Source: an uncultured Methanolobus sp.
Lineage (GTDB): Archaea > Halobacteriota > Methanosarcinia > Methanosarcinales > Methanosarcinaceae
Length of the DNA stretch: 64,000 bases
NCBI GenBank assembly: GCA_963675495.1
Contig: OY776215.1
Coordinates: 2,592,001 to 2,656,000 of the forward strand
Reading direction: 5' to 3'
Shown here: positions 1 to 64,000 of the stretch, one piece after another
Numbering within the stretch: position 1 is the first letter of the stretch
How the letters are laid out: the number at the start of each line of letters is the position of its first letter
Position numbers and translations under genes: made by a program
The notes under the pieces: generated by a model
What the model saw: only the letters and a program-made list of their open reading frames with translations
Database searches by the model: none
Told to the model about the DNA's origin: nothing

Positions 1-61
1 ACTGATAGATGGTTTTGTATGACCATCTTTTTTTTAGTATTTTTTTGGCAAATCTCTTATA

Positions 62-655
62 TTATCGTATAATTTTTCCGACAATGACCACCAGTTCTTC
101 AAAGGAACATTTTTCTCTTGCCTCTATCCATGAATTGAATCCATGCTGTTCCATTTCCTGCATAACTTCTTCAATGCCGGTAATAGAGGATACCAGCAGT
201 AAGATAAGTCCCTCAGGTTTCAGGTAAGCACATACTTGTTCCATGAAGGGTTTGATATCCTTGCGTCCGTCGATGCCTCCGTCAAAAGCGTAATTCAGCC
301 ATCCTGGGACTTTCTCTTCTTCGGAAGTTGGAAGGTACGGGGGATTGAATATCACAATGTCAAACTGTTGTTTGCTTTTCAATCCTGTGAACATATCTGT
401 CCTGATAACATCGATGTCGTTGGATCTTGCGCAGCGTGCAGCTAAAGGACTAATTTCCGTTGCCAAAAGTTCTATGTTCCTGTTGGCTTTGAGGACTGCG
501 GATACAAAGCCACTGCCGGTACCAACTTCCAGAATGCACATGTTCTCTTTTACAAACTCAAGGGCAGTGTCTGCAAGTAAGTATGAATCTTCGGCAGGTT
601 CGTATACCTGATCAGCAAGATCGATAATTGCATTAAGATGTTTGATGGTAACCAT
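62..655 (-). CDS. HemK2/MTQ2-family protein-glutamine N5-methyltransferase
   Basis: VYEPAEDSYLL N-terminus, LEVGTGSG SAM-binding motif, FNPPY motif; last gene of the conserved rpl21e-rpoF-rsmA cluster. Confidence 0.92.
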   Translation of the reverse strand: MVTIKHLNAIIDLADQVYEPAEDSYLLADTALEFVKENMCILEVGTGSGFVSAVLKANRNIELLATEISPLAARCARSNDIDVIRTDMFTGLKSKQQFDIVIFNPPYLPTSEEEKVPGWLNYAFDGGIDGRKDIKPFMEQVCAYLKPEGLILLLVSSITGIEEVMQEMEQHGFNSWIEAREKCSFEELVVIVGKIIR

Positions 656-668
656 GGATTAAAAATAG

Positions 669-1478
669 TTATTCCTGTTTATGCCTGAACATCATGTTAG
701 CAAGTTGTGCAAATTGCTCAGGTTCCAGGTTCTCAGGTCTTTTATTAATTAGTTCCTGCGGTAATTCATGTATGAATTCTTTCATGTCATCAATTCCAAG
801 AAGCTGCTTGTTCCGGATGATTGAATTTCTCATCTTTTTACGCCTCTGGCCGAAAGCTGCAGTGACGAAATCAAGGAAATACTTTTCGTCAAGTACTTCA
901 AAATCTGCAGGTCTTGGTTTGATCTCAACCACTGCAGAAAGGACTTCCGGTGGTGGGGAAAAAGCCCCTCGTGGTATTTTCATGATCATTGAATTATCGG
1001 CAAAATAGTGTGCATTCACAGAAAGGCGGCTATAATCCTTTGAATTTGCATGTGCCACAAGTCTCTGTGCAAACTCGTATTGATACATGAGTATCCCTAA
1101 CTTAAAATCGTGTTTGAACAACTTGAAAGTAATCTCGGAAGAAATTGAATAGGGTAAGTTTGAGACCACTTTATCAAAAGAAGGGAACTCGACTTTAAGC
1201 ACGTCTCCGTGGATCAGGGTGAGTTTGTCTATATCTCCAAAACGATCCATTAGAACATCAATAAGTTCGGGGTCTCGTTCAATGGCGATTACGTGGCCTG
1301 CTTTCTCCATGAGCCTTTCTGTCAGGTTGCCGATACCTGCTCCGATCTCAAGTATTGTCTCATGGGGCTTTATGTCAGCAGCATCCACGATCCTGTCAAG
1401 GATTCGTTCATCTATTAAAAAATGCTGGTCATGGTATCCACCACGGATACCATATTTTCTTAAAATATCATAAACCAA
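669..1478 (-). CDS. rsmA: 16S rRNA adenine dimethyltransferase RsmA/KsgA
   Basis: QHFLID, LEIGAGIG, SNLPYSI, FSPPPEV motifs; TTG start at 1478 chosen from upstream AGGTG. Confidence 0.95.
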   Translation of the reverse strand: MVYDILRKYGIRGGYHDQHFLIDERILDRIVDAADIKPHETILEIGAGIGNLTERLMEKAGHVIAIERDPELIDVLMDRFGDIDKLTLIHGDVLKVEFPSFDKVVSNLPYSISSEITFKLFKHDFKLGILMYQYEFAQRLVAHANSKDYSRLSVNAHYFADNSMIMKIPRGAFSPPPEVLSAVVEIKPRPADFEVLDEKYFLDFVTAAFGQRRKKMRNSIIRNKQLLGIDDMKEFIHELPQELINKRPENLEPEQFAQLANMMFRHKQE

Positions 1479-1492
1479 GAAATAAACACCTT

Positions 1493-2089
1493 TCAATGGC
1501 TACGTTGACGACGTGGAGGTATTGTGAAGAGTCTGTACTTGATATTGTCATCCTTTAGCTCATCTATGATCCTGTTGACAACAACTTTCCCCGGGGAGTG
1601 TACTCCTCCGACTCTCTCGTGTAATTCCTCAAGGCTCTTGAAAGCTCCTTTCTTTCTTTCATCTATGATGGCCCACATAAGTTTCTTTCCGATGCCCGGG
1701 AGTAACTCTAACATATGTAGCCTGTTTGTAATTGGGTGTGCATCATTGAAGAATTTGACAAACCGTTCTTCATTATGTTCTACGGTCTTTTCAAGAATGT
1801 AGGGTAATTCCAGTTGAGCACCATGACTTAGGTCCTGATATGGTATGCGGTGCTTTACATGGTCGACAAGGTCGCGGTCACCGTCTCCGATATACACTCT
1901 GGACTGGATATCCGGTACTTTTCCTTCTTTGGGTACAATTTCCATCAACACGAAATGAATTTCCCCGACAGCCTGCACAAGAGGTTTCTTTTGATATGAA
2001 GGGCGTTTATCATCTGAACTTCCGTATGGGAGATAATCTAATATCCATGCAAACTCTTCTTTCTCAGGTGGCTTTCCCCTAGTTGTCAT
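1493..2089 (-). CDS. DUF655 family putative RNA-binding protein
   Basis: LDYLPYG and LELLPGIGKK (HhH) motifs; conserved position between rpoF and rsmA. Confidence 0.9.
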   Translation of the reverse strand: MTTRGKPPEKEEFAWILDYLPYGSSDDKRPSYQKKPLVQAVGEIHFVLMEIVPKEGKVPDIQSRVYIGDGDRDLVDHVKHRIPYQDLSHGAQLELPYILEKTVEHNEERFVKFFNDAHPITNRLHMLELLPGIGKKLMWAIIDERKKGAFKSLEELHERVGGVHSPGKVVVNRIIDELKDDNIKYRLFTIPPRRQRSH

Positions 2090-2168
2090 ATATTTCCTCC
2101 TGTGGCATACCTGCTGCTACTCATGCAACTTCCATCAAAATTAAAAAAGGGATGTATCGAATATAAAT

Positions 2169-2522
2169 CTAATCCATTGCTTCTTCTACAAGGTTTAGCA
2201 TTTCATCGAGTTCTTCTTCTGTAAGTGTGAATCTCTCTTTTGCATAAAGCGACCTAAGCTCATCTCTTGTCTGTGGCATTACGTCAGCCAGTCTGATGGC
2301 TATTTCGGGTTTCATTTTTTCAAGCTCAAGAAGTTTGTTTACAAGATTCCTTGCTTTTTCAGGGCTTGTCTTTGAGAACATTTCTGCATGATTGATAGCT
2401 TTACGCAGTTCATATCCAAGTTCATCTTCACCTTTAAGACGATCTTCCATTATTTCATGCAACATACCCTTCACTTCAGACAGGGTTAACATTTCTTCAC
2501 TCAGAACTTCTTTTACTATCAT
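2169..2522 (-). CDS. rpoF: RNA polymerase subunit F (Rpo4/Rpb4)
   Basis: ELGYELRKAINH and MPQTRDELRSLYAKE motifs; 117 aa; context. Confidence 0.92.
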   Translation of the reverse strand: MIVKEVLSEEMLTLSEVKGMLHEIMEDRLKGEDELGYELRKAINHAEMFSKTSPEKARNLVNKLLELEKMKPEIAIRLADVMPQTRDELRSLYAKERFTLTEEELDEMLNLVEEAMD

Positions 2523-2667
2523 TGGTATACACTCTGTGCATTATTTGGGGTTTAGGTCATCCCTGGATGACAATAAGATGTATTTGTATCGTTAAATACG
2601 TGCAATAAAGATATATCTAACGATAAAGAAAGGTAATTCAGGTATCAAACCTGAAATTCCTGCAAAC

Positions 2668-2961
2668 TTAGTATTTCTGTGGTTTCAGATGTTGTGGAAG
2701 GGATATAAGCTCTTTTGTAGCATTTCCGTCCCTGACCTGTAAGAGAAAAGCGCGGCCACGCTGACCAATGATCTTTCCTGTCTTTCCCTGAAACCTTGCG
2801 TTTGGCATTCCTTTCTGTACACTTGGGTCGATATCGATGTGGACCATCTGTCCGTTGTCGAATTCCTGAATTGCCTTGCTGATAGGTGAAAGTCCTCTTT
2901 CCCTTGTGGTTTTCTGTAACTTATACCTTGTGCAGTGCTTTTCGCCGTGTGATGTTCCCAT
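2668..2961 (-). CDS. rpl21e: 50S ribosomal protein L21e
   Basis: [23 protein letters not shown] signature. Confidence 0.97.
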
Positions 2962-3028
2962 AATTATTTTCCTCCATTGATCAAATTATTAGTCTAATTT
3001 ATGAATGTTCAAATGTGATGTCTAATGT

Positions 3029-4321
3029 TTATATGTCGACTTTGACGACATTAAGTTCAGCTACTGTTGCCTGTATTTCCAGCTTTTCCGTTAGACTTGG
3101 CACAGTCCTTCCCTCGTCTCCTGACGTAAGTTCCTTTACATACAGGCCACCATCACAGTGTACTTCTATAATGGCATACTCATCTGTCTTCTCTATGAGC
3201 TGCATGTTATGGACATATCGTTTTCGGACAAGATCTGCTCTTCTGTGGGATACTCGCTGTGGAGTCCTTTGATGTATTTGTACTCCAATAAGGGAGTTTA
3301 TAGCATCTGCAAGTTTGTCCGTGGAAACAGGCTCTTTGAATGTAACTTTAAGGTTATAAACTTTATCCGCCTTTGAAGACTTTAGATTCTCAATTACACC
3401 TTTCTCCACTATTTTTAGTCCTTCTACTTCCACCTTACCATCGGCGAACTCATTGATCTTCTTTTCCAGTTCCCATACATCTATGCTGCGGATAACCGGG
3501 TTTAGTGCCTCTACAACGAAAGGTCTTCCTGTTCCAAGCATAAGGGCATCGATGTCCTCACGTCCTGCGCCGTGGAATTTAGTATCTGTTCCTTTCGTTG
3601 CCTTGATCACTTCTTCAGCGATAAGCTCGTCTACGGACTCAGGGTATTGTTTTCCTGTGTTGTTGCATTGCTCACAGCCTCTACCGCCACAGCCTCTGCA
3701 TGGCCATCTTGTCTGGGGTATCCCTCTTACGAGTTTTCTGTACCTGCCCTGTATATAGACTGATTTTACGCGGATGCTGGTTGATTCCTCGGCAATATCC
3801 ATTGTAACCACAACGTCTGGCCTTTCGAACTCAACCTCTTTTTCCGTGCGTGCGGATATGAGCTTACCTACCTCACGGTTCATCTCAGTCTTGAATTGCT
3901 CAGCCTGCTTGATTCCGCATTCACTCCAAAGGATCTCTTCATTCTCCCCGACCAGGCCACTTACCTTTGTTCCCATCAGGAACGTGGAATATTCTATATC
4001 TCCGATGCTTTCAATTGCTCTGTCTGCCCATAGGTCTAGTTTGTCAAAAATGCCCATGCATACCCAGCATTTCTCGTCTTCACCTTCGATTTTCAGGCTC
4101 TTTCTTGCATAGGTGCTGCTCTTAGACAGTTCTTCAAGTAAAGAATCATCACCAGTATCTTTAAATGAAGCATCTCCTTCCATTGCCAGGCTCAATTTGA
4201 TGGCCTGTCCTCTTTCTACGTTGGTAAGGCCTGTGGATAATTTAGCGAATTGTCTTCCCATGCAATGGTCGCAAATGGGTCCTTCGTTGATTATCTTCTT
4301 AGCGGTTTCAAGTATGCTCAT
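3029..4321 (-). CDS. pus10: tRNA pseudouridine(54/55) synthase Pus10
   Basis: N-terminal CDHC zinc site, GRYRKLVRGIPQTRWPC, catalytic GREDIDA, GGLYVKEL. Confidence 0.96.
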   Translation of the reverse strand: MSILETAKKIINEGPICDHCMGRQFAKLSTGLTNVERGQAIKLSLAMEGDASFKDTGDDSLLEELSKSSTYARKSLKIEGEDEKCWVCMGIFDKLDLWADRAIESIGDIEYSTFLMGTKVSGLVGENEEILWSECGIKQAEQFKTEMNREVGKLISARTEKEVEFERPDVVVTMDIAEESTSIRVKSVYIQGRYRKLVRGIPQTRWPCRGCGGRGCEQCNNTGKQYPESVDELIAEEVIKATKGTDTKFHGAGREDIDALMLGTGRPFVVEALNPVIRSIDVWELEKKINEFADGKVEVEGLKIVEKGVIENLKSSKADKVYNLKVTFKEPVSTDKLADAINSLIGVQIHQRTPQRVSHRRADLVRKRYVHNMQLIEKTDEYAIIEVHCDGGLYVKELTSGDEGRTVPSLTEKLEIQATVAELNVVKVDI

Positions 4322-4410
4322 TGGATCACTTTTATCTGTGTTTTCTCTATAAGGGCTTTGTCAGGATGATTGGGACCAGATGGTTACTATATAATATAAC
4401 CTTTTTTTAG

Positions 4411-5007
4411 TTATGCTTGTTTCCTGTCCAGTTCATTGTGGATTATTATCATGCAGTGGTCTGAATGGAGTGAAATAGGCCCTATATTAAGCGTTTGTTT
4501 TGCCAGTCTGGCAATAATCTCTTCTTCCTCTTCTGTAACTCCCATGTGGTCTCCCAGGACGAATACGGCATCGCTATTTAGATCATTGTATTCTCTGATG
4601 TCCTGTCCATCCTCTCTCAGGTAATATATGTCTCTGTCCGCATCTTTGAATTCCATAAGAAGTTCTTCAAGTCCTGCGCGACGTATCCATACGCCCGGGG
4701 TGGATTGTGTTTCATATTTGATTGCATCTCTTTCAAGTGCTTTCTTTATTAGGGAACCACTACTTCTTTCATCGGGATTGAGGTACTTTAACTTCTCTCC
4801 GTTGAACCTTATTACTTTTCCCGGATCTGGTTCTCCAAGGAGTACCAGGTGGACATTAATATCACGTCTCATTCCATGTGAAAGGAAAAGTGCGGAATTG
4901 ACGCATCTGCATAGAATATCCATTCTTCCGGCGGAGCCGGGCAGGTCGTTAAGTGAAAAGTCAGCGGTTGTTAATGCTTTATGTCCAATTATCACAAAAT
5001 CTTTCAT
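4411..5007 (-). CDS. trmY: tRNA (pseudouridine(54)-N1)-methyltransferase TrmY
   Basis: SLNDLPGSAGRMDILCRC, NPDERS, LGDHMG SPOUT motifs; next to pus10. Confidence 0.95.
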   Translation of the reverse strand: MKDFVIIGHKALTTADFSLNDLPGSAGRMDILCRCVNSALFLSHGMRRDINVHLVLLGEPDPGKVIRFNGEKLKYLNPDERSSGSLIKKALERDAIKYETQSTPGVWIRRAGLEELLMEFKDADRDIYYLREDGQDIREYNDLNSDAVFVLGDHMGVTEEEEEIIARLAKQTLNIGPISLHSDHCMIIIHNELDRKQA

Positions 5008-5023
5008 TTATTTTCCTCTGTCT

Positions 5024-6319
5024 TTATTTTTCATCCTTAAGTATTATCTTTGCAAGTGCCGCTGCAATTTGGCGATAGTTCATATCATCGCCTGCGATAT
5101 TTGAAACAAAATCATCATATTTGTCCAGATGTCCTCGTTTGATGTGCATCCTGATGTCATCAGCGATCCGATTCTCTTTAATCCTTTCTATGTCTCTGTG
5201 GCTTGGCAGCTCCCTTTTAATGATTTCAGTATTTGTGATACGCATTATGTCCTTCAGTTTCCCATGATCCCTGCTTGAAGCAAAAGTATAGGCAAGTCCC
5301 GGTCTACCTGCTCTTGCAGTTCTGCCTATCCTGTGGACATATGTTTCAAGTCCCTGGGGAAGATCGTAATTGAAAACAACTTCTATGTTATCGACATCTA
5401 TGCCTCTGGCAGCTACATCGGTCGCTATCAGGATACCAATGTCTTCATTCTTGAACCTGTCCATCCTCTGTTCTCTTTTATTTTGCTTTATATCGCCGTG
5501 AAGTGCCTCGGCAGGATATCCCTTGGAACGCAGTTTAATGACCAATTTGTCAACTTCCTTTTTTGCATTACAAAAGACGAGTGCTGACTTGATATTTTCA
5601 GCTTCTATAAGCCTTTTCAAAGCTTCTGGTTTTGCATTATCCTTTATTTCAAAGTAATATTGCTTTACCTGGGGTACGGTAAGTTTTTTATGAACTACCT
5701 TTATGTGTACAGGATCCTTCTGATATTGCTCTGTCAGATCGAGTATGGGTTTTGGCATCGTTGCTGAAAAGAGTAATGTTTGCCTGCCGGATGGGATGCT
5801 TTCCAGTATTTCTTCTATGTCTTCCCTGAATCCCATATTCAACATCTCATCAGCTTCGTCAAGTATGACAATACCAATATCATCAGTAGGCATCGTTTGC
5901 CTTTCAAGATGGTCTATTATCCTCCCTGGTGTTCCTACTATGATCTGGGCTCCTGTCTTAAGTGCATTAATCTGGGAATCAACCGAAAGTCCTCCGTATA
6001 TGGGCAATACTTTGAGTTGCGGGATATATTTTGCGAGTTTTCTGAGTTCTTCTGATACTTGATTTGCTAGTTCCCTTGTTGGGCACACTACCATTGCCTG
6101 GGTATTTTTGTTACTCTGCTCAAGAAGTTCCATCAACGGGATCCCAAATGCTGCGGTCTTGCCGGTTCCGGTCTGTGCCTGGCCTATAATGTCCTTTCCT
6201 TCAAGTATTGGGGGGATGGATTTTTCCTGTATCTCAGTGGGCTCCCTGAACCCCATCTCTTTTATGCTTTTTCTTATCTCTTTTGAAAGGTAAAGTTCCT
6301 TGAATATTTCTGATTCCAT
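5024..6319 (-). CDS. DEAD-box RNA helicase
   Basis: Q motif, AQTGTGKT, PTRELA, DEAD, SAT, HRIGRTAR; start placed at ATG 6319. Confidence 0.95.
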   Translation of the reverse strand: MESEIFKELYLSKEIRKSIKEMGFREPTEIQEKSIPPILEGKDIIGQAQTGTGKTAAFGIPLMELLEQSNKNTQAMVVCPTRELANQVSEELRKLAKYIPQLKVLPIYGGLSVDSQINALKTGAQIIVGTPGRIIDHLERQTMPTDDIGIVILDEADEMLNMGFREDIEEILESIPSGRQTLLFSATMPKPILDLTEQYQKDPVHIKVVHKKLTVPQVKQYYFEIKDNAKPEALKRLIEAENIKSALVFCNAKKEVDKLVIKLRSKGYPAEALHGDIKQNKREQRMDRFKNEDIGILIATDVAARGIDVDNIEVVFNYDLPQGLETYVHRIGRTARAGRPGLAYTFASSRDHGKLKDIMRITNTEIIKRELPSHRDIERIKENRIADDIRMHIKRGHLDKYDDFVSNIAGDDMNYRQIAAALAKIILKDEK

Positions 6320-6397
6320 TTTATTTCCACTCTCCTGGGGCCCGCTTTCTGTTACTATTGTCAAAAATGAATATGTAAATTAAGTCGCTGATATCCT

Positions 6398-7744
6398 TTA
6401 GTTCTGGTCTTTCAGGGATGTATGGAGTTCAGCTATTTTCACAGCAGTGCTTGCAACTTCTGTGGCACAGTTTCCCATTATTCTGATCATGGCTTCCTTT
6501 CCGATGCCACCTTTATCGTATATGATGTCGGGCACAGCTCCATACTTATCGATGGCGTATGATGTTCCCCAGTCCATTGTGTGTGTGTCTTCAGGTTCAT
6601 CTTCTCTGGAAAATGATGCTACGGTAAGATTCAGTTCCCTGCATATATACAGAAGCAGCTGGGAGTATCTGATGTTCATGGAAGCTCTTGATGTTGGGGC
6701 ATGCTTCATTGCAGTCAGTATTATGCGGGCAACATGGCTGCTTGCGCCGAAGTCGATCTCCCCGACAAGCTTTGATTCTCCTTTAAGTTTGACGATCCTG
6801 CCTGTGACTGCAGCTACTTCCGGAGTCGATGCTGCAGATGGCAGTGCCATTGCTATATTGCATCCTACTTCGGGGATAAGTTCTCCAAAGTATTTTGATC
6901 GGCTGAGCAATTCCACTCCCCTTTTCAAATCCTGTAATACTGTATATCTTTCGGAGTTTTTCAGTACATGAGATAACTGATTAACAGGTCCTACACCACT
7001 TCCCACAGGCACGCTTCCTTTAATGGCCTCTACGACGAAGTCCTTTGCTATTTTTGCAGCTTCGTCTATTTTGTATCCCTGCGCAAGTGCTGCTGCAATC
7101 GCTGAAGAATAAGTACATCCTGATCCGTGGGTTCCGCCTTTGACAAAATTTCCGGGTATTATGGTGTAGGTGTCAGTTTCAGAATCGTATATTATGTCTG
7201 AAGCATCAAGGTGTCCACCAGTTACAATGACTATTTTAACGCCTGTCTGACTGATAAGCCGGGCAGCTTCTTTTGCTTCCTCGATATTTGTAATCTGAAT
7301 TCCTGAAAGGATGTTTGCTTCATTGATGTTTGGTGTTACCACTTCACTCATGGGTAAAAGTTTTTGTTTTAAGGTCTCTATGGCATTTTTTCGAAGGAGA
7401 TTCCCACCAGCCTCTGCTGCCATGACCGGATCAACCACCAGCTTCAGGTCATATTTTGTCACCATTTCTGCAACGGTTGATATTATGTCCGAAGATGAGA
7501 GCATGCCTGACTTAGCCCATGTGATGTCCATATCCTCACAAACGGCATCGATCTGGTTACGTATGACTTCACAAGGGATATCATATGCACTCAGGACTCC
7601 GGTAGTATTTTGTGACGTGACTGATGTGATGGCACATGTTGTATGGAGTCCAAGTGAAGCTATTGTTTTGATGTCTGCTTCAATTCCTGCTCCTCCACCA
7701 GAATCAGAACCTGCTATGGTCAGTATGACTGGTATTTTACTCAT
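6398..7744 (-). CDS. thiDN: Bifunctional HMP/HMP-P kinase-thiamine phosphate synthase (ThiD-ThiN)
   Basis: IAGSDSGGGAGIEAD, DPVM, THGSGC (ThiD) and C-terminal IPEVGCN, FGASSHVA, GIGKEAMI (ThiN). Confidence 0.93.
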   Translation of the reverse strand: MSKIPVILTIAGSDSGGGAGIEADIKTIASLGLHTTCAITSVTSQNTTGVLSAYDIPCEVIRNQIDAVCEDMDITWAKSGMLSSSDIISTVAEMVTKYDLKLVVDPVMAAEAGGNLLRKNAIETLKQKLLPMSEVVTPNINEANILSGIQITNIEEAKEAARLISQTGVKIVIVTGGHLDASDIIYDSETDTYTIIPGNFVKGGTHGSGCTYSSAIAAALAQGYKIDEAAKIAKDFVVEAIKGSVPVGSGVGPVNQLSHVLKNSERYTVLQDLKRGVELLSRSKYFGELIPEVGCNIAMALPSAASTPEVAAVTGRIVKLKGESKLVGEIDFGASSHVARIILTAMKHAPTSRASMNIRYSQLLLYICRELNLTVASFSREDEPEDTHTMDWGTSYAIDKYGAVPDIIYDKGGIGKEAMIRIMGNCATEVASTAVKIAELHTSLKDQN

Positions 7745-7984
7745 TATATTCTCCTTATGCGCTGCTGCCGTGTGACGGAGCTCTTAAATGTGTTGTTGCT
7801 TATATATTAGTTGGTTAACGGGGCCTATATATCTTTGCGATAATGCTAACTTTATCTGCTTCAAAGCTGGCTTCTGCGATAGTTATATATACTGAATATG
7901 CAACATTGGTGCATCGCAATATGTATAAGTAAATAAACAAATTTACAATTTATTACTCGCGTATAATTATTCGAATTTATTTAG

Positions 7985-8218
<234 letters not shown>

Positions 8219-8334
8219 GACAAACGTAATCTTTAATAACTACTAGCCATATCATGGGTAAACTCTGAGCTATTATTATATTGGCTACAACTAATCAATT
8301 AATTAACTAATTTCAAATCAAAAGGTGATTATAA

Positions 8335-8505
<171 letters not shown>

Positions 8506-8528
8506 GTCTTTTTAGACTAGGAATATAA

Positions 8529-9944
8529 ATGCGCGAAGAATGCGGTGTCGTAGGGATTGTACAGTTCAAGCCGGAATCAAATCCAGTCCCTTCCGCACTT
8601 CGTATATATTATGCGTTGTATGCTCTTCAGCATCGTGGTCAGGAATCTGCGGGTATCGCTGTTCATAATGGTAAATATCCTGAGACGCTAAAAGGCATGG
8701 GCCTTGTACCTGAGATATTTAACAAAGATGATCTTGTTATTCTCAAAGGTGATGTGGGTATAGGTCATGTGCGTTATTCTACTTCTGGTGACTCTCGTAT
8801 AGAAAATTGTCAGCCATTTATCGTTAATTATAAAAGTGGAAGTGTTGCACTTGCACACAATGGTAATCTGGTCAATGGCTCGGATCTGCGTTCGCAGCTT
8901 GAGGGCGAAGGTCACGTTTTTGTTGCAAATTCTGATACTGAAGTGATCGCTCATCTTTTGGTGAAAGAACTTCTTAAACACGACCCCGTTGAGGCTATGG
9001 GTAATGTGATGAAGCAGCTCAATGGTTCTTATTCTCTTTCTATCATGATCGATGACCTTCTCATGGCTGTAAGGGATCCCCTTGGGATCAAACCATTGTG
9101 TTTCGGTACTATTGATTCTGGTTATGTCGTTGCTTCAGAGAGTGTGGCAATTGACACACTTAATGGTGAACTTGTAAGGGATGTTAAACCTGGTGAACTT
9201 ATCATCTTCCGGGATGGTGAGGTCGAGTCCTATCAACTCTCTGATGGGAAATACTGCGCTCATTGTGTCTTTGAATATGTTTATTTTGCACGTCCTGATT
9301 CTATAATCGATGGGCAACTTGTTTACAGGGTCCGTGAAAGGATTGGAGAACAACTGGCTCGTGAACATCCTGTTGATGCTGATATGGTATCTCCGGTGCC
9401 CGATTCCGGAATTACGTCCGCAATTGGGTTTTCCCGGGAGTCAGAGATCGATTATGAAGAAAGTCTCATGAAGAATCGTTATATTGGACGTACTTTCATT
9501 CTTCCTGGACAGGCTATGCGTGAAACGGCTGTGCGTCTTAAGATGAATACTATCGATGAGAATATCAAGGGTAAAAAAGTGATTCTTGTTGATGATAGTA
9601 TTGTAAGGGGAACTACTTCCCGTCGAATCATCGACATGGTCCGCAATGCGGGTGCTAAGGAAGTGCATGCTCGTATAGGAAGTCCTCCTATAGTGGCACC
9701 ATGCTATCTGGGTATTGATATGGCTTCAAGGGATGAGCTTATAGCAGCCCATAAAACCATACCTGGAGTTGAGGCCGTGATCAATGCAGATTCATTAGGC
9801 TACCTGAGTGTGGATGGTCTGGTAGAAGCAATTGGAATTGATCGGGACGATTTGTGTCTTGGCTGTCTTACGTCTGCTTATCCTGTGGAGATTCCTGGTG
9901 AAAATATATGCCAGCGCAGACAGTTAAAACTACACGAGTTTTGA
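8529..9944 (+). CDS. purF: Amidophosphoribosyltransferase
   Basis: EECGVVG, QHRGQESAG, GHVRYST, VDDSIVRGTTS, C-terminal CLGC. Confidence 0.97.
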   Translation: MREECGVVGIVQFKPESNPVPSALRIYYALYALQHRGQESAGIAVHNGKYPETLKGMGLVPEIFNKDDLVILKGDVGIGHVRYSTSGDSRIENCQPFIVNYKSGSVALAHNGNLVNGSDLRSQLEGEGHVFVANSDTEVIAHLLVKELLKHDPVEAMGNVMKQLNGSYSLSIMIDDLLMAVRDPLGIKPLCFGTIDSGYVVASESVAIDTLNGELVRDVKPGELIIFRDGEVESYQLSDGKYCAHCVFEYVYFARPDSIIDGQLVYRVRERIGEQLAREHPVDADMVSPVPDSGITSAIGFSRESEIDYEESLMKNRYIGRTFILPGQAMRETAVRLKMNTIDENIKGKKVILVDDSIVRGTTSRRIIDMVRNAGAKEVHARIGSPPIVAPCYLGIDMASRDELIAAHKTIPGVEAVINADSLGYLSVDGLVEAIGIDRDDLCLGCLTSAYPVEIPGENICQRRQLKLHEF

Positions 9945-10495
9945 ATTTTTTAGATTAAGTGTCAACAATGAACACTCGTGTATAAATTATAAAAAGTTAT
10001 ATATCAGTAGTGCGTACAAAAGTTTGCTATCTGGCATATCAGATGTTCATGCAAGGATGTACCACCCCTTGCTGATTGTGGGAATGGGTTAACTTTTATA
10101 GCTGTAATTCTGCAATGCAGGAAGACAGCTTTGCTGTGTGATGACAGGTAATCGTAGATATTTGTTTGTGCTTTTTCTTGATTTTAGAGTATTCCTTCTT
10201 TGAAAAAGCAATATGACCTTTTGAAAGTAACACGGTACTATTGGATAAGTTGCTGAAAACGGTGTATCAATAAACACTCATCTAAGTGGCATGATTTTCA
10301 AAACGGGGATACTTTTGCATGGTATATGCGCAATCGTTACAGACCAGGAAAATCCATAATTTCCAATTGCAACACTCCCGAAAATGACATTACATGTTCT
10401 GGCGTAGGGATAAAATTAGAACTATTAACTGGATAATTATGATTTCTACAAAAAATCAAATTTTTAATGAAAATAATGATTTTAAAAAGTTGATA

Positions 10496-10570
10496 TGGGG
10501 CCGGGATCGAGAATCGAACTCGAATCGTAGCCTCCACAGGGCTACAGGATAACCGCTACCCTACCCCGGC
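10496..10570 (-). tRNA. tRNA-His(GUG), CCA encoded
   Basis: Reverse complement GCCGGGG...TAGCC-CTGTGGA-GGCTA...TTCGATT...TCCCGGC-C-CCA; C73 discriminator. Confidence 0.95.
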
Positions 10571-10673
10571 TCGAAGTAGGTGCTTTCCTTGAAAGCACCC
10601 TATAGATGTCCGTTTCTTAGATAAATCTTTTCCTTTGAAATCTCTTTGAACAGCACCTTCGCAGTGTTTTACT

Positions 10674-11465
10674 TTATATGCTGCCCTGGTCTTTCAGTTT
10701 TTTAATTGCAATTTCAGCAGCTTTTTTCCCAGACAACATCATTCCGCCAAATACAGGTCCCATTCTGGGTGCACCAGCAACAGCATTAGCTGCCATTCCT
10801 GTGACTATGAGGCCAGGATACACTTCTTTAGTAGTTTCCATCAGCATACGCTCTCCTACATCTGCCCACATGGGTTTTTCCCCGACAACACCAAGTTCAC
10901 CAAATTCTGCGCCTGGTACTTTTCGCTGCACAGTGCTGCAAATACCTGCATCATGTCCGGTTCCGTCAATTACAACCTTTGCGCGTACTGCAAGTGGATC
11001 TACGTGAAGGCGTGCCATGGAAACCGGTCCCCAGTTGATCACAAGTCCACAAACAGTATCCTTCTCACGTATCATCACATCTTCTACATCAATTAGATTG
11101 AATATCTCTACGCCTGCACCGGTTGCGCCACATATCAATTTTGCAACGGATTCTACAGAACTTGCTACATAGTACCCTTTTTCATACTCATGGTAATCAA
11201 TGTCAAAATCATCAAGGATATGTTTTGCATCTTCCTGGACTACTATGCGAGGGAACATCATTCCCCCTCCCCACATTCCTCCTCCGATAGAGAGTTTCTT
11301 CTCAAAAAGAACAGTTTTAAGTCCTGCCTCACCAAGGTACTTAGCAGCAACCAGGTTTGCAGGCCCTCCGCCTACAAGTGCTACATCCACATCAGTATAA
11401 TCAAGAAAAACCTTTGAAAATTCATCAACTATAGCTCTTGTAATAACGATCTCATCTAGTTCCAT
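10674..11465 (-). CDS. thi4: Sulfide-dependent thiazole synthase Thi4
   Basis: GGGPANL, GGGMWGGG, LHVDP (His form), PRMGPVFGGM. Confidence 0.95.
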   Translation of the reverse strand: MELDEIVITRAIVDEFSKVFLDYTDVDVALVGGGPANLVAAKYLGEAGLKTVLFEKKLSIGGGMWGGGMMFPRIVVQEDAKHILDDFDIDYHEYEKGYYVASSVESVAKLICGATGAGVEIFNLIDVEDVMIREKDTVCGLVINWGPVSMARLHVDPLAVRAKVVIDGTGHDAGICSTVQRKVPGAEFGELGVVGEKPMWADVGERMLMETTKEVYPGLIVTGMAANAVAGAPRMGPVFGGMMLSGKKAAEIAIKKLKDQGSI

Positions 11466-11501
11466 TTTATTTCCTCATCAGAATTAATGTCAAATGTTTC
11501 T

Positions 11502-11517
11502 GATAAGGGCTATTATC
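11502..11517. promoter_or_regulatory. Candidate operator upstream of thi4 (GATAA-N6-TTATC)
   Basis: Inverted repeat immediately downstream of a minus-strand TTTAAG TATA-like box. Confidence 0.35.
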
Positions 11518-11579
11518 CTTAAAGTTAATGGGAGGGTGGCAACGTGGAGTGTTTCTATTGATTTAATCAAAAGATAATT

Positions 11580-13787
11580 TTAACATTTGTTAAACTTCGC
11601 CCAGAACACACTGCCTTGTCCTTCCGGATTATCTTCAATACCAACTGTCCCGTCCAGAAGTCCCGCGATTTTCTTGACAATGGCAAGGCCCAGACCACTG
11701 CCTTTTACTCCTGTCTTATTGACTCTTTTGAAACGGTCAAATACGAGTGGTTTTGCTGTGTCTGCTATGCCTTCTCCAAAATCAGTTACAGTTACTTTCC
11801 ATTCATAATTGGAGTCGATCACATCAACGATTATTCTTGTATTTTCGGGGCTGTACTTTATGGCATTTGATATGAAATTCGTAAAGATCTCTTCAACAAT
11901 TGGATTAAGCATTGCAGGGCAGCTGTCTTTTACTTTTAGGTCAACGGTCATCTTCTTTTCCATCAGATGCTGGTCGAATTGTTCTATTACACTTTCCAGA
12001 ATCGTTTTAATGTCCATTCTCATAAGATCAAGTTCATCCAATGCTTCTAATTTGGCAAATTGAGCAGCTGTTTCTATCATGTCTATTAGCTTATCAGTGC
12101 TCTTTTGCATGGTCATGATGAATTTAGCTTTTGTGGGTTCCTCTTCCATTTCGGAAAGTAATTCTAAGTATCCTTTGATGTTTCCTGCTGGATTGAGGAG
12201 GTCATGGCGCATTATGTCAGTGAACAGATCTTTTAGCTCATTTGAACTGAGAAGTTCTTCTTCAACTCTTTTTCTCTCATCAAGATCCATTGTTGTTCCT
12301 GTGAATCTGAATGGTTCATTATTTTTGTCCCATTCTGTCAACTTGCCTCTTGCAAGTGTCCACTGCCATTTTCCTCTGCTGTTTTTCACTCTGAATTCTG
12401 ATTCAAAGAAAGATGTTTTTCCTTCCAGGTGCATATTGATATTATCATTTATTGCTTTGAGGTCATCCGGGTGAGTTAGTTTTTTCCAGGCTTCGATGTT
12501 TCCCTCGATATCTGTTAATTCGTACCCGATCATTTCAGCCCATCTTTCATCATACATTACCTCATTAGTCTTGAGGTTCCAGTCCCATGTACCAAGGTTT
12601 GCACCTTCAAGTGCAAGTTCCATTACTTCTTTTGTCTTTGCGAGTACACTTTCCATATCTCTGCGAATTGTGGTATCACGTACTACCACAAGGGCATAAT
12701 CATACTGGTTCAAAGTGGAAAATGTAACATTTATTTCGACACATAAAGTGCTTCCATCTTTTCTTGTCAGTATTTTACTTGGTGCAAGGTAGCTGTTACC
12801 AAACATGTTTCGAAGATCATTTTCCCATAAATTATCATTAAATAATTCATAGATGCCGTGCTCTTCCATTCCGATGACTTCTTCTCTGCTATATCCAAGA
12901 TTCTGGCATGCTGTTTCATTTACATCTACAATGCTGATATTTTCCATGTCAATAATGAAAATAAAGTCATTAGATTTGTTTATAAGATTCTTGAAAAGAG
13001 CTATGTCTTTAAGGAAGGACCTATGGCTTAATGCCATGCTTACAAGTTCTGATACCACTTTCAGTGTCGAAGAATATTCCTGGAAACAGGTATCAATTAC
13101 GGTGTTATTTTCTAAACTGATAAAACCAATAGCTTCACCATCTGATTCCACAGGTATTGCAATTAGGGAGTGTACTCCACTTGATATTATAATATTCCTT
13201 TCACGATTTGCAATATCTAAAAGTTTAACGTCTTTGGATATAAATATCATTTGTTTTTTCTTCAGCTTTTCCTCGAGCCATGGGAAATTCGAAAAAGTCA
13301 TGCTTTCAAAAATACTTTTCTGATCCTGATATTTTTTCCATTGATAGGGTATGTATGGGTTACTATTATTTTTGAATAGTATCAGGGAACTTTTTTCCGA
13401 GTTGCAAAGTGTGGCGGCTTTTTCTAATGTTTCATTTATGGTCCCATCGACATCCTTTGGTGCAATGAACATTGATATGAGTGAAGATATGATTGTCTCT
13501 ATCTTTGTGTTGCGTTTCACAAGGTATTCAAGTTCTTCCCTTTTATCATCCAGCTCAGTTATCTTTGTTTCAAGTTCCTTGTTCTTTTTTTCGATATGGG
13601 TACTTGCATAGATTATGGTGATGAATGTGAATACTATCAAAGCTGAGCTGATCGTTATAAAATTTGTATTTTTAGTGATTATGAAAGGTGCCAGTAGCAC
13701 AAATCCCAATATACAGACAATTAAAAGAAACACTGTATTGGCGATTCTTGGTATTTTCATATTTTTTATTTTATGCTCAGTTTTCAT
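11580..13787 (-). CDS. Membrane GAF-PAS-PAS sensor histidine kinase
   Basis: Two N-terminal TM helices, GAF-like region, PAS (GTWDWN...HPDD), RHDLLNP H-box, NAIKYS, DFGEGI, GSGLGL. Confidence 0.92.
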   Translation of the reverse strand: MKTEHKIKNMKIPRIANTVFLLIVCILGFVLLAPFIITKNTNFITISSALIVFTFITIIYASTHIEKKNKELETKITELDDKREELEYLVKRNTKIETIISSLISMFIAPKDVDGTINETLEKAATLCNSEKSSLILFKNNSNPYIPYQWKKYQDQKSIFESMTFSNFPWLEEKLKKKQMIFISKDVKLLDIANRERNIIISSGVHSLIAIPVESDGEAIGFISLENNTVIDTCFQEYSSTLKVVSELVSMALSHRSFLKDIALFKNLINKSNDFIFIIDMENISIVDVNETACQNLGYSREEVIGMEEHGIYELFNDNLWENDLRNMFGNSYLAPSKILTRKDGSTLCVEINVTFSTLNQYDYALVVVRDTTIRRDMESVLAKTKEVMELALEGANLGTWDWNLKTNEVMYDERWAEMIGYELTDIEGNIEAWKKLTHPDDLKAINDNINMHLEGKTSFFESEFRVKNSRGKWQWTLARGKLTEWDKNNEPFRFTGTTMDLDERKRVEEELLSSNELKDLFTDIMRHDLLNPAGNIKGYLELLSEMEEEPTKAKFIMTMQKSTDKLIDMIETAAQFAKLEALDELDLMRMDIKTILESVIEQFDQHLMEKKMTVDLKVKDSCPAMLNPIVEEIFTNFISNAIKYSPENTRIIVDVIDSNYEWKVTVTDFGEGIADTAKPLVFDRFKRVNKTGVKGSGLGLAIVKKIAGLLDGTVGIEDNPEGQGSVFWAKFNKC

Positions 13788-13928
13788 CTTGTGATATATA
13801 TTGTTTTAATTAGTATATTTATTATTCGTTTGTATGTTTTCAGGGTAAATATGTTCCCGACTCCGAAACCTTTAAGGGTTACCTTTAATAGTTTCCATAA
13901 TTCATTTATGTATTAGAAGAAAAAAGAG

Positions 13929-15056
13929 ATGATATTCATAGTACGTACAGCCCAAAAAACCAGCTCGAAATCTAGCAGAGAAGCAACGACAGAACCCGCA
14001 GAATGTACTGCAGAATTCCTCGTAATGGAGCCGGCAGGTTATCCAATGGCCAGTGTCCTTGATGAGTATCCTGAGATATCTGACCCCGGGGTTTTTGAAC
14101 ATTATGCAAGGGAGCAATGGAAGGGTTACAGGGCTCATAAGGGTGATTATCTTTTTGACCGGCGCATGTATCCTGATTTTGCATATAAGGTTGCCGATGT
14201 TGAGCCACCAGGTTCCGTGATTGGACAGAATACCCATATAATAGTCAGGGATGCCGCTGTTGGTAGTATTCCTACAATTGATTTTAGAAGTGATGTGACT
14301 TTTGATGATGTCATTGGGCAGCAAAATGCACGAAAAAAATGTAAGTTAATAGAGCGTTTTCTTGAAGCACCTGATAAATTTGGTAAGTGGGCTCCCAGAA
14401 ATGTCCTGTTTTTTGGCCCATCAGGCACTGGCAAGACAATGCTTGCAAAAGCATTGGCAAACAAAGCTCATGTGCCTATTATTCCTGTGAAAGCTACAGA
14501 ACTCATTGGTGAGTTTGTAGGTGAGGGTGCCAGACAGATACATCAGTTATATGAGCGGGCACAGGAGATGGCGCCATGTATTCTTTTTATTGATGAGCTG
14601 GATGCCATTGCTCTTGACCGGAGGCATCAGGAACTGCGTGGGGATGTTGCAGAAATAGTAAATGCACTTCTCACGGAAATGGATGGTATTGTGGAACGTC
14701 CCGGGGTATGTACGATTGGGGCCACAAATCGTACTGATACGATAGATCCTGCTGTAAGAAGCAGGTTCGAAGAAGAGATCGAGTTCACACTGCCGGATGA
14801 AAAAGAACGCCTTACTATTCTTGAGCTAAATATACAGACTTTCCCGATTCCCGCAAAAGATGTGGATCTTAAGGTAGTTGCAAAGATGACAGAAGGACTC
14901 TCCGGAAGGGATCTTGTAGGCAAGGTGCTTAAAACTGCACTTCATAATGTTATCATAGAGGACAGGGATAGTGTAACCCAGGACGATCTGCTTGCTTCCG
15001 TCAAGAAACTGAAGAATATTCCAATGCCTTCAAATTCTGATAGGATGTACATTTAA
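13929..15056 (+). CDS. AMA-type AAA+ ATPase (single AAA domain)
   Basis: N-terminal PAGYPM (GYPL-like) motif, GPSGTGKT Walker A, LFIDELD Walker B, DPAVRSRF; exact start uncertain. Confidence 0.88.
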   Translation: MIFIVRTAQKTSSKSSREATTEPAECTAEFLVMEPAGYPMASVLDEYPEISDPGVFEHYAREQWKGYRAHKGDYLFDRRMYPDFAYKVADVEPPGSVIGQNTHIIVRDAAVGSIPTIDFRSDVTFDDVIGQQNARKKCKLIERFLEAPDKFGKWAPRNVLFFGPSGTGKTMLAKALANKAHVPIIPVKATELIGEFVGEGARQIHQLYERAQEMAPCILFIDELDAIALDRRHQELRGDVAEIVNALLTEMDGIVERPGVCTIGATNRTDTIDPAVRSRFEEEIEFTLPDEKERLTILELNIQTFPIPAKDVDLKVVAKMTEGLSGRDLVGKVLKTALHNVIIEDRDSVTQDDLLASVKKLKNIPMPSNSDRMYI

Positions 15057-15094
15057 GGATATCTTTTTAAACCTGGCAAATATATCGGTGGAAT

Positions 15095-15361
15095 ATGTCT
15101 GAGGTAAATGAGTCTGACAGATTTGAGTGCGTTGTCGTTAATGTGATTGACACACTTATGTGGAAAGGAGTGGTTGTCCAGGAGGTCGAATCTGGTGGGC
15201 GTGTCTATTTCGGAAAGGTCAAGGCAGAAGGTTTCGCCTATGGTCCTGGGGACATTCTCTACATTGGTGTAAAACCACTTCCATATGAGCTTGAAGAAAT
15301 GAAAATGGAAGTTTCCCTCTACGATGCCGATAATCAAAGGCTTGACTGGACTTTCCTTTAA
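15095..15361 (+). CDS. Small hypothetical protein
   Basis: 88-aa ORF with GGTGG RBS, co-oriented just after the AAA gene and convergent on rnz. Confidence 0.7.
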   Translation: MSEVNESDRFECVVVNVIDTLMWKGVVVQEVESGGRVYFGKVKAEGFAYGPGDILYIGVKPLPYELEEMKMEVSLYDADNQRLDWTFL

Positions 15362-15371
15362 TCTTTATTTC

Positions 15372-16307
15372 TTATTTCGCTTTTTTCCTTTTTTTGTCCA
15401 TATACGGTATGTCAATTTCCATTAGGTCCTCGGCGACTATCACATTGCCGTATATTGTTTTAGCTTCTTCATGCAGCAGTGTGGTATCGTCTGAGTATCT
15501 GGAACTGATGTGCGTAAGTACGAGTTTCAGGACATTTGCTTCTTTTGCAAGGGTAGCAGCTTCTTCTGCAGTAGAGTGCATGGATTCAATGGCCCAGTCT
15601 TGCTGCTCTTTTGTAAGTGTGGATTCATGTATCAAAAGATCTGCATCCCGGCTTGCTTCCAGTATGGCTTTGCAGGGTCGTGTATCACCGCTGTATATAA
15701 TTTTCCTTCCTGGGCGGCTTTCCCCAACTACATCTTTAGAGTGTATCATTTTTCCATCGACTTCTACAGATTCTCCTTTGTGGAGTCTTGAAAAGAGCGG
15801 ACCTGGTGGGACACCGAGATTGATCGCTTTCTGGCGATTGAACTTTCCTGTCCGCTCGTTCTCTATGAGTGCATAACCAATGCTTGGTATGCTGTGTTCC
15901 GTTTTTATGGCCATAATGGAGTAATCATCTCTTTTGATCACATCGCCTGGTTCAAGGTCTATGGCATCTATTTCAAAGCGTAACTTATAGTATCCAAGGG
16001 CGCTGAGTATCCTGGCAAATTCATGTATCCCGTGAGGTCCGTATATTTTCAAAGGTTCGGTTCTTCCGTGGAATGACATTGTCTGTATGAGCCCGGGAAT
16101 TCCAAGTATGTGGTCTGCATGGAAATGTGTTATGAATATGGAGGACAATGCTTTCATTCCTGTCTTTGCACGCATCATCTGTTGTTGGGTTCCCTCTCCA
16201 CAATCAAAAAGCATCAGCTCACCTTCACGGTTTATCATGATAGCCGATGGATTGCGTTCAGGTGTTGGCAGGGATCCTCCAGTTCCAAGAAATGTTACGC
16301 GAAGCAT
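15372..16307 (-). CDS. rnz: Ribonuclease Z
   Basis: FLGTGG, DCGEG, THFHADH, GVPPGP exosite, SGDT, HEST, THISSRY. Confidence 0.97.
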   Translation of the reverse strand: MLRVTFLGTGGSLPTPERNPSAIMINREGELMLFDCGEGTQQQMMRAKTGMKALSSIFITHFHADHILGIPGLIQTMSFHGRTEPLKIYGPHGIHEFARILSALGYYKLRFEIDAIDLEPGDVIKRDDYSIMAIKTEHSIPSIGYALIENERTGKFNRQKAINLGVPPGPLFSRLHKGESVEVDGKMIHSKDVVGESRPGRKIIYSGDTRPCKAILEASRDADLLIHESTLTKEQQDWAIESMHSTAEEAATLAKEANVLKLVLTHISSRYSDDTTLLHEEAKTIYGNVIVAEDLMEIDIPYMDKKRKKAK

Positions 16308-16541
16308 AGCTCTCTATAAGGGTTTGGGTTATTTATGAATTGTCTATCCGATTTAATCATTGATGTGGCAAATTATATTTGTGTTGCTTTCCATTTTGTA
16401 CTGGAATTCCATATGAAATCACTCGTTAAGTTCATATAGCATCTTATTATTAATGGAACGTCCATAAATCATACCAGATTTAAACAGAATTACTAATATT
16501 AATTTACTCACAATTACATAATAATCATAAGAGGATATATC

Positions 16542-16916
16542 ATGAAATGGCAAGGTAGATCTAGAAGGAAGTACACAGGTGCTAAGGTCAAGACCGCTCG
16601 CGGTAAGAGGAAATTCGAGCTTGGTCGTGAATCAGCTGATACACATGTTCACGAGACAAAGAGGAAGAACGTTGCAACCAGAGGCGGAAACAGGAAAGTA
16701 AGACTTCTCCAGTGCAATGTTGCAAACGTGACCGATTCACAGGGTAAGACTCAGACAGCAAGCATTGAGAATGTAACCGGAAATGCTGCAAATGGGCACT
16801 ACATTAGGCGTAACATCCTTACTAAGGGTTCTGTAATCACAACATCTCTTGGTAGTGCAAAGATTACAAGCCGTCCGGGTCAGGATGGTGTAGTGAACGC
16901 AGTATTGCTCGAATGA
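16542..16916 (+). CDS. rps8e: 30S ribosomal protein S8e
   Basis: [31 protein letters not shown]. Confidence 0.97.
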
Positions 16917-16940
16917 TCGAGCATCTTTTTTTTATTTTTT
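16906..16940 (+). terminator. Hairpin plus T-tract terminator after rps8e
   Basis: TGCTCGA-ATGA-TCGAGCA followed by long T runs. Confidence 0.6.
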
Positions 16941-16974
16941 AATTTGATCGTCTGGTATTATGGGGTTGCTATAT

Positions 16975-17466
16975 ATGGATGATAAAACTCGTCATATTCT
17001 GGAATGCCTTGAAGAGGATGCACGGACAAGTCACGAAAAAATTGCGACTATGACAGGACTTGCTGCTGATGAGGTCAGCAAAAAGATAACTGAGCTTGAA
17101 GACGCTGGTGTCATCCGTAAGTACAAAACTGTCATTGATTGGGATATGGCAGGTGATGAATATGTCTATGCGATCATCGAGTTGCAAGTGACCCTTGAGA
17201 GAAAACTTGGATACCAGGACCTTGTTGAACGCCTGTATAAGTTCCCTGAAGTGCGCTCTGTAAGACTTCTCTCAGGGCAGTATGATATCTCACTTACTGT
17301 ATCCGGAAAGTCAATGAAAGAAGTGGCTTTCTTTGTAGCTGAGAAGATCTCCACTCTTGAACAGGTTCAGCATACAACAACTCATTTTGTCTTGAAGACC
17401 TACAAAGAGGATGGTGTTATCCTTTATGAACAGGATCACGTTACGCGTTTACTGGTGACTCCCTGA
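16975..17466 (+). CDS. Lrp/AsnC family transcriptional regulator
   Basis: LEEDAR HTH, LEDAGVIRKY, SGQYD RAM domain; upstream of aminotransferase. Confidence 0.9.
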   Translation: MDDKTRHILECLEEDARTSHEKIATMTGLAADEVSKKITELEDAGVIRKYKTVIDWDMAGDEYVYAIIELQVTLERKLGYQDLVERLYKFPEVRSVRLLSGQYDISLTVSGKSMKEVAFFVAEKISTLEQVQHTTTHFVLKTYKEDGVILYEQDHVTRLLVTP

Positions 17467-17499
17467 TTTTGGAATCCTATTGTGCAGGATGTATAATAT

Positions 17500-18675
17500 A
17501 TGAGAAAAACATGCAATCCTTCAGAATTTGTGGCTGACGTCATGGGCAAGGTCCCCCCGTCGGGCATACGCCGCTATTTTGATCTTGCATCCGAGATAGA
17601 TGATGTGGTCTCTCTTGGTGTAGGTGAACCCGATTATGTTACTCCATGGCATATAAGGGAAGCGTGTATCCATTCTTTAGAATGCGGTGAAACCTCATAT
17701 ACTTCAAATTATGGTCTCATTGAACTAAGAGAAGAGCTTTCAGAACATTTTTCCACAAAGTACGGCGTTGATTATGATCCTACTTCTGAAATTCTGGTAA
17801 CTTCAGGTGTTAGTGAAGCTCTTGATGTTGCAATCCGTGCCATCACTAACCCAGGTGATGAGATTATTGTTGTCCAGCCTTCATATGTGGCCTATGTGCC
17901 TTCTGTGATGTTCGCAGGCGGTGTGCCTGTAATTGTTTCAACGAAGCTGGAGAACAATTTCAAACTGACTGCCGAGGAGCTTGAATCTGCTATCACAAAC
18001 AAGACCAAGGCCGTTATTATCAATTATCCTAATAATCCAACCGGCGCTACTATGGGTAGGAAAGACCTTGAGGCCATCGCGGATGTTGTCTGCGAACATG
18101 ACATAATGGTCATATCCGATGAGGTCTATGACTGCCTGACATACAACGGTGGACACACTTGTTTTTCTTCCCTTGAAGGTATGCGTGACAGGACCATTTT
18201 GTTGAATGGTTTTTCCAAAGCATACGCAATGACTGGCTTCAGGATGGCATATGCAATGAGCTCTCCTGAGATCATCAGTGCCATGATGTTGATACACCAG
18301 TATTCAATTCTCTGTGCTCCCATCACTGCGCAGATAGGAGCCATCGAAGCCCTCAGGAACGGCACAGATGAAATGAACCGCATGGTTCGTGATTATGACC
18401 GTCGCCGTCACCTCATCGTAAGCGGTCTGAAAAAGATCGGACTTGACTGCTTTGAGCCAAAAGGCGCATTCTACGCTTTCCCTTCTGTCAAGAACACAGG
18501 CTTAACTTCTGACCAGTTTGCAGAACGTCTCCTGAATGAACAGAAGGTCGTCACAATCCCTGGCGATGTATTCGGTGAAGCTGGCACAGGTTTCCTCAGA
18601 TGTTCCTATGCAACTTCCAGAGAGGAGATCGAGAAAGCTCTGGAGAGGATCGGGGCTTTTGTTGACGGGTTGTGA
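17500..18675 (+). CDS. Class I/II PLP-dependent aminotransferase
   Basis: LGVGEPD, YPNNPTG, SDEVY, FSKAYAMTGFR. Confidence 0.95.
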   Translation: MRKTCNPSEFVADVMGKVPPSGIRRYFDLASEIDDVVSLGVGEPDYVTPWHIREACIHSLECGETSYTSNYGLIELREELSEHFSTKYGVDYDPTSEILVTSGVSEALDVAIRAITNPGDEIIVVQPSYVAYVPSVMFAGGVPVIVSTKLENNFKLTAEELESAITNKTKAVIINYPNNPTGATMGRKDLEAIADVVCEHDIMVISDEVYDCLTYNGGHTCFSSLEGMRDRTILLNGFSKAYAMTGFRMAYAMSSPEIISAMMLIHQYSILCAPITAQIGAIEALRNGTDEMNRMVRDYDRRRHLIVSGLKKIGLDCFEPKGAFYAFPSVKNTGLTSDQFAERLLNEQKVVTIPGDVFGEAGTGFLRCSYATSREEIEKALERIGAFVDGL

Positions 18676-18748
18676 AAGGGCTTATTTTGATTCTTAATGG
18701 AGTCCACTGAATCCACTTCATCTCTAGTTATATTCTCAAAAATATACA

Positions 18749-19399
18749 TTATATGGGTTGGAAAATAATACTTTTCAGTTGCTCCATATCTTTATCAGAA
18801 AGTATTTCTTTATATAAATTATTCACAAGCCAAAGTCCACTTTCTCTTATTTTCTTTTTTGGGGAATAGTTGCCAAACCAATTTGTTGAGGAATTGCATT
18901 TACTACAAAGTGAAACAGTTGATATTAGTTTTGATTCCAAATTAAGCCTTTTTTCCTTTTCTGTGACTTCAAAAACAACAAATGAAAAATTATTTTGAAT
19001 ATATTTGCTAACTTTTTTCTCCACAGTAGCCTGCATGTTAAAATCAACAAGATGTGAATATTTTTCTTTTGCAGCTTTTGTTGTAAGATCAAGTTCCCAT
19101 TGCTTAAGGAAAGGATTATTCTCCATGTTCAAGAATGCTCTTCCAATATTCTTGCGAAAAATACTTCGATCTTTTTTCTCATTGATAAAGTGTTGTCTGA
19201 GCCTTGACCTTAACTGGTTTTCTCCTGTATGTGTGCCAACACGAACAATTCTATCATTTTCATGTCCATGTTCGCCTTTTTGAAACAGGATATAAATTCC
19301 ATTTTTCGGGATTTTACTTTCATCAAAAGGAAAATTCATTCTTTCAAGCTTATCAAACCACTGATGAAGTTTGTCACATTTCTCATTTATTGTTGACAT
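18749..19399 (-). CDS. Putative GIY-YIG-like nuclease
   Basis: NGIYILF...IVRVG...LRSRLRQH and later LESKLI match the GIY/YIG/Arg-helix/Glu layout; AT-rich. Confidence 0.55.
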   Translation of the reverse strand: MSTINEKCDKLHQWFDKLERMNFPFDESKIPKNGIYILFQKGEHGHENDRIVRVGTHTGENQLRSRLRQHFINEKKDRSIFRKNIGRAFLNMENNPFLKQWELDLTTKAAKEKYSHLVDFNMQATVEKKVSKYIQNNFSFVVFEVTEKEKRLNLESKLISTVSLCSKCNSSTNWFGNYSPKKKIRESGLWLVNNLYKEILSDKDMEQLKSIIFQPI

Positions 19400-19820
19400 G
19401 CTCTTTTAAATACTGTAATTGTTCGCCAATTCTCATACCTTGCAATGGGATCTCATAGTTGGGTATATGGGGTAGCAAAAATTTTCTGTACTTATCGCCT
19501 GCAAGAAAAACAAATTTATCGTTTTTTATGTCCGTAATCTTTCCTAGATCAGAAAGAACCTGTTTTGCCCACGTTTTGACTTCTTGTGACCTCATTTTAT
19601 TCAAAGTCTGTTCATAAGGCTCAATCTCTTCTTCCAAATCCAAAAGACCATACTTTGCAGACAAAATAAATATCCTGTCTGCAGAGATGGATTTAGCATA
19701 CTGCAAATTGTATTTGAAAAGGGTACTTACATACAAATTTTTTGCTTTTGCCTTATTGTCTAGTTTCTTACTGACACATGAAATTAATATATTCTTTTTA
19801 ATTTCCAACACCCAGCCCAT
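19383..19820 (-). CDS. DUF6884 (YaaA-related) domain protein
   Basis: LISCVSKK, AKNLYVSTLF, FILSAKYGLL, IEPYEQTL, FLAGDKY, GMRIGEQL; overlaps downstream gene by 17 nt. Confidence 0.75.
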   Translation of the reverse strand: MGWVLEIKKNILISCVSKKLDNKAKAKNLYVSTLFKYNLQYAKSISADRIFILSAKYGLLDLEEEIEPYEQTLNKMRSQEVKTWAKQVLSDLGKITDIKNDKFVFLAGDKYRKFLLPHIPNYEIPLQGMRIGEQLQYLKEHVNNK

Positions 19821-20310
19821 TTATTCCCTTAATATCGATGTCGATTAAATTTATTATCTTCCATTTAAATCAATATTATTGGTATGGGTTAAAAAGTTTA
19901 GTTTTTTATTTCGTGATCAATTGCCTCTCTCCAAACCCTTTCTCTCATAATGATGAGTCTCATAATATATCAAAGTGTAGATATGTTTATATAGTATATT
20001 TTAATATTTAGAATTGTAGTCACAGAATCTGAAGGTTCAGTGTCTGCAGAACAATTGGTGGTACGGTATGCTTTATCGGAACGCTGAATCAAAAACGGAT
20101 TTAAATGAACAGAACGTGGGCAGATTCCCTCTCTGCATTCCCTACAATATCTCTCCCCAAAAAACGCTTTACTTTTCCACGTTCTGTATTCAGCTTTCTG
20201 AACCATTTTTTAAGATTATGATGTTATTGCAATCTTTTTTGCAAATTGATTAGAAACAAGTATATCCAAACTTATATGTAAAAGACGATATATTCAGTTC
20301 ATTTGTCAGA

Positions 20311-21021
20311 TCAATAACAAAGTTTCTCCAACATTTTTCTTTCTTTTCGAATACTCTTTATCTTTGTTTCATGTTTTAAAATAGCATTTAGTTTGTTTAC
20401 GACGTCCTTAGCATCAGAACCATATATGTCAGCACCAATTTTCATGGCCCATTCAGCAGTTACTGGGGCTCCACCAACCATGGTCTTTACAGTATCTCGA
20501 ATACCAGCTTCATTTAGTTCCTTTTCGAGCATCATCTGGTTTATCATTGTAATCGTCATCAGGGCAGACGTAGCTATGACATCGGGACATATCTGCATTG
20601 CTTGTTCAACAAAAGTTTCCACAGGCACATCTACACCAAGATCGATAACATTATAGCCGTTGATATGAAGTGATGTTGCAATAATTTCTTTGCCAATGGA
20701 GTGGATATCCCCTTCTATTGTGCCAATAAGTATGGTTCCTTTTGATTTTATTCTATGAGTTCTTTCATATTTCGATGGCATTAAAACTTTGATACCGGCA
20801 TCCATTGCATCCGAAGCTGCAATTATGTGAGGCAGGAATATTTTCCCTTCATCAAACATTTCCTTTAGTTTAATGATAGCAGCGTAGTAACCATTTTTGA
20901 TAACATACTCAGGTTCAATTCCTGCATTAAGTGCTTCATATGCAACGTTCTGGGTCATGGTGTCATTGAGTTTTAGGACAGATTCCATCGCTTTTTTCGC
21001 AATAATTTCTCTAGCCAGCAC
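20311..21021 (-). CDS. Methylotrophic-type corrinoid (B12-binding) protein
   Basis: FLPHIIAASDAM cap domain, GDIHSIG (DxHxxG), DLGVDVP, SALMT, MVGGAPVT. Confidence 0.92.
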   Translation of the reverse strand: MLAREIIAKKAMESVLKLNDTMTQNVAYEALNAGIEPEYVIKNGYYAAIIKLKEMFDEGKIFLPHIIAASDAMDAGIKVLMPSKYERTHRIKSKGTILIGTIEGDIHSIGKEIIATSLHINGYNVIDLGVDVPVETFVEQAMQICPDVIATSALMTITMINQMMLEKELNEAGIRDTVKTMVGGAPVTAEWAMKIGADIYGSDAKDVVNKLNAILKHETKIKSIRKERKMLEKLCY

Positions 21022-21156
21022 TTGTAACCACTTCTTATTTGATATTCAATATTTTTACAGCATCCTATATTTAATCGGCAGTAAGTAATTGTTTTCCGTT
21101 TTTAAAATATATAAAACTATCTCATACGTGAAAAAGCAAAAAAAATAGAAAATGCT

Positions 21157-22215
21157 TTAGTATTGGTCAGCATTTTCGTTATTTTCAGAAAGGTACTCCT
21201 CGTTGAACATCTTTGCCATGAGAACTACATATGATATTAACAGGGGACCAATCACAATCCCCAGCAGTCCGAATAGGTTCAATCCGATTATCACTCCTAT
21301 AATGGACTCAAGGGGATGAATACTCCCGACTTTTTTCTGTATCAATGGCCGGAGGAAATTATCAACAGAACTAAGGAGTACACCTCCTATCAAAATGCCC
21401 AGAGCAGTAAAATAATCCTGCTGAATTAGTTGAACTATTACTGCAGGTCCCCATATGAGTGTTGCACCGACTACTGGCAGGAAGGAAAGAAGGACTGCCA
21501 CAAAGCCCCAGAGGAACGCGCCCTCAACTCCAAGTAGAAGAAATGTCACTGTGAGTATTGTTCCTTGCACAAAGGCAATAATGCCCGAGCTGATAAGTGT
21601 TGCATTAACAATGGACTTAAATTCATTTTTGAGTATCTCTGTATTCTTCCTGTTGAATGGTATTGCATTTTGGAGTTTAGCTGAGTATGTTGACCCAACT
21701 CCTACAAGAAGGTAGTACAGGAGGAAATACATTATCACAAATTCAATAAGCCTTTGTCCCAGGCTTTGAATCGCATTTAAGAGTAGAATACTAAAGAAGT
21801 TAGCAGCTGATGCAATGACTTCTGTAATTTTGTCTCTTATACTAATCTCTACAGGCAATCTTTCAAGAGGCAGTTGGCTGACATAAAGGCTTAATGAGTC
21901 TATATATTCAAGGATGGTATCCGTGTCAAACAGGATATTTTGCATCTGGAGGACCACTATTGTGATGAGTATGTATAGTGGGATCAATATTAAAATAATT
22001 GTCATGAAGATAATCATAAAAGCTGCTATATTTTTGTTAAAGCTCTTTTTGGTTGTAAGGTATGCGTATAGTGGTTTGAATACCACATACAGTATGAATG
22101 CCCCTAAAAATGCATTGATGTATGGATAAAGGGCGTAAATAAGTATGGCTGCCAGCACGCTAAGCATCAGAAGTGCCTGTGGCATCTTGCTCGACTGTTT
22201 CATTACTTCTTTCAT
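21157..22215 (-). CDS. AI-2E family transporter
   Basis: Multi-TM; LSFLPVVGA, DNFLRP, IHPL, FGLLGIVIGP. Confidence 0.9.
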   Translation of the reverse strand: MKEVMKQSSKMPQALLMLSVLAAILIYALYPYINAFLGAFILYVVFKPLYAYLTTKKSFNKNIAAFMIIFMTIILILIPLYILITIVVLQMQNILFDTDTILEYIDSLSLYVSQLPLERLPVEISIRDKITEVIASAANFFSILLLNAIQSLGQRLIEFVIMYFLLYYLLVGVGSTYSAKLQNAIPFNRKNTEILKNEFKSIVNATLISSGIIAFVQGTILTVTFLLLGVEGAFLWGFVAVLLSFLPVVGATLIWGPAVIVQLIQQDYFTALGILIGGVLLSSVDNFLRPLIQKKVGSIHPLESIIGVIIGLNLFGLLGIVIGPLLISYVVLMAKMFNEEYLSENNENADQY

Positions 22216-22300
22216 TATTGTCCTTAGTATTTAAGGTTAATATCCATATATTGTTGTCATTTGATAACAGCTATATCATATTGGATAATTATTTCAGTCG

Positions 22301-23134
22301 ATGGTATCAAAATATGTCGGCCTGTTCAGTAGAACTCTGGATAAGTGGAAGGAAGATGATGGTATCACAAATAGTGCAGCTCTTTCTTTCCATACAATAA
22401 TCGGTCTGCCGGCTCTTCTTCTTTTCACTTTGTCCTTAGGTAGCATTTTCCTGAAAGAACAGATAATTGAGGCGGCCATCATTACGGATGTATCGTTGTT
22501 TGCAGATGACGTTTCTATAAAAGCTTTGAATACGCTTTTTACACAACTTTCTGTGAGCAACTCTTTTAGTGTCAGTGCTGTTGTCAGTTTTTTGATCTAT
22601 CTATGGAGTGCAGGCAATATTTTCCTTCAGTTTCAAAAGATGATCAATAAAATGTGGGGTGCGAGAGCTTCTAACAGGAACTGGATTCATGGTTTTCTCC
22701 GTAAAAGGTTCTCAGCTCTTGTTGCAGCTCTTGCCTTTGGGATGCTTGTGGCCATTAGCACAGTATTTGAACTGATATTCTTTGTCATTTCTGATAATCT
22801 GGAGGCAACTCTTTCAATTTCTACAGGTGCTGTAAAATATACAAGCTTTTTGATCAATTTTAGTACTTTGATCGTTCTTTTCATGTACCTTTTCCGAGCA
22901 CTTCCTGAAACGATCATTGACTTGAAATATGTTTTTACAGGTTCATTACTAACGGTTACTCTGCTTACAATGGGCAAATATATGATGGGTATTTATCTAT
23001 CACACAGCAATGTTGCTACAGTTTACGGAACAATAGGTTCAATAATTGTCATTTTCCTTTGGGTCTATATGTCTTCTATTATTGTTACTTTCATGGTAGA
23101 ATTCATAGGGGTCCATTCTGGATCAGGTAGGTAA
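22301..23134 (+). CDS. YihY/BrkB family membrane protein
   Basis: SAALSFHT, INKMW, FRALP, YGTIGSIIVIFLWVY. Confidence 0.88.
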   Translation: MVSKYVGLFSRTLDKWKEDDGITNSAALSFHTIIGLPALLLFTLSLGSIFLKEQIIEAAIITDVSLFADDVSIKALNTLFTQLSVSNSFSVSAVVSFLIYLWSAGNIFLQFQKMINKMWGARASNRNWIHGFLRKRFSALVAALAFGMLVAISTVFELIFFVISDNLEATLSISTGAVKYTSFLINFSTLIVLFMYLFRALPETIIDLKYVFTGSLLTVTLLTMGKYMMGIYLSHSNVATVYGTIGSIIVIFLWVYMSSIIVTFMVEFIGVHSGSGR

Positions 23135-23404
23135 AGACAATCTAAGTTTAAATTGAATGTGGATTCTATTGTGTATGGTATATCTCTTTGTATAATTGGT
23201 GTGTTTTGTGACTAGTGTGCATCTATGTGATATTTAATACTGCAGAATCGTACACTGGATTATCGGGTGTGTCAGGCATGTATGATTTGTATTACATTTT
23301 CATACACATACGTGATTGCTTATTTTTTAAGTTTTCATTTCCGATGTATGATGGTAACATATAATTATTATTCAATATGATATGTATTAAGGGAGTGTAC
23401 TAAT

Positions 23405-23888
23405 ATGGGATGGGAACAAATTGCCTGGAAAAAATTGATTATCTCAATTGGCTTATGTCAGTTAACTGGCATTGGGGGGAATATTCACTTATAGCTCCAT
23501 ACCTACGTGGTATGCATCACTTGTGAAACCATCCTTCGTTCCTCCAAGCTGGCTTTTTTCAGTAGTCTGGCCTCTCCTTTATATTTTAATGGGTATTGCT
23601 TTTTATATTATATGGCAAAAAGGATGGAAGATAACAAAAGTAAGAATCGCAATGTATGTATTTAGCATCCAATTGTTTTTGAATTTACTCTGGTCCATTT
23701 TGTTTTTCGGACTTCGTTCTCCCTTCATGGGTCTAATTGATATCGTGCTTCTCTGGGTAATTATCGGATTGAATATTGTGCTTTTCTACAGAATTTCAAA
23801 ACCCGCAGGTATGCTTCTGGTACCCTACATTCTATGGGTGTCATTTGCGACTATGCTTAATTATTCGATAATGGTATTAAACCCTTGA
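23405..23888 (+). pseudogene. tspO: TspO/MBR family protein, frameshifted near the 5' end
   Basis: WYASLVKPSFVPPSW, LNLLWSILFF, LLVPYILWVSFA in one frame; N-terminal MGWEQIAWKKLIISIGLCQLTGI (ATG 23405 after GGGAG) in another frame, junction at G6 run 23474-23479. Confidence 0.7.
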
Positions 23889-23935
23889 ATGTTACAAGGG
23901 TTATTCATAGGTTCTGTGGATGCAAAGTTCTCTTT

Positions 23936-24235
23936 TTACAGTATTTCTCTCAGAGCATTAGCAGCAGCATAAACGCTTCCAATACCGCCAATATAGTTTG
24001 CTATGCGGACAGCTTCCATTATTTCTTCTTTTGTTGCCCCTTCAGCCATTGCCTGCATGGCTAGCACTTTTACTCCATCTACGGCTCCGTGTTCAGCGTC
24101 AAGTGCCAGGGCTATGAGATACTTGTATTTCAGTGGTATGCTGCCTTGTGAAAGTGCATTTTCACGTGTTGCATCTATGATATTAAAAAAATCACTGTCC
24201 TTTTCCTGAATTATGTTTAGTGGGTGTCCTTCCAT
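23936..24235 (-). CDS. Carboxymuconolactone decarboxylase (CMD/AhpD) family protein
   Basis: IPLKYKYLIALALDA and AMAEGATKEEIMEA pattern; GGAGG RBS. Confidence 0.85.
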   Translation of the reverse strand: MEGHPLNIIQEKDSDFFNIIDATRENALSQGSIPLKYKYLIALALDAEHGAVDGVKVLAMQAMAEGATKEEIMEAVRIANYIGGIGSVYAAANALREIL

Positions 24236-24371
24236 TATTTCTCCTCCTTCTTTTTGCACATATTTTTTTTGATCTTTGTATTCTGACCATAAGATATTGT
24301 GCTTGTCTGGTATTTTATTTTTTACCTTTGTTTTGACTCCTGTCTGGATTTATGGTCTCAAAATGCTTATA

Positions 24372-24403
24372 TATGACTCTGGTCATTTATGACTCTGGTC
24401 ATT
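24372..24403. promoter_or_regulatory. Tandem palindromic operators, probable TetR binding sites
   Basis: Exact 16-bp direct repeat TATGACTCTGGTCATT x2, each containing ATGAC-N4-GTCAT, abutting the TATA-like CTTATATA at 24366-24373. Confidence 0.75.
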
Positions 24404-24429
24404 TATATTTAATGGACAACCGAGGCAAT

Positions 24430-25032
24430 ATGTCCCTGCGAGAAAAAAAGAAACAGGAAACCAGAAATCGAATTTTTGCTGTATCTGGTCAATTGTTCAA
24501 AGAAAAAGGGTTTGAGAATACAACAGTTGATGAGATCACAAAGGAAGCTGGTATAGCTAAAGGCACTTTCTTTAATTATTTCCCAACAAAAGAATCACTT
24601 CTGCTTTACTTCAAAAAGCAAAAAGAGGAGCTGATCTTTAATGTACTTGAAACTCAAATGTCTCTGGATGTGCCTGCAAAAGAGAAGATAACGAACTTTC
24701 TCGTACTCCTTGCAGAGAATTATGAAAAGGATAAGGAACTTACAAGACTATTGTTCTTTGAGCACAAACGTCTTACAATGATTTCCACCCAGCAATCGGG
24801 CGAAAAAAAACAGGCTCATCAGAGGTTTATTGATATGATCTGTGATTTTCTCAAAGAAGGTGTGCAAAACGGGGAAATCAAGAATGGAATTGATCTTAAG
24901 ATTGCATCAGAAAGTCTGAATGCTATCTATTTCCACTCACTAATGATATGGTTACATTCGGATAATAATACTTCTTTTTCCAGGGATATATCAGCAAAGA
25001 TCGATCTTTTATTCGCAGGAATCGGGGAATGA
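24430..25032 (+). CDS. TetR/AcrR family transcriptional regulator
   Basis: LREKKKQETR...KGFENTTVDEITKEAGIAKGTFFNYFPTKE. Confidence 0.95.
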   Translation: MSLREKKKQETRNRIFAVSGQLFKEKGFENTTVDEITKEAGIAKGTFFNYFPTKESLLLYFKKQKEELIFNVLETQMSLDVPAKEKITNFLVLLAENYEKDKELTRLLFFEHKRLTMISTQQSGEKKQAHQRFIDMICDFLKEGVQNGEIKNGIDLKIASESLNAIYFHSLMIWLHSDNNTSFSRDISAKIDLLFAGIGE

Positions 25033-25035
25033 AAA

Positions 25036-26019
25036 ATGTTTGCAATTACAGTTGAAGATCTTACTAAGAAATTCGGTGATTTTACTGCCGTGAACAAGCT
25101 TTCTTTTAGCATAAAAAAAGGTGAGGTATTTGGTCTACTCGGTCCTAACGGAGCCGGTAAGACCACTACCATGTCAATGCTTTCAACCATGCTTAAACCA
25201 AGCTATGGAAAAGCATCTGTTAATGGATACGATATACTGACAGACGAAGATGATGTCCGCAAGTCTATTGGTATAGTATTCCAGGACCAGAGTCTGGACG
25301 AGGAGCTTACAGCTTACGAGAATATGGATTTTCACGGAAGATTATATCGTATTCCTAAGGACACCAGACAAAAAAAGATCATGGAGCTACTTAAACTGGT
25401 GGAATTGGATGGGAAGAAAGACAATATTGTGAAAACATACTCAGGTGGTATGAGGCGTCGCCTGGAAATTGCAAGGGGACTGTTGCACGAACCAAAGGTT
25501 CTTTTTCTGGATGAGCCAACCCTTGGCCTTGACCCGCAGACAAGGAATCACCTTTGGGACTACATAGAGAAACTGAACAAAGAAAAAGGTATTAGCATAA
25601 TTCTTACCACGCATTATATGGAAGAGGCTGACAAACTTTGCCATAGGATCGCTATCATAGACAGAGGTGAAATAGTAGCCATGGACACGTCTGATAAATT
25701 GAAAAATGATATTGGAGGGGACTTGATCACTATAGTTTCTTCCGGGAAGGATGATTTGTATTCAGCGGTTAGTTCCTTGCCGGAAATTGAAAACATTGAG
25801 ATGCATGATTCCTCTCTCATCATTGGTTTGCAAAATGCGGAAAAGCATGTTGCACAGATGGTCACCCTGGCTTCAGAGAAGGGTATTCCCATTGATTCAA
25901 TATCTATTCACAAACCAACCCTTGAAGACGTGTTCCTGCACTTTACAGGCAGGAGTATAAGGGAAGAGGAAGCCAGTGGAAAAGAACAGATGCGTATGAT
26001 GCAAAGAGCCAGGAGATAA
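25036..26019 (+). CDS. ABC-2/DrrA-type exporter ATP-binding subunit
   Basis: GPNGAGKTT, YSGGMRRR, LFLDEPT, PTLEDVF. Confidence 0.95.
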   Translation: MFAITVEDLTKKFGDFTAVNKLSFSIKKGEVFGLLGPNGAGKTTTMSMLSTMLKPSYGKASVNGYDILTDEDDVRKSIGIVFQDQSLDEELTAYENMDFHGRLYRIPKDTRQKKIMELLKLVELDGKKDNIVKTYSGGMRRRLEIARGLLHEPKVLFLDEPTLGLDPQTRNHLWDYIEKLNKEKGISIILTTHYMEEADKLCHRIAIIDRGEIVAMDTSDKLKNDIGGDLITIVSSGKDDLYSAVSSLPEIENIEMHDSSLIIGLQNAEKHVAQMVTLASEKGIPIDSISIHKPTLEDVFLHFTGRSIREEEASGKEQMRMMQRARR

Positions 26020-26023
26020 AGGA

Positions 26024-26773
26024 ATGGACATAGTTTACACTATATGGCTAAGGAATGTTAAACGATATATTCGTTCAAAAAGCAGACTCCTGGGTAGTTT
26101 AGGTATGCCTGTGTTCTTCCTGCTGGTCCTCGGATTCGGTCTGAATTCCGTGGTCGTTCTTCCAGGCATGGAACAAGGATATATAGGATTTATAATCCCA
26201 GGAATAATTTCCATGAGTGTTCTTTTCACTTCGGTGTTCTCAGGTATACAGATAATATGGGACAAGCAATTCGGTTTCCTTAAAGAAACATTAGTTGCAC
26301 CGGTTTCAAGATTGGAGATTATGCTTGGTCAGACATTTGGAGGAGCTACCACAGCTGTAATACAGGGACTTATGATATTTGTTCTTTCACTGTTCATGGG
26401 ACTTAAGGTAAGTAGTATCCCTGGATTTGCAATAGCAATTATTTTTATGCTGTTGATTGGGATATCTTTCACAGCATTCGGGATTGCCATAGCTTCAAGA
26501 ATGGATGATATGCATGGTTTCCAGCTTATAATGAATTTTGTAATCTTCCCGATATTCGGATTATCCGGTGCCCTGTTCCCTATCGACAGCCTGCCGGCAG
26601 GAGTTAGGTTCCTTACACTGCTGGATCCTCTTACGTATGGAGTTGAAGGTATCAGGTATGGTCTTCTCGGCAGTTCCCAGATTGATCCTGTAATTAGTTT
26701 TGTAGTCCTTTCAGGATTTACGGTAATGATGGTGTTAGTTGGTTCGTATTTGTTCAGGAAAATAAGCATTTGA
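26024..26773 (+). CDS. ABC-2/DrrB-type exporter permease
   Basis: DKQFGFLKETLVAPVSR, LSGALFP, DPLTYGV; six TM segments. Confidence 0.93.
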   Translation: MDIVYTIWLRNVKRYIRSKSRLLGSLGMPVFFLLVLGFGLNSVVVLPGMEQGYIGFIIPGIISMSVLFTSVFSGIQIIWDKQFGFLKETLVAPVSRLEIMLGQTFGGATTAVIQGLMIFVLSLFMGLKVSSIPGFAIAIIFMLLIGISFTAFGIAIASRMDDMHGFQLIMNFVIFPIFGLSGALFPIDSLPAGVRFLTLLDPLTYGVEGIRYGLLGSSQIDPVISFVVLSGFTVMMVLVGSYLFRKISI

Positions 26774-27045
26774 TAAATGCATTGAATTAGTATGTTTTAA
26801 TCAGAAGTGGCAATACAATTAATATACCTAATTTTACTGAACACATTCTCTAAAAATCAGGAACTTGTGTGAAATTAATTTTATATATTGAAATTTATTA
26901 TTTATCAGTGTGCGCTTTTAGTGATGAGCTACTTGTTTTTATTTGATAGTGTAAATGTAATGTCCCATTACATTTTTATATAAGTAACGTTATACTGGAC
27001 ACGACTCTGTAAACTATCTAATTTTACAACTGCGCAAGGTGGTTA

Positions 27046-27378
27046 ATGGAGACTGGTTTACTTGTTAGAAGGGAGTTCATGAAAAAATCATTGTTGCTTG
27101 ATTTTGCTGAAAAAAAGGATTCTGTGCTCAAATCAAATATCGAGGAAATGGGATTTACGGTATTTTCACTATTGGCATCAAGTTTAATTAGTCCTGATGA
27201 CCTTCCTGCCATGAAAAATTATATTGTTTTCCATTCATACAATGAAGTGGAGTTCAATTCAAATTTTGATTCCCTGTTTGCTAGCTCATTATTAAATAAC
27301 ACTTTTTCTGAAAACATGGATGTTTCCATACTTGGTGATGGGGAACATTTTGACAATGCTATTACAGAAGGTATGTGA
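27046..27378 (+). CDS. Hypothetical protein upstream of histidine kinase
   Basis: 110-aa ORF with AGGTGG RBS, stop 1 nt before kinase ATG; no recognisable motif. Confidence 0.45.
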   Translation: METGLLVRREFMKKSLLLDFAEKKDSVLKSNIEEMGFTVFSLLASSLISPDDLPAMKNYIVFHSYNEVEFNSNFDSLFASSLLNNTFSENMDVSILGDGEHFDNAITEGM

Positions 27379-27379
27379 A

Positions 27380-28915
27380 ATGAAGGATGATTTTTCTATT
27401 CAGGAAAAAGCGCTGGACATAGCTTATGAGCATGCTCCTAATTTGATTTTGATGATCGATCACAACTTTCGAGTGGAGCGCATCAATAGGATTGGTGTTG
27501 AAACCATAGGAAAGGACCCTGAAGATATTCTTGGGTTTGCATTAGGGGCTATATTTTCGTGTGTCAATTCATTTGAAGGGGATGGGTGTGGCACAAATAA
27601 TAATTGTGTTACCTGCTCTATCCGTGATATCATTGCTAGATCATTTAGCTTAGGTTCTGATTTTCATAAGATTGAAGGAAGTATGGATACTCTTAGCGCT
27701 GATGGTATTGTTTCAAATCATAAGTTCCTGGTTTCTACTGTATATGTGGGTTCACAGGGCAACGATAAGGTTCTTTTATATCTTGATGATATAACTGAAC
27801 GCAAAAAAGCTGAAAACACCCTAAAAGAAAGTGAGGAACGCTTCCAGACTCTGTATGAGAACATGCCAGGCGGGATGATCATTATCGGTAAAGATTACGT
27901 AATAGAGGACGTAAATCAGCGTACTTGTGAGATCACAGGTTATGGGAAGGAGGAACTTGTGGGGCAACTATGCGATATTGTTTGTCCCAAGGGTTCATTA
28001 TCGAAAAAATGTCCAATATGGATCGATTGTCTTGATGGTTTTCAGGGAATGGATACTGCTATCAAATGCAAGGATGGGACAAGGACCCCTATATTGAAGA
28101 ATGCAAAGAAGATCTTTATTGAAGGAGAACAATACATTCTGGAGAATTTCCAGGATATATCCGTGCAAAAGAATGCAGCAGAGGCTATAATCAATGCAAA
28201 GATTTTAGCTGAGGAAGCTAACAGGACCAAGAGTGAGTTTCTTGCAACAATGAGTCATGAGCTTCGGACACCTTTAAACGCTGTAATTGGTTATTCTGAC
28301 CTTTTGCTCGAAGAGTCATTTGGGGTGCTCGTTGCACAGCAGAAAAAGTCCTTAAATCATATTTCTAATAGTGGAAGGCATCTGCTGAAATTGATCAATG
28401 ATATTCTTGATATCTCAAAAGTGGAATCTGGAAAAATGGAATTGTATTATGAAGAGTTCTTTGTTAGTGAAGTATTCATGACAGTCTTGAATATCGTTTC
28501 TCCTCTTGCAAGGAAAAAGAACATAAAACTTGAAAGCAGCATTGTTCCTGATAACTTATTAATAAATGCTGACAAGGTTCGGTTCAAACAGATATTGTTC
28601 AATCTTGCAAGTAATGCAGTGAAATTTACTTCGGATGGCGGTTCTGTTCTGCTAGATGCACACAAAAAAGATGATGTGATAGAGTTCTCCGTGATTGATA
28701 CGGGTATAGGTATCTCATCAGATAATGTTGGTAGGTTATTTCTTCCTTTCCAGCAAATCGACTCTACTATTTCAAGAGAGTATAATGGTACGGGTCTTGG
28801 GTTATCACTTGTAAAAAGATTCGTTGAAATGCATGGTGGAACGGTATCAGTTGAAAGTGTGCTTGGTCAGGGAAGTAACTTTAGTTTCAGTCTTCCACTG
28901 TGTGACAAACACTAG
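27380..28915 (+). CDS. Cytoplasmic PAS-PAS sensor histidine kinase
   Basis: Cys-rich PAS domains, MSHELRTPLN H-box, NAVKFT, DTGIGI, GTGLGL. Confidence 0.93.
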   Translation: MKDDFSIQEKALDIAYEHAPNLILMIDHNFRVERINRIGVETIGKDPEDILGFALGAIFSCVNSFEGDGCGTNNNCVTCSIRDIIARSFSLGSDFHKIEGSMDTLSADGIVSNHKFLVSTVYVGSQGNDKVLLYLDDITERKKAENTLKESEERFQTLYENMPGGMIIIGKDYVIEDVNQRTCEITGYGKEELVGQLCDIVCPKGSLSKKCPIWIDCLDGFQGMDTAIKCKDGTRTPILKNAKKIFIEGEQYILENFQDISVQKNAAEAIINAKILAEEANRTKSEFLATMSHELRTPLNAVIGYSDLLLEESFGVLVAQQKKSLNHISNSGRHLLKLINDILDISKVESGKMELYYEEFFVSEVFMTVLNIVSPLARKKNIKLESSIVPDNLLINADKVRFKQILFNLASNAVKFTSDGGSVLLDAHKKDDVIEFSVIDTGIGISSDNVGRLFLPFQQIDSTISREYNGTGLGLSLVKRFVEMHGGTVSVESVLGQGSNFSFSLPLCDKH

Positions 28916-28921
28916 TTTTTT

Positions 28922-29293
28922 CTAAGCCAAAAGTTCTTTGTCGAAATTTTCGATAAGATCATTCATTTTCTGGTACCATTGGTCTATGGTCTTTTTAATC
29001 ATTTCTTTGACCACTGTCGGTTCAATGGCAACATATTCATAGTAGTATCCACCGATAGAAATGGATTTTGTTTCTCTGTATACAAGTCCGGCGGCAATTA
29101 GGTTTTGTAATGAGCGGTATGCTGTGCTTCGTTCACGATCAAGTAGTTCTCCGAGTTTCTCAGCTGTCATGGCACCGTTTTCAAGCAAGGTTTTGTATGT
29201 ATTGATGTCAAGTTCCTTTAGTCCAAGTATGCATTTTGCCATGTCTTCACATTTGCATTCGGCTCTTAGCATTTCAGGTATAGAACTCGCCAT
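28922..29293 (-). CDS. TrmB-like HTH transcriptional regulator
   Basis: CILGLKELD, RERSTAYRSLQNL, GGYYYEY. Confidence 0.85.
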   Translation of the reverse strand: MASSIPEMLRAECKCEDMAKCILGLKELDINTYKTLLENGAMTAEKLGELLDRERSTAYRSLQNLIAAGLVYRETKSISIGGYYYEYVAIEPTVVKEMIKKTIDQWYQKMNDLIENFDKELLA

Positions 29294-29408
29294 ATTTTTA
29301 CCTCGCATATTTCATGATACGTTTTACTGATGATGATTGCACAATTTACACAAAACCGATTAAAGATTGCGTCAATTATATATATAGTTTGCCAGAATTC
29401 TATCTTCC

Positions 29409-30089
29409 TTGACAATAATACCTGAAAATGAACGCTCAAGTCTCCCGTTGGATACTGATGAGATAATATATCATCCTGATATGATACGTGCAAATGAGTG
29501 GGTACTTTCTGAATATGAACCGCCTGTTAGGGAATTCTGTATATTTGTACCTTGTGCAAAGAAAAAACCCTATCATGAGAGTCCTTCTCATAAAATATTT
29601 GACAAAGTTATCTTTGGAATGCTTGAACCTGAGGATGTACATATTGTCGTTTTTGGAACATGTGGTATCACTCCCCGTGAACTGGATACTGAATATCCTT
29701 TTATGGACTATCAATTCATGCTTGGAAAATGTAATGTTGCAAAGATCAAAAGGGATTTCATTAAGATGGAAAGCCAGAGGCTAGCGCAGTATCTTGAAAA
29801 AACGCGTGACAACTATAGACATCGTATCGCTTATTGCATAGGTGATTTCAGGAAAGCTATGGAACTTGCAGTTAAGATGTCTGGCGTTGAAGTGATAATA
29901 GTTCCCAAAGAAGAAACTGTCAACGCACATGTCCAGCCGGGGAAGAAATTCATTTATGGAAGTCTTAATCAGGCAACTTATCTTCAGGACTTTTCTGATT
30001 CAATTGCAACCATTGTCGGCAAAGAGTCAAGGAATACTGTTTTAGATGATGATGGAAAAACCAATGACAATGATTGGTATTTATTATGA
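29409..30089 (+). CDS. DUF5591 domain protein (archaeosine synthase ArcS-like domain, stand-alone)
   Basis: FVPCAKKKPYHESPSH and GITPRELDTEYP resemble ArcS motifs PCSxxKPYxxSxSH and GxVPRELE. Confidence 0.75.
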   Translation: MTIIPENERSSLPLDTDEIIYHPDMIRANEWVLSEYEPPVREFCIFVPCAKKKPYHESPSHKIFDKVIFGMLEPEDVHIVVFGTCGITPRELDTEYPFMDYQFMLGKCNVAKIKRDFIKMESQRLAQYLEKTRDNYRHRIAYCIGDFRKAMELAVKMSGVEVIIVPKEETVNAHVQPGKKFIYGSLNQATYLQDFSDSIATIVGKESRNTVLDDDGKTNDNDWYLL

Positions 30090-30134
30090 AATTTATTTTT
30101 TAAAAAAATGAATAAATGGCTTTAATTGCCACTA

Positions 30135-30863
30135 TCATTCCAGATATGGAGATTGTGCAAGTACTGACATACCATTGTCTGAAATGTTAAGTACGCGTAC
30201 TTCGTTTATTGTGCCGGACCCTCGCATCTTCATTATGTATATTGAGCGCTGAAGGTTGTTTCCTGATATAATACGACCCAGTTTAACGACTGAATCTGCA
30301 CCATATTCCACCATTTCATCAAGTCCGAACATTGCTCCGACTGTTATCACAGAGGTTACATTATGCTTTCTAAACACGCTGAATACGTCATCTATGAGCG
30401 TTCTTAACTTGTAATTTGATTCAATAGCAAGGAAAAGTGCTTCAATCGAGTCAATAAATATACGTGTTGGTTGTATGTCCTCTATTTTGCTTTCAACCAG
30501 TTTCTTAAAACTTTTGATTAGCTCAGATGGTGCAATCTCAACACTTTTCTGAAGGCGAAGACTTGGATCTGTGATATCTACAAAAGTGAGCAAACCCTGT
30601 TCAACATATTCCTCAAGATTCCAGTCAAAGGAGGTTTTCATCTCCTTGACAATGGATTTTGATTCTTCGGAGGTGATAATGCACATTACCTTTTCGCCTT
30701 TTTTTACTCCTTCGACTATGAACTGTGTCCCAAATATCGTTTTACCTGTACCAGAATCTCCTGATACGACATTTGCAGTTCCTTCGAAGAATCCTCCACG
30801 CAACATTTCATCCAGTCCGGGTATTCCGGAATTAACTCTCTCTGATGGGTCGGCATCTGTCAT
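30135..30863 (-). CDS. KaiC/RAD55-family RecA-superfamily ATPase
   Basis: SGIPGLDEML, GDSGTGKT, IFIDSI, MKMRGS. Confidence 0.9.
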   Translation of the reverse strand: MTDADPSERVNSGIPGLDEMLRGGFFEGTANVVSGDSGTGKTIFGTQFIVEGVKKGEKVMCIITSEESKSIVKEMKTSFDWNLEEYVEQGLLTFVDITDPSLRLQKSVEIAPSELIKSFKKLVESKIEDIQPTRIFIDSIEALFLAIESNYKLRTLIDDVFSVFRKHNVTSVITVGAMFGLDEMVEYGADSVVKLGRIISGNNLQRSIYIMKMRGSGTINEVRVLNISDNGMSVLAQSPYLE

Positions 30864-31165
30864 ATTAAACCACCTGTTAATGTATATTAAATATCTAATT
30901 TATAATCCCAAACATTTTGAATATAAGGCTTTGTTATATACTCTCACTCAAAAGTATATGATGATTATCATTGGTACTTTTTTGAATATAGTTTATTATG
31001 CCATCCTAATATAAAAAATCACGTATTTAATTTCATTCGCTTGCATTATTTACTCTACATGAATTCAAAAAGCAACTAGGCGTGAACTATTTGTATTATT
31101 GAAACCAAGTGCGTACTTATAAAAAAGATACCGAATGCTGTTTGTTTTATTTACGGAAGATCATT

Positions 31166-32410
31166 ATGAAATCAAGAATGGATTTGAACAAAGATAAACA
31201 AGAATTACTGGATGATCTGATTTCCGGCAAGATTTCTTTCCATAAACTGGATAGTCTGACGGATAAACAGACTGCTGTTATGATCAGGAGATATGCTCTT
31301 GAAGAAACTTCTGGATTTAATTTTGATCATATACAGAATTTCTCAATAGATGTTGAAGATGCAGGCAAAAAAAATATAGAGAACATGATCGGAGCTATTC
31401 AGATTCCCTTAGGGGTAGCTTCTCCGTTAAAAGTGAACGGTGAGTTTTCGGATGGTATATTCCAGATACCTCTGGCTACCACAGAAGGTGCTCTTGTTGC
31501 CAGTGTGAATCGTGGGTGTTCTGTTATTACAAGGGCCGGCGGCGCAAATGTGCGCATATTCCGTGATCTAATGACACGGGCTCCGGTGTTCAGGCTGGAG
31601 AATGTGGTGAGATCTAAAGAGTTTGCAGACTGGCTGCAGAATCCTGCTGTTCTTTCCCGGATGAAAACGAAAGCCTCTGAAACCACACGGTTTGGTGAGC
31701 TTGTGGATGTTCAGGTATTTGTTACAGGCAATACTGTCTATGTTCGCTTTTCCTACGATACTAAAGATGCTATGGGAATGAATATGGTGACGATTGCCAC
31801 GGATGCGGTTCTAAGTCTCATAAAGGATGAGTTCGGTGCTATTCCTGTGTCTCTTTCAGGTAATATGTGCACTGATAAGAAGCCCGCTGCAATAAATTCT
31901 ATACTTGGAAGGGGTAAAACCGTCGTTGCAGATGTGACTATACCTGCAGAACTTGTGGAGTCGCGTCTTAAGTGCAAACCTGAGACAATGGTGGAAGTGA
32001 ACTATCGCAAGAATCTCCTTGGTTCTGCTCGTGCAGGTTCGCTGGGATATAATGCGCATGCTGCAAATATCATAGCCGCAATGTACCTTGCCTGTGGTCA
32101 GGACCCTGCTCATGTTGTTGAAGGTAGTAGTGCTATAACTACGATGGAACTGACTAAATATGGCGAACTGTACTGCTCTGTTACTCTTCCTGCAATGGCT
32201 ATAGGTACTGTTGGAGGTGGCACAAATCTAGGCACACAGAGCGATTGCCTGAGGTTGCTGGGTGTAAAAGGCTCTGGAAATCCTCCAGGTTCTAATTCAA
32301 AAAAGCTTGCTGAAATAATTGCTTCTGCTGTACTTGCAGGTGAGATATCACTTGTAGGTGCACAGGCAGCCGGTCATTTGGCAAGGGCTCATGCAGAACT
32401 TGGAAGATAA
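31166..32410 (+). CDS. hmgA: HMG-CoA reductase (NADPH, class I)
   Basis: ENMIG, PLATTEGALVAS, DAMGMNM, GNMCTDKK, GTVGGGT; start approximate. Confidence 0.96.
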   Translation: MKSRMDLNKDKQELLDDLISGKISFHKLDSLTDKQTAVMIRRYALEETSGFNFDHIQNFSIDVEDAGKKNIENMIGAIQIPLGVASPLKVNGEFSDGIFQIPLATTEGALVASVNRGCSVITRAGGANVRIFRDLMTRAPVFRLENVVRSKEFADWLQNPAVLSRMKTKASETTRFGELVDVQVFVTGNTVYVRFSYDTKDAMGMNMVTIATDAVLSLIKDEFGAIPVSLSGNMCTDKKPAAINSILGRGKTVVADVTIPAELVESRLKCKPETMVEVNYRKNLLGSARAGSLGYNAHAANIIAAMYLACGQDPAHVVEGSSAITTMELTKYGELYCSVTLPAMAIGTVGGGTNLGTQSDCLRLLGVKGSGNPPGSNSKKLAEIIASAVLAGEISLVGAQAAGHLARAHAELGR

Positions 32411-32464
32411 GAATATCAAATAACCGTTACAAAGGGAATTTCTCTGTGTACCTTTGTAATAATT

Positions 32465-33187
32465 TTATTTTTTCTTGTCAAGGAAGTAAGCGATTGCAAA
32501 GAATCCAATTGCTACAAAAATAAGGACTATCCAGTTCGATTTTTTGCTGTTATCTATTTCCGGAATATCTAATTCATTTATTCCACTTTCTTCTGTTTGG
32601 TCAGGTGTGCTTGCCAGAAACATTTCGTCATTTTCATTTGAATCGGTATCTTGCATGATGTCAGATGTGAATACTCCATCTACACCGGTTATAGTAATTA
32701 CTGAATCAAATGTTGTTGTTGTCAATTCTTCTCCCAGATGATTTCCAAGCACGATGTTTGTGATTCTGATCTGACAGGGTCCATGGTTTGATCCTGCTTG
32801 GAGCTTGATCGTGCAGAAGATGCCTTCATTTTCCACGCCTTCTCCTCTTATAAGTGAACTATATATCTGTGAAACCGTTCCTGCTGATTTGTTAATGGTT
32901 CCTGGGTTGAATATTACTGGTGAATCACTACTTGCAAAAAAAATTCCTTCTTCAATGCTATTGATGGCTACAAGGGAGTTATCGTATGTAAGATCAAATT
33001 GCAAACCATAGATTGGTGTATCCGGTTCGATATAGACACCAAGTTCGAAAGTTTCCCCTGACCTCACTTCTTGTGCAGAAGGGATTATGCTGACACTTGT
33101 GGCTGCAATTGCCATTCCTGAAAAAAATACAAGGTATGCTGCGATAAAGATTGCACATATTGCAATCTTTGTAGTTGCTTTTCGCAT
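32465..33187 (-). CDS. Cohesin-domain cell-surface protein
   Basis: Signal peptide, GLQFDLTYD...IEEG...FNPGTIN cohesin-like pattern, acidic linker, C-terminal TM with KKK tail. Confidence 0.75.
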   Translation of the reverse strand: MRKATTKIAICAIFIAAYLVFFSGMAIAATSVSIIPSAQEVRSGETFELGVYIEPDTPIYGLQFDLTYDNSLVAINSIEEGIFFASSDSPVIFNPGTINKSAGTVSQIYSSLIRGEGVENEGIFCTIKLQAGSNHGPCQIRITNIVLGNHLGEELTTTTFDSVITITGVDGVFTSDIMQDTDSNENDEMFLASTPDQTEESGINELDIPEIDNSKKSNWIVLIFVAIGFFAIAYFLDKKK

Positions 33188-33202
33188 GTATGCTTCCCTG
33201 TT

Positions 33203-33406
33203 TTATTCTAGTTTAATTTTTGCTTTTTTCAGTAATTCGGAACATTCATCCATCTTTTCAGCTGCCAACTTTATATCGTCAGCTATTTCCTTGTAACCGG
33301 CAGCCTCTATTTTTTCAGACCACTCACTAAAACTCTTGCTGTGGCTGTCGTTGTGTTCTACCCAGTGTCCAATAAGGTGCTCAAGTTTTGGCTTATCAAG
33401 TTCCAT
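33203..33406 (-). CDS. Small helical His-rich hypothetical protein
   Basis: 67 aa with HWVEHNDSH motif; AGGAG RBS; between leuC-like and cohesin genes. Confidence 0.75.
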   Translation of the reverse strand: MELDKPKLEHLIGHWVEHNDSHSKSFSEWSEKIEAAGYKEIADDIKLAAEKMDECSELLKKAKIKLE

Positions 33407-33436
33407 TATAATATCTCCTGATATATTTTGTTATTT

Positions 33437-34678
33437 TTAAATTTCACGAGGGTCAGTTATCTCTCCGGTAAGTGCAGAGGCAGCTGCAGTAGCAGGTGAT
33501 GCAAGATAGATATAACCGCCGGTTCCCATTCTTCCTTTGAAGTTACGGTTGGCTGTTGATATGCAGACTTCGTCTTTGCCGATAACTCCCATATGGCCTC
33601 CAAGGCATGGTCCGCATCCTGGTGAACCAATCGTAACTCCAGCTTCCAGAAGAATCTCTATTGTGCCGTTTCTAACGGCCTCTGTTAGAATATTGCGTGA
33701 GGCAGGTATTACAATAGTCCTGATGGCAACCTTTTCTCCTTTGAGGATGGATGCGGCAACTTCAAGGTCTTCAAGTCTGCCATTGGTACAGGTTCCTATG
33801 AATGCCTGATCAAGTTTTGTAGGCTTGATGTCAGATATGTCGCTAACATTGTCCACCTGGTGGGGGATAGCAATCTGTGGCTCAATTTCCCTTGCATCGA
33901 AGTCGTATTCTTTTGAATAGACTGCATCCTCATCAGCGTAAACCGAATCGTATTCAACGGCTGCAATATCTTCAATAAAATCAAAGGTTGTCTTGTCAGG
34001 AGGAATTATGCCTGTTTTTGCTCCCATTTCAATTGCCATGTTAGAGAGGGTCATCCTGCCTGACATGGAAAGAGAGTCTATTGTGCTTCCATAGAACTCT
34101 GCAGCTTTGTAGGTTGCACCGGCAATTCCGAGGCTACCTATTATTTTGAGTGTAAGATCTTTTGAATATACTCCCTTGTTGAGCTTACCTTCAGCATTTA
34201 TTCTGATACTTTCAGGCACTTTGAACCATAGCTTTCCAGCTGCAAATATTTCTGCCATATCTGTAGCTCCCACACCGGTTCCAAATGCTCCGAATGCTCC
34301 GTAAGTGCAGGAATGTGAGTCTGCTCCAACGATGAGTTTACCTGGCAATGCAAATCCATTCTCCGGGAGCAATTGGTGGCATATACCTTCGCCTATATCG
34401 TAAAAGTTCTTGATGCCCTGATCTTTTATCCATCCACGGATATCATGTTGTAATGCGGCGGTAGTATCTGTATTTGCAGGTGTGAGGTGGTCAAATGGTA
34501 TAACTATTTTATCAGGGTTCCATACTTTCTTTTCTTCCATTTCCCTGAAAGCTCTTACAGCAAGGATGCTTGTTCCATCATGTGCCATGGCAAAATCTAC
34601 GTCGGCTATTACAAAATCGTTCGCATTCGTTCTTTTTCCTGATGCGCGGCTGAATATTTTTTCACTTATAGTGCTCAA
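33437..34678 (-). CDS. 3-isopropylmalate dehydratase/homoaconitase large subunit
   Basis: [47 protein letters not shown]; LeuC versus AksD not resolvable by eye. Confidence 0.92.
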
Positions 34679-34836
34679 AAGATTAACTCCATTCGTGTGA
34701 CTGCGATAAGGGTGCATACAACATCTATTATTAACTTAAAATCTTCGATAGAAACAATTGTTTGTTGTAGGGTGATATAATGTTCCCTGTAAAAAAGAGT
34801 TTGTGCTGCTATTGGCAGCAAAAAGTAAAAAAGATA

Positions 34837-35211
34837 TTATGCAAGCCTTTTCAGCTTTTCAATGTTATTGAGGACATATCTGCTTTCCAGAAGGATCTTC
34901 TGTTCTATATTGAAAACAATTTGCTCAAGTGGGGTGATAAGTCTATAGAGTTTAACTGGTCTCCCCTTGCCTTCGGTTTTCTTTTCTTCTCTTATTTCCA
35001 CCCAGTTATTATCTTTGAGGTATCTCATTGCAATACTAACTTCAGGTTGCCTGAGGTTGGAGTTCTTCTCTATTTCGCGTGAGGTGATCTCTTCTCCACA
35101 GGAAAGACAGGCGAGGGTTAAGGCTACAGTTCTGTTTATGTTCAATTTTCTGAGCAACTCTACGATTTCATATTCTTTTTCACTCATACCACTGGGTTTT
35201 TTATCTCTCAT
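34837..35211 (-). CDS. Winged-helix transcriptional regulator (methanogen ArsR/MarR-like)
   Basis: SREIE...LRQPEVSIAM...KGRPVKLY. Confidence 0.85.
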   Translation of the reverse strand: MRDKKPSGMSEKEYEIVELLRKLNINRTVALTLACLSCGEEITSREIEKNSNLRQPEVSIAMRYLKDNNWVEIREEKKTEGKGRPVKLYRLITPLEQIVFNIEQKILLESRYVLNNIEKLKRLA

Positions 35212-35634
35212 GTGAAATCACCTGATTATGTGTAATAAATTTCTTTTTTGTTTTTTGACTTTCTGCCATTAAAAATACAACATTAGGTAACGTTTGTGTA
35301 ATGGTGTTTTTTGAAAGGCTTACCCTTTTCTTTGAAAGGTTAGTTTTGCAATTTTTTTAGTTGATAACAATTACTATTATAGCTCATTATAATATATTAA
35401 TATTTATTATATTAGAATGTTAAGTCTGAAACATCTATTTTGAATGATATATTATTGGCTATGTATGGGGCAGAGAATCAGATCCTTAGGTATAATAAGC
35501 GTAAGAAGTTTTCAAATTTTAATTAAATGTGTGTTTATATTAAGAGAAATATTCTGAATAAATTGTTATTTGGATTATAAAACTGTATACTCTGCAATAA
35601 TTTGAAATATCATTCAGAATTAGATATGATTATT

Positions 35635-35710
35635 TGGTGGGCCCGATGAGATTCACAACTCCGATGCCGCTTCGGAAGCGCGAATCGACGTGCATCGCTA
35701 CGCTCAGCAC
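35635..35710 (-). repeat. tRNA-Ile-derived structured repeat
   Basis: 35635-35654 is an exact 20-nt copy of the tRNA-Ile 3' end (35776-35795), joined to GC-rich hairpins. Confidence 0.8.
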
Positions 35711-35775
35711 CACAATAATAACAATAAAAACATAGTTAATCAATCAAAACCCGCATTAGAAAAGATAATTATTAA

Positions 35776-35852
35776 TGGTGGGCCCGATGAGATTCGAACT
35801 CATGGCCTCACGGTTATCAGCCGTGCGCTCTACCTAGCTAAGCTACGGGCCC
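35776..35852 (-). tRNA. tRNA-Ile(GAU), CCA encoded
   Basis: Reverse complement GGGCCCG...CACGG-CTGATAA-CCGTG...TTCGAAT...CGGGCCC-A-CCA. Confidence 0.97.
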
Positions 35853-36032
35853 ACATTGCTTATGTTTCACGCAACGCCTTCATCACGCGACACTCCAAAT
35901 ACGCACACAGGTACTTTAATATGTCGCTTGAAAACATGAATCATACCTTAATTTTTTTAGCATGATGAAAGTACATACAAGATTGCAGCGATAGCTTTAT
36001 GTCAGATAATGTGATGTAAGACTTGATATTTC

Positions 36033-36104
36033 GGGCTGGTAGATCAGGGGAAGATCGCTACCTTGGCATGGTAGAGGCCTCGGGTTCAATTCCCGACCAG
36101 TCCA
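36033..36104 (+). tRNA. tRNA-Ala(GGC)
   Basis: GGGCTGG/CCAGTCC acceptor stem with G3:U70, CTACC-TTGGCAT-GGTAG anticodon arm, TTCAATT T-loop. Confidence 0.96.
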
Positions 36105-36536
36105 TTGAATTATTTTTACAGTTTTATTGTTTTTGCTACATTTTATTATGTTTTTATTATATTTTTGTTGCATTTCTCGGTGCATTAACGTGTCCGAACA
36201 TATACATATCTCTTGATGCGTGCTGTGGGATTTGTTCATGAATCTTTATAGGACTTAGGTGCTTTTTTATGTGGTAGAGTGGGTTATCAAGTTCTCATTT
36301 AATGCCAAAGAACAATTATTTCATTAAAATCAATACATGAAATGGAATGCAGGGTTATTAAGGCATGTTTTTTGTGGGGTATGTGAAAAGACTGCATTTG
36401 CTGAGGGTGATATTAATATCGAAGCAATGATAAATGGCAGAATGCTGCATTCAGAAAATGTTCTGTCTATGGTAGCAAAGCTTACGTTTGGGATGTGGAA
36501 ATGTCACATCTTGAAGGGTAAAAGGAGTGTTGTAAC

Positions 36537-37355
36537 GTGCCATCATTGTACTTGATATCCTGCCGTATGTTTGAGGATGAACTCGTTCATATATTTGAAG
36601 AGGAAGATGGGAACACACGATTGATAATGATCGAGAACGAAAATATCGAAGTAATTAAGAAGAAACTAAATGATGTTTCCGTAAACTATGAAGTAATATC
36701 ATCCAATTACATGTCTTCAAAGCTCGGCCAGACGGATGATTTTTTAGTTGTCCTGAATATACTGGAGTTTGCACTGGATGCTGATCCTTCCCTTCTCAAA
36801 GATAAGGTCTACATGTCCATTGAAGAAATGGGAGATCTATTTGATGGTGTCCTCGTTTTTTATGGCCTTTGCGGCAACGTTCTTGGGTCACTTGAATCAG
36901 ACTTTGCTTATCTTGGGGTGCCAGTGAGGATTCTTAAAGATGCTCAGGGCAATATTGTGGATGATTGTATATGTGCTGCATTTGGGGACAGGAATGCCTA
37001 TGTGGCAGCTATGAAAGGTGAGCAAAGAGGTGAGGGGACATACTTCCTTACTCCAATGCAAGCAGCCAACTGGAAAGAAATGCTTGTCCTTGCAAAATTA
37101 ACCCCTGATCCCGATAATATCGAAATGACGAAAATGGTCTTTGATTACTCTGGCTACAAGCATGTTGGAAAGGTGGATACGGGTTTAAGTTACGAAAAAA
37201 AGTTCGATGAGACAGTTGATGAATTTGCCTCTCTCTTTGATTTTGAGAAAAAGCTATTTGCAGGTTCCACAAAAGTAGCAGATGAATGTTATTATTCTAT
37301 TAAAAAAGAGATTACTAACGGTTCTTCAATAGAGGGTGTCGCTAATAAGGACTAA
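36537..37355 (+). CDS. DUF1638 domain protein
   Basis: ISCRMFEDE, FYGLCGN, VDDCIC, GTYFLTP; AGGAG RBS before GTG. Confidence 0.82.
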   Translation: MPSLYLISCRMFEDELVHIFEEEDGNTRLIMIENENIEVIKKKLNDVSVNYEVISSNYMSSKLGQTDDFLVVLNILEFALDADPSLLKDKVYMSIEEMGDLFDGVLVFYGLCGNVLGSLESDFAYLGVPVRILKDAQGNIVDDCICAAFGDRNAYVAAMKGEQRGEGTYFLTPMQAANWKEMLVLAKLTPDPDNIEMTKMVFDYSGYKHVGKVDTGLSYEKKFDETVDEFASLFDFEKKLFAGSTKVADECYYSIKKEITNGSSIEGVANKD

Positions 37356-37659
37356 ACGGAGTGTACGGTAGTTTAAATTTTAATCAACCTGTTAAATAAT
37401 GGGGCTGAGGGTACTATTTACTAGTGTATACAAAGCAACATTTATGGAACAATATATATGTTCGATTATGTATATTACTTTTTAACCCATATGTGGAACA
37501 GTATTTATTTGAAAATACAGGTGAATTTATTTTGAGGTCTTTTCAGTAATCTTATATACCTTAAAGAATCACATCCGTATACTCATGAAAATTATTATTT
37601 ATAAATAAATATTACTTTTCCAATTATGAACCTGTAAATGAAATATAAGCGGTGGTCAT

Positions 37660-38196
37660 TTGAAAAAAATACTATTATTTGTTCTGTTGATATGTGTTCT
37701 CTTTGCATGTGGTTGTACTGAATCTGATGATTCTCCTACGGTTATGGCCGGGGATTACGTTTCTGTAAATTATACTGGTAGTCTTGAAGATGGGACTGTG
37801 TTCGATACTTCCAAAGCAGATGTTGCTATGGCAGAAAATCTTTACAATCCATATAGAAGCTACGAACCTTTGCCCTTTATAGCTGGTTCAGGCCAGATGA
37901 TCAAAGGATTTGATGATGCTGTAATGGGAATGGCAGCTGGTGAGAAGAAAACTGTTACAATACTTCCGGAAGATGGTTATGGTGCTTATTGCCCTGAACT
38001 TCTGATACCTGTGCCTGTAGATGAATTCCAATCTGCGAACATAACTCCTGTTATAGGCCAAAAAGTAACATATCAGAGCCAGCCTGTGACAATTGTCAAC
38101 ATCTCTGAGGAAAACGTCACTCTTGATTGTAATCATAACCTTGCAGGCAAAACCCTGATATTTGATATTGAATTGATCTCAATAGAAAAAGCCTGA
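37660..38196 (+). CDS. FKBP-type peptidyl-prolyl isomerase, predicted lipoprotein
   Basis: Signal with ACGC lipobox, VNYTGSLEDGTVFDTS, GQMIKGFD, NHNLAGKTLIF. Confidence 0.9.
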   Translation: MKKILLFVLLICVLFACGCTESDDSPTVMAGDYVSVNYTGSLEDGTVFDTSKADVAMAENLYNPYRSYEPLPFIAGSGQMIKGFDDAVMGMAAGEKKTVTILPEDGYGAYCPELLIPVPVDEFQSANITPVIGQKVTYQSQPVTIVNISEENVTLDCNHNLAGKTLIFDIELISIEKA

Positions 38197-38212
38197 GTAA
38201 AGTGGTCTGCTC

Positions 38213-38596
38213 ATGGAAAAAGAAGAAAGGATCGTTGTGGTCCTTCTATGCATGGCTGTTCTGTCTCTGACAATAGCTTACGCCACATTTTTTTCAGGTG
38301 ATGGTGACGGTGGTGTGGAGAGCTTCAGTTCTTCTTCACTGCCTGGTGAAAATGTTCGATTTGAGGGAGATGTGCTTTCAAAACGTTTTACTTATTCAGG
38401 TGGTCATCTTTTAATGGATGTTGATTATGGGTCAGGGGTAGTCAAAGTTTTTGTACCTTCAGCCAATGGTGCAAATGATGTGGACTCACAAATAGGTGAA
38501 AACGAACATGTGGTGATAGTTGGTATTGTGGAGGAGTATGAAGGTGAATTGGAAGTAGTGGTTCAAAATAGTGATGATATGACTCTTTTAAAGTAA
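38213..38596 (+). CDS. Membrane-anchored OB-fold protein
   Basis: N-terminal TM helix; VVIVGIVEEYEGELEV OB-fold-like pattern. Confidence 0.65.
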   Translation: MEKEERIVVVLLCMAVLSLTIAYATFFSGDGDGGVESFSSSSLPGENVRFEGDVLSKRFTYSGGHLLMDVDYGSGVVKVFVPSANGANDVDSQIGENEHVVIVGIVEEYEGELEVVVQNSDDMTLLK

Positions 38597-38661
38597 ATTG
38601 TTTTGACCATACATTAATTAGTCGCTAAAGATATATGCAAAAAATCACCTCATAGTAGAAT

Positions 38662-39822
38662 ATGAAAGCCTGTATAATGTGCGGTGGGGAAGGTACCAGA
38701 TTACGTCCGTTGACATTTGCTCGGCCAAAACCGAGCATTCCTATTTTAAATAAACCTTCAGTTGTTCATTTGATCGAACATCTGGCAAAGGAAGGTTTCA
38801 ATGATATCGTTATCACTCTGGGGTATATGGCTGAAAAGATCGAGGAGGAACTTGGTGATGGGCGCATATTCGGAGTTCATATTGATTATGTTTATGAAAA
38901 GGATAAACTAGGCACTGCAGGTGGTGTAAAAAATGCTGAAGAATACCTGCGTGACGAACCATTCATAGTACTTGGCGGAGATCATGTATTGAATCTGAAT
39001 CTCAGAGAAATGCACAGATTCCATGAAATGACTGATGCTCTTGTCACAATCGGGCTTTTATCCATTGATGATCCCCGGGAATTTGGTATAGCTGACATGG
39101 ATGTCAACAACAGGATTCGTCGTTTTCTTGAAAAGCCCGGTCCGGGTGAGATTTTCAGTAATCTTGCAAGCACTGGTATTTATGTATGTGACCCTGAGAT
39201 TTTTGACTGGATTCCGGCAAATACGAAATATGATTTTGCAAAGGACCTTTTCCCGGATATACTGGCTAAAAAGAGAAAGATACATGGTATTCTTGCAAGG
39301 GGCAGGTGGACGGATGTGGGAAGTCCTCAGGCTTACAGGCAGGCTCAGCGCTGGATGCTTGAAGCTCTACCTGGTACTACGATAGAAGGTCATTTCAAGA
39401 CAAAGGATGCTCGCATAAAAGGTCCGGTTTCTCTTGGTCATAATGTTTCAGTCGGTTCTAATTCTGCCATTGTAGGTCCTATTGTCATTGGGGAGAATAC
39501 GATGATTGGGGACAACGTCCTTATTGGTCCGTACACGACAATTGGGTCTAATTGCGTGATAAATAATGATTCAAGAATTCTTTCTTCCTATTTATTCAAT
39601 AATGTGCTTGTTGGTGAGAATTCGAATGTGTCCGGTTCTGTAATCGACAATGGTACAAAAATAGGAAATAATTGCAGCCTTGAAAATGGTACTGTTATTG
39701 GTCCTGCTGTTTTAATTGGGGATGATGTTACAGTTCATTCAGACGTGCGAATATGGCCTGAAATTACTATTCCGGCTAAGACCAGGGTCAAAGAAGATAT
39801 TCTTAACGAGTCTTATATTTAA
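38662..39822 (+). CDS. NDP-sugar synthase (mannose-1-phosphate guanylyltransferase-like)
   Basis: GGEGTRLRPLT...PK, LGTAG, FLEKP, WTDVG, hexapeptide repeats. Confidence 0.92.
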   Translation: MKACIMCGGEGTRLRPLTFARPKPSIPILNKPSVVHLIEHLAKEGFNDIVITLGYMAEKIEEELGDGRIFGVHIDYVYEKDKLGTAGGVKNAEEYLRDEPFIVLGGDHVLNLNLREMHRFHEMTDALVTIGLLSIDDPREFGIADMDVNNRIRRFLEKPGPGEIFSNLASTGIYVCDPEIFDWIPANTKYDFAKDLFPDILAKKRKIHGILARGRWTDVGSPQAYRQAQRWMLEALPGTTIEGHFKTKDARIKGPVSLGHNVSVGSNSAIVGPIVIGENTMIGDNVLIGPYTTIGSNCVINNDSRILSSYLFNNVLVGENSNVSGSVIDNGTKIGNNCSLENGTVIGPAVLIGDDVTVHSDVRIWPEITIPAKTRVKEDILNESYI

Positions 39823-39850
39823 TGCTTTCCTTGGTTAATGTGATCGGGAT

Positions 39851-40879
39851 ATGAACAAGATTAAAAAATGGGTTATAGTATCATTAATTATCAGCGTTGT
39901 TTCAGGTATAATTGTAGTACTTTTTACCTTTGACTCTGGGACTATTCATGCTTTAATGGGGATAAAGCCTGAATATATAATTGCTGCGGCAGTTATTCAT
40001 GCTATGACCTATGTGATCTGGGGCATGCGGACACGTTCTCTCTGTAAGGCTTTGGGCTATAATGTAAGCTATATTAAGTCATTTGAGATTGTAACTTCCG
40101 CAACTCTGGCAGCATCAATTACGCCTTCATCTCTTGGGGGTGAACCTCTTCGGATCCACTTGCTTCATGGTCAGAAAATGCCTTTGGGAAAAGCCACTGC
40201 AGTGGTTCTAGGGGAACGGGTGCTTGATGGTATTCTGATTCTTACACTTGCTCCATTTTCCATCTATGTTATACGTGGTGTTCTAAGCGATTCGGTGTTT
40301 GATTTTATGTTTATTTTTGCAGAAGCAGGGCTGATGTTCATACTTTTTCTTACATTGTATGCTATCTGGAGACCAGGGCCTACTAAAAAGGTTGTATACT
40401 TCTTTGTGCATCGGCTGGCACCAATTTTAGGCAAAAAAAAGGACAATGTTCTCGATAGTATTATTGAAAGGGTTGATTCAGAGCTTGAGCATTTCCATGG
40501 AAGTATTTCTGTATTGCTAAATGAAGGTAGGAAAGGTCTTGCTTTTGGGATATTTCACACTCTTGCTTTCTGGTTTGTCGACTTTTCAATGCTCTATGTA
40601 ATATTAATAGGCTTGAACCAGCATCCTGATCCTGTTCTTGTTTTCGCTTCACAAGTTATCACAATGATCATAATTCTCATACCGGCTACTCCTGGCGGCA
40701 GCGGAATTGCGGAATTTGCTGGAACGACACTATTTTCCTTGTTTGTGTCTTCTTCTGTTCTTGGGATTGCAGTTATTGCATGGAGGGCATTCACATTCTA
40801 TATGAATATCCTGGTAGGTGGATTTGTCAGCTTCAAAATATTGAAAGATACTGATTTCATCAAAAAGTATCTGAATTAA
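39851..40879 (+). CDS. Flippase-like UPF0104 membrane protein
   Basis: TPSSLGGEP, ERVLD, PATPGGSGIAE, WRAFTFY. Confidence 0.88.
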   Translation: MNKIKKWVIVSLIISVVSGIIVVLFTFDSGTIHALMGIKPEYIIAAAVIHAMTYVIWGMRTRSLCKALGYNVSYIKSFEIVTSATLAASITPSSLGGEPLRIHLLHGQKMPLGKATAVVLGERVLDGILILTLAPFSIYVIRGVLSDSVFDFMFIFAEAGLMFILFLTLYAIWRPGPTKKVVYFFVHRLAPILGKKKDNVLDSIIERVDSELEHFHGSISVLLNEGRKGLAFGIFHTLAFWFVDFSMLYVILIGLNQHPDPVLVFASQVITMIIILIPATPGGSGIAEFAGTTLFSLFVSSSVLGIAVIAWRAFTFYMNILVGGFVSFKILKDTDFIKKYLN

Positions 40880-40888
40880 AAAAGCTAC

Positions 40889-42565
40889 TTAAATGTTAAT
40901 GTAATGTATTATTTCTTCATTGCCTGTTCTTTTGATAAAATCATCTTTGCTTGTGAACGGGGCTTTCCTTTTTATATCGGTAGCCTGTTTCTTCCCAATG
41001 CCTGGAAGTTCCTGTATGAGTGGAATGGTGGCCGTGTTTATGCCGAGGGGATATGGCACGCCTGTGATCGATCGGTGGCCGTGGCGAGTCACAGTAGCAT
41101 CTATAAACCTACCAAGTGGCATATTTGCTGGTATTCCTACTAGTAATGGGTAAGAACCCATTTGTCTTCCAAAACACATTTTTCCATCATTGATCTCACA
41201 CATAACATCTTTGAGTATTGTTCCGGTGGGGACAAGCTTCTGGAGCATTGGCAGGTCTATATTTTTTCTGATCTTCTCTTTATATTTAAGAAATATCTGT
41301 TTATGCTTTCTTACAAGTTCATCATTGCCATACATCAGAGTGTCGGGGAAGGCCATGACCTGTCTTATGTTTATCCTGCGAAGCAGTAGGTCTGAGTCAA
41401 GAACTCGTTTCAGGAATTCGTAGTTAAGGTCAAATGTCTTTTTTGACTCTCCTATAAGGCCATGTACGAGATTTATTCCGGGGAGTATCTCTGGTATTCC
41501 ATTGTTTCCTCGTATTCTTCCTACTTCATTAATGAGTTTGACCGCTTCAAATATTTCATCAGGCATTGCTTTGAGTTTATTGGCTTTTACAACGATAGGG
41601 TCAGCACTTTCCATCCCAAGGGCTGCTACATCTCCTGAAGTATGGTATTTTACAATGGTTTTGAATATATCTTTGCACAATTCTGGATATGTTGCTATGG
41701 TTCCCGGATTGGCATTATCCATATGCAATACTTTTAGTTGCGGTGCCACATTCCTGATGCCTTTATAGAGCGAAAGGATGGCTTCAGGATCTGGCTCGGG
41801 TATTTGTCCACCTTTATCTTTTGCGTGGTAACTCAGGATGTCAGGTTGTCTTCCTATTCTGAAATATCTGGCTCCTCTATCGTATAATCCTTCTACTTCA
41901 GAAATAACATCAATAATAGGTCTATAGTCGGAGCTTCCATAGGAGGGTTCTGTGCAAAATGAGCAGTGTTGGTTGCGCCCACATCCTCGGTAGGTTTCAA
42001 GCTCACACATGACATTGGGATAATCTGGATGCTGTTTAATTATGAAAGTTCCTTTAGAAGCCCATCTGCCAATTTCCTCAACTGATCTGAACCGATGTTG
42101 GCATTGCTCCGGATCTGTTACCTTTCTTTCGAGAACATCATAAACAAATGCTTCGATGTCTTTCTGGCATATGATTACGTCTGTGGCGTTAATCAGTTTG
42201 CTTTCCGCTTTTTTTCCACCTTCCAGGGAATATCCAAGTCTTATGGGTCCGCCAAGTATTTTTATGCCGCTGGCTGCACTGAAGATGCTCTCTATCTCTC
42301 TCTGATTAATTGGTGTTGAACGCAGGTATTTTCCAGGTACTGTCATGCCAGAAACAATTATTATGATGTCTGCTTTCTTTATGGGTTCGGACGCATCGTT
42401 CGGGCTTTTACGTAGCTCGTCGATGGTGAATAAAGATATGTCTGTTTCCTGCAATCCTCTTTCCCGCAATGCTCCTGCAACATATCTTATGTATGGGGAT
42501 ATGTAAGGTGGAACTCCAAAACATGCAGGTTCATCTACATATCCGTCTATTATTACTGCTTTCAT
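40889..42565 (-). CDS. Radical SAM protein with C-terminal HhH (COG1031-like)
   Basis: DGYVDEPACFGVPPY, ETYRGCGRNQHCSFC, RRINIRQV, INTA...LPGIGKK. Confidence 0.88.
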   Translation of the reverse strand: MKAVIIDGYVDEPACFGVPPYISPYIRYVAGALRERGLQETDISLFTIDELRKSPNDASEPIKKADIIIIVSGMTVPGKYLRSTPINQREIESIFSAASGIKILGGPIRLGYSLEGGKKAESKLINATDVIICQKDIEAFVYDVLERKVTDPEQCQHRFRSVEEIGRWASKGTFIIKQHPDYPNVMCELETYRGCGRNQHCSFCTEPSYGSSDYRPIIDVISEVEGLYDRGARYFRIGRQPDILSYHAKDKGGQIPEPDPEAILSLYKGIRNVAPQLKVLHMDNANPGTIATYPELCKDIFKTIVKYHTSGDVAALGMESADPIVVKANKLKAMPDEIFEAVKLINEVGRIRGNNGIPEILPGINLVHGLIGESKKTFDLNYEFLKRVLDSDLLLRRINIRQVMAFPDTLMYGNDELVRKHKQIFLKYKEKIRKNIDLPMLQKLVPTGTILKDVMCEINDGKMCFGRQMGSYPLLVGIPANMPLGRFIDATVTRHGHRSITGVPYPLGINTATIPLIQELPGIGKKQATDIKRKAPFTSKDDFIKRTGNEEIIHYINI

Positions 42566-43102
42566 GTTTGTTAAAATATGTATTATTTAATGCATGCTTA
42601 TTATTATCGATATTAGCATGTGCTTTTCAAAATATGTGTGATTTATTGCTGCCTTAGTTGATGCCGTTTTCTGCAAACATGAGTTTGACAATGGTTGCTG
42701 GCCTATAATTCAGTGCGTGCATAGATATATGCTTCATATGTGCTCATTACTTGGAATACATCAGCCATATTTAAATCAATGGGTGTCTCTCCTTGGTGGG
42801 GCTGTCAGTAACAAATAACGGTAATTGGTCGACTAGCAGCTTTCATTCTTACGGATATTCATACAAAATCACACCGCATGCGCTGTATTATTTGAGTAAT
42901 ACTTGTGGTGAACAATTGCTTAACGTTAGGCATTTGTCATACTTTCCTGTATGTATTTGTGTGTAGCTTATGAGTGCTCATTTTCGTAATTTTTCATAAT
43001 TTGCATATTTCCTGAATTTGGCGTGTAGCACATACTTATTATATATTCCTTTTTCCATTACTATTATTAGTTTAAACATTATGCAGTAAATGAGGTTTTC
43101 CA

Positions 43103-44764
43103 ATGAGAAGTGACAAGACCAAGAAAGGACTTGAACGCGCACCGCATCGTTCCCTTTTGAAGGCAACCGGCGTGACAGATTCTGAAATGCAAAAACCGTT
43201 CATAGCGGTTGTAAACTCCAGAAATGAATTGATACCAGGCCACATAAATCTTGATAAGGTTGCAGAGGCAGTAAAGGCGGGCATAAGAAGTGCTGGTGGT
43301 GTTCCATTCGAATTCCATACAATTGGAATTTGTGATGGTATAGCCATGGGTCATGAGGGGATGAAATATTCTCTTCCAAGCCGTGAGGCCATTGAGGATT
43401 CTATTGAGCTTGTCCTTCAGGGGCATCAGCTCGATGGTATGGTGATGATCACTGCATGCGACAAGATCACTCCTGGTCATCTAATGGCAGCAGGAAACCT
43501 TGATATCCCTGCTATTGTCGTGACAGGCGGTCCGATGATGCCAGGATTTGTTGATGATGAGTACCGGGATCTGATCTCTGTCTTTGAAGGTGTAGGTGAA
43601 TGCCAGGCAGAAAAAGTATCTGATGAGAAGTTGAAACTACTGGAGGATTGTTCATGTAGCGGTGCAGGTTCATGTGCAGGTATGTATACCGCGAACACAA
43701 TGGCTTGTATGACTGAGGCACTTGGGCTTAGTCTTCCTGGTTGTGGTACGGCTCATGCAACAGATGCCAAAAAGATCCATCTTGCAAAAGACTCTGGTGA
43801 ACGCATCGTCTCCATGGTGCATGAAGGCATCAATTCTCGTAGCATAGTCACTATGGGGTCATTTGAGAATGCTATTATGGTTGACATGGCAATTGGTGGT
43901 AGTACCAATACAACTCTTCATCTTCCTGCAATAGCACATGCATTTGGTCTTGAGTTGTCCCTTGACGTATTTGACAGGTTGAGCAGGACTACTCCTCATA
44001 TCATCTCCCTGAAACCGGGCGGTGAAAATTATATGCTTGATTTCGAGAGGGCTGGCGGAGTACAGGCCATAATGGCCAGGTTGAGGTCAAAGCTTAATGT
44101 TGATGAAGCTACTGTTAATGGAAAGACCATCGGTCAGAATCTTGATGACCTTATAGTAGTAAATCCAAAACTCAATGCAAGGATAATTGGTACTTTGGAT
44201 GTGCCTATACATGAAGAGGGTGGCATTGCTATACTGAAGGGAAGTCTTGCTCCCGATGGTTCAGTTGTCAAACAGGCGGCAGTTGACCCTAAGATGCTCA
44301 AGCATAGTGGTCCTGCGCGGGTGTTCGACAGTGAAGAGGCAGCTATGGAGGCAATCCTTGCAAAGAAGATCGTTGCAGGTGATGTTGTGGTCATACGTTA
44401 CGAGGGTCCAAAAGGTGGCCCAGGCATGCGTGAAATGTTGTCTCCTACATCAGCTATTGCCGGAATGGGGCTTATTGACAAGGTTGCACTTATCACGGAC
44501 GGTCGTTTCTCCGGTGGAACCCGGGGTCCGTGCATAGGGCATATTTCTCCTGAGGCTCAGGAAGGCGGTCCAATAGGTCTTGTAGAAGAGGGTGATATCA
44601 TCGAGATCGACATTCCTGCCAGGATACTGAACCTTAAGGTTTCAGAAGAGGTGCTTGAAAAGCGCAGGGAAACCTTTGTTCCTGTTGAAAAGAAGGTCAC
44701 AGGTTATCTTGCAAGATACAGGAGATTCGTCAGTTCTGCAAGTAAGGGCGCTATAATAAGTTGA
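43103..44764 (+). CDS. ilvD: Dihydroxy-acid dehydratase
   Basis: [48 protein letters not shown]. Confidence 0.97.
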
Positions 44765-44858
44765 TATTAGAAAAAATCAGGTCTTTATAGGCCTGCTTTT
44801 ACTTATTTTTAAATTTGACCGATGGTTTTTTCAGATTGAATTACCTGAGTATTATTTA

Positions 44859-45035
44859 ATGGAAAGGGTGGGTATTTGTTCGATATGTGGTTCTGTATCT
44901 GGCCTGAACACATGTTCTCTTTGCGGAAGGCTAGTTTGTAATGGGTGCTACGATCATTCGAGAAATGTTTGTGTCCAGTGTTCTTCAGGTGTAACTTTCT
45001 CCGAGTCATCATCGCAAAGATCAGGTATGATTTGA
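44859..45035 (+). CDS. 58-aa zinc-finger microprotein with four CxxC motifs (absent from ORF track)
   Basis: Hand translation MERVGICSICGSVSGLNTCSLCGRLVCNGCYDHSRNVCVQCSSGVTFSESSSQRSGMI. Confidence 0.85.
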   Translation: MERVGICSICGSVSGLNTCSLCGRLVCNGCYDHSRNVCVQCSSGVTFSESSSQRSGMI

Positions 45036-45036
45036 A

Positions 45037-46506
45037 TTATTTTAATCTATGAAGTTGCTCAATTCCATTTTCCTGTTTGAGCACAAGTACTTCCCTTGTT
45101 ACAAGTTCTTGTATCTTCCTGTCTATGTCCTCCTGACTGAACTGACGTGAAACAAGACTTTTGATAATTTCTTTTTTAACTTTTGCCCCACGTGGCATAT
45201 ACATCAGTATGTTTCCTTCAAGTTTATCTGGCTCTGCATCAGATATCTGTTCTGTTGCAGGTGGAGATACAGGTGTTTGCCCGGGTATATTTTGCATTTC
45301 CTGCATAGTATCTGCTTCGCTATTCATAAACGGTGGTATTCCATCTGAATTGGCAGACTGCTGTGGTTCAGGTACATTGAATACCGGTTGCGGTGTGCTT
45401 TCTCCTTCGGGGCTGAACGGTGGCATTCCTTCCGGTAGTTTAAAATCTGGCATTGCCGGTGCAATTTCTACTTGAGGACCTTCTGCTGGTGAGTTCAAAT
45501 CAGGCATCGCAAATACTGCATTTTCTGATGGTGCTCTTAGTTCTGGCACATTAAATCCAGTATCTTGGTTTGCAGGTTCTGGTGGTTTTAGCTCCGGCAT
45601 AGTGAATGCATTATCTTGGTTTGCTTGCTCCGGTGGCTTTGGTTCTGGCATCGTAGATCCAGCGTCTTGGCTTGCCTGCTCCGGTGTTCTTAGCTCCGGC
45701 ATAGTGAATGCATTATCTTGGTTTGCCTGCTCCGGTGGCTTTAGTTCTGGCATCGTAGATCCAGCGTCTTGGCTTGTCTGTTCCGGTATGGTAAATGCTG
45801 GTTCTTGGTTTGTAGGATCTGGTGACTTTAGTTCCGGCATAGTAAATCCAGTATCTTGACTTGTCTGCTCTATTACTTGTGCAAATTGTTCTGGTTCAGT
45901 AGTTTCTGTTTTCAGTGCTGAAGTTTCCATTTCCTGATGGCTGCTCTTTTCTACTATCATCTCGGATAAATTAGTTTCATGATCCTGTTCTTCGAAATTC
46001 TGTTGTATGGCACTTGCAGGTTCTTGTTCATCTGCTTTATTGGTAATTATTACCGGTGCAACCACAACAGGTGCCTGTGGGGGTATTTCATTTTCTGATA
46101 TTTGCGGTTGAAGCTGAGCATCTGTTTCTCCAAACTCGTCAATGATATCGATGTCAGTAATCTCTTCTTCACTGTTTATTTCTGGGATAGTTGTATTCAT
46201 TTTGGTAAAGATTTCATCATCAGATTCTTGTATATCTCTACTTTCCGGGGCACTTTGTATATTCCTACTAATTTCATTTGTCTCTGTGAAACTATTTTCT
46301 ACTAATGCCAGCCTGTTTAATATTGTATTTACGTCATCTCTGAGGATTGCAAACCTATCGGTCCACGATACTATATCGTCTGAAGGGGAATTATCTAAAA
46401 TATCCAGCTCCCTTTCGATAAGTTTTCTGATGAACAGACTTTTATTGTCAATTACGTCCAGTTTATCAAAAAGCTCATCAGACATACTAATGGTAAGTCG
46501 TTTCAT
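45037..46506 (-). CDS. Hypothetical protein: N-terminal ribbon-helix-helix, acidic Pro-rich repeats, small C-terminal domain
   Basis: MKRLTISMSDELFDKLD...KSLFIRKLIERELD RHH pattern; repeated FTMPELKPPEQANQD. Confidence 0.8.
   Translation of the reverse strand: MKRLTISMSDELFDKLDVIDNKSLFIRKLIERELDILDNSPSDDIVSWTDRFAILRDDVNTILNRLALVENSFTETNEISRNIQSAPESRDIQESDDEIFTKMNTTIPEINSEEEITDIDIIDEFGETDAQLQPQISENEIPPQAPVVVAPVIITNKADEQEPASAIQQNFEEQDHETNLSEMIVEKSSHQEMETSALKTETTEPEQFAQVIEQTSQDTGFTMPELKSPDPTNQEPAFTIPEQTSQDAGSTMPELKPPEQANQDNAFTMPELRTPEQASQDAGSTMPEPKPPEQANQDNAFTMPELKPPEPANQDTGFNVPELRAPSENAVFAMPDLNSPAEGPQVEIAPAMPDFKLPEGMPPFSPEGESTPQPVFNVPEPQQSANSDGIPPFMNSEADTMQEMQNIPGQTPVSPPATEQISDAEPDKLEGNILMYMPRGAKVKKEIIKSLVSRQFSQEDIDRKIQELVTREVLVLKQENGIEQLHRLK
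45535..45870. repeat. Intragenic ~51-bp tandem repeat (17-aa unit) with 102-bp higher-order periodicity
   Basis: GGCATAGTGAATGCATTATCTTGGTTTGC occurs at 45596 and 45698; flanking degenerate copies. Confidence 0.85.
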
Positions 46507-46697
46507 GGCAATCTCCCTTTGATGTTTGTCAATGTATAATCATACTGATGTATGCATATATCATACATATATAATTAATGGAATTATATTTAAAATATTA
46601 TGTATTTCGCATTCTGTGATTCGAAATTCATGCCTAAAAAAGTAAAAGATAATCTAATAATGTAGTTAAGCTCTATAAAAAAAATGAGAACATAAGT

Positions 46698-47471
46698 TCA
46701 CATTGATTTCTTACATTCAGGGCAGGCTTTACCTTTTGTTGTCGAGATAAACGAATGCTTTGGTGTTATGCACTTACACATAGGGCACAATTCATTGTTC
46801 TTAAATATCTTCTCTACTGCCTGAAGGTCTGTCTCATAAATGTGTGTGTCCCATCCTGTGGCTATAAGTGACTCGATTTCAAACGCAAGTTTATGCTCAC
46901 GGAAAACTTTTTTGAATCCTTCAACGATAGCCGGGATATTGGCTGGGAATCCTCCAAATGCATCCCATGACCTATATAAGAGGTATATCCTGACCTGTGT
47001 ATCATTCAACAGTTCTACTTTATAGGCTATCCAGCAGGGCTGGTCTTCGTATTTTGGTATGTGAACTTCATTCTCCCAGAGTATACCAACATGTCTTCTG
47101 GAGCCCGGTCGCAGGTTGCTCACATTTGCACTTACTGTATTGTATGCTGTTTCTCCGTACCTGAATAACTGTTTTGCATAACAATAATCAAATTTTCTCT
47201 TGTCATCATCTGAGAGTGAAACATACCAATCTGCATACTCTTCAGTGAGTTCTTCTTTATATTTTGCTATAAGGTTCTCTCCAAAAGGTACAGCAGGATT
47301 GACCTGCATGTTGTCCACATCCTCTATGTATATAGTGGCATGTACTCTCTTTGTAATTGTTTTGTAGTCTGGTTTGTGTTCCTCTCCTTTTTCATATATT
47401 TCATGGATCAATTGGGACCATGCAGAGGAAATTGTTTTTGCTTTTATCAGTACAGCTTCCATATCACTCAT
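46698..47471 (-). CDS. Thymidylate synthase family protein (archaeal type) with C-terminal CxxC...CxxC
   Basis: SRR, QPCW catalytic Cys, YRSWDAFGGFPAN, HIYETD. Confidence 0.8.
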   Translation of the reverse strand: MSDMEAVLIKAKTISSAWSQLIHEIYEKGEEHKPDYKTITKRVHATIYIEDVDNMQVNPAVPFGENLIAKYKEELTEEYADWYVSLSDDDKRKFDYCYAKQLFRYGETAYNTVSANVSNLRPGSRRHVGILWENEVHIPKYEDQPCWIAYKVELLNDTQVRIYLLYRSWDAFGGFPANIPAIVEGFKKVFREHKLAFEIESLIATGWDTHIYETDLQAVEKIFKNNELCPMCKCITPKHSFISTTKGKACPECKKSM

Positions 47472-47559
47472 TCCCTGTTACCGTAATATCTTACTTAGAT
47501 GATAGATTTTTGAAATAAAAATGATTTTATTAAAATTAAATTGTGTGCTCTGGATATAA

Positions 47560-48426
47560 TCATTGTTGTTGTTTATCGGTCGTCGGTTGTTTGTCTGACT
47601 TCTCTACGAGAGCACTTGCAAGTATTATTGCTTTGGTATAGTGTCCTCCGACTCTGGATGTGTCGACAAATACATAGTCATCCATCAATATGGGTGCACC
47701 AAGTCCGTCTCCTCCTCCCAGGAACACAAGTGTTCTGAATATAAGATTGCCTGATATGCCATCCGGTGCAAGTATGAAATTCGCTTCCTTTATGGCATCC
47801 TCTATGAGTATCGTATGATGCTTTGCGTCTATTCCCAGTTCTCTTATCCTGTTGACAATGAAGTCCCCTTCCGCAAGTGTCTGGTCTACTCGCAGGTTGC
47901 GGCCCAGGTCTCCCAGTCTTCCTCCTGAAAGAATGCCTACAACTGGTTCGATATTAAACCTGCGGATGTATTCTACTCCTAGTTTTATGAATTCTATCTT
48001 GTCTGCAAGTTTATTTCCTTCATCTATGCCTACAGGTGCGATGAAAAAGGGAGTACCTTCGCTTGTTTGCAACAGTGCAATTCTGTGCAGGTTTTCCTGG
48101 TTCAGGATCTTTTTGAGGTGTGTCAATGTTCCTGAAGCTCCTGCAGTTCCTCTGACTGCCGCATCTACGTATCCGGATTTGAGGAGGTCGCCAAGTGTTC
48201 TCTCAGGATCATTGGTTCCTATTATCTCAAGCTCAGTTCCTATTTCATCTATCTCTTTTTTGTTACCTACAAGTAACACGTGTGCATATCCTGCTTCATG
48301 TGCATCTCTGGCACTCTTTAGCATCTTGGGGCTGGGATTACGCACTCCTATTGCAACTCTTGCCTTATTTTGTAATGCCCTTTTTTCTATCAGGTCAAGG
48401 AGGTTCTCTGTACTTTTTGATCCCAT
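47560..48426 (-). CDS. mtxX: Methanogenesis marker protein 4 (MtxX)
   Basis: [49 protein letters not shown]; start at ATG 48426. Confidence 0.93.
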
Positions 48427-48514
48427 GGAACGGTACCTGCCATCAATATTATCAATCAGAACAATCAAAGTGATGCAAACATTAATTACTTTTCCTGAAT
48501 ATTGGGTAAACAAC

Positions 48515-49993
48515 ATGACTGTGCAGATGGAATGGGCAGAGAAATACAGGCCAGGAACACTTGATGATATTGTAGGTCATAAAAAAGTGATAGTCGACCT
48601 TATGAAGTGGGGTGAGCAATGGGGGCATGGCGTCCCTGAATCAAGGGCAGTATTGCTTCATGGTCAGGCAGGCATAGGCAAGACCTCCTCTGCATATGCA
48701 CTTGCAAATGATATGGGCTGGGAAGTTATAGAGCTTAATGCCAGCGACCAGCGGACCGCAGGTGTGATCGAAAAGGTGGCAGGCTCAGCATCCCGAATGC
48801 AAACCCTGACTGGTGCCTCTACCAAAAGACTAGTCGTACTTGATGAGGCTGATAATCTTCATGGAAATAGTGATCGTGGGGGTGCACGTGCTATTATTGA
48901 TATTGTCAAAAAAACAAATCAACCCATCGTTCTTATTGCTAACGACCTTTATGGTATCTCCTCTTCACTACGTTCTTTATGCCTTGAGCTGAAGTTCGGT
49001 TCCGTTCAATCCCGATCCATGGTGCCTGCACTCAAGAAAATAGCACATAACGAGGGCCTGATGTGCGGTGTCGGTGTAATTGAGAAAATAGCCGAGACTG
49101 CAGACGGGGATTTCAGGAGTGCTGTTAATGATCTCCAGGCAGTTGCTCTTGGACGTACGGAAATTGACATCGAAGACATTTCTACTTCTGAGCGGGATAA
49201 TAAAGAGTCCATATTTAAAGTTGTGGGTAGGATCTTCAAGGGAAAGGACATTTCTTCTGCTCTTGAAGCTACCTATAATCTTGATGAGACTCCTGAGGAC
49301 CTTATTCATTGGGTGGATGAAAATCTTCCATACCAGTACACAGGTAAAGGTGAAGAAGCGCTTACAGATGATATTATTCAGGCATATTCTTATCTTTCAC
49401 GTTCTGATCGTTTTTTGGGACGTGTGCGCAGGAGGCAGAATTATCGAATGTGGCGTTATGCGGGCATGCTCATGACTGGTGGGACAGTAGTTTCAAAATC
49501 TCGCAATCGCGGTGGTTTTGTGAGGTACCAGGCACCTTCTCTCTGGCGTAAAATGGGTCAGATGCGTTCTAAGAGGAATATGAGGAATAATATTGCTGTG
49601 AAAGTTGGCGCTCATTGTCATGAATCAATGCGTTATTCACGGCTTGAGGTTGCAGGACTTTATACGAAGCTTTTGGAAGCAGATGACTATGCGATAGACG
49701 TTGTTGCAACACTTGGACTTGAAATGGATGAATTGCTCTATCTGATGGGTGCTAAAAAGGTCACAAAAAAAATACAGGGCATTTATGATGGTGCCCAAGA
49801 GCTGCGAAAGAACGTGTTTTCTTCAGATGAGCCCGCCTTTTTCGTAGAAAAAAAGAGTCCTAAAAAAGATCCTTCTCAGCTGAGTCTGGACAAATTACCA
49901 GGTTCAAATGAAGAGGAGCCTGTGGCAAGTGAAACTTCCTTTTCTAAAAAGGAACCTGCAAAAAAACCACAAAAGACTCTTTTTGATTTTTAA
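48515..49993 (+). CDS. rfcL: Replication factor C large subunit
   Basis: [41 protein letters not shown]-terminal PIP box QKTLFDF. Confidence 0.96.
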
Positions 49994-50657
49994 TTCTGGT
50001 TATTGTGGCCAGAATTACTATGTGTGGTATATATGCATCACTTGATGCATGTTGTAATATATATTATAGAATACATGTGTCTGATTGCATATATCAACAA
50101 GTATCTGTTATGCAGGATGTTCGCTTATATTTGATTTCCTTCATGATATGTCATTTACATCTATCTGATATAATTGCTTTATATTTCTCATCATCTGTAT
50201 TTGTTTGAACAGTTGTCTTATTTTGTACGATTTTTTCAAGATCATAGAATAAAGGACTCTGTTATTTTTATAAGGGGGTGTATGAAAATGTATTCTCAGT
50301 ACTACTAACTCAACAGAAATCTCTGGTAATTCACAATAATATAAAGCTCAATGTAAGCGACGCTTAACACTTTATAAGTTCTATTTCAGTAAAAAATGAA
50401 TGAAAAATGTGGAGTGGAGTATGAGCGGGTTGGGGAGTGGGGGTTATTGTCAAAAAGAGGATAACCCGCTCATCTACTTCTAGTATGCATAGTATCGTAT
50501 ATAAACGTTTTGCTCATCATCATCATAATGATGGGGTGATTCTGCTAAAAATATCATTTTAATATCTCCTGCACTTGATATTACTTTTTATTACTTTGCT
50601 AAATTACATCGAAAACTGATAAATACCTTGCATTCCACTTTCAGTGTGAGTGATACA

Positions 50658-50891
50658 ATGGTAATTGGAGTTACGATGGTAAATGTGCTGCCTGGCAGTG
50701 AAAGAACAGCTTTTAATGAACTTAACAAGATTGAAGGAATAAAGGACATCTATCATGTGTTTGGTGAGTATGACTTTGTTGTGGTAATTGAGGTGGATGA
50801 TCTGGGACATCTCAATAGTATTGTAGACTTGATCCGTGAGACCGGTTCGGTCACTGCAACACAAACTATTGTGGGTGCAGAATTGAAGTGA
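50658..50891 (+). CDS. Stand-alone Lrp/AsnC ligand-binding (RAM) domain protein
   Basis: VFGEYDFVV motif; directly upstream of top6B. Confidence 0.85.
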   Translation: MVIGVTMVNVLPGSERTAFNELNKIEGIKDIYHVFGEYDFVVVIEVDDLGHLNSIVDLIRETGSVTATQTIVGAELK

Positions 50892-50977
50892 TTCGGAAAA
50901 AACATTTTTATATATTCCGTGTTATTATTTTCTGGTCACTGCAATAGTGGCCAACAAAGGACGAGGAAGATATTCTT

Positions 50978-52840
50978 ATGGATAATCCAATTGCAGAAGA
51001 ACTTGCCAAGAACCAAAAATCAATAAGTGTCGCTGAGTTCTTTGAAAAGAACAGGCAGATACTGGGTTTTGACTCTGCTCCGCGAAGTTTGATCACAACG
51101 GTCAAGGAAGCAGTGGATAACTCTCTTGATGCGTGTGAAGAGTCAGAGATATTGCCGGATATATTCCTGCACATAGAGCGGTCAGGAAAGGATAACGTAA
51201 TTATTATAGTGGAGGACAATGGTCCGGGGATAGTTAAAGAACAGATTCCCAAGGTATTTGCAAAGCTATTGTATGGTTCAAGATTCCATGCGATCAAACA
51301 GAGTCGTGGCCAGCAAGGTATTGGTATATCGGCTTCTGTGCTATATTCTCAATTGACATCAGGTAATCATACAAGGATCATATCCAAAATAGGTCACGGA
51401 AATCCTGCTCACTATTATGAGCTTATGATAAATACCAGCACAAATGATCCTGAGATACTCAAGGATGATATTGTGGACTGGGATAGGCCACATGGTACAC
51501 GCGTTGAGATGGAAATGGAGGCTTCTTATGTAAAGGGAAGAAGACAATCCATTTATGAATATCTTAAGGCGACTGCGATTGTAAATCCACATGCCCGACT
51601 AACTCTTATAGAGCCTGATGGCAATGAAGTGGTTTTTGAGCGTGCAACCGATAAGCTTCCGCTTCCTGCAAAAGAGATTTTGCCTCATCCTCATGGGATA
51701 GAGCTTGGTACTCTCATGAAAATGCTAAGATATACCGAGAGACAAAAATTGTCTCCTTTCTTGCGTTATTCATTTTCCAAGATAGGGCATCTGGCTTCTG
51801 AAGAGATATGCAAGGCTTCAGGTCTTGATCCTGATACGGACCCTCATGAAATGAGCAGGGAACAGTCTAAGAAGTTGCTTGACGCATTCTCTAAAGTCAA
51901 GATAATGGCCCCTCCAACTGATTGTTTATCTCCGATCGGTGAAGAGCTTATTTACAAGGGACTTGAAAAAGAATTCAGTGTTGATTTCATAGCCACCACG
52001 ACCAGAAGTCCTTCAGTTTATTCAGGAAGCCCGTTCATTGTTGAAGTGGGTATTGCATTTGGTGGTGAATTGCAAAAGGATGATCGTGTGGATATCATGC
52101 GTTTTGCAAACAGGGTCCCTCTTCTGTACCAGCAGGGTGGCTGTGTGATAACGCATGCCATCGAGTCAATTAAATGGAAGCAGTATGGATTGAATCAACC
52201 GGGTGGTGGATTGCCTTCAGGGCCTGTTGTTGTTCTGGTGCACGTTGCTTCAACAAATGTTCCTTTTACTTCCGAATCTAAAGATGCAGTTGCTGATATC
52301 CCTGAAATAAAGGATGAGGTCGAGCTGGCAATAAAGGAAGTTTCAAGGAAAATGAATCGCTATCTTAACAAACGTGATAGTCTCAAAAAGAGACGTGAAA
52401 AAGAAGTAATAATCACAAAAGTCCTTCCAAAAATGGCACAGAAACTGGCTGATACTCTTGATCGTGAGGTTCCTGACATAAATCCTGTTGTTGCAAAGGT
52501 CATGGGTAACCTTCTTGTTGACAGGATTGTTGAATCGAATGGAAATGGGGGAGTTGATGTGTCTATAAGGGTCAAGAATTTTTCCAGCAAAAAGCAGGAT
52601 TTCAAGGTCCATGACATGGCTCCATTTGAAATAGAAAACGCGATTCCTGAGGCTAAGGTCATAAATATGGGTAATGATTTTGATTATATATGGGACCTCA
52701 GTGTTTCTCCGGGTTCTTCTAAGGTTGTAAAGTATTCTGTAGCGAGTCTTGAAGATGCAGAAATATCAAGGATGCCTTCACTTATAGTTGAGGGTCTTGA
52801 CGAAGAGCTTGTTACCGGTGCTAAAGCTATAAAGGGGTGA
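50978..52840 (+). CDS. top6B: DNA topoisomerase VI subunit B
   Basis: [41 protein letters not shown]. Confidence 0.97.
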
Positions 52841-52844
52841 GTGA

Positions 52845-53954
52845 ATGGCAAAAGAGATATCCCAACAGAAAAAGGAACATGATGAGATAGCAAGCAACCG
52901 TTTATTGGGTCTTGCAGGGGAATTTTACGATCAGTTCATTGATGAGATTGTCCCGAAAGTCTCGCTTCCCAGTCGTACAAAGGCAAATATCGAGTATAGT
53001 GAGGACAGCGATGTCTGGGTATATGGTGACAGGGAGACGGAGAGAAGTGCAAAAACCGTAAAAGGTGCTTTCCAGTTACTGAAGACATCTCATGTGATTG
53101 ATTTTCTTGTGAATAACCACCTGGGACAGAACAGGGGCTCAACTTTAAGAGAATTATATTATATTTCGGAGAACTGGGATATAGCCAAGTTCCGCGAGCA
53201 GCCTGAAAGTGACAGGCTTATAGAGGATCTCGAGATCATCTCCGGTCTTCAGAGGGAATATTTCCATATGCGTCCTGAGGAAGATGGGGCTACTATGTTC
53301 GGTCCTATCCGTCTGCGTGAGGAAACAAAGCGTGGTGATCGTATCATCCATTGTCAGGAGGACATTGGTGAAAGTGGTTATCAGATTCCTTTCAATGTAG
53401 AGAATATTGAATTCCTGGATACTGATGCGAAATTCATAATTGCCATTGAGACTGGTGGTATGTACGCCAGGCTTATTGAGAACGGTTTTGATGAAAGGAA
53501 TGATGCAATACTTGTTCACCTTAAGGGTCAGCCAGCACGCTCGACCCGGCGTATCATTAAGAGGATGAATGAGGAAATGAATCTGCCTGTAGTGGTGTTC
53601 ACTGACGGTGACCCCTGGTCATATCGTATTTTTGCTTCTGTGGCATACGGTGCTATCAAAAGTGCCCACCTGTCCGAGTACATGGCAACTCCTGGTGCCC
53701 AGTTCATTGGTGTTCAGCCATCAGATATCGTGGAGTATGAACTATCCACGGATAAATTGACGGATAAGGATGTAGCTGCTCTGAGAAGTGAACTCACAGA
53801 TCCAAGGTTTGAAAGTGATTACTGGAAAGAACAGATAAGCCTGCAACTTGATATTAACAAAAAAGCAGAACAGCAAGCTTTCGCAGGAAAAGGTCTTGAC
53901 TTTGTAACGGATAAGTACCTGCCAGAACGTCTGACGGAACTCGGGATACTTTGA
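52845..53954 (+). CDS. top6A: DNA topoisomerase VI subunit A
   Basis: TLRELYY catalytic Tyr, [28 protein letters not shown]. Confidence 0.97.
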
Positions 53955-53964
53955 TATCCCGTTT

Positions 53965-54666
53965 CTAGTTTTTTCTGTTCCTCGGTTTGAAATTCCTGCA
54001 TATTGCACTTTGGGATACTTTCATTGCCTTTGTATCTGCATGGTGGCAAATGCCATTTTTTTGGAACTTGCATGACTTACAGGCATATACTTTCAGGTTG
54101 AGATTGTCCTGTATTGCCTTTTCTTTGATCAGGTCTTCTCCACAACCCTTGTGGTACTTGATATCTCCCTTACTGCAATTCAGTGCCTGTGCCAGAAGCG
54201 AGCTCACAGCAGGTGGTTCCCATCGAGTATATGTCTGGTTCACAGCCATTTTTTTTGTAGGTATAAATGCCGTGGCTCTTGTTCCGCCATTCTCTTCGAT
54301 GGACTGGGTTAACTTTTCTATTTGGTCTTTTATCTTGTCATTGTCTGGCTGTTGTTTTAATGCCTTTGCCATAAAATTCAGCGCAGCTTCGTTCCTTCCA
54401 AGTTTCTTAAGGGCCAGACTTTTGTTATACAATGCAGGTACAAATCCTGCCATATTGTATTGGCTAAGGATCTTGTCATAGCATTCAATAGCTTCGTGGA
54501 ACTTCTCTTTTTTGTGAAGGAGCATACCTTTGTTATTCAAAGCAATAGGATTGTTGGGGTCCAATTCCAGTGCAAGGCCAAAATAATGCCTTTTCTTTTC
54601 AGGGTCTTTTTCGCTGAGTCCCTGTTCTATCCATTTATTGGATTCTTCGGAAGTCCTTTTTCTCAT
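53965..54666 (-). CDS. TPR-repeat protein with Cys-rich C-terminal domain
   Basis: ALELDPNNPIALNNKG and further TPR repeats; C-terminal CKSCKF...CHH...CRNF. Confidence 0.8.
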   Translation of the reverse strand: MRKRTSEESNKWIEQGLSEKDPEKKRHYFGLALELDPNNPIALNNKGMLLHKKEKFHEAIECYDKILSQYNMAGFVPALYNKSLALKKLGRNEAALNFMAKALKQQPDNDKIKDQIEKLTQSIEENGGTRATAFIPTKKMAVNQTYTRWEPPAVSSLLAQALNCSKGDIKYHKGCGEDLIKEKAIQDNLNLKVYACKSCKFQKNGICHHADTKAMKVSQSAICRNFKPRNRKN

Positions 54667-55003
54667 TGATTGGGCTATTCTCGGAATTCTATATTACTCT
54701 TCTCGCCAGACATGGCTCATTTGTGTGTTGCCAGGTAATGTTAATTTACACTTTGTCCGAAAAATAGGGCACTTTTCGGTCAAGAATGTTAATATTTGGT
54801 TAACACCATGATTTTTTGGTTAAAAACAGTATTCTTCGGTCAAGCTGAGAAATATGGTGACGCTTGCTCCATATTCTTGACTGCATCTATTAAAAAAATA
54901 GGAACGTATGTGATTTACTGTTGGTTGTAAATCAGATTCAAATTAAAAAAGTGAATTTAATGAACCAATTTGAAGTTGATTCATTTCAGATGCTATTAGC
55001 ATG

Positions 55004-55218
55004 AGGATTGATGGGGAGGTATTAGAGCTTCAGAGAGCACAGACTTTCATTGATGGGGGTGTTTCAAGCAGTGGTTATTGGCTTTGACTCCAAAGGATGC
55101 TAGAGAATTTGGGATTAAGCACAGGAGCACTCTATAGAGGATGAAAGACAGGGCTCTGAGTGATGGGAAGTTCAATTTCAGGACAAAGGAGGTGAGGAAG
55201 TTGGCAAGTGGATTTTGA
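55004..55218 (+). pseudogene. Relic of the C-terminus of a casposon-type family B DNA polymerase
   Basis: Hand translation RIDGEVLELQRAQTFIDG/FKQWLLALTPKDAREFGIKHRSTL*RMKDRALSDGKFNFRTKEVRKLASGF*, one frameshift and an in-frame TAG at 55135; resemblance recalled, not searched. Confidence 0.55.
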
Positions 55219-55333
55219 CACTTGCCTTTTTTAGTATATTTATATTTTTTTCCCCTCATATAACCAATCCTGAATCAGCATGTTGCATTGCAACTTTTGT
55301 ATCATACTTTTCCTAAAATATGTGCAATTCCGA

Positions 55334-55528
55334 TTTGACAGAGAATTATATCATAACAGAAATCTGGTTGAAACGATGTTCTCTATTCTGAAAAAAAATA
55401 TGGTAAAGAAATAAGGGCAAAAAGGTATTGAATCAGCTAAAAGAAGTCAAGTTCAAGCTATTAGTTCATAACCTTGACATACTTGTTAAAGTTATATTTG
55501 CTGTGAATATGAGAATTTTTTCAGAACC
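55334..55528 (+). mobile_element. IS5-family transposase 3' remnant with degenerate right end
   Basis: FDRELYHNRNLVETMFSILK (Y-R-E-K) then, after frameshifts, [10 protein letters not shown] and [16 protein letters not shown]...MRIFSEP. Confidence 0.8.
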
Positions 55529-55715
55529 AAATTTTAAGTATATTTTCAAGGCATATGGTGATGATGATGAGCATCATATTTTTTTGTTATGCAATATGCT
55601 TATATGCAACAAAATTGAAGGAAAAGTAACTATAAACTTCTATTGTGCATTATTTTTTCTTTGATGCATAATATGGGGAATAGTGTGTGAATATGGTATA
55701 AAAGGTGGTATCGAA

Positions 55716-56657
55716 ATGAATTTAAAGCACAATTTACGAAAAATAATACTTTTAACTATAATTCTGATATCTCTCACATCAGTTGCTTGCGCACCGGGAA
55801 TATTGGGGTACAAATATCAGGAACTGGGTGACGGATCTGACTATTTGAATCATGCGCTCGAAGGATGGAATATTTATTTGTACAACAAGGAATTACCTGA
55901 GGGTGTAGCTCCATCTATTGGTGGCGAAGGTTATCTAGCACATAGGGTCACAAATTCAGATGGTTATTTCTCTTTTTGGAGTACCAGTGGTCTTTCATAT
56001 GGCAATACCTATTATGTTTATGAGGAACGCCAATCTGGATGGACACAGCTTACTGGGGGAATCTACCCTGCAGATAGTTACTATATAGTGACTCTTGAGG
56101 ATACGCCCGAAAATCATCGATTCGAGACTGCAAACTTCGTTAACTGGGAAAATGGTGAAGAATGTGGCGATGAAACTGCTTGGGCAGCTCAAGATGAGCC
56201 GGGGGTAAACCGATTTGTTGATAAAGGAAATTGGGGCACCTATGTGCTATACAATAAAGGTGACGGTGAAGAAAATGGACCTATGATCTACCCTCTATAT
56301 GCGGGACAGACACATCTAGCCGGCTATCTTTATGTCTATGATGTAAAAGATACCCTATATGTAAGGTATGTTTCATCTCTTATGGACAGCGATTATATGG
56401 GTGGATACACTGGTGCATGGATTGGAATGACTGAGTATCATCTACAGGTAGTTGACAACTTTGCTGATTTCAGGGCTAATGGATACACAAACAAAAAAGG
56501 TAACCCAAGACCTGGACAGTTTGATTACTCAGAGGAATATGATGAAGCAACCGATGATACTGGCTATATCAAAATCCCTATAGGTGGATATGATGAAGAG
56601 ATTCACATAGCTGCTCATAGTGTCATGTGCTGGTCAGGTTTTCCTAAAACATTGTAA
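55716..56657 (+). CDS. Secreted protein with SdrD-B/CnaB-like domain and uncharacterised C-terminal domain
   Basis: Signal peptide; GYKY...LEGWNIYL...TNSDGYFSF...YYVYEE...GWTQ; C-terminal ETAWA, LYAGQ, GNPRPGQF, IAAH. Confidence 0.75.
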   Translation: MNLKHNLRKIILLTIILISLTSVACAPGILGYKYQELGDGSDYLNHALEGWNIYLYNKELPEGVAPSIGGEGYLAHRVTNSDGYFSFWSTSGLSYGNTYYVYEERQSGWTQLTGGIYPADSYYIVTLEDTPENHRFETANFVNWENGEECGDETAWAAQDEPGVNRFVDKGNWGTYVLYNKGDGEENGPMIYPLYAGQTHLAGYLYVYDVKDTLYVRYVSSLMDSDYMGGYTGAWIGMTEYHLQVVDNFADFRANGYTNKKGNPRPGQFDYSEEYDEATDDTGYIKIPIGGYDEEIHIAAHSVMCWSGFPKTL

Positions 56658-56668
56658 TTGGCATTAGT

Positions 56669-56695
56669 AGTCAGGCATTTATCCTGACTTTTTTT
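56669..56695 (+). terminator. Hairpin plus T-tract terminator
   Basis: AGTCAGG-CATTTAT-CCTGACT followed by a T run. Confidence 0.7.
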
Positions 56696-56831
56696 CTTAT
56701 AATTTGTAAGCTTCAATAATTTATGCAGATCATTTTAGTTGCTTCATTCTCAATTGATTGTTCAGGAGGAATACTCTTCTTTTTCACTTTTTTAAAATTT
56801 GTAATCTAGCAAAAATAATGATTGATTAATT

Positions 56832-56864
56832 ACCGTTGCGTTTTTTGGTTATTACTATTACCCC
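56832..56864. mobile_element. Candidate casposon terminal inverted repeat (single end)
   Basis: ACCGTTGCGTTTTTTGGTTATTACTATTACCCC, ending in a C-run as casposon ends do; similarity to the Methanosarcina mazei TIR is from memory. Confidence 0.45.
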
Positions 56865-57097
56865 AAATGACTCTTCGAGATGTTGTATTCGAACCTGATT
56901 CAAGAATAAATGAAATATATTAATCAAAACTTGACAGGACACATTCGATTCTATTCATTCTGAAAATATGGGGAATCTTATTTTTAATCTGTATCAACTA
57001 ATTAAATGTGTTCTGTGTAATTTTCAATCTAAGTGCTTTTTCGGACAAAGCGGTTAATTTAAAAAAGTTTATATATGAACTGTTCAAACCAAGCAAC

Positions 57098-58183
57098 ATG
57101 TTTTTGAATGAAACTATTCCGCTCTACATCAATAAGTTCGTAAGTTCCCAATCCGGGGTATTGGGGTCGGACATTACGGCGGCCACAATTGTGATAGTGG
57201 CCTCTGTTATCCTTGCTTTTATTGCAGATCTTGTGTTTGAGAAGATTTTCCTGCGTTATGCTGCAAAAACAAGGTATGATTGTGATGATCTGATTGTGAA
57301 AGCATTCAAAAAGCCAATTTTCTACACAGTATCCTTTTTTGGTGTATTCATTGCTGTAGAAATTCTATTTCCGGGAAATCTTGTGATAGAAGTAATAATG
57401 GGCTTACTCCTTACAGTTCTTGGCATCGTATGGATACTGGCTCTTTTGCGTATCAATAGAATCCTTTTCGAACATGTATTTTCAAGTCTTGTCAGGAAAA
57501 CCGATTCTAAGATGGATGATGAGCTGCTCCCGCTCTTTAAGAACATCATTAATGTCCTTATCGTCTTCTTTGGTTTCCTTGCAATACTCAAAGGTGTATG
57601 GGATGCGGACATATTGCCTCTTTTTGCTTCGGCAGGAATTGTAGGTCTGGCTGTTGCCTTTGCAGCACAGGACACAATATCCCAGTTCTTTGGTGGTCTT
57701 TCCATTTACTTTGACCAACCATTCAAGCCAGGGGATAGGATAGAGATCGATGATGGTGAGATAGGTATTGTTCAGGAAGTCGGGCTTCGTAGTACAAGGA
57801 TAAAGAATCTTGAGAACAACATGATAGTGATACCCAACAGCCTGATAGCGAACAGTAAAGTGACTAATTACACTTCACCTGAGGAATTCATGTTGGTAAA
57901 AGTGACAATTGGTGTTGCATATGGTTCTGATGTTCAGAAGGTTAAGGACATTCTTACGGGGATTGCAGAAAGTGTAGATTCTGTTCTTGATGATCCATCT
58001 CCTTATGTCCGATTTGACAATCACGGTGATTTCAGTCTTGATTTTGCCATAGTAATGTGGGTAACTCATCCGGGTGAAAAATTCCCGGTTATCAATGAGG
58101 TAAACACAAAGATCAATGCAGAGTTTGAAAAAGCAGGAATAGATATTCCATTCCCTGTTCGAACTATTATTCATCAACATTGA
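57098..58183 (+). CDS. mscS: MscS small-conductance mechanosensitive channel
   Basis: GLAVAFAAQD, DQPFKPGDRI, VGLRSTRI, IPNS, IGVAYGSD, GIDIPFP. Confidence 0.93.
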   Translation: MFLNETIPLYINKFVSSQSGVLGSDITAATIVIVASVILAFIADLVFEKIFLRYAAKTRYDCDDLIVKAFKKPIFYTVSFFGVFIAVEILFPGNLVIEVIMGLLLTVLGIVWILALLRINRILFEHVFSSLVRKTDSKMDDELLPLFKNIINVLIVFFGFLAILKGVWDADILPLFASAGIVGLAVAFAAQDTISQFFGGLSIYFDQPFKPGDRIEIDDGEIGIVQEVGLRSTRIKNLENNMIVIPNSLIANSKVTNYTSPEEFMLVKVTIGVAYGSDVQKVKDILTGIAESVDSVLDDPSPYVRFDNHGDFSLDFAIVMWVTHPGEKFPVINEVNTKINAEFEKAGIDIPFPVRTIIHQH

Positions 58184-58189
58184 AGTAGC

Positions 58190-58214
58190 TTGCAGGAAAT
58201 TCTCCTGCAATTTT
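58190..58214. terminator. Hairpin between convergent mscS and cutA
   Basis: TTGCAGGA-AATTC-TCCTGCAA inverted repeat then ATTTT. Confidence 0.55.
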
Positions 58215-58250
58215 ATAATTTAGTTGTACCTTGGTTACATGGGGATTAAC

Positions 58251-58568
58251 TTATTCTGTAGCTTCAGCTATCCATTTGAGGTATTCCTTTTCACCACTGA
58301 TCTTCCAGGATATTATTGCTGGTAGTTCATAGCTGTGAATGGTTTTTATGTATTGTATGACAGAATTTACGTTGTTGCTTGTGGTTTTTACAGAAAGTGC
58401 TATTTCTCTTTCTTCCTCTACCGTTCCTTCCCATATATAAACCGAATCAATAGGATGCATATTGACGCAGGCAGCAAGCTTTTGCTCAACAAGGTTGGAG
58501 GCGATTGTTTTTGCTTCTTCTTTGTTTTTTGTTGTTGTATAAACTATGGAAAACATTGTATATCGCAC
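58251..58568 (-). CDS. cutA: Divalent-cation tolerance protein CutA
   Basis: LVEQKLAACVN, SVYIWEG, HSYELPAII. Confidence 0.93.
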   Translation of the reverse strand: MRYTMFSIVYTTTKNKEEAKTIASNLVEQKLAACVNMHPIDSVYIWEGTVEEEREIALSVKTTSNNVNSVIQYIKTIHSYELPAIISWKISGEKEYLKWIAEATE

Positions 58569-58616
58569 CTTGGCTTTTAAAAAATGATTATATATTTTTA
58601 GTTCCTATTTATATTA

Positions 58617-59135
58617 ATGGCAACTAGTAATTCTTCTATTTATCGTGAGGTCCAGAAATTCAATCAATTCTGGATATGGGTACTTGTTCTTTTACCAGCT
58701 GCAATGGCATGGTATGGTGCAATCGAGCAATTGGTCTATGGTCGTCCGTATGGGGACAATCCCACTTCAAATGAGGGGATGTTTGCCATATGGCTTGGCA
58801 TTGGTGTTCTTCTTCCTCTGTTTATAATGTCTATTCGCCTGGTAATTGATGTTAGGAATGACGGCATACACATAAAGTTCTTCCCAATTCATCTTTCATT
58901 CAAACATTACTCCTTTGAAACAATTGCTGCTTATAGTGTTATCACTTACAGGCCAATTCTTGATTATGGGGGATGGGGTATAAGGTATGGCTCGAAAGGT
59001 AAAGCTTATAACATACGTGGCAACAGGGGACTGCTTATTGAATTTAAGGAAGGCAAACATCTGATGCTGGGTTCTCAGGAACCGGAAATTCTTAAAATGG
59101 CTATTGATCAGGGACAAAATAGGAATATGGACTGA
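58617..59135 (+). CDS. DUF6141-like membrane protein
   Basis: YREVQKF, two TM helices, YRPILDYGGWGIRYG, LGSQEPE. Confidence 0.75.
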   Translation: MATSNSSIYREVQKFNQFWIWVLVLLPAAMAWYGAIEQLVYGRPYGDNPTSNEGMFAIWLGIGVLLPLFIMSIRLVIDVRNDGIHIKFFPIHLSFKHYSFETIAAYSVITYRPILDYGGWGIRYGSKGKAYNIRGNRGLLIEFKEGKHLMLGSQEPEILKMAIDQGQNRNMD

Positions 59136-59408
59136 TTTCTTTCATTTTCCTCATTTTCATACAAATTATGATATTTCCTACGTGCCATTGGTTTATTCCT
59201 ACATTTCATGTGTTTATGCTCATACGTGTATGTTCTTTATTTTTGCATTAATCGATGTATGTAATTCTTTTACACAATCTGGGATGAAATAATATGAAAT
59301 GTATTTTTGTATTTGTTTGATATTTCAAGTTTGAAATATACAACAGAACATATTCTTTTTAAGGTATACACACATTTATTTTTTATGGGTGTAGTTACTC
59401 TATATTAT

Positions 59409-59717
59409 ATGGACAATGAGTTGAATGAACTGGAGGATATTGATCTGGAATCTTATACTCCGCCAATTTCAAAAAAAGATATCATTGACATTATTATTGC
59501 TTATGATATCCGATTTATAAGGAATTTTGGATCTGATATGTTCTATGTTGAAATGGTTGATGGGGAGCCTCTTGTGCCCATGCATCCTAGAGGTGCCTAT
59601 CCAGCAGGCATAGAACGATTGTTTGATCTTATGGTCAGGGAAAGGATTAGCATGATAACTTATGTGGATGAGAAATTAATGAAATCCTATTTCCCGGTAA
59701 ACATTAATGATCTCTGA
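59409..59717 (+). CDS. Hypothetical protein
   Basis: Acidic globular-looking ORF from ATG 59409; upstream extension is AT-rich and probably non-coding. Confidence 0.6.
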   Translation: MDNELNELEDIDLESYTPPISKKDIIDIIIAYDIRFIRNFGSDMFYVEMVDGEPLVPMHPRGAYPAGIERLFDLMVRERISMITYVDEKLMKSYFPVNINDL

Positions 59718-59855
59718 TATGTAACTGCCTTGCCAATTGTCACGATTTGGAAAATTATATATATCATTCATATGATTAAGGTCTGCTATCCGGGTTTACG
59801 TTAAAGCCGGCACTTCACAGTTTACATAACTTTTATCATAATCGGGTTGATGTTA

Positions 59856-60569
59856 ATGGTATTTCCTGTTGTATGGGTATATTGGGTATTTAGTCTCACA
59901 ATTGTCACTTATGTATCTGCATTTATCATTAATAGATACAGAGAATATGGTTTTGCTGCATTAGTGGCATTTTATACAATTTACCTTGCGGCTTCTCAGA
60001 TAGTGGCAACCCGTTTAATAGAATTTGATCTTGGATTCTACACTTTCTTTGCCCCTGCCGCAGTGTTTCTTTACCCTTTCCTTTCACAGGCAATTGACAT
60101 GATAAATGAGGTATATGGTAAGAAAAAAGCTCATATTGCCATTATCATTGCTTTTGTAACGCAGGTTTTGCTGGTGACATTTATTGTCATGACCAATAGT
60201 CTTACTCCTGCTCCTTTTTTTGAGTATGAGGCTGCCTGGCAGAGCATATTCACACAGGGGATAAGGATAGTCCTTGCATCATGGGTCTCTTTCCTCGTAT
60301 TCCAGAATCTTGATGCCTATGTGTTTGCATGGATGAAAACACATTATCCAAAGCAGGTATTCTTAAGGAGTGCATCAAGTGATATATTGAGCTTAACACT
60401 TGACAGTTTTATATTTGTGGTACTTGCTTTTTATGGAGTTGCCCCACTTGTTCCTCTTATCATTGGGCAGATAGTGGCTAAGAATCTAATTGGACTACTT
60501 GATACTCCCTGGTTTATGTGGTATAAAAGATATTTGGAAAACAATGCTTACAGTGACGATAATCCATGA
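59856..60569 (+). CDS. Queuosine/archaeosine precursor transporter (YhhQ/VUT family)
   Basis: LYPF...DMINEVYG, RIVLASWVSF...QNLD, LRSASS...DSFIFVVLAFYG, LLDTP. Confidence 0.88.
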   Translation: MVFPVVWVYWVFSLTIVTYVSAFIINRYREYGFAALVAFYTIYLAASQIVATRLIEFDLGFYTFFAPAAVFLYPFLSQAIDMINEVYGKKKAHIAIIIAFVTQVLLVTFIVMTNSLTPAPFFEYEAAWQSIFTQGIRIVLASWVSFLVFQNLDAYVFAWMKTHYPKQVFLRSASSDILSLTLDSFIFVVLAFYGVAPLVPLIIGQIVAKNLIGLLDTPWFMWYKRYLENNAYSDDNP

Positions 60570-60639
60570 TGTGTATTCTTGTGGATCTCGTTAGAAACAA
60601 TTATTTATATGATTGGATTCAATAAAAATAAAGAATGAC

Positions 60640-61050
60640 ATGAATTCATTATATACCTTAAGGGATTGGTTCTATGAGTGCGATAGGTTCTTGTTCCTAG
60701 CAGAGGTTCATTACCATAAGGAAAATGTTATTCCTTCTGAACATAAGTTTACTCATGAACTGACAAGTTCCAGTTTGGAAGCTATGTTGAGCAGTATTAT
60801 GGGTTTGATAAAAGAAGCTGATAGATCTGCAAATTTTGATATATGTATTTATCAGGATGAGATAGCATCTTTGAAAGAAACACTTGATAATATATCATCT
60901 GGCAGATGGAATAACATGGATATTGAATGTGTTTTAAAAGCACAGGAAATAGTCCATGTACTTGCCGATGCTGTAAATGCCGATATTCTTCAAAACAATG
61001 AATCTCGTGGGCATCCTCCCATTTACAATGCATGTAAGATCAAGGAATAA
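60640..61050 (+). CDS. Hypothetical helical protein
   Basis: 137-codon ORF filling the gap between the transporter and the convergent gene; no recognisable motif. Confidence 0.6.
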   Translation: MNSLYTLRDWFYECDRFLFLAEVHYHKENVIPSEHKFTHELTSSSLEAMLSSIMGLIKEADRSANFDICIYQDEIASLKETLDNISSGRWNNMDIECVLKAQEIVHVLADAVNADILQNNESRGHPPIYNACKIKE

Positions 61051-61054
61051 CATC

Positions 61055-62251
61055 CTATATTTTATTGTTTCTGATCATAGTTGAAGAAGTGCCATCATCA
61101 TTATACCAATTGGTTGGTACTATATCACAGATATTCGGAATTTCCATATCATGATCAATATCTGCATTTTTTCTATTGAATATCATAAATCTAACATTGT
61201 ATTTTTGAAAATGTTCTAGCAGACTCTGTTTATTTTCTCCATTTCTGTAATATTTCTCATTGAAAAGCCTGTTGAGGGTATCTGTGCCTATTAGGAACAC
61301 AGAATTTGGGAAAAGTACTGCCTTGTCTGCGAATAAGGGCGAGTTTGTGAGATAAATATTCCCAATATAGTTTTCTTCCTGGTATCTGAGAAGTGAGTCA
61401 ATTCTGTTTTTAAGCGAAATAAAATCAATTGGTGGTTTATCCACATTGGCCAGTGAAATTTCGAAATCAACAGGTTCCTTATATATATGGGCAGCAATTT
61501 TTGCCATTTCAATATGATTTTTATGGCATGGGTTAAAGGAACCTGAAAAAATGATCTTAGGTTTGTTATCATTTATTCCCAGATCGACCTTCAAAGGTTC
61601 ACTACAATTTTCAGAATTAATGTTCTCCAGAGTTTTTAATAACAATTCTGCCACTGGTAAATCTGCTTCATTTTCATTGTTGACAATTTCTTTCACAATT
61701 GTATTTTTAAAGCTATTACCTTCTAATTTTTTATCTGGATTGCAGACAGCTGCCATATTTTCAATAATGAAGTCGGATGCGATCTTTTCCTGTTCTTCTC
61801 TGCTGGTATTCTCTTTTAAGAACAGACTTGATGTAATTGTTTTTAGGTATGACTGAGAAGCAAAGTGAACCTCATGTTGCCTGCCTTCGCGTTCATTTGT
61901 ATTTTTTCTCAGTTTGCAGGTAACTCCAATACCTATCAAAGTTTCATAGTATTTTTTATCCGGTTTTGGGTTCAGGTATAATGCACGTCTGAAAGCTGAC
62001 ATTGCCATATCTTTTGCAGTATCCGTAGAAGCATATTCCGATGGTTCTTTTCCGATGTATTTTTTCAGAGACTCTTTGCTATAAGGGACAATTGCTTCAA
62101 TGATCGTATCTGATCCTTTTCCGTAGCGTAACAATTCTCCTATAGATTCTGTTCCCCCGCCGGTTATTGCCAATACGATCATAAGTGGCGAGTCGTGTAT
62201 CATCCTGATTACTCCGGGAATAGTTGTTTCGTCCTTATTTTTGTGCATCAA
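61055..62251 (-). CDS. CinA/PncC-like domain fused to a cytidylyltransferase-like (NadD-type) domain
   Basis: LAITGGG...SDTIIEAIVPYS N-terminal domain; FSGSFNPCHKNH, NVDKPP, IGTDT, SSTMIR. Confidence 0.72.
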   Translation of the reverse strand: MMHKNKDETTIPGVIRMIHDSPLMIVLAITGGGTESIGELLRYGKGSDTIIEAIVPYSKESLKKYIGKEPSEYASTDTAKDMAMSAFRRALYLNPKPDKKYYETLIGIGVTCKLRKNTNEREGRQHEVHFASQSYLKTITSSLFLKENTSREEQEKIASDFIIENMAAVCNPDKKLEGNSFKNTIVKEIVNNENEADLPVAELLLKTLENINSENCSEPLKVDLGINDNKPKIIFSGSFNPCHKNHIEMAKIAAHIYKEPVDFEISLANVDKPPIDFISLKNRIDSLLRYQEENYIGNIYLTNSPLFADKAVLFPNSVFLIGTDTLNRLFNEKYYRNGENKQSLLEHFQKYNVRFMIFNRKNADIDHDMEIPNICDIVPTNWYNDDGTSSTMIRNNKI

Positions 62252-62549
62252 GTTCCATCCCTTTGTGTAAAGTGTTTCTTATTACAAGGTATGCCTTTCA
62301 GACGTTTAATCTTTATATCTGTTTATCTACTTTTCTTGATTAATATCCAAAACATTATATATTTACATGGACAGTGCTGGCATATATGCGATACACTTTT
62401 ATAGATTAAATAATAATTAAAATATTATTGTCCATTTATTATATTATCATCATGTTTAGTAACTTGGAAACAAGTAGTTTTCTTCTTCGGAATGGCTACA
62501 TGTTGCATGTTATGATGGAAAGCAGAATTCAAATAACTTGAGGGAAAAA

Positions 62550-62921
62550 ATGTCTCATATACTTGTAATTGAAGATAATCCTGTAAATATGGAACTTACT
62601 GTAGACCTTCTTGAGTCATATGAATATCAGGTTACTCCTGCAGAGGATGGATTCATCGCTCTGGAAAAAGTAAAGGAAAATTATTTCGATCTAATTCTTC
62701 TGGATATACAATTGCCTAAAATGGATGGATTGGAGGTACTTTCCCGTTTAAAGGATGATGAGGGTACTAAGGATATTCCTGTGATAGCTTTAACAGCTCA
62801 TTCTATGCGTGGTGATGACGAAAGGTTCATTGCAGCAGGTTGTATTGACTACATATCTAAACCAATTGATATTCACGCTTTCAAAGAAAAAATAAAATAT
62901 CATCTAGAAGCTTCGAACTGA
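62550..62921 (+). CDS. Single-domain response regulator (CheY/DivK-like)
   Basis: ILVIEDN, LLDIQLPKMDG, IALTA, YISKP. Confidence 0.95.
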   Translation: MSHILVIEDNPVNMELTVDLLESYEYQVTPAEDGFIALEKVKENYFDLILLDIQLPKMDGLEVLSRLKDDEGTKDIPVIALTAHSMRGDDERFIAAGCIDYISKPIDIHAFKEKIKYHLEASN

Positions 62922-63211
62922 TAAATTAGGCGTATAAATAAAGGATTTTGGCGTAGCTCATGAAACTATGCCCAAATGTTTTTCTTTTTTAGTTTCATTT
63001 CCTATATTCTGTTACTTTTTTTAGACTTGATCGTGGGTCCTATTATTTTACAAATTAGAAGGGCTATTAAGCACAATAGTATCACTGAAAACCTGGGCCA
63101 AGAATCTGATTACTTTGATATTTAGCAGTTTTTTAAATGTACTGCCAATAAACTTTAAAATAATCAGTATCAGAAAAATGAAACTAAATAAGAATCAGGA
63201 GTTAAAAATTA

Positions 63212-63691
63212 TCATTCGGAAATGATATTGTCGATCTGCAATTCAAATTCGTTCCTGACTCCGTTCACATCGACGATGTAAGTTCCCTTTTCAAGACCAT
63301 ATACATCCAGTACAATTGTCTCTTCGTAAGGCACAATTGCTTCTGTGCACATTGTATCTGCTGGTCTTAGTGTTGTCATGTCTACGGCGAATATCTTTTC
63401 TTCCTTGTCAAATAGGACACTTTTCTCATGTATCTGGGTACATCCGTCTGGAAGATATCCTGTTGCTAGCACATGGACCTGAATCGGAAAAGATTCCAAG
63501 ATCAATATCTCTGTATCTTCAACAACCGCATCATTGTACACATATTCATCATTGGTTTGGTCACCGGTGTCTGTTTTGTTATCAGGAACTGCCGGAGGTT
63601 CAGCGCAGCCAAGGGAAAATGTTGCAATTGTTACAATGATTATTGTGAGTAATACAAAGATACCTACCAAAGTATTATTATTGGTTTTCAT
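63212..63691 (-). CDS. Putative lipoprotein
   Basis: Hydrophobic signal ending SLGC; ILESFPIQV...GYLPDGC...MCTEA...GTYIVDVNG. Confidence 0.75.
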   Translation of the reverse strand: MKTNNNTLVGIFVLLTIIIVTIATFSLGCAEPPAVPDNKTDTGDQTNDEYVYNDAVVEDTEILILESFPIQVHVLATGYLPDGCTQIHEKSVLFDKEEKIFAVDMTTLRPADTMCTEAIVPYEETIVLDVYGLEKGTYIVDVNGVRNEFELQIDNIISE

Positions 63692-63826
63692 AAACTTCCT
63701 CTTAAGCCCCCATTATCAAAATGTCACTCCCTGCATAAATGTGTTGCTTAAACTGCGAATTCGTTCGAAGTTAAGGTGCCTGATCAATAGCACTACAACA
63801 TTTTTTTTGGATTAAAGGCCTCAGGT

Positions 63827-64000
63827 TTATGAGTCCGTGAAAAGCATTTTTAGTTTTCCTAGATACAGTTTCAATTCTTCATCTACTCTTTCTGCAGTCA
63901 TTTTTCCTGCTCCGAATATTATGTGCGAATCAATTACTTCCATTCCTACATACTCGAATGTGCAATGGGTGATGTATCTTAATAATTCCTGGATATCTCC
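63827..64000 (-). CDS. C-terminus of probable flavodoxin-fold NAD(P)H oxidoreductase (runs off window)
   Basis: Hand translation GDIQELLRYITHCTFEYVGMEVIDSHIIFGAGKMTAERVDEELKLYLGKLKMLFTDS*. Confidence 0.55.
   Translation of the reverse strand, partial: GDIQELLRYITHCTFEYVGMEVIDSHIIFGAGKMTAERVDEELKLYLGKLKMLFTDS

Follow-up and report, generated by a model that had tools for sequence, protein, structure and literature searches.

An intact copy of the candidate system PDC-M57 in an uncultured Methanolobus: a DUF6884 protein coupled to a predicted GIY-YIG-fold nuclease

In this work, a stretch of 64,000 nucleotides from an uncultured Methanolobus sp. (assembly GCA_963675495.1, contig OY776215.1, positions 2,592,001 to 2,656,000 of the forward strand), hereafter called the window, was analyzed with respect to a small two-gene cassette. 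An earlier note on this DNA, made from the sequence alone, had described two genes overlapping by 17 nt and had put them forward as a candidate for an undescribed defence or damaged-DNA system. The question raised by the locus is whether this pair is new, and what a protein of the DUF6884 family (A) and a divergent GIY-YIG-like protein (B) might do together in the middle of a housekeeping region. Both open reading frames were found on the minus strand with the overlap as described (Table 1).

Table 1. Features of the cassette and of the inserted segment; positions are those of the window.
Feature	Position	Strand	Basis
Gene A (DUF6884; PADLOC PDC-M57A)	19383..19820	-	ORF of 145 aa; PF21818 and PDC-M57A matches
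Gene B (predicted divergent GIY-YIG nuclease; PADLOC PDC-M57B; PF26468 GIY_YIG_3)	18749..19399	-	ORF of 216 aa; PDC-M57B match
17-nt overlap of the end of A and the start of B	19383..19399	-	ORF coordinates
Inserted segment, ~1.2 kb	18702..19925	.	DNA homology breaks versus G003 and G023; GC 0.317
Non-coding DNA of the insertion upstream of A; AT-rich, TATA-like stretches	19821..19925	-	Sequence inspection

The inserted segment

The insertion is bordered by a conserved aminotransferase gene on one side and a corrinoid-protein gene on the other, in a neighbourhood that encodes a class I/II aminotransferase, an Lrp/AsnC protein, RNase Z, a PRS2-type AAA ATPase, a B12-binding corrinoid protein, an AI-2E transporter and BrkB. 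The site is empty in the same-genus genomes G003 and G023, where homology ends at 18701 and restarts at ~19925-19926 with ~78 bp between. The earlier view that the genes were inserted between housekeeping genes is borne out by both the annotation of the neighbours and the empty site. The GC content of the segment (0.317) compares with 0.4055 for the genome; among genome windows of 1224 bp it falls at the 2.4th percentile (z = -2.27). Across 18600-20400 the values are 0.30-0.35, whereas the left flank has 0.42-0.49. To the right of the cassette (20000-21000) the DNA is likewise fairly AT-rich, with 0.32-0.40, so that the drop in GC is steeper at the left edge than at the right one. The Lys fractions of A (13.7%) and B (12.0%) correspond to the 99.8th and 99.4th percentiles of a reference set of 1722 ORFs of at least 200 aa. 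The description of the cassette as AT-richer and Lys-rich holds for its own composition, but the right flank is AT-rich too. The GC3 of B is deviant as well (2.4th percentile), but that of A is not (35.5th percentile).

A repeat search for terminal repeats or a target-site duplication around the insertion gave only short repeats at chance level, and the 1.2 kb contain no integrase or transposase. The stop codon of B is only ~47 bp away from the insertion boundary, and the general repeat search gave no attC-type imperfect inverted repeat there. When cassettes were compared with each other at the DNA level, similarity was limited to the ORFs, with no conserved DNA outside them. Between 18000 and 21500 there is no tRNA and no credible Rfam match (a single chance match, E 0.81). 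The non-coding DNA upstream of A is presumed to be the promoter of the cassette itself, and the overlap of A and B may provide translational coupling. The true start of A possibly lies 3-4 codons downstream of the called start (GTG/TTG), because its homologues start about 7 residues later. The 12 flanking ORFs gave only generic AAA+ and PLP-fold matches to PADLOC, and the window's copy lies outside any defence island.

The two proteins, their coupling and their distribution

Protein A matched Pfam DUF6884 (PF21818) with an E-value of 1.9e-45 (154.8 bits; gathering cut-off 30) and PDC-M57A with 2.8e-60 (200.6 bits), where residues 8-142 of 145 fall on profile positions 2-136 of 138. Its score against YaaA/DUF328 (PF03883) was 18.7 bits (E 1.3e-3), below the cut-off of 29.6. 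By these profile matches A appears to be a relative of YaaA and not a member of the YaaA family, in keeping with the earlier assignment to a DUF6884/YaaA relative. All motifs quoted earlier were found in the translations, namely ISCVSKK, AKNLYVSTLF and ILSAKYGLL in A, and GIYILF, RVG, LRSRLRQH and LESKLI in B. In 40 homologues of A, residues C15, K19, L53, S54 and A55 are invariant and G58 is nearly so (at least 90%). Both motifs that PMC11701544 defines for the family, CxxxK and LSAxxG, are intact. The fold was assessed on the A-type domain of a natural fusion homologue (P0046, pLDDT 93.9) in place of the window's own A. This domain has the YaaA-like alpha/beta fold, with 5caj as the match (Z 9.8, rmsd 2.8, 126 residues; Foldseek probability 1.00). 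The second-best structural match was 2q07 (Z 8.3, 111 residues), confirmed as an ArcS homologue with PCxxxKPY. In comparisons of sequence, only residues 19-86 of A match DpdC models (profile positions 48-114 of 312, E 1.1e-5), and hhalign of A against ArcS sequences was not significant (probability 1-3%). There was no match of A to NCBIfam, and the PDB searched with single sequences of A and B gave nothing meaningful (best E 0.3-0.7). Going by the homologue model, A is predicted to carry a YaaA-like Rossmann-type fold with an intact pocket of Cys15-x3-Lys19 and LSAxxG58.

Protein B matched PDC-M57B with an E-value of 3.2e-101 (335.3 bits), with residues 5-212 of 216 on profile positions 2-209 of 211, and PF26468 (GIY_YIG_3, Pfam 38.1) was assigned from a precomputed family tag. 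The matches of A and B to the two PDC-M57 profiles contradict the earlier statement that no named system with this architecture was known. Direct searches with B gave no match to NCBIfam and none to Pfam at E <= 0.01, including the classical GIY-YIG model PF01541, which in the whole genome retrieved UvrC alone. PHROGs gave only a weak GIY-YIG homing-endonuclease match (E 0.048), and the B profile against the PDB gave a single chance PTS match (E 0.73). The AlphaFold2 model of B (pLDDT 97.6) has the elements E35-45, E48-55, H63-71, E138-143 and H148-163, which match the three-stranded sheet and flanking helices of GIY-YIG proteins in the order beta1-beta2-alpha1-...-beta3-alpha. Its structural matches include T4 EndoII (Z 5.6), I-TevI (Z 5.2, 88/92 residues) and UvrC (Z 5.2, 85/89). 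Only 15 of 48,161 chains reached Z >= 2, and GIY-YIG nucleases, the defence enzyme PD-T4-3 among them, make up at least 8 of the top 10. The weak top matches of Foldseek agree with GIY-YIG. In hhalign, G34-I-Y36, R53-V-G55, R66 and H70 of B fall on GVY, YVG, Arg and Tyr of UvrC. In a 45-sequence alignment, G34 and Y36 of the first GIY motif are at least 90% conserved. The second motif is a variant, R53-V54-G55, with Arg for the canonical Tyr, and R53 and G55 are conserved to the same degree. In helix 1, R66 is invariant and H70 at least 90% conserved, and they align to the invariant Arg and the nearly invariant Tyr of UvrC. The presumed catalytic, metal-binding E155 is found in 6/6 local copies and is invariant in 13 close relatives, is conserved below 90% in the 45-sequence alignment, and lies outside the part aligned by hhalign. 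All conserved residues of the family are found in the window's B. The model thus agrees with the GIY-YIG fold noticed earlier, and B is predicted to be a nuclease of this fold that carries a long insertion of helices and an extension at its C-terminus.

The coupling of the two genes recurs widely. A precedes B in 75 of 80 genome loci across many phyla, in 5/5 relatives and in 8/9 IMG/VR loci, and two of the five B loci without A have divergent DUF6884-type partners. The A-B spacing is -13 to +30 nt in 74 of the 75 A-positive loci. The two proteins are fused in 11 of these 75 loci and in 47 of 150 family representatives, and Pfam shows DUF6884 in 24 of 36 long-form B representatives. Some fusions additionally carry a PIF1 helicase, an indication that the substrate is DNA. 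Adjacency and frequent fusion support a functional coupling of A and B, as the note had supposed, and gene fusion suggests that the two proteins may be in contact.

The pair was found in 3 of 35 other genomes of the genus, in 2 of 25 others of the order and in 18 of 301 genomes of the phylum. Six genomes have six different insertion sites; the contexts in five relatives all differ, and none of six flanking proteins of the window was found near the pair there. In G001 and G016, A has become a pseudogene beside a full-length, open B frame with substitutions in the conserved KDRSIFRKN motif, and broken copies of B occur in G322, G090 and G225. Copies were also found within mobile elements having serine recombinases. 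The module is horizontally mobile, and loss or decay is frequent. This agrees with the earlier proposal of a horizontally acquired pair, given the patchy presence, the differing and empty sites and the GC content. The note had named three findings that would speak against its reading, and in each case the opposite was found: B folds as GIY-YIG in its model, the two families co-occur, and the pair is not core genome. The B family comprises 4,470 matches at 90% clustering and 1,257 representatives at 50% clustering. A search for related loci over species-representative genomes, with a 13-sequence alignment as query, gave 427 confirmed loci. The small genomes of DPANN and CPR often carry the pair, with housekeeping genes around it. 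Protein identity is 57-72% across archaea and bacteria, and the tree requires at least nine changes of the bacteria/archaea label, with weak support. Among 50,697 isolated phage records there were no matches. The pair ranks among the more widespread two-gene modules without a characterised function and spans the boundary between archaea and bacteria.

In 25 annotated loci, the neighbours were clearly defence-related at 5, DNA-repair genes at 6, toxin-antitoxin genes at 2, and housekeeping or unknown at 12. One copy lies between hsdS and hsdR (L027), one adjoins GmrSD and hsdS (L028), one adjoins Mrr (G016), and three adjoin STAND, McrB-like or HNH genes (L030, L065, L081). Defence neighbours were thus seen at some of the loci, but not for the window's copy. 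The repair genes, all within three ORFs, were MGMT, Pyr_excise, HhH-GPD (twice), UDG with MutS, and RadA/RadB. The copy of G056 sits between RPA/RadA and OGG. No dpdA/dpdB-like or preQ0-insertion genes were found beside the window cassette or in the annotated loci, and the window cassette has no TGT-like or DndB-like neighbours.

Possible functions of the pair

As the most likely function of this intact PDC-M57 copy we hypothesize, with about as much doubt as confidence, a restriction module of two parts that senses modifications or lesions, in which A reads an unusual base and B cuts. A would bind DNA and flip a modified or damaged, non-canonical base into the pocket with the Cys/Lys pair. 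Bound or fused to B, it would then license cleavage of this DNA by the GIY-YIG domain. In this way the pair would restrict viruses or other foreign DNA as a modification-dependent (type IV-like) enzyme split over two proteins, for which a protecting methylase is unneeded. Counted for defence were the patchy accessory distribution, the pseudogenes, the RM, STAND, GmrSD and Mrr neighbours, the copies in mobile elements and the lack of matches among isolated phage records. DpdC, CMoRE/PD-T4-3 and the END nucleases were added as precedents. Counted against it were the position of the window's copy outside a defence island, the small share of loci with clear defence neighbours, and a sequence identity across archaea and bacteria that is unusually high for defence genes. 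The Arg for Tyr in the second motif of B and the limited conservation of Glu155 in the wide alignment also belong on this side, as does the enrichment of YfjM on DNA lesions described below. We infer a defence function, and the DNA-damage alternative is a live rival. If the module is modification-dependent restriction, DUF6884 would be a new sensor fold in a known sensor-plus-nuclease logic and would gain a biochemical role beyond DpdC.

A narrower form of this hypothesis concerns the base itself. DpdC is a DUF6884 member according to PMC12235509, and in the Dpd 7-deazaguanine restriction-modification system it edits a base within DNA, from preQ0 to ADG (PMC10164549). The catalytic DUF5591 domain of ArcS acts on tRNA (PMC5699537; PDB 2q07), and both enzymes act on 7-cyano-7-deazaguanine (PMC10164549, PMC5699537). 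The fold kinship of A with DpdC and ArcS through the Cys/Lys motif suggests, by analogy, a 7-deazaguanine target. A might have a nitrile-reactive or 7-deazapurine-specific pocket, possibly capturing 7-cyano-7-deazaguanine-type viral bases covalently via Cys15 and passing the DNA to its GIY-YIG partner. PDC-M57 would then be a cross-domain type IV system against 7-deazaguanine-modified viruses, which we consider unlikely. If true, it would be a widespread system built from the fold of a tRNA/DNA-modification enzyme, as a split or fused two-domain enzyme.

The main rival is accessory DNA repair, which we regard as possible but rather doubtful. A would recognise a specific lesion in the DNA of the host cell itself, be it an abasic site, an embedded ribonucleotide or a base that is alkylated or oxidised, and B would nick alongside, like the GIY-YIG domain of UvrC or like Slx1, in an alternative excision pathway. 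YfjM of B. subtilis, a DUF6884 protein, showed enrichment on DNA baits with abasic sites or RNA bases (PMC10220248, Table 1), which fits repair, and the Pfam authors proposed a repair role for DUF6884 with support from an AF3 base-flipping model (PMC11701544). Furthermore, a DNA-binding cleft is common to YaaA and DUF6884, and YaaA, the closest solved fold, is linked to oxidative stress (PMC11701544). The high sequence conservation, the frequency in small DPANN and CPR genomes and the repair genes near six annotated loci, with the RPA/RadA and OGG neighbours in G056, point in the same direction. On the other hand, seven repair-adjacent loci in ~30 are not clearly above chance with six neighbours per locus, as roughly estimated from general gene frequencies. 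The very patchy presence in the genus and the phylum, the recurrent pseudogenisation, the AT-rich foreign insertion, the embedding in type I RM at L027 and L028 and the Mrr, GmrSD and STAND neighbours elsewhere also argue against repair. If the pair is nevertheless a repair module, it would represent a new lesion-specific incision pathway, common in the reduced genomes of DPANN and CPR.

It is improbable that the cassette is a selfish element, either a freestanding GIY-YIG homing-type endonuclease with A as its targeting part or an addiction pair in which B is the toxin and A the antidote. Freestanding homing endonuclease genes in phages sit between conserved genes, and the cassette is often found between conserved housekeeping genes, such as the two PheRS subunit genes in L052. 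The minimal insertion without integrase, transposase or conserved ends, the repeated (weakly supported) label changes on the tree and the structural match to I-TevI would suit such an element as well. However, the different sites in the six genomes mean that there is no common homing target, and A retains an invariant enzyme-like Cys/Lys pocket, which would be superfluous for a mere targeting domain or antidote. The substitutions in KDRSIFRKN of B where A is dead are those expected for a disarmed toxin, but the B frame is full-length and open in the same genomes. The frequent single-chain fusions are atypical of toxin-antitoxin pairs and disfavour the toxin-antitoxin-like pair that the earlier note had offered as an option. 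Least probable is a miniature restriction-modification pair, in which A would chemically alter a base of host DNA, in the way that DpdC converts preQ0 to ADG, and B would cut unmarked DNA: in some cases a single chain combines modification with restriction, DpdC is a DUF6884 DNA-modifying enzyme within a restriction-modification system, and the catalytic-looking residues of A are invariant, but without dpdA/dpdB-like or preQ0-insertion genes beside the cassette A lacks its known substrate type in DNA, A has half the size of DpdC and only a partial match to it (E 1e-5), and an open B beside a dead A would be self-destructive unless B were already inactive.

Comparison with known systems

The preferred reading, a base-sensing A that directs the nuclease B, was compared with systems of related folds or related logic. 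E. coli YaaA (DUF328, PDB 5caj) is the closest solved fold to the A-type domain. In the literature consulted on YaaA and YfjM, neither has a GIY-YIG nuclease partner, whereas A has one, and a literature search for 'GIY-YIG' with 'YaaA' gave nothing relevant. DpdC, ArcS and A share Cys-x3-Lys after the first beta-strand. However, A is about half as long as DpdC, occurs without the Dpd partners and belongs to neither the DpdC nor the ArcS family. END nucleases join a PLD nuclease with a base-sensing EndoIII/Ogg domain that has lost its activity, and act against hypermodified phage DNA (bioRxiv 10.1101/2025.03.31.646159 = PMC12191111). They share with the proposed action of A and B the logic that a repair- or modification-derived fold reads non-canonical bases and directs a nuclease. 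Both of their domains are unrelated to A and B, and their sensor is catalytically dead, in contrast to the invariant Cys/Lys pair of A.

CMoRE/PD-T4-3 is described as a type IV restriction enzyme of the GIY-YIG type that consists of a single chain and is specific for DNA with 5hmC/5ghmC (PMC12923530; PDB 9u75). The likeness consists of the GIY-YIG domain (match of B with Z 4.2 over 90 residues) together with a separate modified-base sensor, and of a methylase being unneeded. Its sensor is a different C-terminal domain of the same chain, whereas the DUF6884 sensor candidate here is N-terminal or encoded by a separate gene. Moreover, B has R-V-G in place of YIG.

The closest relation is to PDC-M57 itself (PADLOC-DB v2.0.0). 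The literature search gave no mention of 'PDC-M57' or 'PF26468'. The PDC systems are 145 phage-defence candidates found by guilt-by-embedding within BREX, DISARM or type I RM systems (Payne et al., bioRxiv 10.1101/2024.01.29.577857). The window's copy differs in its setting, since it stands solitary in a housekeeping locus. Both proteins agree with PDC-M57 over almost their whole length, and the genes have the same order, strand and adjacency. There is thus no structural difference, and judged by profile and gene arrangement the window pair is to be assigned to this PADLOC candidate, a predicted anti-phage system. The value of the window's copy is modest: it is intact, cleanly delimited and has a known empty site, which makes it a suitable test construct. 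Because the pair is already catalogued as PDC-M57, this copy is a further example of that candidate and not a new system.

The cassette and its insertion site

Both ORFs of the cassette were found where the earlier note had placed them, and all of its quoted motifs are present in the translations of the upstream DUF6884 gene (A) and the downstream GIY-YIG nuclease gene (B), which overlap by 17 nt. The GC content over the pair is 0.30-0.35 against 0.42-0.49 in the left flank, and the whole low-GC segment (0.317 compared with 0.4055 for the 2.87 Mb genome) lies at the 2.4th percentile of equal-sized windows (z = -2.27). The lysine content is at the 99.8th percentile for A and the 99.4th for B among 1722 long ORFs. 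The cassette neighbours are ordinary (aminotransferase, Lrp/AsnC, RNase Z, PRS2-type AAA ATPase, B12-binding corrinoid protein, AI-2E transporter and BrkB), and a PADLOC scan of 12 flanking ORFs gave generic AAA+ and PLP-fold matches only. The gene content points to a methanogen of the Methanosarcinaceae type.

Features of the cassette region and of a related protein in the window
Feature	Coordinates	Strand	Description
A	19383..19820	-	ORF, 145 aa
B	18749..19399	-	ORF, 216 aa
Low-GC segment	18702-19925		
Start region of A	19809-19820		GTG and TTG at codons 4 and 5
Conserved non-coding stretch	~19926-20200		just right of insertion
DUF5591 protein	29409-30089	+	standalone, 226 aa

The aminotransferase flank was detected by DNA search in all 35 same-genus genomes. 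In two of these (G003 and G023), homology stops at window position 18701 and picks up at ~19925-19926, with ~78 bp in between. These genomes represent the empty site, and the inserted piece is therefore ~1.2 kb, comprising A, B, ~47 bp downstream and ~105 bp upstream. The upstream part contains AT-rich TATA-like stretches and is putatively promoter-bearing. The closest relative, G001 (92.7% DNA identity over 302 bp at the junction and 94% across the wider flank), carries a two-ORF IS transposase (122 + 136 aa; locus L013, 2903-3915) at exactly the same intergenic position, which seems either permissive for insertions or attractive to them. Around the cassette, neither terminal repeats nor a target duplication rose above chance level, and DNA similarity between cassettes from different genomes is limited to the coding regions. 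The conserved non-coding stretch, which precedes the corrinoid-protein gene, has many matches in each same-genus genome (66-88% identity). It contains no tRNA and no Rfam family, and could be either a small repeat element or a leader or promoter common to paralogous methyltransferase-corrinoid genes.

Coupling, turnover and genomic context of the pair

A was located directly upstream of B in all five relatives carrying B, in 75/80 loci from species-representative genomes and in 8/9 IMG/VR loci. Among the five exceptions of the 80, L077 has B fused to a divergent DUF6884 domain, and the upstream ORF of L074 has an LSAxxG-type motif. In-frame A-B fusions occur at 11 of the 75 loci. The best 150 representatives of B's family at 50% identity included 47 A-B fusions, 48 proteins with B alone, 28 fragments, 17 with a C-terminal extension only and nine with another N-terminal extension. 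At least 80 aa follow B in 28 of the 47 fusions. Pfam detected DUF6884 in 24 of 36 long forms, C-terminal DUF7662 as well in six, PIF1-helicase parts in two and TPR repeats in one. DUF7662 forms a third, C-terminal domain of A-B fusions in representatives P0134, P0135, P0144, P0145, P0148 and P0149 and at loci L137-L140; the window B does not have it. A natural fusion (P0046) was modelled with pLDDT 93.9 and pTM 0.79, and the fusions suggest that the separate A and B proteins are in physical contact.

The distribution of B is patchy: 3/35 other same-genus genomes, 2/25 other genomes of the order, and 18/301 genomes from 14/100 genera of the phylum (genome G000 included). In the five relatives, none of six proteins that flank the cassette in the window was encoded close to the pair, so the cassette lies at a different place in each genome. 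Close homologues, at 57-72% identity, were detected in Woesearchaeota, Pacearchaeota, Saccharibacteria and other CPR lineages, Bacteroidota, Chloroflexota, Planctomycetota, Desulfobacterota, Bacillus and Marinomonas. In a rapid tree of B with weak support, at least nine changes of bacteria/archaea label are needed, compared with a shuffled mean of 26.7; the well-supported branches alone require one. Methanosarcinaceae copies stand in several places in it, and the sequences nearest to the window B come from Methanolobus MAGs. The B proteins of L045 and L046, from MAGs labelled Desulfobacteraceae and Polyangia, are identical, reflecting a transfer that happened very recently or an artefact of binning. 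There was no match to B in 50,697 isolated phage records, and seven distant matches were found on haloarchaeal plasmids. Of the nine IMG/VR loci, some belong to elements that encode two serine recombinases, ParB and a primase-polymerase, others to a true phage with a terminase.

Several copies are decaying. A is disrupted by frameshifts and stop codons in G001, and by an internal deletion of ~230 bp and a stop in G016. B is still open in both (L010 and L008, 216 aa); the two proteins are sisters in which the otherwise conserved KDRSIFRKN is changed to KDDSI(F/L)(Q/R)GH, and may represent a disarmed or repurposed nuclease. Further broken B copies were found in G322, G090 and G225. The proposal of a coupled, horizontally acquired module is borne out by adjacency and fusions on the one hand, and by the AT-rich insertion, empty sites and differing locations on the other. 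A, a putative DNA-directed enzyme-like reader, and B, a GIY-YIG nuclease, form one horizontally mobile, dispensable unit.

Three ORFs on either side were annotated at 25 of 29 eligible full-flank loci (31 minus L024 and L080, the G024 and G048 loci annotated among the relatives; L094, L095, L100 and L103 were left out). The neighbourhood was clearly defence-related in five, toxin-antitoxin in two, DNA-repair in six and housekeeping or unknown in 12. The context looks mixed: defence-like in Methanosarcinaceae and several bacteria, and housekeeping- or repair-like in small-genome DPANN/CPR lineages.

Neighbours of the pair at individual loci and in relatives
Locus or copy	Class	Neighbours
L027	defence	between hsdS and hsdR, with AlbA_2/Schlafen protein
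L028	defence	GmrSD, hsdS
L030	defence	iSTAND/EAD11
L065	defence	large AAA_5 protein, HNH
L081	defence	DUF4062, NB-ARC-TPR
L045, L089	toxin-antitoxin	
L047	DNA repair	MGMT
L049	DNA repair	Pyr_excise
L050, L079	DNA repair	HhH-GPD
L058	DNA repair	UDG, MutS
L086	DNA repair	RadA/RadB
G024 (relative)		UvrD-PD-(D/E)XK protein, two DNA methylases
G016 (relative)		Mrr, HSDR_N-AAA, DUF3732, transposase
G001 (relative)		amid transposases
G048 (relative)	housekeeping	
G056 (relative)		between RPA/RadA and OGG

Predicted folds of the two proteins

The domain calls made for both proteins held. A is a DUF6884 protein (PF21818, E 1.9e-45), scoring 18.7 bits with the YaaA family model, under its 29.6-bit threshold. 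Across 40 aligned partners of B, drawn from many phyla, the A residues C15, K19, Y30, S32, F35, L53, S54 and A55 are invariant and G58 nearly so. These residues correspond to the CxxxK and LSAxxG motifs, proposed as the active site by the Pfam authors (PMC11701544). Homologues of A begin ~7 residues past the called ATG, and the GTG/TTG codons may be the real start. The best solved match of the A-type domain, as modelled in the P0046 fusion, is E. coli YaaA (Z 9.8, 126 residues; Foldseek E 2.3e-3, probability 1.00), followed by PDB 2q07 (Z 8.3, 111 residues), and all later matches have Z <=6.5. The 2q07 protein is an ArcS homologue, matched by the genome's 613-aa ArcS-like protein (E 7e-52), and its chain starts with a PCxxxKPYxxSxxH stretch. 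This motif lies in the Rossmann-like insertion of ArcS, where it is the proposed catalytic site (PMC5699537); the ArcS substrate is preQ0 in tRNA. Both folds have Cys-x3-Lys after the first strand; the A-ArcS sequence alignment agrees in register and is not significant (probability 1-3%). The standalone DUF5591 protein in the window, a second genomic copy of the domain alongside the 613-aa gene, has the exact PCxxxKPYxxSxxH stretch and matches 2q07 (E 5.8e-4). Weak matches to DpdC models were obtained for A as well (E 1.1e-5, residues 19-86). DpdC is counted among DUF6884 proteins (PMC12235509) and was reported to turn preQ0-DNA into ADG-DNA in vitro with no DpdA/B present (PMC10164549).

B had no match in the local Pfam copy, and the classical GIY-YIG Pfam model found UvrC only across the genome. 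Homologues of B are tagged PF26468 in precomputed annotation, the family called GIY_YIG_3 in ESM Atlas output (Pfam 38.1). The AlphaFold2 model of B, built on a 45-sequence alignment, has a mean pLDDT of 97.6 and pTM of 0.92. Foldseek returned nothing at E <= 0.001 for this model, with T4 EndoII, R.Eco29kI and UvrC GIY-YIG domains as top weak matches. VIA-align, an independent structural search, gave 15 of 48,161 chains at Z >= 2, led by T4 EndoII (Z 5.6), I-TevI (Z 5.2, 88/92 residues) and UvrC (Z 5.2, 85/89 residues, rmsd 2.7), followed by R.Eco29kI (4.4), the 5hmC-specific defence nuclease PD-T4-3 (4.2), Slx1, HIGLE and Hpy188I. Each Z is modest, yet the list is coherent and spans whole GIY-YIG domains. 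A partial alignment with a profile of 17 UvrC domains (probability 27%, E 6.7e-4) pairs G34-I-Y36 with GVY, R53-V-G55 with YVG, R66 with the invariant Arg and H70 with the Tyr four positions after it. From the structural matches and this alignment, B has a GIY-YIG fold, and its second motif is a variant in which Arg replaces Tyr. It has in addition a helical insertion of ~65 residues (80-137) and a C-terminal extension (165-212), and the window copy retains all conserved family residues. Conservation reaches at least 90% for C8, C165 and C168 in close relatives, and for H12 in these as well as in the 45-sequence alignment; the four residues may make up a structural zinc site linking the N-terminal helix with the C-terminal extension.

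Proposed function and known systems

We hypothesize that A would flip a non-canonical base into its Cys/Lys pocket, and that this capture would direct or license B to cut, which would result in methylase-free, modification- or lesion-dependent restriction of foreign DNA. We regard such a defence role as the most likely reading, with about an even chance of being right. 7-Deazaguanine as the specific target is an attractive, unproven extension that we consider rather improbable. An accessory role in DNA repair is the main rival, though less likely, and would fit the enrichment of YfjM (DUF6884) on abasic and ribonucleotide baits (PMC10220248, PMC11701544), the DNA-repair gene neighbours at some loci and the high sequence conservation of the pair. 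A selfish or addiction element is improbable in view of the six different insertion sites, the enzyme-like pocket in A and the many A-B fusions. A miniature restriction-modification pair is very improbable, as preQ0-insertion genes are absent.

Functional parallels are CMoRE/PD-T4-3, which joins a GIY-YIG domain to a modification sensor and is 5hmC-specific (PMC12923530), END nucleases, which join an inactivated EndoIII-type sensor to a nuclease (PMC12191111), and Dag glycosylases, which counter phages whose guanines are modified (bioRxiv 10.1101/2025.10.29.685425). The earlier note knew of no named system with the architecture of the pair; one is named in PADLOC, as a prediction only. A matches PDC-M57A (E 2.8e-60) and B matches PDC-M57B (E 3.2e-101) in PADLOC-DB, the composition of PDC-M57 being taken here from the model names alone. 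According to Payne et al. (bioRxiv 10.1101/2024.01.29.577857), the PDCs are 145 untested single- or multi-gene candidates added to PADLOC and selected for their location inside BREX, DISARM or type I RM systems. The function of PDC-M57 is predicted only. Since it is already catalogued, the window copy adds an intact, cleanly delimited member of PDC-M57 and not a new kind of system.

Follow-up and report, generated by a model that had tools for sequence, protein, structure and literature searches.

A probable casposon end with an intact cargo gene, nested inside another insertion in a Methanolobus genome

The 64,000-nucleotide window analysed here, from an uncultured Methanolobus sp., very probably holds a terminal fragment, now dead, of a family-2-type casposon, seated inside a 2,304-bp insertion that we call X (Table 1). 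Read from left to right, this fragment would comprise the broken end of the casposon polymerase gene (polB), what is left of an IS5 insertion sequence, which would once have landed behind polB, a cargo gene that is still intact, and the terminal inverted repeat (TIR) of the casposon's right end. The family-2 label is indirect, being taken from the match of relatives' Cas1 to PDB 6opm and not from a phylogeny of Cas1 or PolB. As a relic of a casposon the fossil is clear but ordinary. The locus is a well-resolved case of casposon death, from the middle outwards with tips and a cargo gene left, and it nests a casposon tip in an unrelated insertion that is bounded by its own TIRs and target-site duplication (TSD) and for which a relative shows the exact empty site.

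Table 1. Features of the insertion and of the casposon fragment within it (window positions).
Feature	Positions	Strand	Evidence
Left 9-bp target-site duplication, GTTAATTTA	54740-54748	.	identical to 57053-57061
X left arm; terminal repeat CACTTTGTCCGAAAAA at 54749-54764, then TTCGGTCAAG-type subterminal repeats	54749-55003	+	
Casposon polB pseudogene stub, last ~70 codons	55004-55218	+	ORF reading, alignments
Inactive right-end remnant of an IS5-family element	55333-55529	+	nucleotide identity, peptides
Intact cargo gene, 313 aa	55716-56657	+	ORF; no named family
Casposon right TIR (type A), outer end on the ...ACCC(C) side	56834-56864	+	alignment to G194 TIRs
Candidate casposon target-site duplication, 14 bases, CAAATGACTCTTCG	56864-56877	.	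14-nt spacers/TSDs elsewhere
X right arm, terminal repeat TTTTTCGGACAAAGCG at 57037-57052	56865-57052	+	arm alignments
Right 9-bp target-site duplication, GTTAATTTA	57053-57061	.	9/9 against left copy

The first-pass annotation had read a PolB-like C-terminal tail with one frameshift and one TAG out of this DNA, and alignment bore this reading out; the checks proposed with it likewise favoured it. Over residues 837-886 of an intact polymerase of 886 aa, the 50-residue stub peptide agreed at 35 positions (35/50 identical; E 7e-23), a likeness that, as with the TIR match below, far exceeds chance, and tblastn placed the stub on residues 816-832 and 836-886 of an 886-aa polymerase. The frame from 55004 or 55007 reads (R)IDGEVLELQRAQTFIDGGV and the frame from 55066 reads KQWLLALTPKDAREFGIKHRSTL, a stop, RMKDRALSDGKFNFRTKEVRKLASGF and a second stop, with the frameshift falling near 55056-55065, the TAG at 55135-55137 where relatives have a Lys AAG, and the native TGA stop kept at 55216-55218. 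At the nucleotide level, polB 3' ends were 79-84% identical to the stub, including 84% for a fossil in genome G199 and 79% for G000:408647-408873 in this genome. The 50-aa stub itself matched nothing in Pfam.

Of the 284 genomes of the order, 76 have a match to the polymerase, usually an open frame of ~890 aa, and each of the 11 Cas1 frames (400-407 aa) in the five genomes examined for Cas1 has such a match 3.6-4.9 kb away, on the opposite strand. One relative's Cas1 matched PDB 6opm, which we take to be the M. mazei casposase, over its full length (E 2.9e-183). A complete casposon of 10.4 kb in a congeneric genome (G194) carries perfect 32-nt TIRs around polB and cas1, and TIR pairs 8-10 kb apart flank intact polB in G194, G188 and G200; Pfam matched none of the small ORFs in the G194 element. 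The order of tail, cargo and TIR in the window mirrors the G194 element, and the same order recurs at G000:407186-408930 and G000:787134-789534 in this genome and in G199, G190 and G197. The intact 886-aa polymerase matched PF00136 at 24.6 bits (cut-off 23) and PDB 5mdn weakly (E 8e-4), and given these weak matches its identity as a polymerase rests partly on motif and context, with a paralogue at 404 kb in the same genome as the stub carrying YMDTDS.

The right end of the fragment is marked by a 33-mer at 56832-56864 that had been likened to the TIR of the M. mazei casposon. It proved to contain a casposon TIR, as 31 of its positions matched both TIR arms of the complete G194 casposon without a mismatch (31/31), the reference TIRs for this comparison being those of casposons of this genus and not the M. 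mazei TIR. Its orientation fits a casposon lying to the left. A search with the 25-mer core at ≤3 mismatches returned 40 sites in 20 of 177 family genomes (a reversed control pattern gave 1 match), with type A present in only one of the 59 genomes of genus g15; within this genome, the 25-mer has just one further exact copy, at G000:407186-407210 in another fossil 2.24 Mb away and on the opposite strand. Four TIR substrings had no occurrence in the text of PMC6977970. The insert contains no partner TIR at ≤9 mismatches and no second copy of the 14 bases proposed as a casposon TSD, so that insertion of a casposon into or beside this site is no more than a possibility. Those 14 bases are alike after the TIR in the window and in the G199 and G190 fossils, and 14-nt spacers separate tandem casposons in G194, in G166 and at 404 kb in this genome. 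A T-rich run at 55218-55235, 78% like the inner TIR, was considered as a second TIR and set aside, since relatives are merely T-rich there and no end of the form ...TATTACCCC is present.

The first-pass annotation also proposed looking for cas1 and polB elsewhere in the genome, and searching for them revealed only C-terminal stubs and nothing intact. Cas1 is reduced to C-terminal stubs at 132614-132934, 317366-317470 and 1141661-1141830 of the genome, with none in the insert (tblastn), no intact cas1 in the genome and no match to the PF01867 profile. PolB likewise survives as terminal stubs at several loci with no intact gene, the longest piece in the genome covering residues 446-883 and being split by an IS5, and PF03175 had no match in the genome. 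A Cas1 stub and a PolB stub lying 1 kb apart (317-319 kb) were considered as a mini-casposon and rejected for want of inverted repeats or TIR cores. As the insert holds no casposase gene, complete polymerase or second repeat, the fragment is immobile as a casposon.

Between the stub and the TIR lie the IS5 remnant and the cargo gene. The remnant keeps ~66 C-terminal transposase codons in two frames, its peptides including YHNRNLVETMFSILKKN, together with a degenerate terminal repeat, and its nucleotides, terminal repeat included, are 80% identical to the 3' end of G000:402941-403864, an intact copy of 307 aa that we typed as IS5 (PF01609; NF033579 at 232.9 bits). Compared with the IS5 family (NF033579), the window keeps about one fifth of the element with its reading frame broken. 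The remnant and the insert bounds, 54749-57052, are both absent from the first-pass annotation.

The cargo gene, which that annotation took for a secreted-type gene surviving intact, is indeed a 313-aa ORF between the polB stub and the TIR. It is preceded by a GGTGG ribosome-binding site and followed by a hairpin with a T-run (56670-56695), and the protein has an N-terminal hydrophobic helix ending ..SVAC and is predicted to be all-beta; its product would be a secreted or anchored all-beta protein. The only plausible present activity of the fragment would be expression of the cargo gene. Nothing above cut-off was found for the protein in Pfam and nothing in NCBIfam. The AlphaFold model (pLDDT 69.5, pTM 0.50) had no PDB match at E ≤ 0.001 in Foldseek, the best being the pilin SpaD (E 5.6e-3, TM 0.19), and this predicted structure supports nothing past 'all-beta'. 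Ten homologues at 46-52% identity were found, the gene being present in 16 of 177 genomes. None of nine homologue loci showed casposon traces (PolB pieces or TIRs) within ~1.5 kb on each side, and its status as original cargo would thus follow from position only. Cargo genes differ between the fossil copies.

All of this casposon DNA sits within X, which is exactly 2,304 bp long and lies between a TPR-protein gene and mscS, in the promoter region. The first-pass annotation had named the top6A-side/mscS locus for comparison with relatives, and there it was empty, down to the base in the closest relative (G189), which has a single GTTTATTTA at the flank junction. Flanks lie ≤250 bp apart in 17 of 35 relatives, neither X nor a casposon was present at the locus in any of the relatives compared, and the flanks diverge by 8-10% from the nearest relative. 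A 1,434-bp insert at the same intergenic site in G179 contains an unrelated gene and is not X.

The 16-nt terminal repeats of X match at 15 of 16 positions. Its left arm shares 74% identity, across 219 nt, with a solo arm in G189 (L049 8657-8871), and its right arm 69-72% with that of a 963-bp copy at G000:2023644-2024606; of the 36 genomes of the genus, 8 have the terminus. X copies range from 55 bp to 2.6 kb, carry variable passenger DNA and show a 9-bp duplication in three copies; the 963-bp copy has its own (GTGAAACAG), as does G174:C6 (CAAGTTAGG), which has longer mirrored arms, and a G199 copy ending ..TTTGGACAAAGCG has GGTTCTAAGGT on both sides. Besides the IS5 stump here, no transposase ORF was seen in five X copies inspected by eye, and a non-exhaustive search for an autonomous partner, covering 72 pattern matches in 36 genomes and the inspected loci, was negative; with no such partner bearing X-type ends, the case for X mobility is made by TSDs and empty sites only. 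A terminus match at G000:127380 is a chance one, as it lies within a DEAD-box helicase gene. Taken together, the copies suggest that X ends mark a small, transposase-less, passenger-carrying element family of the genus, like a mobile insertion cassette, and no X-like family stood among the papers listed by literature searches, which covered papers and not ISfinder. Tentatively, X may be an undescribed archaeal cassette-type transposon that captures host or mobile DNA and moves it with a 9-bp duplication, with one lineage carrying the casposon end, or it may carry a preferred casposon landing site.

The setting also bears on the target. The nearest tRNA lies at 35776-35852, in keeping with the first-pass statement that no tRNA is adjacent; the accompanying idea of a rearrangement or another target holds in part, as extracts of PMC4779613 give intergenic as well as tRNA-Leu targets for casposons and the fossil lies within another TIR/TSD-bounded insertion. 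A casposon array in G166 is adjoined by a tRNA-Leu. A decayed tRNA 3' half at 56865-56900 was considered and dropped (stems unpaired by eye; no tRNA by ARAGORN). The assembly is confirmed by DNA contigs of the same organism, which cover the stretch, show 0 differences from it and are interrupted at the TIR repeat.

As to how the fragment came here, we infer with about an even chance that it arrived as a passenger rather than decaying in place, a truncated casposon end that would have moved in with X through a transposase acting in trans. The earlier description of it as the distal end of a deleted casposon stands as far as the distal end goes, and deletion in place becomes only one option, since the end was possibly carried in already truncated. 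For decay in place, which has a real chance though one somewhat short of even, X would have inserted first, a full type-A casposon would have hit a preferred target in its right arm, and all but the polB-proximal end would have gone via the IS5 insertion and internal deletions. Such a history draws on the 963-bp X copy, where two tandem TIR remnants (one B-like at G000:2023918-2023948 with 7 mismatches, one an A-like stretch seen by eye) stand beside a homologous right arm in the pattern of repeated casposon insertion at one target that the tandem arrays display, on the likeness of the 14 bases after the TIR, as for a sequence-specific target, on junctions and cargo that differ between copies, and on a flank divergence that leaves time. 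It is countered by the three X-borne copies, which all keep the polB side only with the left TIR and cas1 side missing, a pattern for which one truncation followed by spread is simpler, as well as by a window tail nearer to the G199 fossil (84%, its best match) than to any intact polB (81%, 79%), by relatives without X or casposon at the locus, and by a genome without casposase today. With the passenger history, the arm/tail junction of the window differs from those of the G199 and G197 copies, and such differing junctions and cargo genes argue against one simple ancestral chimera.

Two further explanations concern the stub itself. We give almost no credence to an origin of stub and repeat in some other PolB-bearing mobile element (a provirus or plasmid) that is merely casposon-like: the lack of a Pfam match for the stub, an intact polymerase barely at the family-B cut-off and the absence of PF03175 would allow it, but the nucleotide relatives of the stub are polB 3' ends lying 3.6-4.9 kb from Cas1 genes, and the polB genes examined in relatives lie inside elements whose TIR equals the 31-mer of the window. 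It is also highly unlikely that the tail, which is helix-turn-helix-like, was retained as a small functional gene (perhaps a regulator that the casposon left behind) rather than as junk. Such a gene is suggested by an unbroken 85-aa ORF from TTG in the G199 tail and by a frame of at least 80 unbroken codons at G000:408673-408909 (start codon unchecked), and is opposed by the window tail, whose frame is split by the frameshift and the TAG and whose second part has no preceding start codon.

The locus thereby offers a testable case for casposon ends and cargo moved by a second transposition system, and among the papers listed by a literature search (10 of 13) no title or abstract opening described a non-autonomous casposon derivative. 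One proposal derives the CRISPR adaptation machinery from casposons, and another has CRISPR repeats starting out from the solo TIRs that decaying casposons leave. If the fragment is indeed an X passenger, casposon cargo and TIRs would spread in these methanogens without casposase, and if X instead carries a landing site, X and casposons would colonise each other; under either reading, a route other than Cas1 would place solo TIRs at new loci, which bears on the published idea that CRISPR repeats originated from them. For annotation, the reading accounts for the puzzling 2.3 kb of intergenic DNA before mscS and for an orphan gene of a secreted-type protein within it.

Among known systems, mobile insertion cassettes (MICs) carry short inverted repeats at their ends, duplicate a target of fixed length, and contain a variable passenger but no transposase. 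The nearest kinds are MICs and passenger-carrying MITEs, terms that appear in PMC4337579 and PMC2266710. X resembles MICs in its short TIRs, 9-bp duplication, apparent lack of a transposase inside and variable passenger, and differs from them in that the loci searched yielded no cognate insertion sequence sharing its ends, mobilisation in trans being presumed.

Membership of the family 2 casposons, for its part, would be marked by a Cas1 or PolB that falls in the family 2 clade, along with genes for an HNH nuclease and for two HTH proteins. The relatives resemble such casposons in their ~400-aa Cas1, opposite-strand polymerase, TIRs and 14-nt spacers or TSDs, in having TPR-protein and DDE-transposase genes among their variable content, and in degraded copies outnumbering intact ones. 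Unlike them, the window has one end only, without cas1 and without a 14-bp duplicate. For the family 2 casposons of Methanosarcinales (M. mazei MetMaz and relatives), extracts of Krupovic et al. 2016 (PMC4779613) give a TSD length of 14 bp and report remnants and solo TIRs, the published remnants there being solo TIRs at the casposon's own target, whereas the window has a TIR plus 1.8 kb of casposon DNA within another element's TIRs and 9-bp duplication.

The object at 55004-56864 is a casposon terminal remnant, and the first-pass annotation, which had described a fossil casposon end there, is supported by the identification of both a polymerase tail and a terminal inverted repeat (TIR) against casposons of related genomes. 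The stub peptides that it listed are present in two frames from 55004 onward, translating as (R)IDGEVLELQRAQTFIDGGV in the first and, after a frameshift, as KQWLLALTPKDAREFGIKHRSTL and RMKDRALSDGKFNFRTKEVRKLASGF in the second, each of the latter closed by a stop codon (TAG at 55135-55137, TGA at 55216-55218). The second-frame peptide aligned with the last 50 residues of an 886-aa casposon polymerase from the relative G194 (35/50 identical, E 7e-23), in which the TAG position is a lysine, while tblastn placed 55004-55054 at polymerase residues 816-832. The stretch 55004-55218 is the end of a casposon polymerase gene (polB), as had been claimed; the G194 polymerase passes the PF00136 cut-off (24.6 vs 23 bits). 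Four further copies of the tail occur in the genome holding the window (G000; complete, 2.87 Mb, window at C1:2592001-2656000), and reading upstream from one of these (403959-405074), past a single in-frame TGA, leads into a partial polymerase that carries YMDTDS and has lost its N-terminal part to an intact IS5-family element. A 372-residue query from this copy matched in 76 of 284 genomes of the order (74/176 of the same family, 28/35 of the same genus), mostly as open frames of ~890 aa and often several per 20 kb, with Methanolobus MAG contigs being the nearest named relatives of the G000 polymerase.

The 33-mer at 56832-56864, previously called TIR-like, contains a true casposon TIR: 56834-56864 has 0 mismatches to both TIR arms of the G194 casposon and is turned with its outer ...ACCCC end to the side opposite the stub, the orientation expected of a right end with the element to its left. 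Its 25-base core (≤3 mismatches) was found at 40 sites in 20 of the 177 family genomes (17/35 in the genus), against one match for a reversed-pattern control, and TIR pairs 8-10 kb apart flank intact polB in three relatives (G194, G188 and G200). A 31-mer at 32533-32563 has 7 mismatches to a second casposon TIR type, type B (AGTTCGATTTTTTGCTGTTATCTATTTCCGG; the window TIR is type A), and could be chance resemblance or what remains of a decayed solo TIR, as 40 shuffled 31-mers gave 39 matches at ≤9 mismatches.

Five of the genomes with polymerase matches were examined for Cas1. They contain 11 Cas1 frames 400-407 aa long, every one of them 3.6-4.9 kb away from a match to the polymerase and encoded on the other strand. 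The G194 Cas1 examined matched PF01867 (E 4e-67) and aligned end to end with PDB 6opm (E 2.9e-183), which we take to be the M. mazei casposase. In G194 (L027), a 10.4-kb element between perfect 32-nt inverted repeats holds cas1, polB, a DUF4238 gene and a DDE transposase and is followed by a second casposon in tandem; the spacers of tandem casposons are 14 nt, and a casposon array in G166 adjoins a tRNA-Leu gene.

Between stub and TIR, 55333-55529 is 80% identical, terminal repeat included, to the 3' end of an intact IS5-type element (G000:402941-403864). A ~130-bp pair of IS5-type terminal repeats with nothing between (GGCTCTGTAGGAATCC ... GGATTTCTACAGAGCC; G199 locus L046, 15087-15217) is a MITE derived from this IS5 family, the one that left the stump at 55333-55529. 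The intact 313-aa gene is called casposon cargo on account of its position, with the polB end on one side and the TIR on the other; complete related casposons have variable genes there. Its protein family is rare, with 10 homologues at 46-52% identity in a collection of 5.8 billion proteins and members in 16 of 177 genomes of the host family. No Pfam or NCBIfam family matched the protein, its medium-confidence predicted structure is all-beta with no convincing fold match, and casposon traces were found within about 1.5 kb of homologues at 0 of 9 loci.

Features at the window locus and copies of element X (window positions unless a genome is named)
Feature	Position	Remarks
top6B	50978-52840	
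top6A	52845-53954	
TPR protein, 233 aa	53965-54666	minus strand
Cargo gene, 313 aa, intact	55716-56657	N-terminal hydrophobic helix, ribosome-binding site, hairpin then T-run
MscS-type channel gene	from about 57098	
X copy, 963 bp, non-coding	G000:2023644-2024606	same termini, flanked by GTGAAACAG
X copy, 996 bp	G174	flanked by CAAGTTAGG; ~95-nt mirrored arms, membrane-protein gene
X copy, 1.6 kb	G173	same termini, two ORFs
X minimal copies, 55-58 bp	G175:C2 ~2002019-2002074 (L076), G187:C66 ~15330-15387 (L077)	little beyond two terminal repeats

The remnant is nested in a 2,304-bp insertion (54749-57052). In the closest relative, G189, whose flanks are 90-92% identical, the counterparts of 53900-54748 and 57053-58300 abut with a 9-base overlap (empty site ...CAGACAAT GTTTATTTA AAAAACC...), and in the window GTTAATTTA stands on both sides of the insert. 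Among the matches listed, the flanks lie ≤250 bp apart on one contig in at least 17 of 35 relatives and 581, 1,378 and 1,434 bp apart in at least three more. CACTTTGTCCGAAAAA opens the insert and the complement of CGCTTTGTCCGAAAAA closes it (15/16 match); these termini define a family, X, that also occurs as solo arms in several genomes. In G189 (C1, L049 7700-8887), a solo X left arm sits directly past an rlmE-like gene and before an IS5-type element of two overlapping ORFs (122 and 132 aa); the arm's homology to the window ends no more than a few bases from the point where arm and polB meet in the window. No transposase was recognised by eye among ORFs of the X copies read, and no autonomous partner with X termini was found among 72 pattern matches in 36 genomes and the loci inspected. 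X behaves like a mobile insertion cassette and is a seemingly undescribed cassette-type element. Two different ~1.4-kb insertions in the same TPR-gene/mscS intergenic region (G179, L034 2719-4152; G195:C1:1458067-1459444) suggest that insertions land recurrently in this AT-rich divergent promoter region. By eye, the duplicated target GTTAATTTA and the TTTATATA next to it (54740-54748 and 57053-57075) resemble promoter elements of the TATA type belonging to the divergent gene pair, and if so, each gene may keep its own promoter copy after insertion.

As for how the fossil came to lie inside X, we lean slightly towards a single joining of X ends to a captured or truncated casposon end, with the resulting chimera transposing afterwards. 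The TIR-to-right-arm junction is common to three X-borne copies (the window, the G000 2024-kb copy and the gpmA-nudC locus of G199, G190 and G197), the cas1 side is absent from all three, and the window tail is nearest the G199 fossil (84%, vs 81% and 79% for intact genes). Repeated casposon integration at a preferred site in the X right arm with decay in place has almost an even chance, given two tandem TIR remnants within the 2024-kb copy, the likeness of the 14 bases past the TIR among independent copies, and the variation of arm/tail junctions and cargo among copies. The gpmA-nudC fossil is common to three species (L046, G199:C13, 13035-15616; L047, G190; L075, G197), but with cargo that differs: G199 has a 513-aa histidine kinase there, G197 two small ORFs. 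The 85-codon polB tail of G199 is an intact ORF.

Beyond the window, PF01867 had no match anywhere in G000 (a 100%-complete genome), and full-length queries revealed Cas1 only as C-terminal stubs in three places (132614-132934, 317366-317470 and 1141661-1141830), which the Pfam model misses because they lie beyond its domain, and PolB only as C-terminal stubs in five places. Since cas1 and polB are both transcribed outwards, what survives of each gene is its TIR-proximal part, and the G000 casposons seem hollowed from the middle with their ends kept. At 402049-408930 (L006 7049-13930), two carcasses face each other with their polB ends: a 5.1-kb one with type-B TIRs at 402049 and 407143, an IS5 within polB, TPR-protein cargo and near-identical flanking 14-mers (ATAACTTTCAATTG and ATAGCTGTCAATTG), and, 12 nt past it, an exact type-A TIR (407186-407216) with a 420-aa zinc-ribbon cargo and a polB tail 79% identical to that of the window, an arrangement mirroring the window fossil. 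Another TIR and polB-tail pair lies at 787134-789534.

Casposon terminal remnants are a class already published for Methanosarcinales, and the additions here are a nesting, exact to the base, inside a second element of cassette type that is seemingly undescribed, and a genome-wide outward-in decay pattern; neither alters the known workings of casposons. For M. mazei, PMC4779613 describes targets both intergenic and at tRNA-Leu, along with tandem copies, remnants and solo TIRs, and reports a 14-bp target-site duplication, which the 14-nt spacers of the tandem casposons seen here fit.
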